From an uncultured Chloroflexia bacterium (GTDB taxonomy: Bacteria; Chloroflexota; Anaerolineae; JAAYZQ01): 64,000 nt of DNA. This document shows positions 1-64,000 of this stretch, piece by piece. Under the pieces are notes generated by a model. That model was given only the letters and a program-made list of their open reading frames with translations, searched no databases and was not told the DNA's origin. Positions within the stretch are counted from its first letter, which is position 1. The number at the start of each line of letters is the position of its first letter. The stretch covers positions 64,001 to 128,000 of the forward strand of contig CAVOXA010000005.1 of the NCBI GenBank assembly GCA_963700285.1. The letters are read 5' to 3'. A program made the translations under genes and the position numbers.

Positions 1-809
1 TGCGAAACGTCGATATCTACTATCAGGGTTGGCTACCAGACGAGAGCGCAAAAGCTGTGTTGCTGGTGGTTCACGGGCTGGGCGAACACTGCGGACGCTA
101 TATGAATGTGGTCAATCATTTTGTCCCTCTGGGCTATGCCGTCTATGGGCTTGATCATATTGGTCACGGCAGATCGGAGGGAGCGCGCGAGTACGTCGAA
201 CAGTTCAACGATTTCACCGATACGCTGACCATCTTTTGCGACATGATCATAGAATGGCAGCCGGACAAGGCTATCTTTATCCTGGGTCACAGTCTGGGTG
301 GTCTGATCACAGCCTACTACCTGCTGGATTGCCAGGACAAATTCCAGGGAGCGGTTATCTCCGCTCCGGCTGTCAAGGTTGGAGACAGCGTCTCGCCGGC
401 GACTATGGCCATGAGCAAGGTCCTGTCGAAATTGGCGCCAAAGATGGGCCTGATCGCGTTGGATGCCAGCGGCGTTTCGCGTGACCCAGAAGTGGTGGAT
501 GCCTATGTGAATGATCCCCTGGTCTACCATGGAAAGACCACTGCGCGGTTGGCAGCGGAATCATTGTCCGCCATGCTGCGAGTCACTGATGAGGCCGGCA
601 AGATCACGCTGCCAATCCTTATCGTACAGGGCAGCCAAGACAGCTTGGTTGAACCAGCCGGTGCCCAGATGCTCTATGACAAAGCCAGCTCCGAAGACAA
701 GAGCCTCAAGATCTATGACGGGCTGTATCACGAGGTATTCAACGAGCCAGAATGCGACCGCGTTCTAAAGGATGTGGAAAACTGGCTTGAGTCACATTTG
801 ACAGGGTAG
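1..809 (+). CDS. Alpha/beta hydrolase, lysophospholipase/monoacylglycerol lipase family (5' end probably outside window)
   Basis: HGLGEH, GHGRS, nucleophile GHSLGG, QGSQD and C-terminal YHEVFNEP motifs. Confidence 0.9.
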   Translation, partial: RNVDIYYQGWLPDESAKAVLLVVHGLGEHCGRYMNVVNHFVPLGYAVYGLDHIGHGRSEGAREYVEQFNDFTDTLTIFCDMIIEWQPDKAIFILGHSLGGLITAYYLLDCQDKFQGAVISAPAVKVGDSVSPATMAMSKVLSKLAPKMGLIALDASGVSRDPEVVDAYVNDPLVYHGKTTARLAAESLSAMLRVTDEAGKITLPILIVQGSQDSLVEPAGAQMLYDKASSEDKSLKIYDGLYHEVFNEPECDRVLKDVENWLESHLTG

Positions 810-818
810 TGAGGGGCT

Positions 819-3239
819 ATGCAAGAGAAGCGGAACGTCGTGAGACCGCGCTGGAGCAAGGTGCTCGCCGACCTGTGGGACAACAAGACGCGCACGCTGC
901 TGGTGGTGCTCTCTATCGCCGTGGGGGTTTTTGCCATCGGCACCATTGCCAACGCCTTCCAGATCCTCTCCGAGGATATCGATGCCAGCTATGCCTCGGT
1001 GAACCCGGCCAATATCACCATCATGACCGAGCCCTTTGACGAGGATTTTCTCAGTTCTGTGGAGGGCATGCCGGGAGTGGCGGATGCCGAGGGCCGTCAG
1101 CCATCTGACCGTGAGCGTCATCCTGGATGGTGAACCGGCAAAGAACCTGGAGCTGGTTGCCATCAAGGATTTTGCCGAGTCCAAGATCGACCTGCTCGAG
1201 CCCAAGGAAGGCCGTTCTATCCCGGCAGACAACGAAATGCTGATGGGCTTCGATTCGATGAGCGATCCAGGCTATCGCGTCGGAGATGTGCTCACGATTG
1301 AACTTTCAAATGGTACCCGGCGGCGCGTGCCGGTGGTGGGTATCGCGGCAGACCAGAGTGCGGAAATGGATCCGACCCAGATCGACGAGGGGCTATGTCA
1401 CCCACGATTCGCTGGAATGGTTGGGCGAGGACACTCAGTACGATAGGCTTGCTTGTTACCGTCAGCGGGGACTCCAATGACGAGGCCCAGATTGAATCGG
1501 TGGCGGCGAGCCATCGAAGACAAGATAGAGAGAAGCGGTCGCCAGGTCTTCCGCACCTTGACCGGCAAGTCTGGCGAACATCCCCAGGCGATCATGGTCG
1601 TGGCCATTCTGGGAATTTTCGGCGCGCTGGGCGTGCTGGTCATGCTGCTGAGCAGTTCCCTGATCTTTAACACGCTCGAACGCCCTGCTCGCCCAGAACC
1701 TGCGCCAGATCGGCGTGATGAAGCTGATCGGGGCACGCAGTTTCCAGATTCTGGGCATGTATCTCGTCCTGATCTTCCTGTTCGGCCTCCTGGCGCTCTT
1801 GATTGCCGCTCCCGCTGCGGTGCTGGCAGGCTACGGACTGTCCTGGTTTCTGGCCTTTATGATGAATGCGAACCTGCAGGGCTTTCGAGTCATTCCGACC
1901 ACGATCGTCATCCAGCTCGTGCTCTCTCTGCTCGTGCCCCTGGCGGCCGGTTTTGTCCCGGTGAACAGCGGGTCCAAGATCAAGGTGCGCCGGGCCATCA
2001 GCAACGACCGTCCGGGCGATCAGCCAACGGTCAGCGGCTCTGTGGCAGCGACTTGGGACCTGGCTGCGATGGCTCTCGCGGCCGGTCATGCTGTCCATCC
2101 GCAATACCTTCCGGCGCAGGGGGCGCTTGATGCTCACGCTCTTCACCCTGACCGTAGCGGGCGCCATCTTTATCGCCGTCTTTAACGTGCGGGTCTCGAT
2201 GCAAGAGTATATGGATGAGATGATGCAGCACTTTATGGCCGATCTCACCCTGAGCCTCGAGCGGCCCTACCGGACCTCTACGGTGGAGCAGGCCGCCCTC
2301 CAGGTACCGGGCATTGAGCGTCGATTGAAGCCTGGTCGGGAGCGAGTGCCGAGGTCATGGATCCGAATGGAGATGTCGTCGAGCATCTTGCAGATGACCG
2401 CGCCACCCGCCGGCAGTGCGCTGATCGATCCCGAGATGACCGAGGGACGCTGGCTGCTGCCCGGCGATGGCAAGGCCATTGTGATCTCGGAAGCGATCCG
2501 GAATACGTATCCGGATATCAAGCCGGGGGATACCCTGCGGTTGAGCCTGTCGGGTGAACCAGAGGAGGAGTGGACCCTGGTCGGGATGTTCAGTTTCCCC
2601 AACTTTGTGGGGGACCCGCTGGCCTATGTTCCCCTCGAATCACTCTCCGGATGCCAGCGGGCGCCCAGTCACCTCTCCTCCTACCGGCTGGTCACCAGCG
2701 ATCAGAGCGTGGAGGGACAAATGAGGATCGGCGCTGCACTTGACCAGCACCTGCGGGCACTCGGCTTCAATGTCAGCGCGGTGCAGACCGGGGCCGAACT
2801 GCAGGAGATGAGCGTGCAGATGATCAGCATCCTCGTCGTGCTCTTGCTGATGATGGCCCTGCTGACAGCAATCGTCGGCAGCATCGGGTTGACGGGCACC
2901 ATGGGCATGAACGTGCTGGAACGAACGCGCGAGATCGGCGTCATGCGCGCCATCGGCGCGGTTGACTCGGCCATCATCAAGTCGGTGGTCATCGAAGGCG
3001 CCTTCATCGGCCTGATCAGTTGGGTCATCGCCGTGCCGCTCTCGTTTCCCATCAGCTAGCTTGCTGCTCACCATCATCAGCACGTCGATGGGCATCGGCG
3101 AGATCGGCATGAGCCTTTACCCCGCAGGGCATGATCATTTGGCTGGGGGTGGTGTTGGTGCTGACGGTGCTGGCCAGCATATGGCCCGCCCGCAACGCCG
3201 TCACGCCTGACCATCCGCGAGGTGCTGGCCTACGAGTGA
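819..3239 (+). CDS. FtsX/MacB-like ABC transporter permease, several single-base frameshifts
   Basis: Pieces 819..1133, 1036..1446, 1453.., 1715.., 2088..3059, 3131.. join into one permease: WDNKTRTLLVVLSIAVG, ERTREIGVMRAIGA, ending LTIREVLAYE* at 3239. Confidence 0.8.
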
Positions 3240-3268
3240 GCAGGAGGGGCGTGGCGCAGCCGTACGCT

Positions 3269-3297
3269 TTGCCTTCAGCCCAGTTCTGCTGTACAAT
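3269..3297 (+). promoter_or_regulatory. Putative sigma70 promoter of patatin gene
   Basis: TTGCCT-17 bp-TACAAT upstream of an AGGAGG RBS. Confidence 0.45.
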
Positions 3298-3325
3298 ATC
3301 GACACTGCTGCCCAGGAGGATGGTG

Positions 3326-4429
3326 ATGGTCCTTAGACGCAGGCCTGTGCTTAGACCCAGATACCCCTTCAAGAATCTGGTCTTTCAGGGCGGTGGCGTC
3401 AAGGCCTATGCCTATCATGGCGCTCTGCGCGTCCTCGATGCGTACGGCATCCTGTCCCAAGTCGAGCGAGTTGCCGGGACGTCTGCGGGGGCGCTACAAG
3501 CGATGGTCCTGTGTTTTCGTCTCAGTGTCGAGGAGACCATCGAACTCTACAAGACTGTCGACTATTCCAAGATCCGGTCCCTGAGGAGTGTAGATGAGTT
3601 CGAACAGAAGAAAAGTGGTATACTGGCAGCCGGGCTAGCGCATGTTCAGGAAGACTTGGAAGGGGCCTCTCGCTTCTTGCGCAAGTACGGGCTGTATTCC
3701 AACGCCTACATCAAACACTGGCTGGGGGATGCCATCTCTGCACATTGTACCGGCAACGAGAGGGCTACCTTTGCCGATTTCCGCGCCTGCGGGTTCCGCG
3801 AGCTTCACACCGTGGCGGTCAATCTTACTCATCGGAGGGTAGAAGTCTTTTCTGCCGATACAACGCCAAATGTCGCTGTTGCCGATGCTGTCCTGATGTC
3901 AAGTTCTGTCCCTTTCTTTTTCGAGGCTGTTCGCTTCGACGGCGAGATTTTGGGGCAGGGTGACTATTACGTGGACGGCGGCATGTTGAGCAACTATCCG
4001 CTCACGATATTCGATGCGCCCAAGTACAAGAAGGCCAGTCGCCACTTCTCATATGGCATCAACTGGGAGTCTCTGGGCTGCCAGTTGATTACCCCTGACG
4101 ACTGCTCGCGGCGCAGCGGGGAGATCGCCAATATCGTCGGCTATGCAGTAAACGTAGTAGAAAGCTTGGGCAGCGTGCAGCATGTTGCCGTTGAAACACG
4201 TGCCGTGGATCGGTGGCGCTCGATCCCCATCAGCGATTGTTGCGTTTCGCCCCTTGATTTCGATATCCAACCCACAGAGAATGATCCCAGGTATGTCGAA
4301 TTGGTGCAGACCGGAGAGAAAGCCACAAGAGAGTATCTGGACAACTATCGCGATCCCACCGATCGTCTTGCCGATCTCAAGGAACTGCTGTCCGCGGCAC
4401 TGGGAGGCGGCACCGATCAACAGGATTGA
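3326..4429 (+). CDS. Patatin-like phospholipase
   Basis: FQGGGVKA glycine loop, GTSAG nucleophile, DGG motif; AGGAGG before ATG 3326. Confidence 0.9.
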   Translation: MVLRRRPVLRPRYPFKNLVFQGGGVKAYAYHGALRVLDAYGILSQVERVAGTSAGALQAMVLCFRLSVEETIELYKTVDYSKIRSLRSVDEFEQKKSGILAAGLAHVQEDLEGASRFLRKYGLYSNAYIKHWLGDAISAHCTGNERATFADFRACGFRELHTVAVNLTHRRVEVFSADTTPNVAVADAVLMSSSVPFFFEAVRFDGEILGQGDYYVDGGMLSNYPLTIFDAPKYKKASRHFSYGINWESLGCQLITPDDCSRRSGEIANIVGYAVNVVESLGSVQHVAVETRAVDRWRSIPISDCCVSPLDFDIQPTENDPRYVELVQTGEKATREYLDNYRDPTDRLADLKELLSAALGGGTDQQD

Positions 4430-4548
4430 CAGTCTTTACACAGAATGCAAAGCATGGAGATAGAGATGAGCACACCCGATCCTGCGGCGGCCTGTCTAGT
4501 TGAGGCCGATCTGGTCCTAACAGACAGCATAGTATGGGAGTCTTGACC

Positions 4549-5598
4549 ATGTCTCTAGTCAGTGTTCACAACGAATGGGATCCTCTGGAGGAAATGATTG
4601 TGGGGATTCCTGATAACGCTCGGGTTCCGATGGCCGGCAGGGATCTTTTTGCCCTGGAATATAACGAGCATTATGAGGACATGGCTCAGATTCCTTCAGG
4701 CCCTTATCATCCGCAGGTCATTGAGGAAACCCGGGAGGATCTGGAGGCCCTGGTAACAGCCTTGAAACAGGAAGGGGTAACGGTTCGCCGTCCTCAGGTC
4801 ACAGATCATTCAAAAGTCTTTTCATCTCCAGATTGGCAATCGGATGGAGAATACAACTATTGTCCCCGTGACCTTCTGTTGGCGATTGGAGAAACGATCA
4901 TCGAGTGTCCGATGCCCCTCCGTTCGCGTTTTTTTGAGTGCTTGGCCTACAAGGACCTGTTGCTTGAGTATTTCCAAAGCGGCTCCCGGTGGCTGTCCGC
5001 GCCCAAACCCCGCCTGCTGGATGAAGTCTATGATGACGACCCAAAGAGTGAGGTCAAAGTACGGAATGTTGAACCATTGTTTGATGCCGCCAACATCCTG
5101 CGCGCGGGCCGGGATATCCTCTATCTCGTGTCCTGCACAGGCAATATGATGGGCTATGAGTGGCTCAAACGCGTCCTGGGGCCGGAATACCGGGTTCATC
5201 CTCTAGCAGGTATCTACGAAGGCACGCATATCGACACCACCATCACCCTGCTCAGACCAGGTTTGGTATTACTCAATCCGTCTCGAATTAACGAGAGCAA
5301 CATGCCCGCACTGTTCAAAGGGTGGGATGTAATCTGGTGTCCCGAAATGATTGATACTGGACATTCGGTGGGGTGGGAGTATTCCCGGGCCTCCATCTGG
5401 TCAGGGATGAATTTCTTTATGATCAACCCAAGACTGGCCGTTGTGCATGAAGCGCAAAAACCATTGATCAAGGTCTTGGCGAAGCATGGGATAGACACAA
5501 TTCCTTTGCCATTGCGTCATACTCGAACGCTCAGTGGTGGATTTCATTGCGTGACTTTGGATATTCGAAGACAAGGCGGCTTGGAAGACTATTCGTAA
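4549..5598 (+). CDS. L-arginine amidinotransferase, StrB1 (inosamine-phosphate)/glycine amidinotransferase family
   Basis: MSLVSVHNEWDPLEE start, YCPRD, catalytic FDAAN / THIDTT / GGFHCVTLD. Confidence 0.9.
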   Translation: MSLVSVHNEWDPLEEMIVGIPDNARVPMAGRDLFALEYNEHYEDMAQIPSGPYHPQVIEETREDLEALVTALKQEGVTVRRPQVTDHSKVFSSPDWQSDGEYNYCPRDLLLAIGETIIECPMPLRSRFFECLAYKDLLLEYFQSGSRWLSAPKPRLLDEVYDDDPKSEVKVRNVEPLFDAANILRAGRDILYLVSCTGNMMGYEWLKRVLGPEYRVHPLAGIYEGTHIDTTITLLRPGLVLLNPSRINESNMPALFKGWDVIWCPEMIDTGHSVGWEYSRASIWSGMNFFMINPRLAVVHEAQKPLIKVLAKHGIDTIPLPLRHTRTLSGGFHCVTLDIRRQGGLEDYS

Positions 5599-5669
5599 AC
5601 GAGGGTGACAGTCCCCGGTGGGGCCATAACGAGAATGAAAACCGCTTGATCTGGAGGTAACCCTGTTCG

Positions 5670-6488
5670 ATGGTCAAAAGCGAAGGCGAACGCTTGCGCC
5701 AGGTCGTCGTGTGTACGCCCCGAGAAGAGTATGCCCGCGGCGCGAGCGATCTTGAAAAGCACAACATTGGTGACTTGGGCGATCTCGAAATTGCCATCCA
5801 ACAGCACCATCGATTGAAGGCCACGCTAAAAGAGTTTGGAGCGCAGGTGCTCGATATTCCGGAGCTGGCGGACCATCCCAATTCCGTATTCACGCGCGAT
5901 ACCGCTTTGTGCACGCCCCAGGGATACATCCAGCTCAGATTGGGCCTGGCCTCTCGCCAGGGTGAAGGTGCGTGGATGGCGAGAGCTCTGGAGGAGATCG
6001 GGGTACCGCGCGTTGGCAAGATAGCAGCTCCTGGTACAGTCGAAGGTGGGGACGTCGTCCTGGCCGGGGAGGTGGCCTTTGTCGGGAGATCCATACGGAC
6101 GAATGAGGAAGGGATTCAGCAGTTGTCCGTGATGCTGGAGACGATGGGCTATCAGATACGAGTCATCGAGTTGCCGGATACAGTCCTGCACCTCGACAAG
6201 ACATTGATGGCTCTCGGCCCCCAGCAGGTACTCTATTGCCGTGACCTGGTCTCGCAACAAGACATCGATGGCTTCTCAGGAATAGAGATCTCCTGTGGAG
6301 GAGATACGACAGCGAATATCATCTGCCTGGGTGATAGGGAGCTCATTGTCCATCGCTCGAATGCACTGGTGATCGCCCGTCTGGAAGCTGCAGGGTACAG
6401 GGTTCATAATCTCGATTTGGGTGAATTCGCCAAAGGCATGGGTGGGCCTAACTGTCTGATCATGCCTGTCAAGCGGGGTGGTTCGTGA
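5670..6488 (+). CDS. Dimethylarginine dimethylaminohydrolase/arginine deiminase (pentein) family hydrolase
   Basis: VFTRD, VEGGDV, LHLD and GGPNCL motifs; GGAGG RBS. Confidence 0.85.
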   Translation: MVKSEGERLRQVVVCTPREEYARGASDLEKHNIGDLGDLEIAIQQHHRLKATLKEFGAQVLDIPELADHPNSVFTRDTALCTPQGYIQLRLGLASRQGEGAWMARALEEIGVPRVGKIAAPGTVEGGDVVLAGEVAFVGRSIRTNEEGIQQLSVMLETMGYQIRVIELPDTVLHLDKTLMALGPQQVLYCRDLVSQQDIDGFSGIEISCGGDTTANIICLGDRELIVHRSNALVIARLEAAGYRVHNLDLGEFAKGMGGPNCLIMPVKRGGS

Positions 6489-6562
6489 CCTTTTGCAAAG
6501 GACAAACCGTGTGATATCTGACTGGCCCGAAGTAGGTCCAGGCCTGACACAGAACTGAGAGG

Positions 6563-7789
6563 ATGGGAAGTATTGTGGCCGAGCAAATCCGCCGACAGGA
6601 CGAAGGTTTGCCGCCCGAGATGCTTTCTCGGGCCTACGCGCTCCAGGAAGAGATCGTGGCCTGGCGGCGCACCATTCATCAGCACCCCGAACCGGGCTTT
6701 GGGGAACACCAGACTGCCCAGCTCGTGGCCAGCACCCTTCAAGGGATGGGCCTCCAGGTGGAGACAGGGGTGGGCAAGACGGGAGTCGTCGGTCGCCTGG
6801 GCCAGGGCCGGCCGGCAGTTGCCCTCCGTGCCGACATGGATGCCCTGGAGATCCAAGAGGCGAACGACGTGCCCTACGCCTCCTGCACAACCGGGCTCAT
6901 GCACGCCTGCGGTCACGACGCGCACACGGCCATGCTTCTGGGCGCCGCCCAACTGCTGCAATCCCTGCCCGGCCGCCCAGGCGGCGAGATCCGCTTCCTC
7001 TTCCAGCCCTGCGAAGAGGCTTGGGACAACGAGGACAAGGGCGGCGCGCTGCGCATGGTCGAGGATGGCGCGCTGGAGGGGCTGGATGCCGTTGTCGGCC
7101 TGCACGTGGACCCCGAAGCGAAAGCCGGCAGCCTGGGTATCCGCGACGGCTACGCCATGCCTGGGGTAGACCCCTACGACGCGATCCTGTTCGGTAGGGG
7201 CTGTCACAGCAGTGATCCGCAGCAGGGACTGAATCCTATCTACCTGCTCAGCCAGGTCCTGGGTGCGGTTTTTGCCATCCCAGCGGAGCGCGTCAACCCC
7301 CTCGAGCCGGTCATTGTCTCTGTCGAAGCGGTACACGGCGGCAGTACCACGGGGGTCATTCCCGATCGGGTCTCGATCCATGGGAACATCCGCGCCTACG
7401 ATGACGGGACGCGCCTGCGGCTGCGGGAGGAGCTGGCGCGAGCTCTGAGCCTGGCCCGGACCCTGGGCGGCGGCTATGAGCTGGCCGTACGCAGCATCTT
7501 TCCCGCCTGCTACAACGATCCCCACATCAACGAATTGGTCCGGCAGGTCGCTGTGGAGATGCTGGGTGCCAGCCACCTCTACGAGCCGGAGCTCACCATG
7601 GGCGGTGAGGACTTTGGGTACATGACCGAGGGGGCACCTGGTACCTTTGTCCTGCTCGGGGTTCAGATAGAGGGCGAGGCGCGGATTCTGCACAGCCCCA
7701 CCTTCGATCTGGACGAATCGGCATTGCCCGTGGGCACCGGGTTTCTGGCCGCGGCTGCCTGCCGCCTGTTGCGGGACCTGGCAACCTGA
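6563..7789 (+). CDS. M20D amidohydrolase
   Basis: LRADMDAL, MHACGHD, FQPCEE, GEDF and LHSP motifs. Confidence 0.9.
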   Translation: MGSIVAEQIRRQDEGLPPEMLSRAYALQEEIVAWRRTIHQHPEPGFGEHQTAQLVASTLQGMGLQVETGVGKTGVVGRLGQGRPAVALRADMDALEIQEANDVPYASCTTGLMHACGHDAHTAMLLGAAQLLQSLPGRPGGEIRFLFQPCEEAWDNEDKGGALRMVEDGALEGLDAVVGLHVDPEAKAGSLGIRDGYAMPGVDPYDAILFGRGCHSSDPQQGLNPIYLLSQVLGAVFAIPAERVNPLEPVIVSVEAVHGGSTTGVIPDRVSIHGNIRAYDDGTRLRLREELARALSLARTLGGGYELAVRSIFPACYNDPHINELVRQVAVEMLGASHLYEPELTMGGEDFGYMTEGAPGTFVLLGVQIEGEARILHSPTFDLDESALPVGTGFLAAAACRLLRDLAT

Positions 7790-7888
7790 GGTGCAACGCA
7801 CCTTCGCTCAAGGGTGGCTGTCCTGAAGCCCACTGATGCCACGACCAGTTGGCCCCACGGTGTTCATGTAAGGAGGTACGTTGCACCT
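7789..7888. repeat. 17-bp imperfect inverted repeat flanking 66 bp (REP/MITE-like or long hairpin)
   Basis: AGGTGCAACGCACCTTC (7789-7805) vs GGAGGTACGTTGCACCT (7872-7888), 15/17 complementary. Confidence 0.55.
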
Positions 7889-7931
7889 GAACTGAGTTAT
7901 GCGCGATCCCCGAATCCCCGAGTGACCACGT

Positions 7932-7960
7932 TTGCCCGAAACGCCAAGTGCGAGTACAAT
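7932..7960 (+). promoter_or_regulatory. Putative sigma70 promoter of the GATase gene
   Basis: TTGCCC-17 bp-TACAAT. Confidence 0.4.
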
Positions 7961-8061
7961 GGATGACACATGGCCAGGCAAAGCCTTCAACACTGGCACA
8001 ACTGGCGGCTGCGCGCCGCATAGCCCTTCAGGCAGGTGCAGGGGAGGTACCGAGAACCAAC

Positions 8062-8760
8062 ATGAACCCACAAAAGATCTTGATCCTCGATTACTCAACG
8101 GACAGAAGTGAAGCGGCAGCCACCGAGCGTTGGCTGCCTGCGGACTCGGATGTTTCATCCCTATTCATCGATACAGAGGAGTCTTTTCCACAAGACCTCA
8201 TAGCCCGCGGCTTCACCCACGTCATCCATTCCGGCTCTGCACTTTCGATCACCGAAAGCGCACCCTTTGTTGACAGAGCAGTGACCTTCATCCAGATGGC
8301 CAGGGATCAGGGCGTGTCGCAGATGGGCATCTGTTATGGGCACCAGCTCGTCTGCCGGGCGTTGGTGGGAAGACAAGCCGTCCGCTCGTCTCCAAATGGC
8401 CTCGAAGCCGGATGGAAGCGCGTCACCTTTGTCAATGGTGCCATGGACGCCCTGGGCGTAGGAGAAAGCGAAGTCGTCTGGCAGCATCACTTTGATGAAG
8501 TGACTGGATTGCCTGAAGGCTCAGAGCTTTGGGCCACAAACCCGCATTCCAGGATCCAGGCCTATATCAACCACGAGCAGCGTTTGTTCGGAACTCAGTT
8601 TCATCCTGAGTTTGACCAAGCGATCGGGAACCAGATCTACTTGGCTGACCGGGATCTTTTGGAAAAGAACGGCTATTCTGCTGAGGAACTGGTCAGGCAC
8701 GGGCCTTCGTTTGAGGTGGGGAAGGTGTTTTTCGGCTACTTCTTAAAGAGTGTAACCTGA
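8062..8760 (+). CDS. Class I glutamine amidotransferase-like protein
   Basis: GICYGHQ nucleophile and QFHPE triad motif; GGAGG upstream. Confidence 0.85.
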   Translation: MNPQKILILDYSTDRSEAAATERWLPADSDVSSLFIDTEESFPQDLIARGFTHVIHSGSALSITESAPFVDRAVTFIQMARDQGVSQMGICYGHQLVCRALVGRQAVRSSPNGLEAGWKRVTFVNGAMDALGVGESEVVWQHHFDEVTGLPEGSELWATNPHSRIQAYINHEQRLFGTQFHPEFDQAIGNQIYLADRDLLEKNGYSAEELVRHGPSFEVGKVFFGYFLKSVT

Positions 8761-8847
8761 GCCACGAATGTCACTTGCTGGAAGAAGGGTGGAGGGCGCC
8801 ACTGGGCTGGAACCGTGAGTGGGTAGCACATGTAGGTGAGAGAGGGA

Positions 8848-10561
8848 ATGAACGGCCAATCTGAGGCAAGCCAGAACCTGATCGCTCTCCTGGACGAACT
8901 CCGGGATGAGTTGGCCGACGCCTGGCTGGAGGCCATCCGTCGGGAGATGCCCGATGCCAAGTACAGCCAGCGCCCCCCCCGAAGAGATCCGTGGTAACAA
9001 CCTGAATGGCCTGGCGATGCTCAGGGCGATGCTCCAAGGGGCTGCGCCTGGCGCAGCCTGGGAGGGTCAAGCTGACGGCAAGGCTGCTCTGGAGTACGTG
9101 GGCCTGGGCATTGACGTCAGTGAGGTGGTCCTGGCTGCCTTGCTCCTGGAGGATGTGACCCACCCCTATGTGAGAAGCGCATTTCCCCCGGGCTCGACCG
9201 AAGGGCGACAAACTCGTCTCGAACTTGGCCGTCAGGTACACCTACTGGCCCGAGAGATTGCGCGAGGCTACTATGATTTAAGCCAGCAGTGCCTGCGAGA
9301 AGAGCAGCAGCGCCTGGCCCTGATGCTCAAGACAACCCGAACGGCCAGCGAAAGCCTCGACCTGGACAGGGTCCTGCGCTCGGCGGCGCGTGGAATCGCC
9401 GCCGCCGTGGAGGCGCGGTACTGCGTCATCCTCTTGGCCGGTGATGATGCCGAACCGGGTGTCTTCTGGGCAATTATGGACGAACTGCCCCCCGCGGCGG
9501 CCGAACGCTTGCGGGATCAGTTGGCGCGAGAGCGCCCACTGGCGGAGCATTCCCTCGTCCGCTTGGTGATGGAAGGCAAACAGCCCCTGGCCTGCTACGA
9601 CGCGCAGGCTGACCCCCGGGTAGACGTTGAGAGCGCGACTAGCGCGGGCATCCGGTCCATGCTGCAGGTCCCCTTTGTGCACAGAGAACAGGTGCTCGGT
9701 GTCGCCATCGTGGTCACTTTTGATCAACGCCGGGGCTTTTCGGAGCAGCAGATCGCACTGGCCTCGGGCCTGGCCAGCGCTGTCGCACCAGCCATCGAGA
9801 ACGCGCGCCTGTACCAACGGGTCGAAGAGCTGGCAGTCCTGGAGGAGCGGTCGCGCCTGGCGCGCGAGATCCACGATGATGTAGCCCAGGTGCTCGGGGC
9901 GCTGCAGCTCAGGGTGTGGCTCCTTGACGACCTGCTCTCCCATGACAAGGTCGGGCAAGCCCGCGACTCGCTCCCGGAGCTGCAGGACCTGGTCAGCAAG
10001 GCATACAGTGATCTTCGCGAGTCGGTCTTTGACCTGCGGGCCATGGCCTTACCCCCGGCGGCCTTCCTGCCCTCATTGCAGGAGTACATGGCTGACTACC
10101 GGCAGCACTATGAGCTGGACGTCTCGCTGGAGGCGGATGTAGACGCAGCCGCGATGCTGGATGGGAACATGGGAGTACAGGTGATCCGCATCATCCAGGA
10201 GACACTGACCAACGCCCGAAGGCATGCCCGGGCCAGCCATGCCTGGGTACGGATCTATTGGCTGGACGGCTGCCTGTTCGTCAGTGTGGAGGACGATGGG
10301 CAGGGCTTTGACCCATCGGGCCCTCTGCCTGAAGGACAGTCCCATTTCGGCCTGCAGGTGATGCGCGAGCGGGCGGAGAAGGTGTGCGGCCATCTCATCG
10401 TGGGTTCACGGCCTGGTGGGGGAACCCGGGTATTGCTGCGCTTGCCTGGTTGGGAAGGCGGAGAAAAAATATGCGCGAACCTCTGCGCGTTCTGCTGGTG
10501 GATGACCACGTCCTTTTTCGCAAGGGTGTGGACGCCGTGCTGGCCACGCGTCCCGAGATAG
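8848..10561 (+). CDS. GAF-domain sensor histidine kinase (HisKA_3), frameshift in C-run near 8975
   Basis: ATG 8848 reads MNGQSEASQNLIALLDELRDELADAWL; GAF region, EERSRLAREIHDD, IIQETLTNARRH, EDDGQGF, HFGLQVMRER; C-terminus overlaps the regulator. Confidence 0.85.
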
Positions 10562-11136
10562 AGGTCGTTGGCGAGGCCGGCGACGGGCTCCAGGCCATCG
10601 ACTTGGCGCGGGAGATGATGCCCGATGTCATCCTGATGGACATTTCCATGCCCAACTGTGACGGCCTCGAGGCGACCCGCCGGATCAAGAGCGAGATGCC
10701 CCACGTCAAGATCGTGATGCTCATCGTCTCTGACGACGACAAGGACCTCTTTCAAGCCATCAAGTGCGGAGCCCAGGGCTATCTGATCAAGGACCTGAAG
10801 GCGCACTTGCTGTTCGACGTGCTCGACGCCCTGGCCAGGGGTGACACCCCCCTCTCCTCCGCCATGGCCACCAAGATCCTGCAGGAGTTTCGGGAGCCCG
10901 TCGTACCAAGGGTCGAGATACTCGAAGCCGGCGAACGGTTGACTCCCAGAGAGATCGAGGTATTGGTGCTGATTGTAGAAGGGCGATCCAACAAAGAGAT
11001 TGCCAAGGCCCTCGTCATCTCAGAGAGCACCGTCAAGAATCACCTGCGCAACATCCTGGAAAAACTGCACCTGCGGAACCGGCTCCAGGCCGCAGTGTAT
11101 GCCGTGCGTCAGGGATTGGTCGCCGACTGCCCCTAG
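10471..11136 (+). CDS. NarL/LuxR-family response regulator
   Basis: VDDH, ILMDISMP receiver, LTPREIEVL...TVKNHLRNILEKL HTH. Confidence 0.93.
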   Translation: MREPLRVLLVDDHVLFRKGVDAVLATRPEIEVVGEAGDGLQAIDLAREMMPDVILMDISMPNCDGLEATRRIKSEMPHVKIVMLIVSDDDKDLFQAIKCGAQGYLIKDLKAHLLFDVLDALARGDTPLSSAMATKILQEFREPVVPRVEILEAGERLTPREIEVLVLIVEGRSNKEIAKALVISESTVKNHLRNILEKLHLRNRLQAAVYAVRQGLVADCP

Positions 11137-11264
11137 ATCCCGGTGCTACTTTACTGTTGACCTACTGCCCCCGGACAGACTGAACACTCTGCCGTCATCG
11201 CGAGTTCATCCGTAGGCCACCGCCGCCGCACTCCGAGTACAATCACTTCCAACCCTGTGATCGC

Positions 11265-12383
11265 GAGTCGCGAGGCTTTGAGGTCTATTTGGTCAACGCT
11301 CGCCACGTCAAGAATGTGCCCGGTCGAAAGACGGACATCTTGGATTGTCAGTGGATTCAACAGTTACATACCTACGTTTTGTTGCGCGCTTCCTTCCGGC
11401 CAGCAGAAGATATCTGTGCCCTGCGCGCGTTGGCGCGACATCGAGACAATCTGATTCGATATCGCTCAGCTCATATCCAGCATATGCAGAAGGCACAGCA
11501 GCTGATGAACGTCAAACTGACCGAGGTGGTTAGTGACATCACCGGCGTGACGGGTTTGAGTATCATCCGTGCAATGGTTGCCGGCGAACGGAATCCTCAC
11601 CAATTGGTTCGCCTTCGTCAATCTGCCTGTGCCAAGACCGAAGAGGAGATTGCCAAGGCACTCCAGGGCAACTACAAGCTGGAACACATCTTTGTCCTCA
11701 AACAGGCTCTGGCCCAATACGACTTCTATCTCGAACAGATTCAGGAGTGCGACGCCGAGTTGGAAGCGATGTATGCCACCTTACCTATCTCGCCGCCAGA
11801 TGACCGGGTTGATCCACCGCCCAAGCCAAAGGGTGGTAGGCCCCGCAAGAACCAAGCCCACTTTGACCTGGCTACCTCACTCTATCAGGTCGTAGGCGTA
11901 GACCTCACGGCCATTGATGGCATCGATGCCCTAACCGCCCACGCAATCATCGCTGAGATCGGTACCGATGTAAGTGCCTGGCCTACGGTCAAGCACTTTA
12001 CTTCCTGGTTAGGTTTGGCACCGCACAACGATAAGTCTGGCGGCAAAGTCTTGCGTAGCCGCACGAAGAAGACGAAAAACAAGGCCAGTCTGGCGTTCAG
12101 GCTGGCAGCACAGAGCCTGAGCCGGAGCCAGAGTGCTGTTGGCGCTTTTTACCGTCGGATGAGAGCAAAACACGGACCGGCTAAGGCTATCACGACTACT
12201 GCACACAAACTTGCACGCATCGTGTATTTCATGTTAAAGAACCGGACTGCCTATGCAGATCCAGGTGTCACTTACTACGAAAAACAGTATCGAGATCGCA
12301 CAGTTCGCAACCTGAAGCGCAAAGCTGCCGGACTGGGCATGGTCTTAGTGCCTATTCCAGCAGAACCCGCAACGGTTTCTTAG
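11265..12383 (+). mobile_element. IS110-family transposase, N-terminally truncated
   Basis: [50 protein letters not shown]; upstream in-frame sequence is unrelated and stops at 11181, so the first RuvC residues are missing. Confidence 0.88.
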
Positions 12384-12385
12384 TA

Positions 12386-12568
12386 GACGTGGATGCCGAG
12401 CTTGTCACGCCCACGGGCGCGGCCATCTTGACGGGCCTGTCTGCTGATTTTGGCGAGGCCCCGCCCATGATCGTCGATCCGGTGGGCTATGGCGCGGGGA
12501 AACACGAGCTGCCCTGGCCCAACCTGCTGCGCATCTCCATCGGTACGGCTGGGGCCAAGGCAGACTGA
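12386..12568 (+). pseudogene. larC: 3' remnant of a larC-like (DUF111, nickel-pincer cofactor) gene
   Basis: Frame from 12386 reads [17 protein letters not shown]...[28 protein letters not shown]; no start codon. Confidence 0.7.
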
Positions 12569-12607
12569 CGGCCTCGCGCTGCCGACGACTGCCACACCAC
12601 CTGGCAG

Positions 12608-14430
12608 CTAGCCTTCCATCCGCCGGTACTGGCTCATGTACAGGTTGTGATAGAAGCCCTGCTGCGCCAGCAGTGCTTCGTGATTGCCGCGCTCGATGAT
12701 CCGCCCGTCGTCGATCACCAGCACCTGGTCGGCGGAGCGGATCGTGCTCAGGCGGTGGGCGATGACAAAGGCCGTGCGGCCCTGCCATCAGGTTCAGCAG
12801 GGCTTCCTGAATGAGCATTTCGGTGCGCGTATCGACGCTGCTGGTCGCCTCGTCCAGGATCAGGATGCGGGGATCGGCCAGGACGGCGCGGGCGATGGCC
12901 AGCAACTGGCGCTGCCCCTGGCTGAAGTTGTGGCCCTGCTCCGAGACCTGGGTCTGGTAGCCCTGGGGCAGGCGGCGGATGAACCAATCGGCGTTGGCCA
13001 GTTTGGCCGCGGCATAGACCTCGTCGTCGCTGGCCTCCAGCCGTCCGTAGCGGATGTTCTCCATCACCGTGCCGGAGAACAGAAAGGTGTCCTGCAGCAC
13101 AATGCCCAACTGCTTGCGGATGGAGGCCTGCTGCACGGCCCGGATGTCCTGGCCATCGATGGCGATCGCGCCCGCGTCCACATCGTAGAAGCGGCTGAGC
13201 AGATTGATGATGGTCGTCTTGCCCGCGCCCGTCGGGCCGACCAGGGCGATGGTCTGGCCGGGCTTGGCCGACAGGCTGACATCATGAGCACCGGTTTGCT
13301 GCGGGTCGTAGCCAAAGGTCACCCCCTCAAAGGTCACCGCGCCCTGGATGTTCTCCAGAGGCAGGGCGTCGGGCTGGATCGGGCACCGATGGGGCGCGCA
13401 TCCAGCACCTCAAAGATGCGCTCCGCACCGGCCAGGGCCGATTGCAGGCTGTTGTACAGCATGGCGATGCCGCGCATGGGCCGGAAAAAGTTCATGATAT
13501 AGACCACAAAGGTGGCGATCACGCCCACGGTGGCCAGCCCTCGCAGCGCCAGCCAGCCGCCCAGCAGGGCCGTGGCCGCGATCGTGATCGTGCTCATGGT
13601 GGTGAACATCGGCCCCAGCGCGGCGGTGATGATATCGGCCTTGACGCCCGATCTGCGATTGGCGGCATTCGCCCGCTCGAATTGGGCGACGGTGTCCTCG
13701 GCGCGGGCAAAGGCCTGGACCACGCGGATTCCGGCGAGATTTTCCTCCATCACGGCGTTCATCGCGCCCAGGTTGCGCTGCACTTCGCGGAAAGCGACGC
13801 GGCTGCGGCGGGTGACCAGCGCTGGTGATAAAGACCATCAGCGGCAGCAGGATCAGCGTGCCGATGGCCAGCTGCCAGTTGAGCACGAACATCGAGACCA
13901 TGATGCCGCCCAGGGTGAGGATGTTGGTGATAAAGGTGATCAGGCCGTTGGAGAGCACCTGGTTGATGGCCTCCGTGTCGTTGGTGACGCGGCTCATCAG
14001 GTCGCCTACCTTGTGGCGGTCGTGGTAGGCCATCGAGAGGACCTGCAGGTGGCCAAAGAGTTCGGCGCGCAGGTCGGCAATCAAGCCCTGGCCCACGCCG
14101 ACCATCAGCACGCCATAGGCAATCGAGGCCAGGCCGCCCAGCACAAACACGCCGAGCATGATCAGCGCCATGCGGGCCAGTCCGTACAGGTCGCCCGCGG
14201 CGATGAACTGGTCGATGGCCAGGCCCAGCAGGATCGGCCCTGCCAGGCTGGCAGCGGTGCTGACGATCACCAGCAGGGCCACACCGGTGAGTCGAGCCCG
14301 GTAGGGCCGGGCATACGGAAGCAGGCGGTTGACGGTGGCGCGTGTGTCGCGGGCAGTTTCGCCGGTATGCGCCCTGCCGCCGCCAGGGCCAATGCGAACG
14401 CGGGGTGCTTCTTTGTTGCTGTTGGGTCAT
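12608..14430 (-). CDS. ABC exporter subunit (TMD-NBD), frameshifted
   Basis: TMD with [32 protein letters not shown], ends [16 protein letters not shown]. Confidence 0.85.
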
Positions 14431-16226
14431 GATGGCACCGCCTGTCCATTGCCCATCTGCGACCGATAGATCTCCTGGTAGATCGGGCTGCTTTCGAGCA
14501 GTTCCCGGTGCGTGCCCTGGGCCGACGATCCGGCCGTGATCCAGCACCAGTATCTGGTCGGCGGTCAGCACGCTGCTGATGCGCTGGGCGATCATGAAGG
14601 TGGTCTTGCCCGCCATCAGGCGGTCCAGGGCCGCCTGAATCTTGGCTTCGGTCTCCATGTCCACGGCGCTGGTGCTGTCGTCGAGGATCAGGATAGCCGG
14701 GCGAAATCAGGAGCGCCCGGGCGATGGCAATCCGCTGCTTCTGCCCGCCAGAGAGGTTGGCGCCGCGCTCCTCCACCAGAGCTGTCGTAGCCGTCGGGCA
14801 TGGCCAGGATGAAATCGTGCGCCTGGGCGGCTTTGGCCGCGGCAATCACCTCGTCGAGGGACGCGTCTGGCCGGCCATAGGCGATATTCTCCCGGATGGT
14901 GCCGCTAAAGAGGGTGGTCTGCTGCAGGACAACGCCGATGCGTTTGCGCAGGGATTCCGGATCCCAGTCGCGCACGTCCACGCCATCGATGCGGATCTTG
15001 CCCTGGTTGACGTCGTAGAAACGCGGGATCAGGTTGACCAGGGTGCTCTTGCCCGAACCGGTGGCGCCCAGCAGAGCCACCCGCTGTCCGGGCTCGACGT
15101 GGACCGTGACTCCGTCCAGGACATTTCTGCCACCCCGGTGGTCGGGAACCGGCCAGTTGCGTCATCGCGATGGCCAGTCCCGCTGCCATCGTAGTGGAAG
15201 CTGACCCCCTCGAAGGTCACCTGCCCCTGGAGCGCCGTGGCCCTGTGGGGTTCGGCGGCCACCTTGACGGCCGGTCGCGTGTCCAGCACCTCCCAAAATC
15301 GTCCGGCCGAGGCCTCGGCGCGCGAGACCATCGTCAGGACATTGCCCAGCAGCATCAGCGGGGCCATGCCGATCATCAGATAGCTGTTGAAGGCCACCAG
15401 TTCCCCCAGGGTCAGCCGGCCGCCGATGACGTCCCGCCCGCCAAACCAGACCACGGCCACAATCCCCAGGTTGGTGAGCAGGGTCAGCACCGGCAAGGCG
15501 ATCGCCATCAGCCTGCCGACCTTGATGTTCTCCTGCATATAGTCCTCGTTGTGACGCCGGAAGCGGTCGATCTCGTACCGCTCGCGCACAAAGGCCTTGA
15601 CCACCTGCACCCCGGCCAGGTTCTCCTGGACAGCCGTGTTGAGGGCTGAGAGTTTCTCCTGGACGACGATGAACAGAGGACGGGCCAGCTGCCATCAAGC
15701 CCCAGATGAGCAGGCCGGCCAGGGGCAGCACGCACCAGGGTAAGCAGGGCCAGCCGCGCGTCGATGACAAACATCATCACCACGCTGCCGACGAGCATGA
15801 GCAGGGCCCGCAGCAGCAGGGAGAGACCATGGCTGGCAAAGCCGCGCACCAGATCGACATCGCTGGACAGCCGGGTCATCAACTGCCCGGTCTGCATCGT
15901 GTCGAGGTTGGCAAAGGAAAAGGTCTGGATGTGGGCAAAGAGCTTGTTGCGCATGTCGTAGGCCAGTCCCTGCGCCAGCAGCGCCCGGCAGACGCCCTGC
16001 CCCAGGGTTGCCAGCGCCCCGGTGAGCGCTGTCACCAGCATGATGGCCGAGCCGCGCCAGATGGCGTCCATGTCGCCAGGCTCAATGCCCTGAGTCGATG
16101 ATATAGTTCAGGGCGCGGGGCACGATCAATTCCATGGCGACCGGCAGAACGACGGTGATCACCAACCCAATGGCGACCCAGCGATAGGGCCGCACAAAGG
16201 GAAGCATGCGTTTCAGCGAACTTCAT
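14427..16226 (-). CDS. ABC exporter subunit (TMD-NBD, degenerate site), frameshifted
   Basis: GQLMTRLSSDVD, GATGSGKS, LSGGQKQ, Walker B LDDSTS, IAQRISS; stop overlaps the next ATG. Confidence 0.85.
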
Positions 16227-16673
16227 TCGATGTCGTGGACCTCCATCAACTGGCTAATTTCACATAACGCGTCCGTAAATTTCGGACAGGCGCTCCTGGG
16301 ACAGGCTGGCCAGCCGCCGCCGCAGAAGCGGCAGACCGCCCAGCGGCGTGTTTTCGACAATCTCCAGTCCAGCAGGCGTCAGTTCGACGATGACGACGCG
16401 ATTGTCTTGCTGAGAACGGGTGCGGGTGACATAGCCCTTTCCTTCAAGCTGGGAAATCAGTGAAGATGTGGTGCTGGGGCTCTTGTGCGTGAAGGTCTGC
16501 ACCTGACCCACGGTGGCTGACTCTGATTCCAACAGGTAGCGCAGCACCGACAGGTCGCGGGGTGTCAAGCCGCGTTCGTCGATCAACTGGCGGGTGTGTC
16601 GTCTCAGGAAGTGTTGCAGCGCCAGGAATTGATGGAACACCTGATCGGAGAGGGGTTCTCCTGTATCATTCAC
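16223..16673 (-). CDS. MarR-family transcriptional regulator (3' frameshift near 16272)
   Basis: GLTPRDLSVLRYL...QLEGKGYVTRTRSQQDNRVVIVELTPAG; GGAGG RBS. Confidence 0.85.
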
Positions 16674-16708
16674 GGTTTATCCTCCGGCAGAGAATCGTTC
16701 TCTAAGGA

Positions 16709-16752
16709 ATATTTCGTTAACGAAGTATAACTCGGAATCGCTCCGTTGTCAA
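16709..16752 (-). promoter_or_regulatory. Sigma70 promoter with overlapping palindromic operator for the marR-ABC operon
   Basis: Minus strand TTGACA-17 bp-TATACT; palindrome ATATTTCGTTAACGAAGTAT at 16709-16728. Confidence 0.75.
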
Positions 16753-16903
16753 AACGCGGGGGATGACAGGCTGATTGTGCGGTCGGGCGGTGACTGGGCG
16801 GCTGCCAGGCGAGCCGGATGGGCGCATTCGGCCGATCAGCGTTGTAGACAGTCCGTGCAACGTCCGATATCGATAGCTATCCCACGACTTGTCCTACCGG
16901 ACC

Positions 16904-16932
16904 TTGACAACCAGCGCGATGGGTGGTATCCT
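16904..16932 (+). promoter_or_regulatory. Sigma70 promoter of histidine phosphatase gene
   Basis: TTGACA-17 bp-TATCCT with extended TG. Confidence 0.6.
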
Positions 16933-17017
16933 CCCCTCCGGTCGCCTGTGGTCGAAAGACCTCTGGCCATATCCGTGTCTTGGGTACTGCGCTTGCCACA
17001 AGGAGTGTTCCAACCAG

Positions 17018-17746
17018 ATGCAACTCTATTTTATACGTCACGCCCAATCAGAGAACAATGCCCGCTTTGTGCAAACCGGCTCGATGGCCAGCCGCACACC
17101 GGATCCGGATCTGACCCCCACCGGCCGGCTGCAGGCGCGAGTACTGGCCGAATTCCTAGAGCAGCGTCGCCCGAAGCCGCAGGCACAGGCCACCGGTCAC
17201 GATCCACAAAACCTCGGTGGCTTTGGTTTTACCCATCTCTACTGTAGCTTGATGGTCCGCTCAATTTCGACAGGAACAGAGCTGGCGCGGGCACTGGAAC
17301 TGCCCTTGATCGCCTGGGAGGACCTGCACGAAACGGGGGGTATCCATGACCTCGACCCTGATACGGAGGAGCCCGTTGGCCTGCCTGGCAGGAACCGGGT
17401 CTATTTTGAGCGCAACCATCCGGAGCTTGGGTTGCCTGCGGGCTTGGGCGAAGAGGGGTGGTGGAACCGGCCTTTTGAAGATCGTGAGCAGAGACGGTTG
17501 CGCGCCCAGCGTTTCTTGCGCGTGTTGCTGCAGCGACACGGTGGCACCCAAGACCGCGTCGCCGTGATCAGCCATGGCGGCTTTTACAACCACTTTCTGC
17601 GCGCTGTCCTTGTCCTGCCTGAGGAAAACCAGGCGTGGTTTTCGCTCAACAACACAGCCATTACCCGCATCGACTTTGAGGGCGAGCGGACCTGGGTAAG
17701 CTATATGAACCGCCTGGAGTTCATGCCCGAGGAACTGATCACCTAG
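17018..17746 (+). CDS. Histidine phosphatase (phosphoglycerate mutase) family protein
   Basis: FIRHAQSENN, LHETGG and VISHGG motifs; AAGGAG RBS. Confidence 0.9.
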   Translation: MQLYFIRHAQSENNARFVQTGSMASRTPDPDLTPTGRLQARVLAEFLEQRRPKPQAQATGHDPQNLGGFGFTHLYCSLMVRSISTGTELARALELPLIAWEDLHETGGIHDLDPDTEEPVGLPGRNRVYFERNHPELGLPAGLGEEGWWNRPFEDREQRRLRAQRFLRVLLQRHGGTQDRVAVISHGGFYNHFLRAVLVLPEENQAWFSLNNTAITRIDFEGERTWVSYMNRLEFMPEELIT

Positions 17747-17813
17747 CACGCCCAGTCAGGGCAACCACACAGCGTCAAGTGCGAGGCCTGGGCCTGCTGG
17801 CCCTGGACTCTGG

Positions 17814-18584
17814 CTAGTCCTTTCCCCAAAGTAGTTCAGGGCCGGATGCGGGAACCTGGCGCAAGCTCGGGGGGAGTGGGCCACTGAGGTCGTTGCCATA
17901 CAGGCTGAGCATCCGGAGATTGGTAAGCCGTCCTAATTCAGCAGGAATGCTACCGGTCAGATTGTTGCTGCTCAAGAACAGGCCCTCGAGCTTGGACAGG
18001 TTCCCCAGCTCGGGAGGAATGTTGCCCTCCAGTTGATTGTCGCGCAACATGAGGGCTCGCAGTTCGCTGAGGCCGCCCAGTTCGGGTGGAATGGCGCCGG
18101 TCAGCTCGTTGCTGTCAAGGTCCAGCTTTTGCAGCTTCGCCAGATTTGCCAGTTGGGGCGGTATGCTGCCACTGAGCTCATTGTTGTGCAGGATCAGAGT
18201 CTCCAGGTAGGCCAGCCCGCTCAGTTCAGCGGGGATGGTGCCGGAGAGATGGTTAAAGTACAGGCTGAGGGTCTTGAGCTGCGCTAGCTGGCCAAGCTCA
18301 GGTGGAAGGTTCCCGCGCAACTCGTCAAAGTTGATGCTGATGACTGTGACATGCCCGGCGGAACAGGTCACTCCGAACCAGGAGCACGGGTCAGGGTCTA
18401 CGAGCCAGCCCCGGCGGTCCTTCCAGCGGGGACCATCCGTCTCTTCATAGAATGCGACCAGTACGGCACATTCAGACGGAGGGATCGCTGTGACCCGCGC
18501 ACAGGGATCCTTTTCTTGGACACAGGCCAGGAGAAATATCACTACGATCATGGAACTCAATGCTGCTTGCTTTCTGGGTTGCAT
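17814..18584 (-). CDS. Leucine-rich-repeat lipoprotein with plant-type 24-aa LRRs
   Basis: Lipobox LLAC, PCSWFGVTC cap, about 6 repeats LxGxIPxELGxLxxLxxLxLxxN. Confidence 0.85.
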   Translation of the reverse strand: MQPRKQAALSSMIVVIFLLACVQEKDPCARVTAIPPSECAVLVAFYEETDGPRWKDRRGWLVDPDPCSWFGVTCSAGHVTVISINFDELRGNLPPELGQLAQLKTLSLYFNHLSGTIPAELSGLAYLETLILHNNELSGSIPPQLANLAKLQKLDLDSNELTGAIPPELGGLSELRALMLRDNQLEGNIPPELGNLSKLEGLFLSSNNLTGSIPAELGRLTNLRMLSLYGNDLSGPLPPSLRQVPASGPELLWGKD

Positions 18585-19184
18585 ATCCCATACCAAGAGT
18601 CTGCCTGGCCCCACTTGGAAGAGGTGGAACGTGAGCCGGAGACCGCATTGGAATCCGCCTGGCGGCCTATCCGTACATTCATATTGACAAAACACCTGCT
18701 TGACGGCTGCGTTACGCATCCTTCTGGAACTCTATGACCCTTTGTGACGGGGCGCCACCATGCGGCTGTGCGATGGCCTTGCCCCGATTGACCACCGCCG
18801 GGATGTCCGGTTCGCGAGGAACCCCGCCGCTGCCGGTGACGATGGCCTTAGCGTTAGCGCTGGGAGACAAGAGCGCCCTGCCTATGCCGGTCAGCTCGCC
18901 CATCTGCAGGACCAGCCAGAGGCTACCCCAACAAAGTCGCCTGAACACCGGGTGGAACCAATCGCCCCATTTCTACCAGAAAAAGAGCCCTGCCACGAGG
19001 CAGCACCTCCACTGAGCCCCCTAAGGCGGGGGAAAATAGGGAAGCCTGTCGCCAAGATTGCCAGGTGTTTTGGTCCAGGTACCCTGTCTGCCAGAGGTGG
19101 ACAAGAAGGGACAAAATGGTATAATGGGCCCAGTCGGGCTGGGGACTCAACCCATGGCCGCCACTACAAAAAAGGACTACCCTG

Positions 19185-20102
19185 ATGCAGCTTTCACCAA
19201 CACCGCGCCGTGTCAAGACAGCCCTGTCGCTGGTCTGCCTGTTGACCATGGGGACGATCTGCCTACTGGCCGGCTGTGGACCGAAGGACTCTGAGCAAGT
19301 GGGCGCTGCGCCCGGGACCGCCCAGGCGATCGAGAACAAGGGCTCCGACACGCTGGTCAACCTGGCGCTGGCCTGGGCTGAGGCCTATATGCCCGCTCAT
19401 CCTGAGGTGCGCATCTCGGTCACCGGCGGCGGATCGGGCACCGGCATCGCGGCCATGATCAACGGCACGGTGGACATTGCCAACGCCTCGCGGGCGATGA
19501 AGTCCGAGGAGATCGCCGCCGCCGAGGCAAACGGCATCAGCCGGTCGAGTTTGTCGTCGCCCGCGATGCCATCGCCGTCGTCGTCCATCCCTCCAACCCG
19601 GTCGATCAGCTCACTCTCCAGCAGATCTCGGACATCTATACCGGCAAGATCACCAACTGGAGCGAGGTGGGCGGCGAGGATCGCCCTATCGTCCTGCTCT
19701 CCCGCGAGTCCAACTCGGGCACCTATGTCTACTTTTTGGAGAACGTGATCCGCCTGGGCGACAAGGAGAGCGATCTGCTCTTCTCGCCCGACACGCTGCT
19801 GATGCCTTCCTCGGAGGGGATCAGCGCCGAGGTGCGCCAGAACCCCAACGCCATCGGCTACGATGGCCTGGGCTATGTGACACCCGATCAGAAGATGATG
19901 GCCGTCGCCCGGGATGCCAGCGGTCCCTTACGTGCTGCCCTCGATCGCCACGGTGAACGATGGCTCCTATCCTGATCTCGCGTCCGCTCTACATGTATAC
20001 CGCTGGCGAGCCAACCGGCCAGGTCAAGGCCTACCTGGACTGGATACTGGGCGAGGGGCAGGCGCTGGTCGTCAGAGCTGGGCTTTGTGCCCCTTGCAGT
20101 GA
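19185..20102 (+). CDS. pstS: Phosphate ABC transporter substrate-binding lipoprotein, frameshifted
   Basis: LAGC lipobox, KGSDT, GGGSGTG, SRESNSGT, ISRPLYMYT; extended -10 TGGTATAAT at about 19118. Confidence 0.88.
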
Positions 20103-20166
20103 GGAATTGGGCATTGGGATTCGATGGTATCGCGCAACACGCAGCACATCAGGAGTTGAGCATTGG

Positions 20167-21071
20167 ATGACACGCGCCGCCCGTCGTCGCTGGCTCGAGT
20201 TCGTCAGTCGAGGCGCTGATCCGGGTGCTTGGGCTTCTCCACCATCGGCTTTGTGGCCCTGATCTTTCTCTTCCTGCTGCGCGAGGGCTTGCCCGCTCTT
20301 TTTCGAGGTGCCGCTGGGCAACCTGTTCGGGCACGCGCTGGTATCCCACCTTTGACCTCTTTGGCACGCTGCCGCTGATCCTGGGCTCGATCCTGGTCAC
20401 GGTGATGGCCATCGCCATCGCCCTGCCCCTGGGCGTGGCCACGGCCGTCTTTGTGCGCGAGGTCGCGCCCAACTGGGCGCGCGAGATCCTCAAGCCGCTG
20501 ATCGAGGTGCTGGCCGGCATCCCCTCGGTGGTGCTGGGCTTCTTTGGCATGACGCTCGCTCGCCCCGCTCGTCCGCGAGGGCCTGGGCGCGCCGACCGGG
20601 CTGACGGCCTTCACCGGGGCGCTTGCTCCTGGCCTACATGGCGCTGCCCACCATCATCAGCGTGGCCGAGGATGCCCTCGACGCGGTGCCCAAGAGCTAT
20701 CGGGATGCCGGGCTGGCCATGGGCGCCACCCAGTGGCAGACCATCTGGCGGGTGGTGGTGCCGGCCGCGCGCTCGGGCATCGTGACCGCGGTGATGCTGG
20801 GCATGGGACGCGCCATCGGCGAGACGATGGCGGTGATGATGGTGACCGGCAACGCCGCTCGCATGCCGCTGCACGCTGGACTCGCTCTTTCGCCCGGTGC
20901 GCACCATGACGGCCACCATCGCCGCCGAGATGGGCGAGGTCGCCCAGGGCAGCACCCACTACCACGCCCTCTTTGGCATCGGCATCATCCTCTTTGTCCT
21001 GACCTTTGCCATCAACCTGGCCGCTGCCTCGGCGATCTTTCAGAAAGCGGCGGCGGGGAGGGCTGCGCTGA
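20167..21071 (+). CDS. pstC: Phosphate ABC transporter permease, frameshifted
   Basis: [40 protein letters not shown]. Confidence 0.85.
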
Positions 21072-21920
21072 TGAACCGCTATCTGGTGCAGCGGCTTGGC
21101 TTTGCCCTGCTGGCCTTGGCAACGCTCGTGGTCGTCGTGCCCATCCTGCTGGTCATCGGCACCATCGTTGTGCGCGGGATCGGGGCCGTCAACTGGGAGT
21201 TCCTGACCGCCATGCCGCGCGACGGGATGAAGGCGGGCGGCATCTTTCCCGCCATCGTCGGCACCTTGCTGCTGACCGCTGGGCACGGCGCTGGTGGCCA
21301 TCCCCGTGGGCGTGGGCGGCGCCATCTATCTGTCCGAGTACGCCCGCGACACGCTGGCTGACCCGCGCCATCCGCCTGGCGATCATCAACCTGGCCGGCA
21401 TCCCCTCGGTGGTCTATGGGCTGTTTGGCCTGGGGCTGTTTGTGCTCTTTCTGCAGTTCGGCACGTCGATCCTGGCCGGCTCGCTGACCCTGGCCATCAT
21501 GACCCTGCCCATCATCATCAGCACCTCCGAAGAGGCGCTGCGCGCTGTGCCGACCGAGTTTCGCACGGTCAGCGCCAGCCTGGGCGGCACGCGCTGGCAG
21601 GGCATCCGCAACGTCGTGCTGCCCCAGGCGCTGCCCGGCATCATCACCGGCGTCATCCTGGGGCTGCTGCGCGCGGCCGGCGAGACGGCGCCGATCCTCT
21701 TTACCGTGGCCGCCTTTTTTCTGCCCCGCCTGCCCCAGTCGCTCTTTGACCAGACGATGGCCCTGCCCTACCATCTGTACGTCATCAGCACCCAGGTGCC
21801 GGGCATGCCGCGCGAAGATCCAGTACGGCACGGCGCTGGTTCTGTTGGTGCTTGGTTCTCTCCCTGAACTTCGTGGCGACGATCATCCGCAGCTATTTCC
21901 GGCGGCGACGGCAGTGGTAG
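21071..21920 (+). CDS. pstA: Phosphate ABC transporter permease, frameshifted
   Basis: [41 protein letters not shown]. Confidence 0.85.
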
Positions 21921-21935
21921 AAGCATGACACGACA

Positions 21936-22703
21936 GTGACTGAACCCAAGATCCGGATCGACCAACGTGAGCTATTCCTACGACGGCCGAAGCCGCGCTC
22001 TGCAGGACATCACCCTCGACGTGCCCGCCAACGCCGTGACCGTCCTCTTCGGCCCGGCCGGCGGCGGCAAGACGACGCTGCTGCGCCTGATCAACCGGCT
22101 GAACGACCTGGTGGAGGGCACCAGGCATGTCCGGTCGCATTCTGCTGGACGGACGCGATATCTATGCCCCCGGCGTCGACGTTCCCGATCTGCGCCGGCG
22201 GGTGGGCATGGTTTTTGCTCTGCCCCTGCCCCTGCCCGGCACGATCCGCGAGAATGTTGACTATGGCCCCCGGCTGGCCGGCGATCCGGGACCAGACATG
22301 GCTGGACGAGGTCCTCGACCGCAGCCTGATCCCAGGCGGCGCTTTGGGACGAGGTCAAGGACCGGCTGGACGCTCCGGCCAGCTCGCTCTCCGGCGGGCA
22401 GCAGCAGCGGCTGTGCATCGCTCGCAGCCTGGCCCTGGAGCCCGAGGTGCTGCTGCTCGACGAGCCGACCTCGGGCCTGGACCCCATCTCCACCGGCAAG
22501 GTGGAGGAATCGCTTTATCGAGCTGAAAGCAAGAGTACACCATCGTCATCGTGCCGCACAGCGTCCAGCAGGCGGCCCGCGTGGCCGACTATGCCGCCTT
22601 TTTCCTGATGGGCGAACTGGTCGAGCACCGGCCGGGAACTGAGATCTTTACCACGCCCCAGGACAAACGCACGGAGGACTATGTCACCGGCCGGTTTGGA
22701 TAG
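21936..22703 (+). CDS. pstB: Phosphate ABC transporter ATPase, copy 1 (Q-loop degenerate), frameshifted
   Basis: [52 protein letters not shown]. Confidence 0.82.
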
Positions 22704-22722
22704 GGATCGGGGAGAATCGATC

Positions 22723-23475
22723 TTGAGCAAAATCCTGTCGGAGCACCTGACCTTCTACTATGGCGATGTTGCCGCACTGTCAGACATCTCCATGGAGATC
22801 CGCGACCGGCAGATCACGGCCCTGATCGGGCCGTCGGGCTGCGGCAAGTCCACCTTCCTGCGCTGCCTCAACCGGATGAACGACACCATCCCCGGCACCC
22901 GGGTCGAGGGCCAGGTGCTGCTCGACGGCCAGGACATCTATGCCCCTGGCACTGACGTGGTGGACCTGCGCCGCCGGGTGGGCATGGTCTTTCAGCGCCC
23001 CAACCCCTTTCCCCAGTCGGTCTATGACAACGTGGCCTTTGGCCCTCGCGTTCTGGGCATGGACCGCGGGGCGAGTCTGGACGACATCGTCGAAGAGAGC
23101 CTGCGCGGGGCAGCCCTGTGGGATGAGGTCAAGGACAACCTGAAGCAGGATGCTCTGAGCCTGTCCCTGGGCCAGCAGCAGCGGCTGTGCATCGCCCGCG
23201 CCATCGCCGTCAAGCCCGAGGTGATCCTGATGGATGAGCCTTGCTCGGCCCTGGATCCCATCGACACACTGGAGATCGAGGAGCTGATGCGCCAGCTCAA
23301 AGCAGACTATACCATCGTCATCGTCACCCACAACATGCAGCAGGCGGCCCGGGTCTCGGACTGGACAGGCTTTTTCTGGCTGGGCAAACTGGTGGAGTTT
23401 GGTGCGACGGAGCAGGTCTTTACGAGCCCGCGGCAGCAGCTGACCGATGATTACATCACCGGCCGGGCCGGGTGA
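22723..23475 (+). CDS. pstB: Phosphate ABC transporter ATPase, copy 2 (signature degenerate)
   Basis: [46 protein letters not shown]. Confidence 0.92.
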
Positions 23476-23495
23476 GGGCTGGAAGGGAGAGTGGG

Positions 23496-24179
23496 ATGCC
23501 CAGGCAGGCGTTCGAGCGCGAGTTGCAACACTTGGAGGACGAGATGCTGGCCTTGGCCAGCATGGTGGAGGAGGCCATTACCCATTCGGTGGACAGTTTG
23601 AGATTGCAGGATCTGGACAGTGCCCGTGGGTTGGTCGAGGCCGACGATGCCATCAACGAGAAACGATTCGACATTGAAGACGAGTGTATGATCGCCATCG
23701 CCACCCAACAGCCGATGGCTAGTGACCTACGCATCCTGGCCGCCATCCTGCACATCACTACCGAGTTGGAGCGCATCGGGGACTATGCCAAGGGCATCGC
23801 TCGCATCACCCTGATGATCGGCCAAGACCCACTGTTGAAACCCCTCATCGATATCCCCCGCATGGCGGAGCAGGCGCGCCTGATGCTGCACCAGGCCATG
23901 GAGGCTTTCATCGAGCGGGACGTGGCAAGGGCCAAGGTCATTCCCGACCAGGATGATCTGGTCGACGACCTGTACAACCAGGTGTATCGTGAGTTGATGA
24001 CCTATGTGCTCAAGGACCCCAAGAACATTGACCAGGCCAATTATCTGCTGTGGGCGGCCCACAACCTGGAGCGAACGGCCGACCGGGTGACCAACATCTG
24101 CGAGCGAGTGATTTTTATGGTCACCGGCAGGATGAAGGAGCTTGTGTCCGATGACTCTGGGCTGGAAAGCCTGTCGTAG
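23496..24179 (+). CDS. phoU: Phosphate signalling protein PhoU
   Basis: QQPMASDLR, ELERIGDY and NLERTADRVTNICE motifs; follows pstB. Confidence 0.95.
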   Translation: MPRQAFERELQHLEDEMLALASMVEEAITHSVDSLRLQDLDSARGLVEADDAINEKRFDIEDECMIAIATQQPMASDLRILAAILHITTELERIGDYAKGIARITLMIGQDPLLKPLIDIPRMAEQARLMLHQAMEAFIERDVARAKVIPDQDDLVDDLYNQVYRELMTYVLKDPKNIDQANYLLWAAHNLERTADRVTNICERVIFMVTGRMKELVSDDSGLESLS

Positions 24180-24288
24180 CCTGCGTGACGGGCCATTGTC
24201 TGCCTGAGAGCAGGTTGCACAGGGGTGGACGCGTTTCTTTGGCCGGACGGTGCCAGGCCCGGTCTGGCTATGAATCTGGAGTTTCTGC

Positions 24289-25008
24289 ATGACAGAGCAG
24301 CATGAAGAGGTTGGTCACTGTGACAAGAAGATTGTCATAACCGAAGACGGTCCGTACCTGGTCCAGGGGAACATTCCGCTGGTACGCAAGATACAGGTCG
24401 TCTCCGAGTACGGCGAGCCGCTGACGTGGAGACAGGGCGAGGTGTTTGAGACTCCCGAGACCTACGAACTCTGCCGCTGCGGGCAGTCAAGCTTCAAGCC
24501 GTTCTGTGACGTGACCCACAGTATCATCGAGTACGACGGTACAGAGACGGCAGATACGGGACCGACGGCCTGGCGCCAGAAGACATTCGAGGGAAGTACC
24601 GGGATCGTGGTCAGGCGCGATTACGCGCTCTGCTCTGAAGCGGGCTTTTGCGCGAACCGCAGGACCAGCGTCGAGGAGATGGTGCCCCATACAGTTGAAC
24701 CAGAGACACGGGCACAGGTCATGGCCATGATCGAGCGCTGCCCTTCCGGTTCGTTTGTCTATACCATCCGAGAGGGAGAACCTGACGTCGAGCCGGATCT
24801 GCCGCAGCAGATTGCCGTGACAACCGAGATTACATCGGACGGCCCCATCGCCGGCCCTCTGTGGGTCACAGGCAATATCCCCATTGAGCGCGCCGATGGG
24901 CAACCTCTGGAGACGCGAAACAGGGTCACCCTTTGCTGCTGCGGGCAGTCGGAGAACAAACCTCTGTGTGACGGCAAGCATCGGGAGGTGCACTCGCCGG
25001 TGCAGTGA
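24289..25008 (+). CDS. CDGSH iron-sulfur domain protein (two CDGSH domains flanking a Cys-containing Fe-S-like domain)
   Basis: LCRCGQSSFKPFCDVTH, CSEAGFC...RCPSG, LCCCGQSENKPLCDGKH. Confidence 0.85.
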   Translation: MTEQHEEVGHCDKKIVITEDGPYLVQGNIPLVRKIQVVSEYGEPLTWRQGEVFETPETYELCRCGQSSFKPFCDVTHSIIEYDGTETADTGPTAWRQKTFEGSTGIVVRRDYALCSEAGFCANRRTSVEEMVPHTVEPETRAQVMAMIERCPSGSFVYTIREGEPDVEPDLPQQIAVTTEITSDGPIAGPLWVTGNIPIERADGQPLETRNRVTLCCCGQSENKPLCDGKHREVHSPVQ

Positions 25009-25088
25009 CCCCAGTCGGTGAGGTTTTCGAGTAGGTCTGACATGGTCCTTTTTCCCTGAGCGACGATTCTGTCCGGGAGGAGCTACGC

Positions 25089-26540
25089 ATGAAAGCCATC
25101 ATGGTCATGTTTGATTCGCTGAACCGACGTTTGCTGCCGCCCTATGGCTGCGACTGGGTACATGCACCCAATTTCCAGCGACTGGCTGACCGTTCGATAA
25201 CCTACGACAATTGCTACATTGCTAGCTCACCCTGCATGCCCGCCCGGCGCGAGCTGCACACCGGGCGCTACAACTTTTTGCACCGTGGTTGGGGGCCAGT
25301 GGAACCTTTTGATGACTCTATGCCCCGGCTCCTCGACGAGAATGGGATCCACAGCCATTTGGCCAGCGATCACTATCACTACTGGGAAGAAGGCGGCTGT
25401 ACCTACCATACCCGCTATACTGCCTGGGACCTGTCCCGGGGACAGGAGGGCGATCCCTGGAAGGGTCAAGTGGCGGAGCCCCAGATCCCAGAGAGCCTCA
25501 GTGGCCGGACCGGGCGGTCCTGGCGACAGGACTGGGTGAATCGCGCGCACATGTTACGCGAGGAGGACTGGCCCCAGGCAAAGACCTTCCGCGAAGGGCT
25601 GGAATTCCTCGAGGCCAACCACGATCAGGACAACTGGTTCCTGCATATCGAAACCTTTGATCCTCACGAGCCCTTCTTTGCTCCCCAGCGGTACCGTGAC
25701 CTGTACCCCCACGACTATGATGGCCCTTCTTTCGACTGGCCCGAGTATCGCCGTGTACAAGAGACACCGGAACAGGTACAGCACTGCCGCTACGAGTACG
25801 CGGCCCTGCTCAGCATGTGTGACGCCTACCTGGGCAAGGTCCTGGACAAGGTGGACGAGCTTGACCTCTGGCAGGATACGATGCTGATCGTGAACACGGA
25901 CCACGGCTTTCTTCTGGGCGAGCATGGCTGGTGGGCCAAGGTGGTGCAGCCCTTCTATAACGAACTGGTAAATACGCCTCTCTTTGTCTGGGATCCCCGC
26001 CTGGGCCTGGCTGGTGAGCGCAGTGGAGCCCTGGTTCAAACCATCGACCTGGCGCCTACGGTACTCGAATTCTTTGGTCTGGAGCGCTCCCCAGATATGC
26101 TGGGCATCCCGATAGGCGATGGCAGAACTGGCCGTGAGGCCTGTCTGTTCGGGATGCACGGCGGACACGTCAACTGCACAGACGGGCGCTACGTGTACAT
26201 GCGGGCGCCGGCGACGGCAGAGAACGGGCCGCTGTTCAACTACACCCTTATGCCCACGCACATGAGAAGGCCCTTTTCCCTTGAGGAGCTTCGGGCCCTC
26301 GAGCTGGCCGGACCCTTCTCGTTCACAAAAGGCTGTCGCACGCTCAAGGTCCCGGCAACACCGCTGGCTGGGGACGCGTTCTCGTTTGGGAACCTGCTCT
26401 TCGATCTGGACTACGATCCGCAGCAGGAGCACCCCATTGAGGATCCCGTCCTTGAGGAGCGAATGATCAACCTCCTGGTCCGCCTCATGATGGAAAACGA
26501 TGCGCCATCGGAGCAATTCCTAAGGCTGGGGTTGCGGTGA
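25089..26540 (+). CDS. Cys-type sulfatase
   Basis: MFDSL, CMPAR (CxPxR), DPHEPF and TDHG motifs. Confidence 0.9.
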   Translation: MKAIMVMFDSLNRRLLPPYGCDWVHAPNFQRLADRSITYDNCYIASSPCMPARRELHTGRYNFLHRGWGPVEPFDDSMPRLLDENGIHSHLASDHYHYWEEGGCTYHTRYTAWDLSRGQEGDPWKGQVAEPQIPESLSGRTGRSWRQDWVNRAHMLREEDWPQAKTFREGLEFLEANHDQDNWFLHIETFDPHEPFFAPQRYRDLYPHDYDGPSFDWPEYRRVQETPEQVQHCRYEYAALLSMCDAYLGKVLDKVDELDLWQDTMLIVNTDHGFLLGEHGWWAKVVQPFYNELVNTPLFVWDPRLGLAGERSGALVQTIDLAPTVLEFFGLERSPDMLGIPIGDGRTGREACLFGMHGGHVNCTDGRYVYMRAPATAENGPLFNYTLMPTHMRRPFSLEELRALELAGPFSFTKGCRTLKVPATPLAGDAFSFGNLLFDLDYDPQQEHPIEDPVLEERMINLLVRLMMENDAPSEQFLRLGLR

Positions 26541-26607
26541 CACAGCCACCCAGTGCCTTTTCCATATCTTGATGGATCTCCCAGGAGGAGTGGTAAAGAG
26601 AGGTAAT

Positions 26608-27849
26608 GTGGTGGCTGGTGATAAAAAATGGACCTTTATGGTCTACCTGGCGGGAGACAACAATCTGGAGTCTTTTGGCACCAAGGATCTGATCGAGATG
26701 AAGGTGGCGGGTTCCAGCGATCAGGTCTCCATCGTGTCCCAGTTCGACCGCATGTCCGACGAGGTGACGCGGCGCTACTATCTGGCCACGGAAGGCAGTC
26801 TGATGGACAACTGTGTGGCCGAGTTGCCCGAGGTGAACACAGGGGACCCCAAAGCCCTCGCCGACTTTTGCTCGTGGGCCTGCAGCAGTTACCCAGCGGA
26901 GCACTATGCACTGGTGGTGTGGAATCACGGGACGGGCTGGAAGGACGAAGATATCTATCGCGCGGCTGAAGCCAGGGGACTTGCCGGGCTGGTCGGCCGG
27001 GGACAGGTCCGCAGCCTGTCCTCGGGCAAGCCGGGCCGGGCGCTCTTTGCCACCACCATGGCCAAGTTGGTCAACGAATCGATCAGGCGGGCCATCGCTT
27101 TTGACGATAGTGCCGCTGATTTCCTGGATAACCACGAGCTAAAGCGTGTGCTGCAGCAGGCTGCCCCTGCCTTCGGCGGACAGCTTGACCTCCTGGGCTT
27201 TGATGCCTGCCTGATGAGCATGCTGGAGGTCGACTACCAGCTCCAGCACCTCTGCCAGGTCGCCGTGAGTTCGCAGGAGAACGAACCGGGCGATGGTTGG
27301 CCCTACGGCGCCATAATCCGCAAGCTCAGGGCCGAGCCGGACATGACGGCTGAGACGCTGGGCAGGACAATCGTGGAGGAGTATGATCTTTCCTACCGCC
27401 TCAATCAACCGGGTGCATCGGTGACCCAGTCGGCCGTCGTACTGAACCGGCTGGAGCCGGTCGCCGGGGCGGTGGGTCACCTGGGGGCTACGCTGCTGGC
27501 ATATACGTCAGACCGGGCCACGATGGGCATTGTGTTCAATGCCGTGCGTTTTGCTCAGAGCTTCAGCGACCGCGACTATATCGACCTTGGCCACTTTTGC
27601 CAACTGCTGGCCGCAGACGACGTGGATGGAGCGATCGGAGCGGCGGCCCAGTCTGTCGTGGATCTGCTGGCGGCGGAAACGTCGCCCGTGATTGCAGAGG
27701 CTCACCATGGCCCAGAGGTTACGGATGCTTCTGGCCTCAGTATCTATCTGCCGACCAGGGTGGTGAGCCCCCTGTACAGGGACCTTGATTTTGCTCAGAA
27801 CCATGGCTGGGACGAGTTCCTGAGCTCTTTTGTCGATCCCAATGGGTAG
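26608..27849 (+). CDS. Clostripain-family (C11) cysteine peptidase
   Basis: WTFMVYLAGDNNL, NTGDP, WNHG (His), GFDACLM (Cys), GLSIYLP. Confidence 0.88.
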   Translation: MVAGDKKWTFMVYLAGDNNLESFGTKDLIEMKVAGSSDQVSIVSQFDRMSDEVTRRYYLATEGSLMDNCVAELPEVNTGDPKALADFCSWACSSYPAEHYALVVWNHGTGWKDEDIYRAAEARGLAGLVGRGQVRSLSSGKPGRALFATTMAKLVNESIRRAIAFDDSAADFLDNHELKRVLQQAAPAFGGQLDLLGFDACLMSMLEVDYQLQHLCQVAVSSQENEPGDGWPYGAIIRKLRAEPDMTAETLGRTIVEEYDLSYRLNQPGASVTQSAVVLNRLEPVAGAVGHLGATLLAYTSDRATMGIVFNAVRFAQSFSDRDYIDLGHFCQLLAADDVDGAIGAAAQSVVDLLAAETSPVIAEAHHGPEVTDASGLSIYLPTRVVSPLYRDLDFAQNHGWDEFLSSFVDPNG

Positions 27850-27875
27850 GCAAGGGCCATGGTCACCCAGTACGA

Positions 27876-28133
27876 TTGCTTCACGAGGAAGCACAGATCG
27901 AGAGCAAGTGCCACGCTTGCGGTTTGCGCGCACGTGCCGAAGAAAAGTCCGAATCGCTGATTGCGCGCCATTGGCGGTGGTACACCGGTTGGAGGGCCTA
28001 CGTCCAGGAACTGGAGAGCAAGGGGCTGGAAGCGCCAAGTCTGACGGAGGTCGAGCATCATACCCTGAGTAGCGGCGGTGTTAGTTCTGCCGAAAGTCGA
28101 TCTGATAGACCTGGATCCCTTTCTCGCAGTTAG
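27876..28133 (+). CDS. Small hypothetical protein with CxxC and Trp-rich motif, possibly decayed
   Basis: CHACGLRARAEEKSESLIARHWRWYTGWRAY; weak start, overlaps the convergent gene. Confidence 0.3.
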   Translation: MLHEEAQIESKCHACGLRARAEEKSESLIARHWRWYTGWRAYVQELESKGLEAPSLTEVEHHTLSSGGVSSAESRSDRPGSLSRS

Positions 28134-28728
28134 CCGAGGTTGGGGCTTCCACGGTGTTTGACTGGCAGTCCCAGCTCTTCTTCTCGGGAACTATGCACGC
28201 GTACCAAACTACCTCGCGGGGTCGATTGTCCAGGGTACCGTCCCAATTGTGATCTCCGGTTTGCTCCTGGCTTGACTTGTACCAGTAGCCATCAAAGTTT
28301 TCAGCCCAAAGGTGCACCCAGACGTCGCCCACCGGCTCGCCGTACCGGTCGAGCACGAAGCCGAAAAGCCGGGTCAGGGAGCAGTTCGGATAGGTAGCCA
28401 CAATCTCGCCGGTCCAAGGGTAGGACGGTGGATAGCCATTGACCATGATGGGCAAGAAGGCGGTGGTGGTGCTAACGGCGCTGAGCGAACCAGCGGCGCT
28501 CACAGTCGTCATCCGCGCCAATTGTGGCGCGCCGCGTGCCGGGGAGAGTACCTGAGGCGGCGCAACGGGCTTGTAGACGACGCTGGTTTTGGCCGATGCC
28601 AGCAAGGTGGCTGCGGCCATACTGAGCAGCATCACGGTGATGCCCAGGGCCATACTGGCCCAGACCTGCCGCCGCCTGGGCCCTTTCGGCGAAAGATGCG
28701 GCGCGTTGTGGCTTGCTCCACCTACCAT
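28081..28728 (-). CDS. Membrane-anchored/exported hypothetical protein
   Basis: N-terminal TM helix, FLPIMV motif, Cys-containing beta-rich C-domain; TGCTATACT extended -10 upstream. Confidence 0.6.
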   Translation of the reverse strand: MVGGASHNAPHLSPKGPRRRQVWASMALGITVMLLSMAAATLLASAKTSVVYKPVAPPQVLSPARGAPQLARMTTVSAAGSLSAVSTTTAFLPIMVNGYPPSYPWTGEIVATYPNCSLTRLFGFVLDRYGEPVGDVWVHLWAENFDGYWYKSSQEQTGDHNWDGTLDNRPREVVWYACIVPEKKSWDCQSNTVEAPTSANCEKGIQVYQIDFRQN

Positions 28729-28852
28729 GGGTCTTTTCCTTTTCTCGGGCGCTGCTGCAGTATAGCACAAGGGCGTAGAACGAGCAAGGGCTTCCATATT
28801 CTGGACCAGCGCCCTGGGCGGAAGTCTCACTATGCCGCCCGGATTGCCCGGT

Positions 28853-29050
28853 TCAAAGACCAATCCTCCGCTGCTGTTGCGTGAGGGCTTTATTGATGCG
28901 CGAGTGGTTGTCTCCCAGGGACAGACACCACACGCCTGCCTCAAAGTCAACGTACCTTTGCCCTTGCGCGTCATAGAGACAAGAACCCTGACCGTGAACG
29001 ATGCCGGTCTTGGCCAGATCGCAACCGGAACACCTGAATACGTGGCTCAC
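28853..29050 (-). pseudogene. 5' fragment of a class III (ArgD-like) aminotransferase
   Basis: IVHGQGSCLYDAQGQRYVDFEAGVWCLSLGDNH then stop; GGAGGAG RBS before GTG 29050. Confidence 0.65.
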
Positions 29051-29093
29051 GGCTCCTCCTTTCTTGCAGTTCCGGCTTCCGATGTGAGCTGCG

Positions 29094-29903
29094 CTAGCGA
29101 AGTGCCAGCAGCTCGGATACGGTGACGAACCGGTAGCCTTGCTCCCGCAGCCCCTGGATGATGCCCGGCAGGGCTTCTCTGGATGCAGGCCGGTTCTTGG
29201 CCATGACGTGCAGCAAGATGATAGAACCGGGGCGCGTGTCTGCCAGCACCTGCTCGACGATGCGCTGCGCGTCGTCCGGGGTGCCCGAGTACCCTTCGGG
29301 TGCAACGTCCCAAAAGATGTTCTTGCGCCCTGACCACCACAGGTAGTAGGGCAAGACGATCAGTTTTTTCCCGCCCGGTGACCGAAAGTGAATGTTGCCT
29401 TCGTAGCCCACTTCCCTGATCAGGCGGTCGGTCTCTTCTATCTCAGTTTTCACAAAACCAAAGGACTTGAGGACCATGCGCTTGTGACGGTAGGAGTGGT
29501 TGCCCAACTCGTGGCCTTGCTCGACAATCTGTTCTCCTGCCCCCGGATTCCGGGCAAGTGCCTTGCCAGTGACAAAGAAGGTTGCCTTGACGTCTTGTTC
29601 GCTGAGCACCTGCAGGATCTGTTCGGTGAATTGGTCGGAGGGGCCATCATCGAAGGTCAGGGCAACCACGCGGAGGTCCGTCTCCACGCGTGGCACGATG
29701 CCGCCAAAAAGCTGAAGGGTACGAGCTTTGCTCAGTTTCCAGGCGGAGAAGGTAACCAGTGCAGCAGCAAAGACGGCTACGGCTGAGATCCGCAACGCCA
29801 TCGCCTGGGCGTTGGAGGCAGATCCTCGGAAGGCGCGCCAGGCAGCCAGCCCGGCACCAGTCAGAGCGATGGCGAGCAGCAGGAGGATTCCAATCTCAAG
29901 CAT
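29094..29903 (-). CDS. Polysaccharide deacetylase (NodB/CE4), membrane-anchored
   Basis: TFDDGP, GNHSYRH, FRSPGG and ILLH motifs; two N-terminal TM helices. Confidence 0.92.
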   Translation of the reverse strand: MLEIGILLLLAIALTGAGLAAWRAFRGSASNAQAMALRISAVAVFAAALVTFSAWKLSKARTLQLFGGIVPRVETDLRVVALTFDDGPSDQFTEQILQVLSEQDVKATFFVTGKALARNPGAGEQIVEQGHELGNHSYRHKRMVLKSFGFVKTEIEETDRLIREVGYEGNIHFRSPGGKKLIVLPYYLWWSGRKNIFWDVAPEGYSGTPDDAQRIVEQVLADTRPGSIILLHVMAKNRPASREALPGIIQGLREQGYRFVTVSELLALR

Positions 29904-29909
29904 GGTGCT

Positions 29910-29939
29910 AGTATAGCAAGCCTGCTGCATCCCTGTCAA
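29910..29939 (-). promoter_or_regulatory. Sigma70 promoter, predicted leaderless transcript
   Basis: TTGACA-18 bp-TATACT (extended TG), 6 nt before the ATG. Confidence 0.6.
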
Positions 29940-30020
29940 GCCTGGTGGGACATTGGGGGCTGCTCGTTTCGCGCCAGGATGAGACTGTTCGCGGCGAGGC
30001 CTGGATCTGATCCTCTGCGC

Positions 30021-30060
30021 AAGAAAAGAGACCTCGGGGGTTTTCCGGAACCCCCGAGGT
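30021..30060 (-). terminator. Intrinsic terminator after the surface-protein gene
   Basis: 12-bp perfect stem ACCTCGGGGGTT/AACCCCCGAGGT followed by CTCTTTTCTT on the minus strand. Confidence 0.75.
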
Positions 30061-30091
30061 TGTGACTTTTGGGCTTGCTAGCCCGGGCGGC

Positions 30092-32359
30092 TCACCGCCG
30101 TGGCTTTGCTCTCATGGACCGCAGTGCTGTGCCCGCTAGCAGGAGCGCGGCCCCCAGCATCGCCAGCCCCAGGGCCAGGATCGGAGTGGTAAGCTCGCCA
30201 CCCGTATCAGGAGGCTCGGTCACGAGTGTTACGGTGGCGTCATCCTGTCCGGTCGCTTCGCGCTGAATCGAGTCTATGACCGTGGCCGTGATGGTGTCGG
30301 TCACCATGAGGCCGACTTGGCCTTCCACGACAGCCTCAAACGTGCAGGTGTAGCTGTCTCCTGGTTGGATGACATCACCAAGCGCACAGGTACTGTTGGC
30401 AATCTGTGTGTTGCTCGCGTCGGTTGGGTCGCCATAGACATCATCTGTCAGGGCCCTGAGGCGAACAGGTACGCCCTCTGCGCTACCGTTGGTGACGTCA
30501 ACAAGGTATTGGATTGTGTCGCTGGGTACGTAGGCGACCTCGGGATCTGCCGTCTTGGTCACGGTGATGAGTAGGGGCGGTGCGGCGGTGATGGTTACGG
30601 TTGCGGTATCGCTGGCCTGTACCAGTGTGCCATTGGCGGCCGCGGCCTCAGTAGTCACCGGGTCCACCGACCCACTGGCAGTAGTGATCTGCGCCGTGGC
30701 GGTCACTGTGTCGGTCACAAGGTCGCCGGCGCTGCCCTCTACCCGGGCCTGGAAGGTGCACTGGTAGCTGCCACCTTGTTGGATGGTCTGGTCCAGTTGG
30801 CAGGTGCTGTTGGCAATCTCCGTGTTGCCTGGGTCGGTCAGGTCGCCATGGGGCGCGTCGTCCAGGCCGGTGAGGTCCGCCGCAATGTTGGCCACGCTGT
30901 CATTCTCCACCAGCACGGTGTAGGTCACCCGGCCCCGCGGCTCCATGACGGTGAGTGGTTCGACCGACTTGGTCACGGTGATACTGAGCACCGGCTCGTC
31001 GACAAAGGTACACAAGATGGCCTCTTCTGCGGCCAGCGCAATCCTGACGTTGGTCTCACCGTATTCGACGCGGCTGCTGTCCTGACCTTCGCACGTGATC
31101 TGCTGAAGACCCCAGCCCGCTGGTACCGTTTCGCTAAAGATGTAGGTCGCGTCGGGCGCCAGCCCGGTGAACGCTTGCTCACCGCCATGTGCCAGCGCAA
31201 AAGATGCCGGCGTGTCGTTGCTGGTGAATGCAAAGTCCCCAGCTATGCCAGGTGGGTCCGTCTGTTTCAGGATCGTGATACCATCTTCTCTTCGGGTGTT
31301 GGTGAAGGTACAGACGATGTCGTCGTCAGGCTGAAGCGACACCGCGTGGGGGCCAGGTCCGCTGCCACTGCCGGCCGTATCGGTCGTGCCGCGGTACACA
31401 CAATCCAGCGAGATGGCATAGTCGGGCAGAGCGGTCTCGCTGCCTGCCGTTTCACTAACTTGGTGCGTCGCACCTGGCTCAACACTCGTGCCTGCCGTGA
31501 CGGTTACGACTCCCGTGGTACCCAGGTCACCCACGCCTTCAACTGAGTCGGTATCGTCAATGTAGAGGTTAAAGAGACCTGGGTCCTCTTTCGGCTCGAG
31601 GCTCTTGACCAGTTCGATGTGGGCGGTTTGCAGGATGTACAACCCCGCAAGGTCGATGGCGCCTGCCCGACACTTGGAAGTCTCGTCCGGGACCGTGTCA
31701 CCTTCATCAGTGCAGTCAGTCGTCGGGTTGATGTCCCAGCTAATGACTGTTCCAACATCGGCAATGCCATTGCCGTCGCTGTCCTGACAGGTTAGTGTGA
31801 TGGTCTTGTTCTCGTTGAGGTAGTAGTAGGCGCTGGCTTCCCGCTGGATGTCACCACAGTCGTCTTCTCTGGCCAGCTCGCCGTTGTAGAATGGCCCAAA
31901 ACCGCCGGTCAGATCCAAATCCTCGTTGCTGGTCGAGACGGGGTGCAGGTAGTCGCGGAAGCAGGTAGTGCCGCGGTCAAGGGCATTCCCACCGTCATCC
32001 GCGATGTAGAGCCCGATGTCGTAGCGCCCGCTGGACCGAGACTGCAGGGTAGCCGCAATCTTGACCTCGATCTGCTCACCTGGAGTACAAGCCTCCGGTC
32101 CCTCTACCAGTTCGAGCAGCGTGAGTTCTACGTCCTCCGCCGTGCAGATGTTTGTCTGGTCAAAATCGGCTGCATCCCGGAGACAGGGTTGGCTTGCCGC
32201 CTGGCCCAGGAGTTCGTCCAGCCACGAAATGCGCGCTGACTTGGCTTCAGCCTGGAGCTGATACACCACCAGGGCCAGGCCTGCGACGAGCAGAACCAAC
32301 ACCAAAATCGTCAGAACCCACCGTGCCGCCATGGGCAATCTATTGAGAAGCTCAGCCAT
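30092..32359 (-). CDS. Sortase-anchored surface protein with tandem Ig-like domains
   Basis: Signal/TM at the N-terminus, duplicated ITVTK...IANSTC...Y.CTF domains, C-terminal PPDTG + hydrophobic helix + RAKPRR. Confidence 0.85.
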   Translation of the reverse strand: MAELLNRLPMAARWVLTILVLVLLVAGLALVVYQLQAEAKSARISWLDELLGQAASQPCLRDAADFDQTNICTAEDVELTLLELVEGPEACTPGEQIEVKIAATLQSRSSGRYDIGLYIADDGGNALDRGTTCFRDYLHPVSTSNEDLDLTGGFGPFYNGELAREDDCGDIQREASAYYYLNENKTITLTCQDSDGNGIADVGTVISWDINPTTDCTDEGDTVPDETSKCRAGAIDLAGLYILQTAHIELVKSLEPKEDPGLFNLYIDDTDSVEGVGDLGTTGVVTVTAGTSVEPGATHQVSETAGSETALPDYAISLDCVYRGTTDTAGSGSGPGPHAVSLQPDDDIVCTFTNTRREDGITILKQTDPPGIAGDFAFTSNDTPASFALAHGGEQAFTGLAPDATYIFSETVPAGWGLQQITCEGQDSSRVEYGETNVRIALAAEEAILCTFVDEPVLSITVTKSVEPLTVMEPRGRVTYTVLVENDSVANIAADLTGLDDAPHGDLTDPGNTEIANSTCQLDQTIQQGGSYQCTFQARVEGSAGDLVTDTVTATAQITTASGSVDPVTTEAAAANGTLVQASDTATVTITAAPPLLITVTKTADPEVAYVPSDTIQYLVDVTNGSAEGVPVRLRALTDDVYGDPTDASNTQIANSTCALGDVIQPGDSYTCTFEAVVEGQVGLMVTDTITATVIDSIQREATGQDDATVTLVTEPPDTGGELTTPILALGLAMLGAALLLAGTALRSMRAKPRR

Positions 32360-32387
32360 TGGATCCCTCCTCTGTGTACTTTGGCGT

Positions 32388-32415
32388 ATTATACACGATT
32401 TCTGGCAATTGTCAA
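32388..32415 (-). promoter_or_regulatory. Consensus sigma70 promoter of the surface-protein gene
   Basis: TTGACA-16 bp-TATAAT; GGAGGG RBS downstream. Confidence 0.7.
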
Positions 32416-32492
32416 CTAGAGCATCGAGTAAAAATCTAAAATAGCTTAAAATTTAACGAATCAAGCGGTTTGATCGGTTATATGCCTAGAAA

Positions 32493-32521
32493 TTGACTTT
32501 TTCGGGGTTCTTGGTTATAAT
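32493..32521 (+). promoter_or_regulatory. Sigma70 promoter of sortase, predicted leaderless
   Basis: TTGACT-17 bp-TATAAT, 6 nt before ATG 32528. Confidence 0.7.
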
Positions 32522-32527
32522 GCGCCC

Positions 32528-33553
32528 ATGGAACGAAAACCAAAGCTGGCCACTGAAGCTACATCGATCCTCTCTGCCTCGCAGCGGGCCATGGCCGTGT
32601 GGCTGCTCAGCCGGTTGTCGCTGCTGCTGGTCATCGCGCTCGTTGCCCTTCCAGGGCTGTTCGCGCTGGACCTGATGGCCGGGCCACCGCGCCCGGAACA
32701 GGCACGCTTGCCGGTCAGTTCCCAGGAGTCTTTCTCGCCTTCTAGGGAGAACCGGGGGACCGGAGTGCGCCTGGCCGGGGACCGCCGGTCCGGCGCCAGT
32801 GCCACACCGACGGCTCTTCCAGACACGAGCACAGCTATCGGCCTGAATCGGTCGCGGGCCATTGTCTCTGCCACCAGGCCTCAGGCAATCGTGCTCAGCC
32901 AGCCAGAGTCACAGCAGGTTCAGAGCACCGTCGCGCCGCCCGTTGCTGTGACGGTGTCAGTTTCCCCGCCCGCGACGGCAGCCTCGTCAGTGACGGCGGC
33001 TACTCTGGTGCGACCGGCTCTGATCCAAGCGACGATGGTTCCAACGCAAGCTAGCATCCTGGATCCGGGAACCTCGCCTGTACAAATCCGGATCCCGGCC
33101 ATCAAGGTAAAGCGCTCTATTATCGAGTTGCCCCAGATCCAGGACCCGAAAACTGGGTCGTGGACGCAAGATCTTGAGGTTCTCTTCCGCAAGGGCCGCA
33201 AGGATCTCGTTGGCCACTATGAACACTCTGCACAGCCAGGCCAAGCCGGGAATACGATCCTTGTTGGGCACAACTATGGGTACGGCACCAAAGGTGTCTT
33301 TCTCAAGCTTGGTCGCCTGCAGCAAGGACAGAAGATAGAGGTGGTCAATGCGGCGGGCCAGACCTTCACCTACCAGGTCACTCTGGTTGAAAAGGTTCCC
33401 TGGCGGAGCAAGGATGCGAACGAGCTGGTCCAGCACGCTAGACTCCTGGCGCTCTCGGGTGGCGAACGCCTGACGCTGGTGACCTGTGGTGGATCCAATA
33501 TCCAGCCTTTCCCCGCTCGCATCTATGTCGTCGCCGAGCCGGTTCGCGACTAG
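32528..33553 (+). CDS. Sortase (class E/F-like)
   Basis: TM anchor, low-complexity linker, IRIPAI, ILVGHN (His), LTLVTCGG (Cys), ARIYV (Arg). Confidence 0.88.
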   Translation: MERKPKLATEATSILSASQRAMAVWLLSRLSLLLVIALVALPGLFALDLMAGPPRPEQARLPVSSQESFSPSRENRGTGVRLAGDRRSGASATPTALPDTSTAIGLNRSRAIVSATRPQAIVLSQPESQQVQSTVAPPVAVTVSVSPPATAASSVTAATLVRPALIQATMVPTQASILDPGTSPVQIRIPAIKVKRSIIELPQIQDPKTGSWTQDLEVLFRKGRKDLVGHYEHSAQPGQAGNTILVGHNYGYGTKGVFLKLGRLQQGQKIEVVNAAGQTFTYQVTLVEKVPWRSKDANELVQHARLLALSGGERLTLVTCGGSNIQPFPARIYVVAEPVRD

Positions 33554-33648
33554 GTCTGGAAAACATCGCACGAAAAGCTCCGAACGTTCGGCGTGACTAT
33601 GCCGCCCCCTAGTTGTCCGTTGGCCGCTTCCTATGCTATAATGCGCCG

Positions 33649-34827
33649 GTGAATGACATGGCTATCAACTTTGCATTGCTGCATGCCGATGCCGACAGCC
33701 GCGCCCGTTTGGGGCGGATCGATACACCACACGGCTCTATAGCCACGCCGGCCTTTGCTCCTGTGGGTACCCAGGCGACGGTCAAGGCCCTCGATCCTCG
33801 GGACCTGCATGAGCTGGGTGCCGAACTGATCCTGGCCAATACCTATCACCTCTACTTGCGGCCGGGCGCGGAAGTAGTTGCCGAGCTGGGGGGCCTGCAC
33901 GGCTTTATGGGTTGGGACGGACCTATCCTGACCGATTCGGGCGGCTTCCAGGTCTTTAGCCTGGCCGGCCGGCGCCAGGTTAGTGACGAGGGCGTACTCT
34001 TTCGCTCTCACATCGATGGTTCGCAGCACCACTTTGGCCCTGAAATGGTGATCGGCGTCCAGGAGCAATTGGGAGCGGACATCATCATGTGCCTGGACGA
34101 GTGCGCCGAGCCGCATGACCACACCTACGCGGAGCAGGCGATGGCCCGCACCCATGCCTGGGCGGAACGCTGCCGCACCGCCCAGACCCGGTCTGATCAG
34201 GCGCTCTTTGGCATCGTCCAGGGTGGGGTCTTTGCTGATCTCCGGGTCCGGAGCGCCGAGTACCTGGTCGACCTCGACTTCCCAGGTTATGCCATTGGGG
34301 GACTGAGTGTGGGCGAGAGCAAGGCGCTGATGTACGAAATGCTTGACATAACGGTGCCTGTGCTCCCCGCGGATAGGCCCAGGTACCTGATGGGCGTCGG
34401 TGCGCCGGAGGATCTACTGCAGGGTGTGGCCCGGGGGGTTGATCTCTTTGATTGCGTACTGCCCACCCGCCTTGCCCGCAACGCGTCGCTTTTCACCCGG
34501 CAGGGACGGCTTAACATGCGCAATGCTGCCTGGGCGCGGGAGCCGGCGGTTGTCGAGGAGGGTTGTGCCTGTTACACCTGCCGCCACTTCTCGCGCGCCT
34601 ACCTGCGCCACCTGTTCAAAGCGGGCGAGCTGCTGGCCTACCGATTGGCCACCATCCACAATGTCCATTTCCTGTTGAAACTCATGTGCGACATCCGGCA
34701 GGCCATCGCGGCTGGGACCTTTACCGCTTTCAGGCAGGAATTTCTGGCTGACTATCCCATCGTTCCCGACAAAGTCCGAGCCCAGAATCGAGCAAAGCGC
34801 AAAACACGGGGAGGACAGAACAGATAG
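33649..34827 (+). CDS. tgt: Queuine tRNA-ribosyltransferase
   Basis: PVGTQATVK, LANTYHL, LTDSGGFQVFSL, FDCVLPTR, CACYTC; start GTG 33649 or ATG 33658. Confidence 0.96.
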   Translation: MNDMAINFALLHADADSRARLGRIDTPHGSIATPAFAPVGTQATVKALDPRDLHELGAELILANTYHLYLRPGAEVVAELGGLHGFMGWDGPILTDSGGFQVFSLAGRRQVSDEGVLFRSHIDGSQHHFGPEMVIGVQEQLGADIIMCLDECAEPHDHTYAEQAMARTHAWAERCRTAQTRSDQALFGIVQGGVFADLRVRSAEYLVDLDFPGYAIGGLSVGESKALMYEMLDITVPVLPADRPRYLMGVGAPEDLLQGVARGVDLFDCVLPTRLARNASLFTRQGRLNMRNAAWAREPAVVEEGCACYTCRHFSRAYLRHLFKAGELLAYRLATIHNVHFLLKLMCDIRQAIAAGTFTAFRQEFLADYPIVPDKVRAQNRAKRKTRGGQNR

Positions 34828-34835
34828 GGAAGTAT

Positions 34836-34868
34836 GGCAGGGGGTGTTTCCTGGACCCTGCTTCTTTG
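34836..34868 (+). terminator. Possible intrinsic terminator after tgt
   Basis: GGCAGGG...CCCTGCT stem followed by TCTTT. Confidence 0.4.
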
Positions 34869-34917
34869 GTAATACGCGATACGCATTACAGGTCACAGAT
34901 CAACCTACTGAGGGCTC

Positions 34918-35727
34918 ATGGATCTAGTTCAAGCAATCATACTCGGCATTATCCAGGGTGCAACCGAGTTCATACCTGTGTCCAGCTCGGGCCATCTGGT
35001 CCTGGTACCCTGGCTGTTGGGCTGGGAGCCTCCTGGCCTGGTCTTTGACACGGTGGTCCATTGGGGCACGCTGGTGGCCGTGCTGGCCTATTTCTGGCGA
35101 GATTGGTGGAATTTGATCACGGCCTGGCTGAGCGGGCTGTTTCGCTGGGACTGGCGCGATCCCAATGCCAGGTTGATGTGGCTGATCCTGGTGGGCAGCA
35201 TCCCGGCCGTGGTCATTGGATTCCTGCTGGAGGACTTTTTTGAGTCATTGTTTGGCCAGCCTGTTTGGGTCAGCGTTTTTATGCTGGTGACAGCCGGCTT
35301 GCTGGCCTCTGCCGAGTGGCTGGGCAAAAAAACGCGGGACCTGGATAGTCTGCGCTGGTCCGACGCGCTGATCGTTGGCTTGGGGCAAGCAGCGGCCATT
35401 GCGCCGGGCATCTCTCGTTCCGGGGCGACGATTTCGGTGGGACTTTATCGGGGCGTGAAGCGGGCAGCGGCCGCTCGCTTTAGCTTTCTCCTGGGAACCC
35501 CCATCATTCTTGGAGCAGGTTTCCTCAAGATCACCGATCTCTTTTCTGTTCCAAACGCAATGGCCCAGGTGCCGAGCCTGGTGGCAGGCTTTCTGACTGC
35601 GGCCGTCGTCGGCTACTTGTGTATTTGGTTCCTGCTGCGCTATCTGCAGCGGGGCAAGCTGTACCCTTTTGCAATCTACTGCTTCTTGATAGGGATCGCG
35701 TGTCTCGTCGTGGCTTGGCTGGATTAG
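34918..35727 (+). CDS. uppP: Undecaprenyl-diphosphate phosphatase
   Basis: QGATEFIPVSSSGHL, PGISRSGAT and ARFSFLL motifs. Confidence 0.95.
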   Translation: MDLVQAIILGIIQGATEFIPVSSSGHLVLVPWLLGWEPPGLVFDTVVHWGTLVAVLAYFWRDWWNLITAWLSGLFRWDWRDPNARLMWLILVGSIPAVVIGFLLEDFFESLFGQPVWVSVFMLVTAGLLASAEWLGKKTRDLDSLRWSDALIVGLGQAAAIAPGISRSGATISVGLYRGVKRAAAARFSFLLGTPIILGAGFLKITDLFSVPNAMAQVPSLVAGFLTAAVVGYLCIWFLLRYLQRGKLYPFAIYCFLIGIACLVVAWLD

Positions 35728-35771
35728 TTCCATCGCCAACCTTCCTGCGGCGGGCCGAGAAAGGGAGGTTG

Positions 35772-36638
35772 ATGGTTGGAGTACCGACGCGCCCCCCGTG
35801 GGCTGCCCTGGCTCTCATCCTTGTGATGCTGGCCGGGTGTGGCGAGCCGCTGTCGACGCCTGAACCGGTCTATTTGCGGGCGGCGGGTTCCATGCCGATG
35901 GGCCCCCTCGTTGAGGAACTGGTCGCGGGCTTTCGAGAACAGACCCCGTCGGTCAGCATCGAGATCTCTGGCCTGGAACCCTACGGAGGTTTGGGAACCA
36001 GGTATGGTCTGGATGCACTACGCAATGGGGAAGTCGACCTGGCCCTGGCCTCGTGGTTGCCCCGAGACCCATCCCTGTCTGGCCCTTTGGGTCCGCCGCT
36101 CGATCCGGATTGGCATGCCACGGCCATCGCCCGTGACGGGATCGCCATCATCGTCCATCCAGCCAATCCCCTTCAAGGCCTAGGTCTATTGCAGTTGCGC
36201 GATCTATTTAGCGGGCGCAATGACGAATGGCGCGCACTGGGCGGCGTGGCGGCTCAGGGCCAGGTTCTTCCGGTGAGCCGCGAAGCTGGTTCCGGTACCC
36301 GTGCCGCGTTTGAGACACTGGTGATGGAGCATCTTTCGGTGACGCCAGGGGCGCTGATTGCCCCTTCCGGCGAGGCGGTGGTTGGCCATGTGGCCGAGAA
36401 CCCGCAGGCCATCGGCTACGTGTCCACGAGTGAGGTGGGGCCCGGTGTCAAAGTGCTCCAGGTCGAAGGCGAACTACCCACACCCAAAGCTGTGGAGCTG
36501 GGCATTTATGCGCTTACCCGCGAGTTGTGGCTGGTCACGCCTACTCAACCCTCAGGACTGCTGCAGGATTTCGTGGAATTTGCCCTGAGTCCCGCCGGCC
36601 AACAAATTGTCGAAGGGCGCGGTGGGCGCATCCACTAG
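35772..36638 (+). CDS. PstS-like substrate-binding lipoprotein (stand-alone)
   Basis: LAGC lipobox, IARDGIAIIVHP, SREAGSGTR, AIGYVS. Confidence 0.8.
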   Translation: MVGVPTRPPWAALALILVMLAGCGEPLSTPEPVYLRAAGSMPMGPLVEELVAGFREQTPSVSIEISGLEPYGGLGTRYGLDALRNGEVDLALASWLPRDPSLSGPLGPPLDPDWHATAIARDGIAIIVHPANPLQGLGLLQLRDLFSGRNDEWRALGGVAAQGQVLPVSREAGSGTRAAFETLVMEHLSVTPGALIAPSGEAVVGHVAENPQAIGYVSTSEVGPGVKVLQVEGELPTPKAVELGIYALTRELWLVTPTQPSGLLQDFVEFALSPAGQQIVEGRGGRIH

Positions 36639-36678
36639 AACGCCAGTGCCGGTCGATGTGCTTCCAGACCGGCCCTGC

Positions 36679-37980
36679 TCAGCCCAGCGAGTACTCCATG
36701 GCGTGGTCCATGTCCGCGACCTCCCGCCTAAAGGCGAGGACGTTGATGTGCAGGAGCAGACCGGTAACCAGCAGCAGCCCGATGGCTTCGATGCCAAAGA
36801 TGAGGGCATAGGCCACGTGGGTTGCTCCGCCGATGCCGACGACCAGGTCATGGATGCTTCCACTGAGCACCGAGGAACCAAACTTGGCCAGTGCCTGGGC
36901 CAGTGTCCAGGCCCCCACAAAAAGGCCTGCCTGGCCATTGATCGTTAGATCCATCATCAGCGAGACACCGCCGACTGTAAAGGCGCCGGTGCCCAGCCCC
37001 ATGAGAAGGATCGCGGGCGCGACCGGCCCAGGATTGCGGTCCAGGGCGATCAGGGCCAGCATCGCAAAAGCCGCCACGCCGATGAGGTTGCCAGCGGCCG
37101 CCGTCCGCTTCTTTCCGATGCGCGGTATCACGATTGCGCCCCCAATCAGCAGTCCGGCGATGACACCCACCATGTTGTAGGCGTTGAACATGGTCGTCTC
37201 GCGGACGCTTAGGTGGAGGACCTCGCCGCCAAAGGGCTCCAGAATTACGTCCTGCATAAAGTGAAAAAAGAGGCCAAGTAAGAGAAAGAGGAAGAACAGC
37301 CGTGTTTGCCGGCTGTGGCTGAGGATCCGAAGGGATACGCGCAAGGAGGATGTGCTGGCGGAGTGAGGGCTGGCTCGCCGCCGTTCCGTGCGCCACAGGG
37401 CCACCAAGGTGAAGACCACAACCAGCGCCCCGGCCAGGGCAAAGAGGCTCACCAGGCGGCCAAATGAGAAGGGTTGCAGATAGGCCGCGCCGCCCAGTGC
37501 TCCGAGAAGAATGCCCACCATCATTACTGTCCAGATGATGCTGACAACGCGGCCCCTCTCTGCTTCTCCGGTACGATCGGTAACCAGGGCCAAATAGGTC
37601 GTGGCGCCGATGCTCACTCCCAGTCCCTCGACAAAGAAGAAGGCAAAGCCAAAACCCAGGCGGATGGGAGATGGATCCTGGGCAACAAAGGCAGCGACAA
37701 AAGGAGCGGTTACCACCGTCAGGACGGCCACGGCTGTCCCTGCCAGGATGTAAGGCAGCCGATGATAGCCCTTGTACGGATGGGTGTCAGAGTAGTGACC
37801 GATGGGGATGGAAACCAGGGCGGCCAGATAATGGGCGCCGCCCAAGGTGAGCCCAACAAGCGCCAAGTCCAGTCCCATCTCTACGCGGAGGATGCGGTTG
37901 AGGGTACCCAGCATCAGAACGGATACCGCTCCCAGCCAGAATTGGTACAGTGACAGACGCAGGGTTTGAGCGAGCTTCAT
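36679..37980 (-). CDS. PucC/BCD-family MFS transporter
   Basis: LRLSLYQ..G..SVLMLGTLNR, GHYSD...RLPYI, QDVILEPFGG, GLFVGAW. Confidence 0.82.
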   Translation of the reverse strand: MKLAQTLRLSLYQFWLGAVSVLMLGTLNRILRVEMGLDLALVGLTLGGAHYLAALVSIPIGHYSDTHPYKGYHRLPYILAGTAVAVLTVVTAPFVAAFVAQDPSPIRLGFGFAFFFVEGLGVSIGATTYLALVTDRTGEAERGRVVSIIWTVMMVGILLGALGGAAYLQPFSFGRLVSLFALAGALVVVFTLVALWRTERRRASPHSASTSSLRVSLRILSHSRQTRLFFLFLLLGLFFHFMQDVILEPFGGEVLHLSVRETTMFNAYNMVGVIAGLLIGGAIVIPRIGKKRTAAAGNLIGVAAFAMLALIALDRNPGPVAPAILLMGLGTGAFTVGGVSLMMDLTINGQAGLFVGAWTLAQALAKFGSSVLSGSIHDLVVGIGGATHVAYALIFGIEAIGLLLVTGLLLHINVLAFRREVADMDHAMEYSLG

Positions 37981-38405
37981 GTCAGCGTGGGATCCGCTCT
38001 CCCAGCAGGGTTGGCCAGGTCATCAAAGGTCGTACAGTTCAGCAGGTTGATCAGTTCTCCCTGGGCCCTGGCCCAGATATCGTGTACCGGGCAGTGACCG
38101 TTCTGAGGACAGGCATCGGGCTCGATAAGGCAGCGGTTCAACCGGACCGGGCCCTCCAGTGCTTCAATGACCTGCAGGAGGTTGATATCTGCTGCTGGCC
38201 GGGCCAGCATCACACCCCCGCCCGCACCCCGGTAGGTCGTCACCAGTCCTGCCAGGGACAACTGCGAGACGATCTTGGCCAGGAATGGGCTGGGGATGTT
38301 CTGGCGTTCGGCTATCTCTTGCGTCGAGGTTCGCTCACACTCGGTTTGCGTGGCCAAATCAAGGATGACTCTCACGCCATAGTCTGTTCGCCTGCTAATC
38401 TCCAT
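37977..38405 (-). CDS. Rrf2-family regulator with three Cys (Fe-S type)
   Basis: DYGVR, FLAKIVSQL, RGAGGG, CLIEPDACPQNGHC. Confidence 0.92.
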   Translation of the reverse strand: MEISRRTDYGVRVILDLATQTECERTSTQEIAERQNIPSPFLAKIVSQLSLAGLVTTYRGAGGGVMLARPAADINLLQVIEALEGPVRLNRCLIEPDACPQNGHCPVHDIWARAQGELINLLNCTTFDDLANPAGRADPTLT

Positions 38406-38443
38406 TGATTGTGCATCCTTTCATGTGGCTTGTTGGCCGGCCG

Positions 38444-38501
38444 AATTGGACAGGTTTGGCCCAATTAAGGCAATTATATCTATTCGCTTGGTTTTTGTCA
38501 A
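38444..38501 (-). promoter_or_regulatory. Consensus promoter of rrf2 operon with candidate operator
   Basis: TTGACA-17 bp-TATAAT (38501-38473); inverted repeat AATTGGAC-N7-GCCCAATT at 38444-38466. Confidence 0.7.
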
Positions 38502-38651
38502 ACCCATTGTTTGCAAGTATAATGCCCCGGGTTGAGTTTGGGAGCTAGGCAGGGGCAAAGGACATGCTGGTTGGCGGGTTCGGCGGACTGCTTGCTGACC
38601 TCGGGGCAAACCTCTGATCCTCTAGTTTCCCGGATGGGAGGCAGCGTGAGC

Positions 38652-39056
38652 ATGGAAGCTCGGGTAACTTGGGTTGAGGAAAAGCGATTTGTCGGCCAGG
38701 GCGCCTCTGGTCACGGCATTGTGGTGGATGCCAGCGCTGAGAAGTTGGGGTCTTCACCGATGGAACTGGTGCTCATTGGCACGGCTGGTTGCACCGCCTA
38801 CGACGTGTTGTCGATCCTGCAGAAAAAGCGCCAGCAGGTGACCGGCCTGGAGGTACGAGCCCGGGGCCAGCGGGCAGAGTCTCCACCTAGGGTCTATACG
38901 GAGATTGATCTCGAATATGTGGTTCGCGGGCGGGGGGTAAAGCCCAGTGATGTGGAGCACGCCATCCGCCTTTCCAAGGAAAAGTATTGCTCGGCTTCCA
39001 TCATGCTGGGCAAAACGGCACAGATCCGCACGACCTTCCGCATTGAAGAGGATTGA
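38652..39056 (+). CDS. OsmC/YhfA-family protein
   Basis: SPMELVLIGTAGC and LSKEKYCS motifs. Confidence 0.9.
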   Translation: MEARVTWVEEKRFVGQGASGHGIVVDASAEKLGSSPMELVLIGTAGCTAYDVLSILQKKRQQVTGLEVRARGQRAESPPRVYTEIDLEYVVRGRGVKPSDVEHAIRLSKEKYCSASIMLGKTAQIRTTFRIEED

Positions 39057-39081
39057 GTTCGACACCAAGAGCAGCGATCTG

Positions 39082-39891
39082 GTGGATGTACTATCGCCAG
39101 AGCGAATCCGGGCTGGCCTTACCACAACCGTGGTCGGCCGGCAGTTGGTCTATCTGCCTGAAACCGGTTCGACCAACGATGAAGCGCGGCATCTGGCTCA
39201 ATCGGGCGCTGCCGATGGTTCGCTGGTCATTGCTGACTACCAGACGGCTGGCAGGGGCCGGCTCCAGCGTAGCTGGGTCGCACCGCCTGGGAGCAGCTTG
39301 CTCATGTCACTGCTCTTGCGCCCACAACTACCACCTTTCCAAGCCCAGCGACTGACCATGATCTGTGGATTGGCCGTCTGTGATGCTGTCGAAGCGCAGA
39401 CTGGCCTACAGATGGCCCTGAAGTGGCCGAATGATCTTGTGGTTGGCGGCGCCAAGGCAGGCGGTATACTCACCGAAATCGAGGTCATGGGCCAGCAGCT
39501 CGCATATGGGATCGTAGGCATCGGTCTCAATGTCGATTTGGATCCCTCTCAGCTTCCCAATGATCTGCTGGCAAGAGCCACGAGTCTTTCTAACGAGATC
39601 GGACGGTCCGTGCCTCGCCTGCCGTTGCTCTGGGCCTTTTTGCAGGCCCTTGAGGGCCGCTATTTCGCACTGAAAGCAGGCCATTCTCCCCATGTTGAAT
39701 GGTCTGAGAAGCTGTCTACCCTGGGCCAGCATGTCACCGTTTCTGGAGGTAGCGAGGTTCTGGAGGGCGTGGCCGAAGGTGTGGATAGCAATGGCGCCCT
39801 GTTGGTCCGCTTGGGTAGTGGCCGCCTGGAGACGGTCCTGGCGGGCGATGTCACGCTGCGATTTGGCCAAACGGGGCCGGATCTGCTATAA
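39082..39891 (+). CDS. birA: Biotin-protein ligase (no HTH)
   Basis: GSTND, QTAGRGR, LKWPND, KAGGILTE and GIGLNV motifs; start approximate. Confidence 0.92.
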   Translation: MDVLSPERIRAGLTTTVVGRQLVYLPETGSTNDEARHLAQSGAADGSLVIADYQTAGRGRLQRSWVAPPGSSLLMSLLLRPQLPPFQAQRLTMICGLAVCDAVEAQTGLQMALKWPNDLVVGGAKAGGILTEIEVMGQQLAYGIVGIGLNVDLDPSQLPNDLLARATSLSNEIGRSVPRLPLLWAFLQALEGRYFALKAGHSPHVEWSEKLSTLGQHVTVSGGSEVLEGVAEGVDSNGALLVRLGSGRLETVLAGDVTLRFGQTGPDLL

Positions 39892-39954
39892 TACGCGCCG
39901 CTGCCCGGAGAAACTCGAGGATCTATGGGATCAGCCGAGATTCGGAAAGGAACC

Positions 39955-40587
39955 ATGAAACCACCGACAAAGAGCTTGGCAATCGTGGGCTTTTTGCAGC
40001 GAGAGGTTAACGCAGCACTGCGGCTGAGCCCTTGGGTACTGGCCACACTCCTCTTGGCTGCTCTGTTGTGGCATCCAGAATTGGCTGCCACAGGTGGGCT
40101 ATTCCAGTCGCCGCAGGATACGCCAACACCTACACCGATACCGGCGCCAACACTGGCTCCAACTGCGACCACAGAAATCTTCCCGTCGGCCACGGCAGAA
40201 GCGCCAGTGCCTGCCGCCACCGAGACGGCTGAGGCGCCGCCAGCGCCACCCACCGAGACGCCAGTCCTGGCCGTCACGGCGACCCTGGTACCGACCAACT
40301 CCCCGACACCCACCGCCGTTCCCACGGAAACGCCTGTGATTCCGACGGCGACGCTGGCTCCGGTGCTAGCAACCAGTACACCTATTTCGCTCGAGCAGGA
40401 TGGCACGGAGCGGTATCCTGAAGAGGATTCGAACCTCCTATTCAACTGGACGATGCTTTTTGATTCCGTGGCACTGGGCCTGTCCTACGTCTGGCTATGC
40501 TGTGGGGTGCTGGTGCTTGTGGGTGTTCCCATATTCTTTGTCGCCCTGTGGGTTGCAGGCAGACGCCGCCAGCAGGGGGAAGAATAG
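39955..40587 (+). CDS. Pro/Thr/Ala-rich membrane protein
   Basis: TM helix, long PT-rich linker, C-terminal TM with WLCCG and basic tail. Confidence 0.7.
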   Translation: MKPPTKSLAIVGFLQREVNAALRLSPWVLATLLLAALLWHPELAATGGLFQSPQDTPTPTPIPAPTLAPTATTEIFPSATAEAPVPAATETAEAPPAPPTETPVLAVTATLVPTNSPTPTAVPTETPVIPTATLAPVLATSTPISLEQDGTERYPEEDSNLLFNWTMLFDSVALGLSYVWLCCGVLVLVGVPIFFVALWVAGRRRQQGEE

Positions 40588-40604
40588 ACCTCAGTGGTGA
40601 AGCG

Positions 40605-42224
40605 GTGAACGATACCGGCGCGGGTGCCCTGGCAAGCAAGGCCCCGCGCCGTTTCATTGACGGCGATTTTACCTTGGATAAGCGGAAGCTTCCCTGGGTG
40701 GTTCTGGGACTGGCCCTGCTAGCCTTTGCGCTGCGGGTCATCGGTCTCGAGTTCCAGAGCTTGTGGCGGGACGAAGTGGATGCCATCCGGTTCGCCAGCC
40801 GGCCAATGCTCGACTTGTTGGGGACCCTTACTGCACCCGCTGAAAATGGCCCTCTTTTCTACTTATTGTTGCGTTGGTGGTTGCGCCTGGCTGGGCAGAG
40901 CGAGTTTGGCCTCCGTTTCTTTTCCGTATTCTTTGGTGTATTGACCATCCCCCTGATCTACAATTTGGCACGGCGGCTGTTTCCGTCGCTGCCTGGCGTT
41001 GCCCTGGTGGCCGCGCTCCTGGCATCCACCTCCCCCTATTTGGTCTGGTACAGCCAGGAAGGCAAGATGTACGCCTTGGTGGTCACTCTGATTCTAGTGT
41101 CAATGGACCGCTACCTTGCTGCCCTGGAGGACGGGGGATGGTTTCGCTGGCTGGCCTACTTGGTCGCTACCGCTTTGGCCCTGTACGTGCATGTGCTTGC
41201 AGCACTCATGATTCCTGTGCAAGTGGTCGTCTTTTTTCTCCAGGAACGCGGGGTTCGAAAGGCCCGCTGGCGACCCTGGCTTGTGAGTCTACTGATAATG
41301 GCATTGCCTTACTTGCCGCTTCTGGCGTGGCAGGTGCCGCTTATGCTAACACCCGCCCAGACAGGTTTCCGTTTTGTTGCACTGCACGAGATGCTCCTGT
41401 CGCTCTGGGGCAGCTATAGCTTCGGGATAGCCCAAAACGCTGGTCTTTGGATAGGAGTTGGTTTTGTGGGCGCATTGGTTGGCTCCTTCCAGCTCTGGCC
41501 CTTGGACAAACGCGGGCGTGTGTCTCTGGGCGCCCTGGCCTGCTGGCTATTCTTGCCAGTTCTCTTGCTCTTCCTGATCACGTTGGTACGGCCTCTCTAC
41601 ACGGCCAGATATCTTGTCTTTGTTCTGCCAGCATACCTCCTGCTGTTGGCAGCGGGTGTCGTGGCCATTGGACGGCGGACGCACCTGCTGGCTGGGGTCC
41701 TGCTGATCGCCCTGCTTGCTGTGAGCGGCCGGGGGCTTTGGCTTCAGTCCCGAAGCCAGATCAAGGCCGACTTTCGATCAGCGACGGCGTACGTGTTGAA
41801 CAATGCCGGGCCCGACGATCTGCTCCTGTTCCAGATTCCATACGGACGGTACTCTTTTGACTACTATGTACAGCGGCTGGCCATGCCGCAGACCGTCCGG
41901 CATCAGACTGACGGGAATCTCGCTCTCCATGGCGGCGCGGCCCATCGGGCCTACATCCCGCTGCTGGCGGGAAGGGCTGGGTCGGCATACCAGTGGGCCG
42001 AAGGACTGTATACCAACGCCGGGATGTCTGAGAGCGAAGCAGACAGGCGCATGGCAGAGATGGCTGGCCGCAGCCCTGTCGTGTGGCTGCTATCCAGCGA
42101 GTCAGCCATGTGGGATGAACGGGGTCTGGTTGAAGGCTGGCTTGACCAACATGGGGACCTGACTGACACGGTGCACTATGTCCGGGTTTCGGTATACCGC
42201 TACGAGCTTGCCCAAAACCAATGA
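40605..42224 (+). CDS. GT-C membrane glycosyltransferase (PMT/ArnT-like)
   Basis: SLWRDE, PLFYLLL, LRFFS and YSQEGKMY motifs; many TM helices. Confidence 0.85.
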   Translation: MNDTGAGALASKAPRRFIDGDFTLDKRKLPWVVLGLALLAFALRVIGLEFQSLWRDEVDAIRFASRPMLDLLGTLTAPAENGPLFYLLLRWWLRLAGQSEFGLRFFSVFFGVLTIPLIYNLARRLFPSLPGVALVAALLASTSPYLVWYSQEGKMYALVVTLILVSMDRYLAALEDGGWFRWLAYLVATALALYVHVLAALMIPVQVVVFFLQERGVRKARWRPWLVSLLIMALPYLPLLAWQVPLMLTPAQTGFRFVALHEMLLSLWGSYSFGIAQNAGLWIGVGFVGALVGSFQLWPLDKRGRVSLGALACWLFLPVLLLFLITLVRPLYTARYLVFVLPAYLLLLAAGVVAIGRRTHLLAGVLLIALLAVSGRGLWLQSRSQIKADFRSATAYVLNNAGPDDLLLFQIPYGRYSFDYYVQRLAMPQTVRHQTDGNLALHGGAAHRAYIPLLAGRAGSAYQWAEGLYTNAGMSESEADRRMAEMAGRSPVVWLLSSESAMWDERGLVEGWLDQHGDLTDTVHYVRVSVYRYELAQNQ

Positions 42225-42236
42225 TCCTGCGGCGAC

Positions 42237-42265
42237 TTGACAAAGCCTGGATTTCATGTTATCCT
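42237..42265 (+). promoter_or_regulatory. Sigma70 promoter of the Prx-Grx gene
   Basis: TTGACA-17 bp-TATCCT with extended TG; AGGAGG at 42293-42298. Confidence 0.7.
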
Positions 42266-42304
42266 CCACGAAATTTACGAAAATAGACGAGAAGGAGGTA
42301 GGGT

Positions 42305-43069
42305 ATGAAGATCCAAGTTGGTGAGGAGGCCCCTTCTTTCGAGCTGAAGAGCCACCTGCAAGACACGGTCAGACTAGACGAGTACCGGGGCAAGCACAAC
42401 GTGCTGATTGTATTCTTTCCCTGGGCCTGGACCCCCGTTTGAACGAACCAGATGCCTTCGTATGAACTTGACCTGTTCAAGTTCGAGGGCTACAATACCC
42501 AGGTCCTGGGTATCAGCATTGATCATGTTCACACTCTGAGGGCATGGGCCGAGAGCCTTGGGGGCATCAGCTACCCACTGTTGAGCGATTTCTGGCCACA
42601 TGGCGAGATGGCGCGCAAGTATGGCGTGTTCCGGGAGGACGGAAGGAGCGAACGCGCCCTGTTCATCGTCGATAAGGAAGGCATCGTCCGCTACATAGAC
42701 GTCCACGATATCGATGAGCAGCCGGACAATGAGGAGGTGTTCAAGGTTCTGCGCCAACTGGAACCCGATGCCGTCGTTCAAGAGCCGGTAGAAACAGGGG
42801 TAGCCGAAGCGGGGCCAAGTCCAGCAAGTTCTCAGAGCGTGGTGTTGTATTGCCGGCCCGGCTGTATTGACTGTCGCCTCTCCCGGCGTTTTTTGGAGCG
42901 AAACGGGATAGCCTACACCGAGGTCAACGTCCGCGCCGACGCAGAGGCAGAAGCACGGGTTCTGGAGTGGACTGGCGGCCAGCTTGTCTCGCCGGTATTT
43001 GACATCGGCGGCACCATCGTGATTGATTTCAAACGATCTGAGTTGATGCGGGTACTTGGCCTGGACTAG
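42305..43069 (+). CDS. Selenocysteine peroxiredoxin (AhpE/BCP-like) fused to a glutaredoxin/NrdH domain; TGA 42440-42442 read as Sec
   Basis: MKIQVGEEAPSFELK...FFPWAWTPV-TGA-TNQM is in frame with ORF 42452; LLSDF, ERALFIVD; C-terminal CIDC. Confidence 0.88.
42454..42490 (+). promoter_or_regulatory. Bacterial SECIS-like hairpin
   Basis: GCCTTC/GAGGGC lower stem, GAACTTGA/TCAAGTTC upper stem, loop CCTGT; starts 11 nt after TGA. Confidence 0.65.
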
Positions 43070-43287
43070 GTCGCCGCGCAACTGTAGATAGCAGCCTATG
43101 CAACTCTGGGTCATCTGCCCAGAGTTGCTTGGTTGTGTGGGCCCTGGTTGGCCTGCGGACTTGTCGCAGGGCCATCGATCCGGCCCCCCTCGCGGCAGCG
43201 CGTAGCGAGTTTGCCAGATTCGCCAATCAGGGCTATAATAGCCAGGTCCTTAGGAAAAAGATCAAATCGGCAGGTTACGGCGATATT

Positions 43288-44367
43288 ATGCGAGAAATCA
43301 CTGACTCTCAATCGAAGGGAACCGAGAACGAGATTCCAGGCGGTAGAGCAGCGAGCCGCCCAGGCCGGCTCTTGATCACCTTGATGGTCGTTCTCCTGCT
43401 GTTGCCTGTGTTGGCAGCCTGTGGTAAGGACGGGGAAACGGAGGAATCGGGTGATTCGGGTGAAGTGGCGACGCTGCCTGCCGCCGAGGAGCGGAGGGCA
43501 ACGCCGTCGCCCATCTCCGTGATCGATGCGACGGCCACTGTGGCGCCGACGGCTACGCCGACCGTTGGCCCACCCCCCGCTCCCCTTGCTGCGATGGTCA
43601 ACGGCCGGTACATCTTTTTGGAGGACTATGAGCATCTGTTGGCCCTCTATGAGCAGGCGATTCAGGAGCAAGGCATCGACCTGGATTCGGAGGAGGGGCA
43701 GGCTGAACTAGCTCTGGTACGCATCGATGCGCTCGAGGCGCTGATCGATTCCGAGTTGATGCGCGAAGAGGGCGAGGCGCTGGGGCTGACGCTGAGCGAA
43801 GAGGAAATAGAGGCCCAGGTCGAGATTGATATCGACGACGGGGGCGGACAGCAAGCCTTTGACGAATGGTTGGCGGCTACTGGGCAGACTCGCGCTGACT
43901 ATACGGAAATGCTGCGCGACTTGCTGCTGTCGGAGCGCATTCTGGAGCTTGTCGCTGCCGACTTGCCAATGGTGGCAGACCAGGTCCACATTCGGCACAT
44001 TGCAGTAAGCAGCGAGGCTGAGGCCCAGGAGATCTTGGCACAGATCCAGCAGGGGGCTGATTTTACAGAACTGGCTCGCTCATGGTCGGTAGACACGATG
44101 ACCAAGGATGAAGGTGGCGATCTGGGTTGGATCCCGGCCGGCATCGTGGATCCGGAACTGGAACGTGCGGCCTTTGCCTTGCAGGTGGGCGAAACCAGCG
44201 GGGCTATCCAGCTTGGAGACGGATATCACGTTATACAGGTGGTGGGGCGAGAAGCCGACCGTCCAGTGTCACCGGATCTCCAGATAGACCTTGAGATGGC
44301 CGCATTTGAGCAGTGGCTCAAAGATCTGCGTGCCGCTGCCGTGATCGAGCGGTTTGTAGGCGAATAG
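43288..44367 (+). CDS. SurA/PrsA-like parvulin foldase lipoprotein
   Basis: LAAC lipobox, VHIRHI, FTELARSWSVD, GGDLGW, GYHVI. Confidence 0.88.
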   Translation: MREITDSQSKGTENEIPGGRAASRPGRLLITLMVVLLLLPVLAACGKDGETEESGDSGEVATLPAAEERRATPSPISVIDATATVAPTATPTVGPPPAPLAAMVNGRYIFLEDYEHLLALYEQAIQEQGIDLDSEEGQAELALVRIDALEALIDSELMREEGEALGLTLSEEEIEAQVEIDIDDGGGQQAFDEWLAATGQTRADYTEMLRDLLLSERILELVAADLPMVADQVHIRHIAVSSEAEAQEILAQIQQGADFTELARSWSVDTMTKDEGGDLGWIPAGIVDPELERAAFALQVGETSGAIQLGDGYHVIQVVGREADRPVSPDLQIDLEMAAFEQWLKDLRAAAVIERFVGE

Positions 44368-44413
44368 ACAAAGTTATGATTGTCTGGTACACTGTGCCGC
44401 GATTGGAGGTGGA

Positions 44414-45739
44414 ATGCGCTCAGAGCAGATGAGATGGCCTTGGCTCCTATTGGCGTTCGTCGCGCTGTTTGTGGTGGTGTCGGTGGCGTCTGGAGCCGCT
44501 TTCCTATTTCTCCGTCAACGACAGAGGGCGAATGCGGATTGGCGTGAGCCGGTCGCCGCCGTTGTGCCAGAGAACATTGTGCCTGACCTAGCTCTTTACC
44601 CCCTGGCGGGCGCTTCGGACGTGGAGACGCTCGACGCGGCCATTGCGAATGGCGATCTGGAAACCGCCTATGCTTCGCTGGTCTACAACCCACAAATGCA
44701 GGATGAACAGCGCGTTGGCCGCCTTATCTTGCTGGGCCGTCGCTTCACGGATGCAGGTACACTGGAGAAGGCAGATCTCAGCTATCAGCAGATCTATGAG
44801 ATAGCCGTGCTTAGTCCAGGGTTGAGTGATCCGACGAGAGCGGATGCGCTTCTGGCCGCTGGAAAAGGATGGGCCGAAGTGGGGCGGGATGACCGGGCGA
44901 TGGATGCTTACGACCAGGTTTATCTGATTGCAGTCAAAAGTCCCTATCTCCACATGGCCCATCGTAGAGATCTGTTGACAGTGTTGGAGAAGGCTTATCT
45001 GGAACTCGAAGCTCCGGAGAAAGTGGAAGCCTCTCGCCAGCGGATCATTGAACTGGACCAGGGGATGCGGCCTCAGAGGCCAGCCGAGGCAGGGAAATCA
45101 CCCGAACTGGCCATAGACACGGAGGTGGTCTCCTCTCCCGAGGTTGGAATCCTCGAGGAAGCCCGGCGGCAAGCAGCCTACAACCTGCTTCAGGTGCTGG
45201 ACGGGCGCGAAATACAACCCGAGCTTGTGAGTGAACTTGCTCGGACGCTGCAAGTGGAGGATGCGGCCAAGCTGGCCCTGTACCGCCAAGAACTAGAGTC
45301 CACTACCCAACTAAGCAGGCGGATCGGTCTTCACTGGCAGATCATTGGCTGGTTGACGCTAAAGTACCGCGTGGCCATGCAGGGCTTTGGGCTGTCCCTT
45401 GTGCCCGAGTGGGAGGAGCAACGGGCTGATATCCAGTCCTCGTTGAGCAAAGCCTATGAGGATCTGTATTTCGACTATGAGGACCTGGTCACGGGTCTGC
45501 CAGATGCCACGCTGATAGGCCCCGGGAGCTACAAGGTGCGCCGGCAAGTGGTGCAGGCCGGGCGGCTGGGACTCTACCCCAACTATCCAGAAGATCAGAT
45601 GGCCGGCAAGCTGAGGGATATGGCCTCCAACCTCATCGGTGCTGGATACCTGGCTGATTTGTACGTCGATATGGAGGAGGGAACTGGGGCACTACGCTTT
45701 TTCCTCAGCCCAACAGACGAATATGGCCTTCATGAGTAA
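44414..45739 (+). CDS. Membrane-anchored helical-repeat (TPR-like) hypothetical protein
   Basis: N-terminal TM helix, 441-aa ORF with helical repeats. Confidence 0.65.
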   Translation: MRSEQMRWPWLLLAFVALFVVVSVASGAAFLFLRQRQRANADWREPVAAVVPENIVPDLALYPLAGASDVETLDAAIANGDLETAYASLVYNPQMQDEQRVGRLILLGRRFTDAGTLEKADLSYQQIYEIAVLSPGLSDPTRADALLAAGKGWAEVGRDDRAMDAYDQVYLIAVKSPYLHMAHRRDLLTVLEKAYLELEAPEKVEASRQRIIELDQGMRPQRPAEAGKSPELAIDTEVVSSPEVGILEEARRQAAYNLLQVLDGREIQPELVSELARTLQVEDAAKLALYRQELESTTQLSRRIGLHWQIIGWLTLKYRVAMQGFGLSLVPEWEEQRADIQSSLSKAYEDLYFDYEDLVTGLPDATLIGPGSYKVRRQVVQAGRLGLYPNYPEDQMAGKLRDMASNLIGAGYLADLYVDMEEGTGALRFFLSPTDEYGLHE

Positions 45740-45775
45740 GTACCAGAGAAAACTGGGCATGAACCGGAGGGAACT

Positions 45776-46552
45776 TTGTTAAAGCTCGCAATCACCGGCA
45801 AGGGAGGCGTGGGCAAGACTACCTTGGCTGCGCTGCTCTCCTATGTATTCGTGGAACAAGGACAGAAAGTATTGGCAATTGACGCCGATCCTGCCGCCGG
45901 CCTTGCTTCGGCTTGTGGCGTGCCACCCGAACAGGCGGCGGCCATCACTCCCGTTGCCGAGATGGAAGACCTGATCTACGAGAGGACCGGAGCAAAAAAG
46001 GGTGAGATCGGCGGCTTTTTCAAGCTCAACCCCCGCGTAGATGATATTCCAGAGCGCTTTGCGGTATCGGCCGATGGCATCCGCATCCTTTCCATGGGAA
46101 CGGTCACGGCGGGGGGGACCGGCTGCCTTTGCCCGGAGAACGCCTTGCTTCGCAGTCTGGTGACACACCTGCTACTGCGTCGCGATGAGGTCCTCATCCT
46201 TGATATGGAGGCGGGTGTGGAACACCTGGGGCGTGGTACAGCGCGTGCGGTAGATGCTTTCATCGTCGTTGTAGAACCCGGCCGGCGCAGCCTGCAAACG
46301 GCGCGCTCTATCTATGGCTTGGCCCAGGATCTGGGCATTGGGCGTGTCTATGTCGTAGGCAACAAGGTCGTCTCAGCGTCCGATGAGCTTTTTATCGCGG
46401 AGCAATTGCCCGACTTTCACGTGCTAGGCTTTCTGCCAGCGGACCGGCAGGCCATCGAGGCGGACCGAAGCGGCCGGGCCGTATTCGCCATGGCGCCGGA
46501 ACTTGTGGAGCGAGCGCGTATGATTGCCGCACGCTTGGAAAGGCCAGCGTAG
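45776..46552 (+). CDS. cooC: CooC/AcsF nickel-insertion ATPase
   Basis: GKGGVGKT, IDADP, GCLCPEN (CxC) and DMEAGVEHLGRG motifs. Confidence 0.9.
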   Translation: MLKLAITGKGGVGKTTLAALLSYVFVEQGQKVLAIDADPAAGLASACGVPPEQAAAITPVAEMEDLIYERTGAKKGEIGGFFKLNPRVDDIPERFAVSADGIRILSMGTVTAGGTGCLCPENALLRSLVTHLLLRRDEVLILDMEAGVEHLGRGTARAVDAFIVVVEPGRRSLQTARSIYGLAQDLGIGRVYVVGNKVVSASDELFIAEQLPDFHVLGFLPADRQAIEADRSGRAVFAMAPELVERARMIAARLERPA

Positions 46553-46682
46553 AGCGCGCTCAAGGGGCGTGGCACGGTGATGCTTGCCCACTTCAGTGCA
46601 AGACCGGGCAAGGACCCTTCATGAAAGAACTCCGCCTGCAGGACAGGCGAAGTTTGCTCTTGGGTGTGGGTGCTGATATGGG

Positions 46683-47099
46683 TCAGGCCTCCAGCACCTG
46701 TTCCAGTGGATAGGCTTGCATCACGCGCGTGGTCTGGCGGAAGTTCAGCTTTCTCCAAAAGTCCACATCCCCCGGGACAATGACTGCAATGCTAGTGGCC
46801 CCCCGTGTCTGGAAACGGCGGGTAATCTCCATTACCAGTGCCCGGCCGATGCCCTGGCGCTGGTGGTCGGGATGCACTGAAGCCAGATAGATGACCGCCC
46901 GAGAACCATCGTAGGTGCCCCGGATCATGCCAACGACCTGGTTCCCTTCCTCGGCAACCAGGAACTCGGCAGCCTGGCAGTCGCGCACGCGAGACATCGC
47001 GGAAGGCCCGTCGATATCGGGGTGACTGTATTGCTGATTGGCCTTGAGAATGTCGACCAGGCTTTCGACATCGGCCAACCGAAAATCCCGGATCTGCAT
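46683..47099 (-). CDS. GNAT N-acetyltransferase
   Basis: VHPDHQRQGIG acetyl-CoA motif; GGAGAGG RBS. Confidence 0.85.
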   Translation of the reverse strand: MQIRDFRLADVESLVDILKANQQYSHPDIDGPSAMSRVRDCQAAEFLVAEEGNQVVGMIRGTYDGSRAVIYLASVHPDHQRQGIGRALVMEITRRFQTRGATSIAVIVPGDVDFWRKLNFRQTTRVMQAYPLEQVLEA

Positions 47100-47261
47100 C
47101 GTCATCCTCTCCTGTGTTGCTGCCAGCTCGGCTTGTGCTTGGCCCTGTGCAACCGATACTCGAGCCCGGGGCAACTTGCCAGACGTGGCACCAGAGATCC
47201 CAATGGATATGCAAAGTGGGCGGGTGAGACGTAGAATCGCCTCGTTTGGGTTGATCTGTGG

Positions 47262-47646
47262 CTATACCTCGGCTGGTGGCTCTACCTCGATCTGGTCCTC
47301 TATCTGCAGGCTTATCATCAAATCTTCTTTCTGCTGGCCTGCAGCGGCCTTTCCTTCGCCCGCAGCCTCTTGTATTCGGCCCTGCCACTCGGAGGCTTTC
47401 TCTTTTGTCTGTGCTGAGAGCTGCGCTGCTTTGTCCTTGGCTTGCGTCCTCGTACTCCTTGGCCCGTTTGCGAGCCTCTGCGCTCATCTCGGCAGAGCGC
47501 TCCTGGAGTTCTATGCCCCTCTCACGGATCAGGGCTCGCGTCTCCTCGCCAGATTGGGGGGCAAAGAGGACTGCTGCCGCGGCGCCGACCAATGCGCCTA
47601 CGACAAAACCGGCAAAGAAATCCATACCGTAACTCTTGTCTGCCAT
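47262..47646 (-). CDS. YtxH-domain protein, frameshift near 47448
   Basis: FFAGFVVGALVGAAAAVLFAPQSGEETR; second frame ends EPPAEV*. Confidence 0.8.
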
Positions 47647-47703
47647 CGTCTCCAACTCCCTTTCTAAATGGTCGTGTTTTGCTCAGGTGTCAGTCCTGGC
47701 AAC

Positions 47704-48279
47704 TCAGGGCTGCTGATTGGATTGTCCAGAGTGCTGTGTGGGGCTCGCCGGCTGGCGTGTCACGACATCAGCTTCCTGCCCGATGGCCTGGGAGGGCGCT
47801 CTCTTGCTACCGGACCCTCCGAACAGTGTCCTGAACGCCTCTCGCACGCCAGAAACGTACCCAGCCACCTGGATCATCGGCGTAACGACGGCATCGCTGA
47901 CAAAGGTTGCAGTTCCCCGTACAGTGCCGGTGGTCTGGTTGATTGACTGCAGAATCGGTTGGATCTCGTCGCGCAAAAGGCTGGTGAGGCTCTGGAGTTG
48001 AAAGAGAAGAATCGCCAGAAGAACGCTCGTGATCATTGTGACCAGCGCAAGGACAATGATCGCCACGTCGCGGAGACCCGCGGTAAAAGCCGGGTGGGTC
48101 ATCAGGCCATAGAACAGAGCAATGATGATCACGACAAAGGTTAGAGCACCAAGACCGATGCCGACTTTTTGCCAAACACTCATGCCCTGCCCGGCGCCAG
48201 GGGCGGCTGGCTCCACCGATGTTGCTTCCGCTGCGGCTGGTTCATCTTGTACCTGACTAGGTTCCCGGATCTCTGCCAT
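47704..48279 (-). CDS. Membrane protein, YtxG/DUF948-like
   Basis: Two TM helices then EIQPILQSINQTT coiled region; upstream of the ytxH-like gene. Confidence 0.65.
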   Translation of the reverse strand: MAEIREPSQVQDEPAAAEATSVEPAAPGAGQGMSVWQKVGIGLGALTFVVIIIALFYGLMTHPAFTAGLRDVAIIVLALVTMITSVLLAILLFQLQSLTSLLRDEIQPILQSINQTTGTVRGTATFVSDAVVTPMIQVAGYVSGVREAFRTLFGGSGSKRAPSQAIGQEADVVTRQPASPTQHSGQSNQQP

Positions 48280-48460
48280 CCTTGCATGCTCCTGCTCTGG
48301 CTCGTCGTGATTGCCCCGCAATTTCGATACCAATCAATTATACCATATCTCTGGTGAAGGGTCAAAAGGTCGTCCGCCACGGGGGACTGTGCGCATCAGT
48401 CCGCTTGTCCAAGTTGCAGTCTATGTCGGGAGGGGCTATAATGCCCCGGAGGGAGTTGCC

Positions 48461-49375
48461 ATGCATGTTGCGCGAGAAAACGACTTGGTCCTGCTTATCG
48501 GCAAGGACCGCAAAGAATTCATCCTGCGGCTACGGGCCGCTGCACAATTGCAGACGCATCGGGGTTGCATCAACCACGATGACCTGTTGGGACAGCCCCT
48601 GGGGCGGGAGATCCGTTCGCATCTGGGCTATTCCTTTGTGATCCTGGAACCGAGCACCTGTGATCTGGTCAGGCTGATCAAGCGCACGACCCAGATCATG
48701 TATCCAAAGGACATTGGCTATCTATTGCTCAAGCTCAGTGTGATGCCGGGTGCCCATGTGATTGAGGCCGGTACGGGGAGCGGCGGGCTGACGCTGGCCT
48801 TGGCGCGTGCCGTGGGGCCTCAGGGGCACCTCTACTCCTATGAGATCCGGCCTGATATTCTGCGGCTGGCCGAAGAGAATCTGGCATCTTTGGGCTTGAC
48901 CGGCAACGTTGACTTTAAGCTGCGGGATATCGAAGCGGGTTTTGACGAGAGCGATGTGGATGCACTTTTTTTGGATGTGCGCCGGCCATGGGCCTTCCTC
49001 TCGCAGGTCACAAGCGCGCTTAAGGACAGCGGGTTCTTTGGTTCCATCGTGCCCACGACCAACCAGGTGACCGAACTGGTCCGATCTCTGGAGGGCCACC
49101 AAACCTTTGGCCATATTGAGGTCGAAGAGATCTCACTTCGGCCTTTCAAGGCGGTGCCCGAACGGCTGCGGCCCGTGGATCGGATGGTGGCCCACACTGG
49201 TTACCTTGTCTTTGCCCGGAAGGTCAGCCGGGAGATTAGCCAGGCGGACTATTGGATGGATCGCAGGCGACGGAAGTACGAGGACGTTCAGGCCGAGTCT
49301 GTGCAGAATGGCACTCCAGACACTTCCCCATCCCGCGGGGATGAGCAGGGATCCGGTACGCTTCCCGGAGGCTAG
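48461..49375 (+). CDS. trmI: tRNA (adenine58-N1)-methyltransferase
   Basis: TQIMYPKD, IEAGTGSG, LFLDV..PW and MVAHTGYL motifs. Confidence 0.92.
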   Translation: MHVARENDLVLLIGKDRKEFILRLRAAAQLQTHRGCINHDDLLGQPLGREIRSHLGYSFVILEPSTCDLVRLIKRTTQIMYPKDIGYLLLKLSVMPGAHVIEAGTGSGGLTLALARAVGPQGHLYSYEIRPDILRLAEENLASLGLTGNVDFKLRDIEAGFDESDVDALFLDVRRPWAFLSQVTSALKDSGFFGSIVPTTNQVTELVRSLEGHQTFGHIEVEEISLRPFKAVPERLRPVDRMVAHTGYLVFARKVSREISQADYWMDRRRRKYEDVQAESVQNGTPDTSPSRGDEQGSGTLPGG

Positions 49376-49532
49376 ACGCTCCCGGTGTGGTACGGCGGCC
49401 GATCGCCCCACTTGTGGCACGTTTGCTGACTCTTGGTTTTTTGAGTATAATGCGGGCAGTCAGGATGAAGGATCAGAGCCCTTCCGTTCCCAGGACGCAC
49501 AATGTTCGTAAACAGACCCCAAGGATGAGCCT

Positions 49533-52500
49533 GTGAGCCGTGAGAATGGGCACCTTGGGCTTGGGTTGCTCCTTGGGTTTGGGCTAGCGGTGGGGCTTGC
49601 TCTGTCTGCGGTAGGCATCTGGCTGTGGCCGGTTTCGGGAACGAGGGATGCTGGCCCTCCTGCGATGGGCTCCGCTGCATCTGACAAGTCGCTGGGTGTC
49701 AACGCTGACCTTAGTTCTTACGATACGAAGGCGAGGACAGAAGCGCTGGCGGCGATGGAGGCTGCTGGCCTCCGCTGGCTGCGACTCCGCTTCCCCTGGG
49801 ACGCCATTGAGCCTGAACATGGACGTCTACGATTGGGCCATTTGGGACGAGATCGTTGGGGACGCCAGGCGACATGGTCTTCAAATCGTTGCGGTGCTCG
49901 ATGGTTCGCCTTCGTGGGCGCGGGGAGGAGGCGGATGGCGAGAACCCATTGGCTCCGCCCGTGGAGGCACGTGATTTCGGGGATTTTGCCTTTGCCTTTG
50001 CGAATCGCTATCGCGATCAGATCGATCACTATCAGATTTGGGATGAGCCCAACATCGCCCCGCATTGGGGCGCGAGGGAGATCGATCCGGCGGCCTATGC
50101 CGGCTTGCTGCGCGAAGGGTCCATCCGGATTCGCAGCGCTGATCCTGAAGCTGTGGTCCTGACTGCCGCCCTGGCGCCCAACGTGGAGCCGGGCGGTGCG
50201 AATATGAGCGATTTGCTCTTTCTCGGGGAACTTTACCAACAGGGTGCTGCCGAGTGGTCAGATGGTGTGGCCGCCCAGATCTACGATCTCGATGGCCAGC
50301 CAGAGGCGCCCGCGGACTCGGAGCGACTGAACTGGAAGCGGATCGAATTGCTACGCCGGGTCATGGAATTGCAGGGGGACAAAGAGACTCCGGTGTGGGC
50401 GGTGACTGTTGGCCGAAACACTGCGCTCGCGGGCGACCTTGCGGCCGCCATAGAGACTGCGCGCGAGGACTGGCCCTGGCTGGGACCGATGGTCTGGGCT
50501 GCCTGGTCGCCCAGCGACACCCGAGGCCAGTTTGCTCTGGTCGATGAACGCGCCCAGCCCCGTCCGGCTCTCGATGCTCTGCACGACCTGGCCGTGGCGT
50601 TGCCGGTGGCCTGGCCAGGCACGTACAGAGCGGATCACGAAAGCGGGCGCTACGACGGCGCCTGGCGCGTGACGCCATTCGGGGCGGACATTGGACGCAG
50701 CGGCGACCGCTTGACCATTCCCTTTTGGGGCACGCGCCTGGATCTGGCCGTCCGCCGGGGAGCATACAGAGCTTTCCTATTTGTGACCGTGGACGGGCAA
50801 CCAGCCAGCGCACTGCCGCAAGATGCGGATGGCAATGCCTACGTCGTCCTGTACGATCCCCTGGGCAATGCCAATAGCGTCACGCTGGCACGCGGCTTGC
50901 GGGACGGCCGGCACGAGGCCGAGATCGTGGCTGACCGCGGTTGGGGTCAATGGGCCATCACCGGCTGGACTGTCGCGCGAGAGACTGCCAGTCGCCTGCC
51001 GTGGCAGGGGTTGCCGGCGCTCCTGGGACTGGCTGCACTGGCGACTCTGGGCCTGGTGCTGAGGCGAGCCTGGCCCCAGTGGCGTTCCCTCGTTGCGACC
51101 GGTACTGAACTGACGAACCGGTACCAGGACATTGACGCTCGCCTGATGTTGGCTGTCACAACGGGGGCCATGATCCTGGCTTACGTGGCAGCCGGGACCA
51201 TCCCCAGCCTGATTACCCTTGGCCTGTTGGCCGGGCTTTTGCTGCTGCGCCCAGGGACGGGCCTGCCGCTCATTGCCGTGACGCTGCCCTTCTACCAGTT
51301 GGGCAAGCCGTTGCTGGGCAAAGTGTTCTCTATGGTCGAGATCCTGACCCTACTCACGGCGGCGGGCTGGTTTGCGAATTGGTTCCTGGGCGCTTTGCGC
51401 GCGGCAAGGGGACGGGCTCTTGGAGGTACTGACTCCGAGGGCGTGCCAGACCAACCGCGCATGTTCGTCTCCACCCCACATTTCAGCGCTATCGACTGGG
51501 GGGTCATTGCCCTGGTCATGGTAGGGATGGCATCCTTGCTATGGGCCGAGCACGTTCGGGTGGCCGCCCGGGAGTTTCGAACCGTGATCCTGGGAGCGGC
51601 ACTTTTCTATGGGTTGTTGCGAGCCATGGCCCAAGGCCGGCGGGCAGTCTGGCGCGTCGCAGATTCTTGGGTGCTGGGCGCTGCCCTGGTCGCGCTGGTG
51701 GGCCTCGCCCAGTGGGTCTTGGGCCAGAATCTGATCACTGCTGATGGCATCTCTCGGGTTCGGGCATACTATGGTTCACCGAATAACCTTGCGCTATACC
51801 TGGGGCGGGTATTGCCCTTGGTCCTGGTGATCTCTGTTTGGGCCAGGCGGCAGCCCCGCAAATGGGCGTACGGGCTTGCTGCGGCTGCCATGGCGGCCAC
51901 GCTCCTGCTGACCTTTTCTCGGGGTGCGTGGCTGGTGGGCGTGCCTGTTTCGCTGCTCTTTGTGGCGGGTATGCGGGGCCGGCGGTCTTTTGTTCTGACT
52001 GCAGGCTTTCTGATAGTCGCCGCGGTGGCCATGCTTTTGTTTGTGGGACCCGGCAGGCTGACCCTGTTACTGGATCCGGCGCAAGATACGACCTTGATTC
52101 GGGTTCAGTTGTGGCGGTCCAGTTGGGCCATGATCCGAGATCATCCTGTGCTGGGCGTGGGGCTGGACAACTTTTTGTACCAGTACAGGACCCACTATGT
52201 GCTGCCCACAGCCTGGGAGGAGTTTAACCTGTCCCATCCTCACAACCTCGTGCTCGATGGCTGGTTGAGGCTGGGATTGCCAGGCCTGGCAGTGTTTGGC
52301 TGGTTGCTGGTGGCCTTTTTCCGAGATGGATGGCTGGCCTATCGTCACTTGCCCGAGAGTGGGGAACGGCTCCTGGTATTGGGCTTGATAGGCGGCATGG
52401 TGTACGCGGTGGCCCATGGGCTGATCGACAACTCGTTCTTTCTTGTCGACCTGGCCTACGTTTTCATGTTGATGCTGGCAGTCCTTCAAGGAACCCTTGA

Positions 52501-52561
52501 GATTGCAGGGGGCACCACGGACAGAGGTAGGGCGGGCAACGTCCTATCTCCCAAGAACTAA
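49533..52561 (+). CDS. Clan GH-A-like barrel fused to an O-antigen ligase-like (Wzy_C) domain; frameshifts near 49820 and 49925
   Basis: WLRLRFPWDAIEP, YQIWDEPN; later YGSPNNLA, TFSRGAW, GVGLDNF, HPHN. Confidence 0.8.
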
Positions 52562-52573
52562 GGAGGAGACTCT

Positions 52574-53518
52574 GTGCGGATTCTGATTACCGGAGGGGCA
52601 GGTTTTATCGGGTCTCACCTCTGTGATTACCTGTTGGGCAAGGGTCACGAGGTGATTGCCATGGACAACCTCAGCACCGGCACGACGGACAATATCTCTC
52701 AGCTTGCTGGCCACGAACGATTCTCTTTCGTCAAGCACAATGTGACGGACTATATTTACGTTGAAGGACCGCTGGATGCGGTGGTGCACCTGGCATCCCT
52801 GCCCAGCCCCGTGGACTATTTGAACTATCCAATACAGACGCTGAAGGTAGGTGCCCTGGGCACGCACAAGGCACTGGGGCTGGCCAAGGCCAAGGGAGCG
52901 CGATTTCTCCTGGCCTCGACCTCGGAGGTATATGGCGACCCGCTGGTCCACCCGCAGCCAGAAGACTACTGGGGCAACGTGAATCCTGTGGGGCCGCGGG
53001 GTGTCTATGATGAATCAAAACGGTACGCTGAAGCGCTGACCATGGCCTATCATCGATATCATGGGGTCGAAACCCGGATCGTGCGCATATTTAACACCTA
53101 CGGCCCACGCATGAGGCTGGACGATGGTCGGGTGGTTCCCAATTTTATCCGGCAGGCGCTCGCGGGTGAGCCGTTGACGGTCTATGATGACGGCATGCGC
53201 ACGCGCAGTTTCTGCTATGTCTCGGATCTTGTAGAAGGCATGGTCCGGCTCTTGCATTCGGGCGAGCCCGATCCCGTGAACATGGGTAACCCTAGTGAGA
53301 TGACCATCCTAGAGTTTGCGCGGACGGTGCTGCGCGTGACTGGGAGCCAATCGGAGATTGTGTTCGTTCATCCCGAAGACGAACGTACCCAGGATGACCC
53401 AATGGTGCGCCAGCCTGACATCAGCCGGGCAATACGGGTTCTGGGCTGGCAACCCGTGGTATCCCTGGACGAGGGACTGGAGAAGACCGTTGATTCGTTC
53501 CGCCACCGTCTGGCGTAG
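52574..53518 (+). CDS. UDP-glucuronate decarboxylase (UDP-xylose synthase)-like SDR
   Basis: [46 protein letters not shown]. Confidence 0.9.
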
Positions 53519-54929
53519 CGACACGTTGGGCTGGGGGGCGTTCCCGGCTCTGCTGCTGGCCGGGCTGCTGGGCCTGGCGATAGCGCTGCTGCCGCTGACG
53601 TGGAGCGCTCTGCTTCTATTGGGCGGCGTGGTTTTCGTGGCCACGTTGGTGCGTCCGCAGGTAGCCGTGCTGCTCCTGGTTCCCGCCATTCCCTTTGGCT
53701 CTCTTCGCCAGGTGACCGTCGGTGTGATGAGCCTGGGCGTGACAGAGATCCTAGTGATCTTGGTCCTGGCAGCCTGGTTGATGCGGCTGGTTGCCTTTCG
53801 TGGCCTCCGCGTACGCGTACCGCCACTTGTTGTGCCGCTGGCCATCTTTTTGGGTGTCTTGTGTCTGTCACTGTTGGGCGCTACCTCTCTCCAACACAGC
53901 ATCAAGGAGATTCTCAAGTGGGTGGAACTCCTGGTACTGTACGTGCTGGTGGCCAATGAAATGCACGGGCGCTGGAAGAAGGCTCTAGTTTTTGTCATTC
54001 TAGGGACCGGTGCTGTGGTCGCGATGCAGGGCATCTATCAGTTCTTGTTCCGCGTGGGTCCCGATGCATTCGTACTCTTTGACCGGTTCATGAGGGCGCA
54101 CGGAACCTTTGATCAGCCGAATCCATACGGTGGTTACCTGGGACTGGTGCTGCCGGTTGCTGTTGGGCTGCTAGCTGCCGGCGTGTTGCGCGTGCGAGGG
54201 AGCCTGCGTTGGGGCTGGATCGTGTGGGCGGCGGGCTGCGGGGCATTGATGATAGCCGCATTGGTCATGTCCTGGTCGCGCGGGGCATGGTTGGGTTTTG
54301 GCGCAGCTCTGGTGGTAATGGCTGTCGCTGTCGTGGTCCAGAGTGGCCGGGCAGCGGTGTTGGCTGTTGTGTTGGGCGGTCTCCTGGCCTACGCTCTGGT
54401 GAGCGGAGGTCTGGCGCGGATTCCAGCGTCTATTGCCCAGCGCTTCAGTGATTTCCTGCCCTATCTGGGTGCAATCGATGTGCGAGGGATCGAGATCACC
54501 GATGCCAATTTCTCCGTCCTGGAGCGGATGGCGCACTGGCAATCCGCGCTGAGTATGTGGACCGACAGGCCCTGGTTGGGGGTGGGCATCGGCAACTATG
54601 AGCCGCTCTATGCTCGCCATGCGCTGCCTCTATGGTCGGCGGCCCTGGGACACGCCCACAACTACTATCTGAACATTGCAGCAGAAGCGGGAGTGCTCGG
54701 GCTTTTGGCCTATCTGCTGCTGTGGGGCGCGGCATTGGCGAGCGCGTGGCGCGCCTTGCGAAGGACTTCGGGCTGGCTGTGGGGCGTATCCCTGGGCGTT
54801 TTGGGGGTGCTCGTGCACCTGAGCGCGCACAATCTCTTCGACAATCTGTTTGTTCACGCCATGTACTTGCACGTGGCGATTCTATTGGGGGTCATTGTAC
54901 CGTATGCGGGAGAGCAACACCTGGATTGA
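53490..54929 (+). CDS. O-antigen ligase-like (Wzy_C) membrane protein
   Basis: [24 protein letters not shown] and HAHNYYL motifs; TTG start with GGAGAAG. Confidence 0.85.
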
Positions 54930-55473
54930 TGCCCATCCGCGCTTGGGCCGCTGGTCGAGCTGGGTTGCGGCTCTGCCGGTGGTAGGTGGTGTGTGGGCCC
55001 GGCTCTCGGAAAATCCCAAAGAGCTGGGGCGCTTTGTCAAGTTCGCTATTGTCGGAGCCATCGGCGCCGTCGTGGATTTCATGGTGCTGAACATTATGAA
55101 GCGCCTCTTTGAGGCGATTGGCCTGGGGGTTGGCTGGGATGTGGCTCTGGAGCCACACCAGATCCAGTTGATAGCCGCCAATACCATTTCCTTCAGTGTG
55201 GCAGTGCTGAGCAATTTTACCTGGAACCGGCTGTGGACCTTTCCCGAGTCGAGGGAACGACCTATCGGCAGCCAATTGGCACAGTTTGCGGTGATCAACG
55301 TGTTCGGCCTGGTGATCAATACCGTGATTTTGGTGGTGCTCGACCAGTATGTCTTTCAGAACCTTTTCAGCGAGCGCCTCAGTTACAACCTGGCCAAGGC
55401 CTGTGCCATTTGTGTCGTCCTGTTCTGGAATTTTGGAATGAACCGCATCTTTACCTATCGGGGTATTGAGTGA
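54904..55473 (+). CDS. GtrA-family flippase
   Basis: RFVKFAIVG, NFTWNRLWTF and WNFGMNRIFTY motifs. Confidence 0.88.
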   Translation: MRESNTWIDAHPRLGRWSSWVAALPVVGGVWARLSENPKELGRFVKFAIVGAIGAVVDFMVLNIMKRLFEAIGLGVGWDVALEPHQIQLIAANTISFSVAVLSNFTWNRLWTFPESRERPIGSQLAQFAVINVFGLVINTVILVVLDQYVFQNLFSERLSYNLAKACAICVVLFWNFGMNRIFTYRGIE

Positions 55474-55508
55474 TTGGCTTGCAGTTTGAGGGCGCGGGGA
55501 CCTGATCT

Positions 55509-56654
55509 GTGCGCATTGGCATAGATTACACGGCCGCGGTGCGCCAGGGCGGCGGCATCGGACGCTATACGAGGAACCTTGTCCGGGCCTTGTCGGAGTT
55601 GGATCAGGAGAATGACTATACGCTTTTTGTCGCAGGTGGTTGGGGCCGTGGGGATGGCCTGGGCCCCTGGCCAGAGAACTTTCGGATCCGGTCCGTGCCA
55701 CTCTCGGATCGATGGGTACACCTTCTCTGGCAGCGGCTGCGGTTGCCAGTGCCGGTTCAGGCCATCACCGGCTACCTAGATCTGTTCCACTCACCCGATT
55801 TTGTCCTGCCGCCTACGGGACGGACACCGACGCTGCTGACGATCCATGACCTGTCGTTTTTGCGTGTGCCCGAGTACTATGTGCCTGCCTTCCGTCGCTA
55901 TCTGGAGGGAGCAGTCGCCCGTGCTGCGGGCCGTGCCGATCACATCCTGGCCGACTCGGAGAGTACAAGGCAGGATATCATCGAGCTGATGCCGGTTCAG
56001 AAGGAGCGAGTGACGGTACTGTATCCAGGTGTGGATCCCCGTTTCCGGCCGATTCGTACACAAACAGTGCTGGACGCTGTGCGGGAACGCTATGCGCTGC
56101 CCGACCGATTTGTCCTGGGTTTGAGCACGCTCCAGCCGCGAAAGAATTTCGCAGGGCTGATCGAGGGTTTCCGGCGGCTGGTGCAGGCCGGAGGGAACGA
56201 ACCCGCTGTCGCGGATCTACAACTTGTAATTGCTGGCGGCAAAGGTTGGATGGTTGAGGAAACGTATGCTGCAGTGAGCAAAGCGGAGATGGAGGCGCAC
56301 GTGCACTTTGCCGGATTTGTCGACGACGATGATCTGCCTGCGCTGTACAACTTGTCCGCTGCCTTTGCGTTTCCTACCTGGTACGAGGGATTTGGCTTGC
56401 CGGTACTGGAGGCCATGGCCTGTGGCACGCCCGTGGTCTGCGCGGACAACTCGTCGCTACCCGAGGTGGCGGGGCAAGCGGCCCTGTTGGTGGATGCCGG
56501 AGACCCTGATGCGTTGGCCGAGGCGCTGATTCAGGTGCTCGTGAAGGCGGATCTGCGTGCGCGGTTGGCAGTCGCTGGGCCGGAGCAGGCGATGAGGTTC
56601 ACGTGGCCCGCGGCTGCGCAGCAGTTGTTGGGAGTATATCAATCCCTGGCCTAA
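55509..56654 (+). CDS. Glycosyltransferase family 4
   Basis: GGIGRY, TIHDL, PRKN and EGFGLPVLEAMACG motifs. Confidence 0.93.
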   Translation: MRIGIDYTAAVRQGGGIGRYTRNLVRALSELDQENDYTLFVAGGWGRGDGLGPWPENFRIRSVPLSDRWVHLLWQRLRLPVPVQAITGYLDLFHSPDFVLPPTGRTPTLLTIHDLSFLRVPEYYVPAFRRYLEGAVARAAGRADHILADSESTRQDIIELMPVQKERVTVLYPGVDPRFRPIRTQTVLDAVRERYALPDRFVLGLSTLQPRKNFAGLIEGFRRLVQAGGNEPAVADLQLVIAGGKGWMVEETYAAVSKAEMEAHVHFAGFVDDDDLPALYNLSAAFAFPTWYEGFGLPVLEAMACGTPVVCADNSSLPEVAGQAALLVDAGDPDALAEALIQVLVKADLRARLAVAGPEQAMRFTWPAAAQQLLGVYQSLA

Positions 56655-56704
56655 CGGCTTTGAGGTTGGCCGGTTGTCTGCGGTGAGCATATCCGGAGGG
56701 GAGT

Positions 56705-57307
56705 ATGAGAGGCATTTTGCTTTCGCTTGTCCTGTTGGTTTTATTGGTGTCAAGTCTAGCCGGGTGCGGCCCTCAATCGGGCGAACCCAAAGAGGAGGAA
56801 TCATCGATGTCACAAAAAAGTGGATCTCAAAAACGGTGGAAGAGCCCACCAGCTATGCAGATCGATCCCGACAGAGTCTATGTCGCGACGATAGAGACGG
56901 AGAGAGGATCCATAGTACTGGAACTCTATCCGGAGCACGCACCCGAGACGGTCAATAACTTTGTGTTCCTGGCCCGGGAAGGATTCTACGATGGGCTAAC
57001 CTTTCACCGGGTGATCGCTAACTTTATGATCCAGGGTGGCGATCCCACGGGCACAGGCGCCAGTGGGCCAGGGTACAAATTCGGGGACGAGGTCAGGGAC
57101 AATCCGTTGAAGCACGGTACGGGCGTGATCTCGATGGCTAACGCGGGGCCGAACACGAACGGGAGCCAGTTCTTTATCACCCACGGACCCCAGCCGCACC
57201 TGGACGGGAAGCACACGGTCTTTGGGCAGGTGGTTGAGGGGCAGGATGTGGTCGATGTTGTCCGGCAGGGTGACAAGATGACAAAGGTAGCCATCGAAGA
57301 GAAGTGA
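56705..57307 (+). CDS. Cyclophilin-type peptidyl-prolyl isomerase (lipoprotein)
   Basis: LAGC lipobox, [29 protein letters not shown]. Confidence 0.93.
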
Positions 57308-57395
57308 GGGCACTTGTCCACAAGGGGTACACTTCGCATAGTCACCGAGGTGACCTGTCAAGCACTGGATGATCTTCCGGAAAGAGCCATAGGTT

Positions 57396-58967
57396 ATGCG
57401 AACGGGCTTGGTGAGAAAGTTGATTCCGGGCGTACTGCTCCTGGCAGTCCTGGCGGGTGCCTTTGCGCTCAGGGCGTGGGGCAGCAGCTTTGGCTTGCCT
57501 GCCTTCACCCGCTACCATCCTGACGAGCACGCCCTGGTGGACAGGGCGGCGGCGATCCTTTGGACGGGGGATTGGAACCTTCACCGGTTCAATTATCCCC
57601 CGTTCTACGCCTATCTTCAGGCAGGGGCCTACGCGGTGCTCTTTTTGTGGCTGGCAGCTCAGGGCTTGTGGAGCCAGGTCCCACCCTTTGTGGTGCCCGA
57701 GTACTATCATTGGGGCCGCTTGCTGACGGCGGTGTTTGGCACCCTGACGGTTCTGGTTGTCTATCTGATGGGGCGCCGGATCCGTACCCGGAGGACCGGG
57801 CTGCTGGCTGCTGCGTTGCTTGCCGGGTGCTATCTACACGTCATTCACTCCCATTACGCGACCTTTGACGTGATGGTCGGATTTCTCGTCTCACTGACGC
57901 TGCTTTTTAGTGACCTGGTCCGGACGGAACAGAAGGCCAAGTGGTACTTTCTGGCCGGACTGGTTGCGGGCCTGGCAGGTGCGACCAAGTACAATGGGGC
58001 CGTGGCGGTGGTCATGCCGCTGGTTGCCCATGTACTGGCAAAGCCCTGGGACGAATGGGGCTGGATCAATGGCAGGCTGTTTCTTATCCCGGTGGGTTTC
58101 CTGCTGGGTTTCTTTGCTGGCAATCCCTTTGCGCTCGGCAATCTTACCGAGTTTCTCAACGGTTTGGCCCTCGTTCTGCATCACTATGGCACCGAGCAGC
58201 CAGGCTTTGAGGGTCTCGGCAACTGGCGCTGGTATGCGACGGTTTTTCTCACCTCGGCGGACGCCTTGTGGGTCGTGACGGGGGCCTTGGGACTGGCCGC
58301 GCTTCTCTGGCAGGAGTGGAAAAAGGGGCTTCTGCTCCTGGTCTTTCCAGTGGTCTATTTTGTGATGATGTCTCGCTTCACCGTGCGCTTTGAGCGCAAC
58401 ATGGTCCCGCTGCTACCTTTTCTGGCCTTGGGTGGCGCCTGGCTGCTGGATGTTGGCGCTGGTTGGCTGGCGCGCCGTCTTGGTCGCGGTGAAGGAGCCT
58501 CCCGCGTGCTGGCTGTACTGGGCGCCCTGGTTGTTCTGTCGCTGCCGCTTGCGGCAGGCATAACTTTCGACGCGGCCATTAGCCGGACGGATTTCCGGGA
58601 GGTAGCTGGGCGCTGGGTGAATGAGAACGTCGAAGGCGGCAGCAAGATCGCTATTGAGCACTATGCCATTCCCTTTGACCACACGGACTACTCTGTCGAA
58701 GATGTGCTCCGTATCAGCAACCATGACCTGGCATGGTACCAACAGGAAGGATTTGACGTATTGATCATCAGTGATGGCGTGTGGGAGGTGCTAAAGCGCA
58801 TGCCCGAGGCCTATGCTGACAAACTCGCGGTATACGATGAGGTTTCTACAGGCAGCAGCCTCTTGCAAGAGTTTGTGCCCCGGCCTCCCGGTATTGTCGT
58901 GGCCGGCTACCCGACCGTGGCCGTATACCATTTCCCACCGGTCCGCATCCATCAAGTGCCGCGGTAG
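57396..58967 (+). CDS. GT-C membrane glycosyltransferase (PMT-like)
   Basis: HPDE, FNYPP, HSHYAT.D and ATKYN motifs; many TM helices. Confidence 0.85.
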   Translation: MRTGLVRKLIPGVLLLAVLAGAFALRAWGSSFGLPAFTRYHPDEHALVDRAAAILWTGDWNLHRFNYPPFYAYLQAGAYAVLFLWLAAQGLWSQVPPFVVPEYYHWGRLLTAVFGTLTVLVVYLMGRRIRTRRTGLLAAALLAGCYLHVIHSHYATFDVMVGFLVSLTLLFSDLVRTEQKAKWYFLAGLVAGLAGATKYNGAVAVVMPLVAHVLAKPWDEWGWINGRLFLIPVGFLLGFFAGNPFALGNLTEFLNGLALVLHHYGTEQPGFEGLGNWRWYATVFLTSADALWVVTGALGLAALLWQEWKKGLLLLVFPVVYFVMMSRFTVRFERNMVPLLPFLALGGAWLLDVGAGWLARRLGRGEGASRVLAVLGALVVLSLPLAAGITFDAAISRTDFREVAGRWVNENVEGGSKIAIEHYAIPFDHTDYSVEDVLRISNHDLAWYQQEGFDVLIISDGVWEVLKRMPEAYADKLAVYDEVSTGSSLLQEFVPRPPGIVVAGYPTVAVYHFPPVRIHQVPR

Positions 58968-59002
58968 ATGACAACGTACTTGGTGGGAAGCCAGCCGGTG
59001 AG

Positions 59003-59731
59003 ATGCAGGCTGAAGGAAAGGCTATGAGCAGCGACGCAGCATTGGGTCGGGTCGATAGAAGCGCTCGAGCAAGAAAGCGTCTGACAAGCGCACGCGTACT
59101 CTTGCTGGTGGGCTGGGCGCTGGCCGCCATCGGCTACTATGGCGCCTGGATCGCCCACGAGACGGCGGCCCTTACCCTGAGTGGCGCGGACATGGGCGAG
59201 TTTGTCAAGTTCTTGCCGGGTGTGCTCGACGGATCGCTGGACATCATACGGCAAGCGCTTTATCTGCCACCCTTTGCGGTGGTAGCAAGCGTGGCGCTGC
59301 TGGTAGGCTCGCAGAGACTGCGCTACCCGTGGTTGCTTCGATGGCTGGTCGTGGTACTGGCAGTTCCGGTCAGCCTGCAGTTGCTGCCTCCGGCCTGGTC
59401 CGTTGCCAGCCTGACCTCGCCCGAGTTCCGAGCGCAGGCCATCGCCTTGGGCTTAAGCTGGCTCCTGCTGGCAGGATTCTGGTTTTGGGGGCGCTTGCCG
59501 GCTTGGCTGACCGGTACCACAAGTGCGATCCTGTGCCTGGCCGCCATCGTTCTGTCCGCGTGGCAGTTCTTGATCGCCAAGCCTGCCATCGACGATGTAT
59601 ACGGTACGCCGCCGTCCATCGGCTGGGGTTTCTATCTGTGTATGGTTGCGCTACTCTTGATCGCGCTGGGAAGCGTGATCCTGGCCCTCCGGGCACAGCA
59701 TCCGCCGGCGGCAGTGTGGGCGGGCGAATGA
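59003..59731 (+). CDS. Integral membrane hypothetical protein
   Basis: About 6 hydrophobic segments; stop overlaps the next ATG. Confidence 0.65.
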   Translation: MQAEGKAMSSDAALGRVDRSARARKRLTSARVLLLVGWALAAIGYYGAWIAHETAALTLSGADMGEFVKFLPGVLDGSLDIIRQALYLPPFAVVASVALLVGSQRLRYPWLLRWLVVVLAVPVSLQLLPPAWSVASLTSPEFRAQAIALGLSWLLLAGFWFWGRLPAWLTGTTSAILCLAAIVLSAWQFLIAKPAIDDVYGTPPSIGWGFYLCMVALLLIALGSVILALRAQHPPAAVWAGE

Positions 59732-61698
59732 TGTCTTGGCGGCGACAGAGCCTCCGCCGGCGGGATCTGTGGTTGCCGGCGGCGATCCTTCTGCTGGCAA
59801 CGTTGCTGCGCGTCTGCTGGCCCAGGCTGACCGAATTCAAGTTCAGCGAGGCGCGATTGCAGGCGCTTGCGCTCGAGCTTACACGCGGTGGGAATCTCCC
59901 TCTGGTTGGCGTGCCCTCGTCCGCCGGTTTTGATCACTCGCCGCTGAGCGTCTATCTCTACGCCCCAGCCTTTCTTTTCAGCTCCAGTCCCATCCCGGCG
60001 ACCATCTATGGCGGGCTCGCGGGTGTGGCGGCCGTGGCACTGTGCTGGTGGCTGGCGCGCAGGTGGCCTGGGGGTGGACGATGGGCGGCGCTTATTGCCG
60101 CGCTGCTCTTTGCCGTGAGTCCTTGGGCGGTGGCCTTCAGCCGCAAGATCTGGCAGGTGGCCTTTGTTCCCCTGCTGGCGCTTGTCTTTGTGGGTCTGAT
60201 CGTTTCCTCCCTCATCCAGGGCCGCCGCTGGAACCTGACCTGGTCCCTGGTAGTTCTGTCCCTCTTGGTTCAAGTGCACCCCTCGGCTGTATCGCTAGGC
60301 CTGGCCCTGTTGATATGGCTCATTGTCTTCAGACGGCAGGTCAAGCTGGCCCCCCTCCTGGCGGGTGTGAGCCTCGGTGTACTTGCGGCGTTGCCTTTTA
60401 TTGCCCATCAGATGCAGAGCGGCTGGCCTGTACTGGCTGCTTTGGGCTCCCTCCCTGAGCCGGCGTGGGATCTGGGGGCTGTACGCCTGGCCTGGGAGGC
60501 AATCACTGGGCGCGGTATCCATGCCCTGGCCGGCGATGCCTACCCGTTTCTGAAGTTGGTGCCACAGCTTGGCTGGACCTTCAATCTGATCGGCTGGCTG
60601 GCCGTGGGATCTGGCCTGTGGCTGATCTGGAGGCTGCTCGCTGATTGGCGCTCTGAAGATGCCGAGAGGAGCCAGGCTGCCCGCGTCGATCTCGTGCTCC
60701 TTTCGTGGCTGGTGGTCCCCATCATCTTTAACCTGCGGCATAGCCTGGATCTTTACCTGCATTTCTTTGCCCTGGTGATGCCTGCCGCCTACATACTCAT
60801 TGGCAGGACAGGCCAGGACCTTTTCCGGCGATCTGAGGCAAGTGTACAGGGTGTTCTGAGGGTTGGCGCAGTTGTTGTGCTGGGGTTGTTGGTCGTAGGT
60901 CAGGTGGCGGCCCTGGGCATGATGGCCCGCTTTGTGGCGACCCATGACACGCCTGGCGGGTTTGAACGGCCTCTGGGGCGCTACCTGGACGTTGCCGGCG
61001 AAGCAGTGGCAGCGGCCGCTGACTCTGAAGCCGTTGAAGTACTTGTGGTGGGACCGGGCGATTCGCCGGTCGTGGACGAGACGCCCGCCATTTTCGATGT
61101 TCTTCTGCGGGGTCGGGTTCCCTATCGCTTGGTGGATGGGGAATCGGCGGCGGTCTTTCCCCCGCATCGAGCGCTGGCGCTCGTGGTCCCGGAAGCTGGG
61201 CAGGCTGCAGAGTGGTATCTACCCTGGTTGGATTCCGAGTTGCCAGACGGGTTTTGGCTGGCGGCGCTAGATGGTTCGTGGCCGGAAGATGCGCTGGAGC
61301 CCGTGGCCGGACCGCGCCTGTTCCAGAACGGTATAGAGGTGCAGGGCTATACCTGGCAGGGCGACGCTGCCAGTGGCCAGGTGCGCGCCTGGCTGCTGTG
61401 GCAGGTGCTGTGGCAGAGTCCCGATGATACCCACTTTTTCGTCCAACTACTGGACGACCAAGTACGGCCCCTGGGACAACAGGATGGTGATGGTTACCCG
61501 GCTGCCTACCGGGCGAAGGGTGACCGGATCATCAGCAAATTTGACATAAGTTTTCACGAAACACAAACGCAAGCTCTGTACTGGTTGCGTACAGGCCAAT
61601 ACCTGTTCCCCGAGGTGGTCAATGTGCCCGTGATTGATGGGGCGGGCACTCCTGTTGGAGATGTGGTCCACCTCGGGCCTCTGTCTGAGGGACCTTAG
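59728..61698 (+). CDS. GT-C-like membrane protein with C-terminal extracytoplasmic beta domain
   Basis: EFKFSEA, FSRKIW, multiple TMs, HFFVQLLD...QQDG domain. Confidence 0.75.
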   Translation: MMSWRRQSLRRRDLWLPAAILLLATLLRVCWPRLTEFKFSEARLQALALELTRGGNLPLVGVPSSAGFDHSPLSVYLYAPAFLFSSSPIPATIYGGLAGVAAVALCWWLARRWPGGGRWAALIAALLFAVSPWAVAFSRKIWQVAFVPLLALVFVGLIVSSLIQGRRWNLTWSLVVLSLLVQVHPSAVSLGLALLIWLIVFRRQVKLAPLLAGVSLGVLAALPFIAHQMQSGWPVLAALGSLPEPAWDLGAVRLAWEAITGRGIHALAGDAYPFLKLVPQLGWTFNLIGWLAVGSGLWLIWRLLADWRSEDAERSQAARVDLVLLSWLVVPIIFNLRHSLDLYLHFFALVMPAAYILIGRTGQDLFRRSEASVQGVLRVGAVVVLGLLVVGQVAALGMMARFVATHDTPGGFERPLGRYLDVAGEAVAAAADSEAVEVLVVGPGDSPVVDETPAIFDVLLRGRVPYRLVDGESAAVFPPHRALALVVPEAGQAAEWYLPWLDSELPDGFWLAALDGSWPEDALEPVAGPRLFQNGIEVQGYTWQGDAASGQVRAWLLWQVLWQSPDDTHFFVQLLDDQVRPLGQQDGDGYPAAYRAKGDRIISKFDISFHETQTQALYWLRTGQYLFPEVVNVPVIDGAGTPVGDVVHLGPLSEGP

Positions 61699-61701
61699 CC
61701 G

Positions 61702-63207
61702 ATGCTATCCAGTCTGCCAATGCAGCCCTGGCTTCTGGTCGGGCTACTTTTCTTCAGTCTGGTGGTGACGCTGTCAACCAGTTGGCTGATGGCGCGGGTA
61801 CAAGGAACCTCGCGCTCCACCGTTACCCTGGGCGTTGTTCTGGCAGCGCTTCTTTGGATGTTGATCCTCTTTGCCGCTGGCCTGGTCGCCGCGCGCTACA
61901 TCGAGCGGGCGGACAACGGGCTTGTGTACTGGCTTGCCTATGGAGCGGTTGCTGTTGTCCTTTCCCTAGTCCGCGCTCTCCTCTACAACCGCCACAGGGA
62001 GCAACCCGCGCAGCGGCCCGGGCCAACCGGTCCTGTATGGGCGCGTAGCACGGTATGGCAGCTCAACTATCTGCTTTTTGCCGCAGTTCTGTATCTGGCA
62101 CTTGCCTGGCTAGCTGGCCGGTACCTTGAGCCGATTCTGTTGATCCCCCTGGCCATCGGGGCGCTGCTGCCTGGCTTGGATTCCGAACGTTCCTGGCTTG
62201 GCAGGCTTCTGCCTTTCGTCTCCCGCCGCCTTGAGGCTCGCTTCGGGCAGCCGCATGTCCTGCACAGCTTGGGCGCGAGTCTTCTGGTCGCGGTTATCAT
62301 GCTGCCACTCGCCCTGATCGCCGGTTGGGGCGCCTGGGCGCTGATGCTTTTGGGCTATGTGTCACATCTGATCCTGGACTTGCTCAGGCCGGATGGACTC
62401 ATGTTGCTCTGGCCTGTGACCCGCAAGCGCTTTGCGATTTTTGGCCGATCGGTCGCTGCGCTGGCTAGCGGGTTCGAGACCAAGCTTTTGTTGGGACTGG
62501 CTGCCATTGCCTTGTTTCTCCTATTCTTTGTAGATGTGGGCCGGCCACCGCCGCAACCTGCTCCAGTGCCGAGCTACGCCCAGACCCTCGATCGATACTA
62601 TGCCCTGCGTGGGCGGAACCAGGTGGTCGCCGCGGTGGAGGGAACCTGGCAGGCCACCGGGCGACGGATCACCGATCGCTTTGAGGTTCTCAATGCCGCT
62701 GGCGAGTCCTTTGTCATGCTCGACCGCTTCACAGGTAAGGTCTTTTCGGCAGGGCGGGGGGCCGCCGACAACCTGTACCTGAACAGCATCAGGCTGCAAG
62801 AGGGGCCGCCAATCCGCATCCAGGCGGTGGAGGTGCAGCTTCAAGACCAGACATTGGTCGATGCCCTACCCGCCATCTATCAGATGGAACGGGAGCCAGG
62901 ATTGCAGCACATCTACGTCTCGGGGGACGTCATTCTGCCCCCAGGCCCTGCTGGTGCTGAGCCGCCTCTGGCTGCCAGCCAGGCGCAGACCAGTTTGCGC
63001 CATATCCAGCCAAGTGATGGGGACCCGACAAATAGACACTACCGGCTTCAGTACTTGACCGCGCCCAATCTGATCGACCTGGCCCACGTTCAGGTAGAGA
63101 TGGCAGATCTGGTCATCGTCGCTACCTACGTTCCAGACGCCTCCGGGCCAACGCCTACACCGTTGCCCACCCCACTGCTTCAGCCAACGGTCGAGGTCAA
63201 GCCATGA
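61702..63207 (+). CDS. Membrane metal-dependent hydrolase (YdjM-like) with extracytoplasmic C-domain
   Basis: GALLPGLD, HVLHSL and SHLILDLL motifs. Confidence 0.7.
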   Translation: MLSSLPMQPWLLVGLLFFSLVVTLSTSWLMARVQGTSRSTVTLGVVLAALLWMLILFAAGLVAARYIERADNGLVYWLAYGAVAVVLSLVRALLYNRHREQPAQRPGPTGPVWARSTVWQLNYLLFAAVLYLALAWLAGRYLEPILLIPLAIGALLPGLDSERSWLGRLLPFVSRRLEARFGQPHVLHSLGASLLVAVIMLPLALIAGWGAWALMLLGYVSHLILDLLRPDGLMLLWPVTRKRFAIFGRSVAALASGFETKLLLGLAAIALFLLFFVDVGRPPPQPAPVPSYAQTLDRYYALRGRNQVVAAVEGTWQATGRRITDRFEVLNAAGESFVMLDRFTGKVFSAGRGAADNLYLNSIRLQEGPPIRIQAVEVQLQDQTLVDALPAIYQMEREPGLQHIYVSGDVILPPGPAGAEPPLAASQAQTSLRHIQPSDGDPTNRHYRLQYLTAPNLIDLAHVQVEMADLVIVATYVPDASGPTPTPLPTPLLQPTVEVKP

Positions 63208-64000
63208 CCAGGGCTTCCATTCTTTATGCGGTTTTTGTCGGAGTTGTCCTCTTGCTGGTGGTGCTCGCTTTTGTACCCATCCTGGCCAGCGATCTCTTTC
63301 GCCAGCCCTACCATTCCTTGTGGCCCACCATCAACCGCACCCTAGCCCGGCTGCGCATCGACTACAATCCTCCCGGTGGTGGGATACCGCCGCGCTATCC
63401 TTCCTGGCGCGATCCGGCCGACGCTTTTCTGTTCTTCCGCGAGTTGACGCTCACTACGGCCGATGGCGTTGACCTGAATGCATGGTACGTACCAGCCCAA
63501 GAGACCGGTGCCCCCACCGTCCTGCTGACTCATGGCCTCTTGGGTAACAAGTGGCTTTTTCTGCGGCTGGTGCCGTGGCTGCACGACGCAGGTTATAATG
63601 TGATGCTTTTCGACTTCCGGGGACATGGTCAGAGCGATGATATGCCGACGACGGTTGGTCGCCGCGAGGTCCTGGACGTTCAGGCGGCGCTGGATTGGTT
63701 GGAGGATGAGGGTGCCGGCGACCGTGTCGTGGGACTGGGGACCAGCCTCGGCGCCGTGGCCCTGGTCAATACCGCCGTGCGAGATGATCGCCTGGATGCC
63801 CTCATTTTGGATAGCATGTTCGCCGAGTGGAGCGATGTGGATTATGCCAAGGACTACCGGCTGCCGCCTGAATGGCTAGTGCCCGACGTGCCGACTCCCG
63901 AGGATCTGCTGCCGCAGATCCACGTGCCGGTCTTTGTCATCCACGGGACGGCGGATCTGCTGACCAGTGTAGATCATGCCTACCGCGTTTACGCGGCCGC
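63204..64000 (+). CDS. Membrane-anchored alpha/beta hydrolase (runs off the window; absent from the ORF track)
   Basis: ATG 63204 overlaps the previous stop; THG, FDFRGHGQS, GTSLG, IHGTAD. Confidence 0.85.
   Translation, partial: MTRASILYAVFVGVVLLLVVLAFVPILASDLFRQPYHSLWPTINRTLARLRIDYNPPGGGIPPRYPSWRDPADAFLFFRELTLTTADGVDLNAWYVPAQETGAPTVLLTHGLLGNKWLFLRLVPWLHDAGYNVMLFDFRGHGQSDDMPTTVGRREVLDVQAALDWLEDEGAGDRVVGLGTSLGAVALVNTAVRDDRLDALILDSMFAEWSDVDYAKDYRLPPEWLVPDVPTPEDLLPQIHVPVFVIHGTADLLTSVDHAYRVYAA

Follow-up and report, generated by a model that had tools for sequence, protein, structure and literature searches.

Peroxiredoxins with selenocysteine (Sec) at the peroxidatic position are an established family, characterised by a PF00578 domain and a TxxU motif (PMC13188914, in part). 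Its prototype is PrxU of Eubacterium acidaminophilum (Sohling 2001, as cited in PMC13188914, in part). Fusions of peroxiredoxins to other domains are also known, including the hybrid Prx5-Grx (PMC8113037, in part) and those listed in the GOS study (PMC2398784, in part). The AhpE peroxiredoxin of Mycobacterium tuberculosis is reduced via mycothiol/Mrx1 or by H2S, and not by a dithiol redoxin alone (PMC8113037, in part). Redoxins of the Cp9 type do reduce peroxiredoxins, and their genes are found between a thioredoxin reductase gene and a peroxiredoxin gene (PMC3720550, in part). For the insertion of Sec, the consensus bacterial SECIS (Zhang and Gladyshev 2005) requires a spacing of 16–37 nt from the UGA, as summarised in part of PMC13188914. 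A canonical SECIS is present in 87.4% of BSepDB entries and none is present in 12.6%, the missing models being presented there as an open problem (PMC13326102, in part). Atypical SECIS are missed according to the deep-Sep study (PMC12013277, in part).

The locus reported here was found in a window of 64,000 nt from an uncultured Chloroflexia bacterium. On the evidence of its sequence and its homologues it is very probably a translated selenoprotein of the known family, with an uncharacterised arrangement of domains. Its features are as follows.

42237–42265, + strand: sigma-70-type promoter-like site TTGACA-17-TG-TATCCT, a 10 of 12 match predicted by consensus only
42293–42298, + strand: Shine-Dalgarno sequence AGGAGG, from the sequence
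42305–43069, + strand: CDS from ATG 42305 to TAG 43067–43069, 254 aa with TGA as Sec, encoding an AhpE-type peroxiredoxin, a linker and a redoxin
42305–42766, + strand: AhpE-subfamily peroxiredoxin domain, residues 1–154, with P39, T43, U46 and R117, from sequence and structure matches
42440–42442, + strand: in-frame TGA, codon 46, predicted peroxidatic Sec46, in line with the Cys of AhpE and with the TGA of homologues in alignments
42767–42829, + strand: variable Pro/Ala/Glu-rich linker, residues 155–175, differing in length and sequence and with the lowest pLDDT of the model
42830–43066, + strand: NrdH/Cp9/BC3987-like redoxin domain, residues 176–254, with Pro230, from Pfam, the closest solved relatives and VIA-align
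43100–43138, + strand: terminator-like stem-loop, predicted from a sequence match
43211–43239, + strand: second promoter-like site, ahead of the next gene, from a consensus match

The Shine-Dalgarno sequence, the ATG at 42305, the TGA at codon 46 and the open frame of 254 aa are all present as described in an earlier note on this DNA, which also proposed a promoter, found here as the promoter-like site at 42237–42265. The same note had the N-terminus as missed by the ORF track, and at this locus the track does hold only a 205-aa piece starting at ATG 42452. The residues around codon 46 are PWAWTPV-U-TNQ. Pfam identifies AhpC-TSA at residues 5–131 (117 bits, cut-off 26) and Glutaredoxin, PF00462, at residues 179–237 (40.2 bits, cut-off 22.9). 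The terminator-like stem 3' of the gene, together with the separate promoter-like sites for it and for the next gene, suggests from consensus matches that it is probably transcribed alone. There are 4 promoter-like sites of this quality in 1.2 kb, against 0.7 in shuffled sequence. An internal promoter-like site at 42468–42496 was set aside as a probable chance match, its –35 part not being conserved. The internal ATG 42452 was also rejected as the start codon; residue 50 is Met in just 18 of 50 TGA genes and Ile in the other 32, and an internal start is therefore not conserved. There is no Rfam match across 42200–43300 at E up to 1. Contigs from RNA libraries are identical to parts of the gene in two runs, covering 42285–42435 and 42463–42612, and the TGA codon is spanned by contigs of relatives only. 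Such contigs cannot tell RNA from DNA, therefore transcription of the gene is not claimed.

A SurA/PpiC gene is downstream in 10 of the 11 closest loci, the eleventh stopping at a contig edge, and a PMT-type glycosyltransferase gene is usually upstream. The neighbouring genes differ in all 6 distant loci. No redox partner gene is found in the neighbourhoods of the 11 closest and 6 distant loci, nor is there an adjacent trxB or nrdIEF.

The peroxidatic codon is TGA in 32 distinct homologous genes, 20 of them fused to a redoxin and 12 stand-alone, and TGC or TGT in 11. These genes come from 60 relatives and from GTDB contigs that were searched for matches; loci below 36% identity were not counted, nor was locus L042, which has a TAC codon and a broken frame. 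A later search added 20 further TGA genes and 1 TGT gene. The TGA is therefore shared by 52 distinct genes, mostly from Chloroflexota and also from Acidobacteriota and Bacillota bins, although such gene counts overstate independence because homologous sequences are kin. The earlier note had looked to an alignment of homologues for Cys/TGA pairing, and both codon types do occur at this position; its concern that no relative might have the TGA does not apply. Of 301 sampled genomes from the class, 28 have the fused gene; 27 of these copies contain a single in-frame TGA and the other has TGT, and the fusion is retained across the families of the Anaerolineae. Fusions with Cys in place of Sec occur as P0141 (51% identical, known from the protein only), as L122 (TGT) and as a separate branch of AhpE-redoxin fusions without the third redoxin Cys. 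Bootstrapping of the tree is not settled and its deep branches are therefore left uninterpreted. Among shorter proteins, 19 pieces with the redoxin alone were found, which are possibly not separate genes. The best 120 matches in protein collections are all products of 200–215 aa (about 205) that begin 3' of the TGA, many of them named glutaredoxin. Cut in this way, a common peroxidase of the Anaerolineae is invisible. Taken across the homologues, it is almost certain that the TGA would be read as Sec in this family.

The peroxiredoxin domain is of the AhpE subfamily. M. tuberculosis AhpE is its best sequence match in the PDB (E 2e-29; next subfamily 4e-22), its best Foldseek match (TM 0.94, rmsd 1.3 Å) and its best VIA-align match (Z 27.0; next subfamily 24.1). 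The structure searches used an AlphaFold model with Cys for Sec, of mean pLDDT 92.9 and pTM 0.87. The PxxxTxxU motif is formed by P39, T43 and the TGA at codon 46, and the catalytic R117 is invariant in 52 sequences. With the PrxU profile NF040737 the protein scores 62 bits, below the cut-off of 270; a separate PrxU-like gene of the same genome is on contig C10. Cysteines are present in the 254-aa protein only at 183, 187 and 190, and the peroxiredoxin domain of this copy therefore has no other Cys, as the earlier note stated. At one position this sets the copy apart from most of its relatives.

42533–42535, + strand: Thr77, which is Cys in most relatives (107 of the best 120 homologues)

Codons 76–77 are backed by an exact independent contig. 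Fused TGA genes have Cys77 in 16 of 20 cases in the first set and in 18 of 20 in the second, but only 7 of 104 Cys-type representatives have it. On the tree, with bootstrap not fully settled, the Thr77 copy has a Cys77 gene as its sister and falls within a group of Cys77 genes. The 1-Sec state described by the earlier note is therefore real for this copy, but it is a derived state rather than that of the family. This distribution raises the possibility that in most members Cys77 is a resolving cysteine, forming a Sec46–Cys77 selenenylsulfide that the redoxin reduces (atypical 2-Cys), with the copy reported here as a degenerate 1-Sec exception. The rarity of Cys77 in Cys-type proteins would fit such a role, as would its location at the start of a helix (residues 75–84 of the AlphaFold model), since Tpx and some PrxQ have their resolving Cys in helix alpha3 (PMC4749874, in part). 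The same review assigns the resolving Cys of AhpE to alpha5, however (PMC4749874, in part). Against this role, residue 77 is also replaced by T, A, S or V at several positions on the tree. In addition, the location of Cys77 presumably resembles that of the non-catalytic interface Cys83 of human PRDX1. Cys77 is dispensable for the core cycle, given its absence from this copy and from 12 further close homologues. A resolving Cys77 is a possibility that deserves to be kept in mind, yet it is on balance unlikely, and a cycle between Sec46 and the redoxin domain is preferred.

The cysteines of the redoxin domain are arranged in a single motif.

42851–42874, + strand: C183-x3-C187-x2-C190 motif, in 120 of the best 120 homologues and aligned to 3ZIJ/3ZIT

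The closest solved relatives of this domain are Bacillus cereus BC3987, the Grx of PDB 7C10, which we take to be that of A. oremlandii, and the NrdH-redoxins. The earlier note described an NrdH/Grx-like domain with a CxxC. The NrdH/Cp9-like character and the C187/C190 pair stand, but there are three invariant cysteines (CxxxCxxC, in 120 of the best 120 homologues and in 27 of 27 fused genes of the later sample), and the domain is probably not a glutathione-type glutaredoxin. The CPYC-type motif is absent, with CIDC in its place here and CGDC, CPAC, CPDC or CSDC in distant members. The redoxin motif [IV]-x-[ILV]-[YF]-[ST]-x3-CxxC (PMC3720550, in part) is not matched either, the sequence VVLY-C having Cys for Ser/Thr. 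Of the conserved Pro54, Gly65 and Phe66 of redoxins, the Pro and Phe are retained and Gly is replaced by Asp. Scores are below the NCBIfam redoxin cut-offs for TIGR02194 (35.8 of 85.75 bits), TIGR02196 (51.1 of 88.55 bits) and TIGR02200 (35.7 of 89.5 bits).

The genome itself points to an electron donor. There is no match to gshB in this genome, and 2 weak matches to it among 15 genomes, all incomplete. Including this genome each time, gshA is found in 0 of 5 incomplete genomes, bshC in 0 of 15, and mshC over the cut-off in 0 of 15. The glutathione synthesis families PF02955 and PF04262 were not found in this genome, which at 89% complete does not prove that a thiol pathway is missing. In the one genome searched for it, this one, trxB is present over the cut-off. 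Thioredoxin reductase is therefore the likely donor, and by analogy with Cp9-type systems the fused redoxin probably recycles the oxidised selenium with electrons from this enzyme.

It could instead be that the redoxin does not recycle the peroxidase, which would be reduced by H2S or a small thiol while the CxxxCxxC binds a metal or Fe-S cluster or relays a peroxide signal outward. A dithiol would not require three invariant cysteines in this spacing. Some Sec-AhpE genes stand alone, and since 12 of the 32 Sec genes and most Cys AhpE have no redoxin domain, other reductants must work. Reduction of M. tuberculosis AhpE by H2S (PMC8113037, in part) would be a precedent. However, C183 aligns with Thr8 of BC3987 (3ZIJ/3ZIT), a residue that in BC3987/NrdH hydrogen-bonds the buried Cys and aids catalysis (PMC3720550, in part), and a tuning role is therefore sufficient to explain the third cysteine. 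Other AhpE-redoxin fusions have no Cys at the C183 position. The domain has the fold and the Pro230 of an active redoxin, and Cp9, the nearest characterised class, reduces peroxiredoxins. A redoxin with some function other than recycling is therefore improbable.

Two hairpins follow the UGA, and it is the second that is proposed as the SECIS.

42454–42490, + strand: hairpin 1, proposed spacer hairpin of 37 nt beginning 12 nt after the UGA (MFE structure, z –3.0)
42495–42513, + strand: hairpin 2, proposed SelB-binding SECIS with an 8-bp stem and a GUN loop at 42503–42505 (covariation)

The loop of hairpin 2, GUC in this copy, is 60 nt after the UGA and the hairpin has an energy of –10.2 kcal/mol. 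In the 32 TGA genes 98.8% of its cells are paired, and 4 of the 8 pairs have two-sided compensatory changes. A perfect stem is present in 29 of these 32 genes, against 0.81 expected under synonymous recoding, and in none of the 11 Cys genes. Of 20 held-out TGA genes, 16 have the perfect stem and 19 have at least 7 of the 8 pairs. In the TGT form L122 the peptide is kept and hairpin 2 has decayed to 5 of 8 pairs, in a genome that still has selA and selB. The GUN loop is invariant in 50 of 50 TGA genes and the hairpin shares its CAG-GTN-CTG top with that of SelD. It is likely from this conservation that SelB would bind hairpin 2 by the GUN loop. The canonical features of a SECIS are present in its loop (3–9 nt), stem (4–16 bp), G in the first two loop positions and energy (at most –7.5 kcal/mol). 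The exception is the UGA-to-loop spacing, which at 60 nt is about twice the canonical 16–37 nt. Non-canonical spacing is one of two properties on which the earlier note was silent, the other being the frameshifts in selB and selD described below.

Hairpin 1 is less uniform. It is absent from the RNAalifold consensus, which contains hairpin 2 alone; 80% of its cells are paired, 4 of 7 pairs have two-sided changes, and the register varies. From +11 to hairpin 2 there are 42 nt, whose folding energy has a median of –17.0 kcal/mol in TGA genes, compared with –9.0 in shuffled sequences and –7.5 in Cys genes. The effective unpaired linker is 11–16 nt in 32 of 32 TGA genes and 13–15 nt in 20 of 20 held-out genes, against 12–32 nt in the 11 Cys genes. 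The same layout is present in 17 of 18 SelD loci, with a raw linker of 26 nt, an effective linker of 10–14 nt and a distance of 33 nt. In the paralogous PrxU of the same lineage a hairpin is at 17–18 nt in 15 of 19 loci under the strict rule, and none is at 60 nt despite a similar peptide there. Other SECIS candidates in this genome are 17–33 nt from the UGA. It is proposed that hairpin 1 folds where the mRNA enters the ribosome, loops out its 37 nt and so places hairpin 2 at the usual effective distance of 11–16 nt, which is somewhat more likely than not. Applied to the whole genome, a rule of hairpin plus linker does not discriminate, with 28 of 1002 TGA, 29 of 1347 TAG and 7 of 229 TAA candidates. 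As it separates TGA from neither TAG nor TAA, we do not put the rule forward for finding genes. Scanning the genome for distant CAG-GTN-CTG hairpins gave 61 matches, and this pattern was discarded as unspecific.

With its loop about 27–29 nt from the UGA, hairpin 1 is itself in the canonical range and could be the SelB site, leaving hairpin 2 for pausing or mRNA protection. A G at spacing 27 is found in 40 of 50 TGA genes, often opening the loop of hairpin 1. That G is paired in this copy, however, and the loop sequence is not conserved. A contiguous stem reaching –7.5 kcal/mol is present in just 1 of 32 genes, and there is none in 7 genes. Each of these points differs from hairpin 2, with its invariant GUN loop, its likeness to the SelD hairpin and its decay in the TGT form, and hairpin 1 as the SelB site is accordingly quite unlikely.

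The earlier note expected selABCD elsewhere in the genome. The genes selA, tRNA-Sec (TCA anticodon), selB (contig C10) and selD (contig C9, with its own TGA) were all found. The first two are intact, but in this assembly selB has one frameshift and selD has two. This suggests another reading, in which the family is one of selenoproteins and this strain is losing the decoding of Sec, so that only a truncated peptide of 45 residues is made here. Of the three protein genes for Sec decoding, two carry frameshifts, three in all, against a low background of 5 flagged loci among 48 tested, 2 of those being selD itself. In addition, selD was not found in the sister genome G001 (90% complete), which has selA, and Cys77 is also lost in this copy. 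No identical intact SelD was found, the best match being 97% over the middle piece.

All three breaks, however, are one-base insertions within short homopolymer runs. The extra base of selB is absent from 26 of 26 compared relatives, from which the gene differs by exactly that base. A 96%-similar contig covering the second selD break is one base shorter than the assembly, and a 447-nt contig located immediately beyond selD matches the assembly except for a single base difference. Among 13 other fusion-bearing genomes, 11 have a full-length selD and one more has a fragment of it. Hairpins are kept in about ten other TGA genes of this genome, and selA and tRNA-Sec are intact. The breaks are therefore probably assembly errors, and loss of Sec decoding in this strain is very unlikely. 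Insertion of Sec in this strain can be predicted with high confidence from the sequences. The remaining explanation, that the TGA is a sequencing error or a nonsense mutation, or else a genuine stop between a short ORF and a 205-aa 'glutaredoxin', has the database name of the downstream piece and the indel errors of the assembly in its favour, but can be dismissed given the same TGA in 52 distinct genes across Chloroflexota, Acidobacteriota and Bacillota bins, the conserved AhpE sequence of the 45 N-terminal codons with a promoter-like site and Shine-Dalgarno sequence, and the replacement of the internal Met by Ile in 32 of 50 genes.

The preferred explanation can be set out in steps. The UGA at codon 46 would be decoded as Sec, with SelB recruited by the GUN loop of hairpin 2 and hairpin 1 folded at the entry side of the ribosome. 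The Sec46 selenolate would then reduce a hydroperoxide and become a selenenic acid, which is established peroxiredoxin chemistry. Cys187 would attack this selenenic acid, in cis or across subunits, and Cys190 would resolve the mixed selenenylsulfide, with Cys183 tuning the buried cysteine or acting as a relay there; this division of labour among the three cysteines is probable. NADPH-thioredoxin reductase may then re-reduce C187–C190, as in Clostridium pasteurianum Cp34/Cp9/Cp20, an analogy that makes it the favoured reductant by a modest degree. The explanation as a whole, with UGA read as Sec through a hairpin 60 nt 3' and the redoxin recycling the selenium with electrons from thioredoxin reductase, has good probability. 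A broader version is only slightly favoured. It holds that SelB reads a SECIS 60 nt away by means of a looped-out spacer hairpin, that an unpaired linker of about 10–16 nt is conserved rather than the raw distance, that SelD at 33 nt suggests a general two-hairpin class, and that the enzyme is a Sec-AhpE with a three-Cys redoxin fed by thioredoxin reductase.

The layout of the SECIS is the fresher part of this finding, above the fusion itself. It breaks the published spacing rule and gives a sharp prediction that a reporter can test. If true, a two-hairpin class of SECIS would account for part of the approximately 13% of bacterial selenoprotein genes that are without a canonical SECIS. The natural series of proteins, in which residue 46 is Sec or Cys, residue 77 is Cys or Thr, and the peroxiredoxin is fused to the redoxin or alone, could show what selenium adds to AhpE. 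It also bears on the recycling of peroxiredoxins that have no resolving Cys where glutathione and mycothiol are not available.

In comparison with known systems, the locus shares with the Sec-peroxiredoxin family the PF00578 domain, the PxxxTxxU motif and a UGA at the peroxidatic position. It differs from PrxU in being of the AhpE subfamily and not AhpC-like, in its fused redoxin, and in a SECIS at 60 nt rather than 17–18 nt. M. tuberculosis AhpE (Rv2238c; 1XXU, 4X0X, 5ID2) is 38% identical, superimposes with an rmsd of 1.3 Å, and has the same lone peroxidatic residue, the Thr at 76/77 and the Arg at 116/117; here there is Sec for Cys, and a redoxin is fused. As mshC is not found over the cut-off, the mycothiol/Mrx1 route of the M. 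tuberculosis enzyme is probably not used here. Haemophilus influenzae PGdx (hybrid Prx5-Grx, 1NM3) has the same order of an N-terminal peroxiredoxin and a C-terminal redoxin in one chain, but it is a Cys enzyme of the Prx5 subfamily, matching the locus with Z 16.7 and 22% identity, against Z 27.0 for AhpE. It is presumably also glutathione-dependent.

The C. pasteurianum Cp34/Cp9/Cp20 system likewise has a redoxin of glutaredoxin fold that works with a thioredoxin reductase-like enzyme and serves a peroxiredoxin (PMC3720550, in part), a donor that here is deduced. Compared with Cp9, BC3987 and NrdH, the redoxin of this locus is fused to a peroxiredoxin, has Cys for Thr/Ser four residues before the CxxC and Asp-Phe for Gly-Phe, and has no adjoining trxB or nrdIEF. 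Among the 119 families in the selenoprotein table of PMC13188914, the part covered has no peroxiredoxin-redoxin fusion, and 'AhpE' is absent from the text of that paper. No description of a Sec-AhpE-redoxin fusion or of a SECIS with a spacer hairpin was found in the open-access literature. Hairpin 2 agrees with the consensus bacterial SECIS in its 8-bp stem, 3-nt loop, N1-G-U-N-N2 pattern and energy of –10.2 kcal/mol, and differs from it in standing at 60 nt rather than 16–37 nt with a second hairpin between. The Sec-peroxiredoxin family is known; its Sec-AhpE-redoxin arrangement is uncharacterised, and its recoding signal is outside the published rule.

A promoter-like site lies inside the predicted Sec-AhpE-redoxin fusion gene, where it overlaps both hairpins, the proposed spacer and the proposed SECIS. 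Its -35 part is not conserved. Further along the window, two ORFs overlap on the same strand and, read off their translation, look like a single frameshifted glycoside-hydrolase/O-antigen-ligase-like gene.

Features within the window
42468-42496, promoter-like TTGACC-17-TACAAT
49533-50162, ORF, same strand as the next
49856-52561, ORF, overlapping the previous

A natural TGT form of the fusion is found in a relative (L122, G195:C45), in which the proposed SECIS hairpin has decayed and residue 77 is Thr; selA and selB are still present in that genome. Fusions of a Cys AhpE-like domain to a CxxC redoxin, lacking the third Cys, form a separate branch (P0181, P0224, P0231 and P0269), possibly through an independent fusion event. 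The stand-alone Sec-AhpE genes L030 and L031 encode an N-terminal hydrophobic stretch and Cys that resemble a lipoprotein signal, and their products may therefore be exported selenoperoxidases. A Sec-AhpE branch (L033 and L069-L072) carries PFAFTA(T/L)U, with a Cys in an S-C-D motif directly ahead of helix alpha3.

In the genome of the window (G000), selD (L013, C9:56688-57628) has two single-base insertions and selB (L011, C10:2126954-2128870) has one, each within a short homopolymer run. These are probably long-read errors. SelD hairpins lie 10-45 nt 3' of the TGA in L080-L095 and L013. The class SelD genes have a small 4-6 bp hairpin followed by a GGCGCA(G/C/A)-GTN hairpin, its loop 33 nt from the UGA (17 of 18 loci); L079 differs in having a single hairpin, at 17 nt. 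The selD-family matches L076-L078 (G016, G006 and G007) lack the TGA, lie inside frames of 750-770 aa and are long fused SelD forms; G006 and G007 additionally have a normal TGA-type selD.

Eleven more loci in G000 are in-frame TGA candidates with G-loop hairpins 17-28 nt from the TGA.

Further TGA candidates in G000 (G-loop hairpin, 17-28 nt)
C1:68252, C1:1379605, C1:1070216
C6:137650, C7:68812, C9:167613
C10:292051, C10:1161571
C14:582079, C15:122711, C22:54040

By motif resemblance, these look like FdhA (two), a Grx, a C-GCAxxG-C-C protein, HdrA, DUF3179, DsbA, PrxU, UshA-like, PrdB-like and MvhD.
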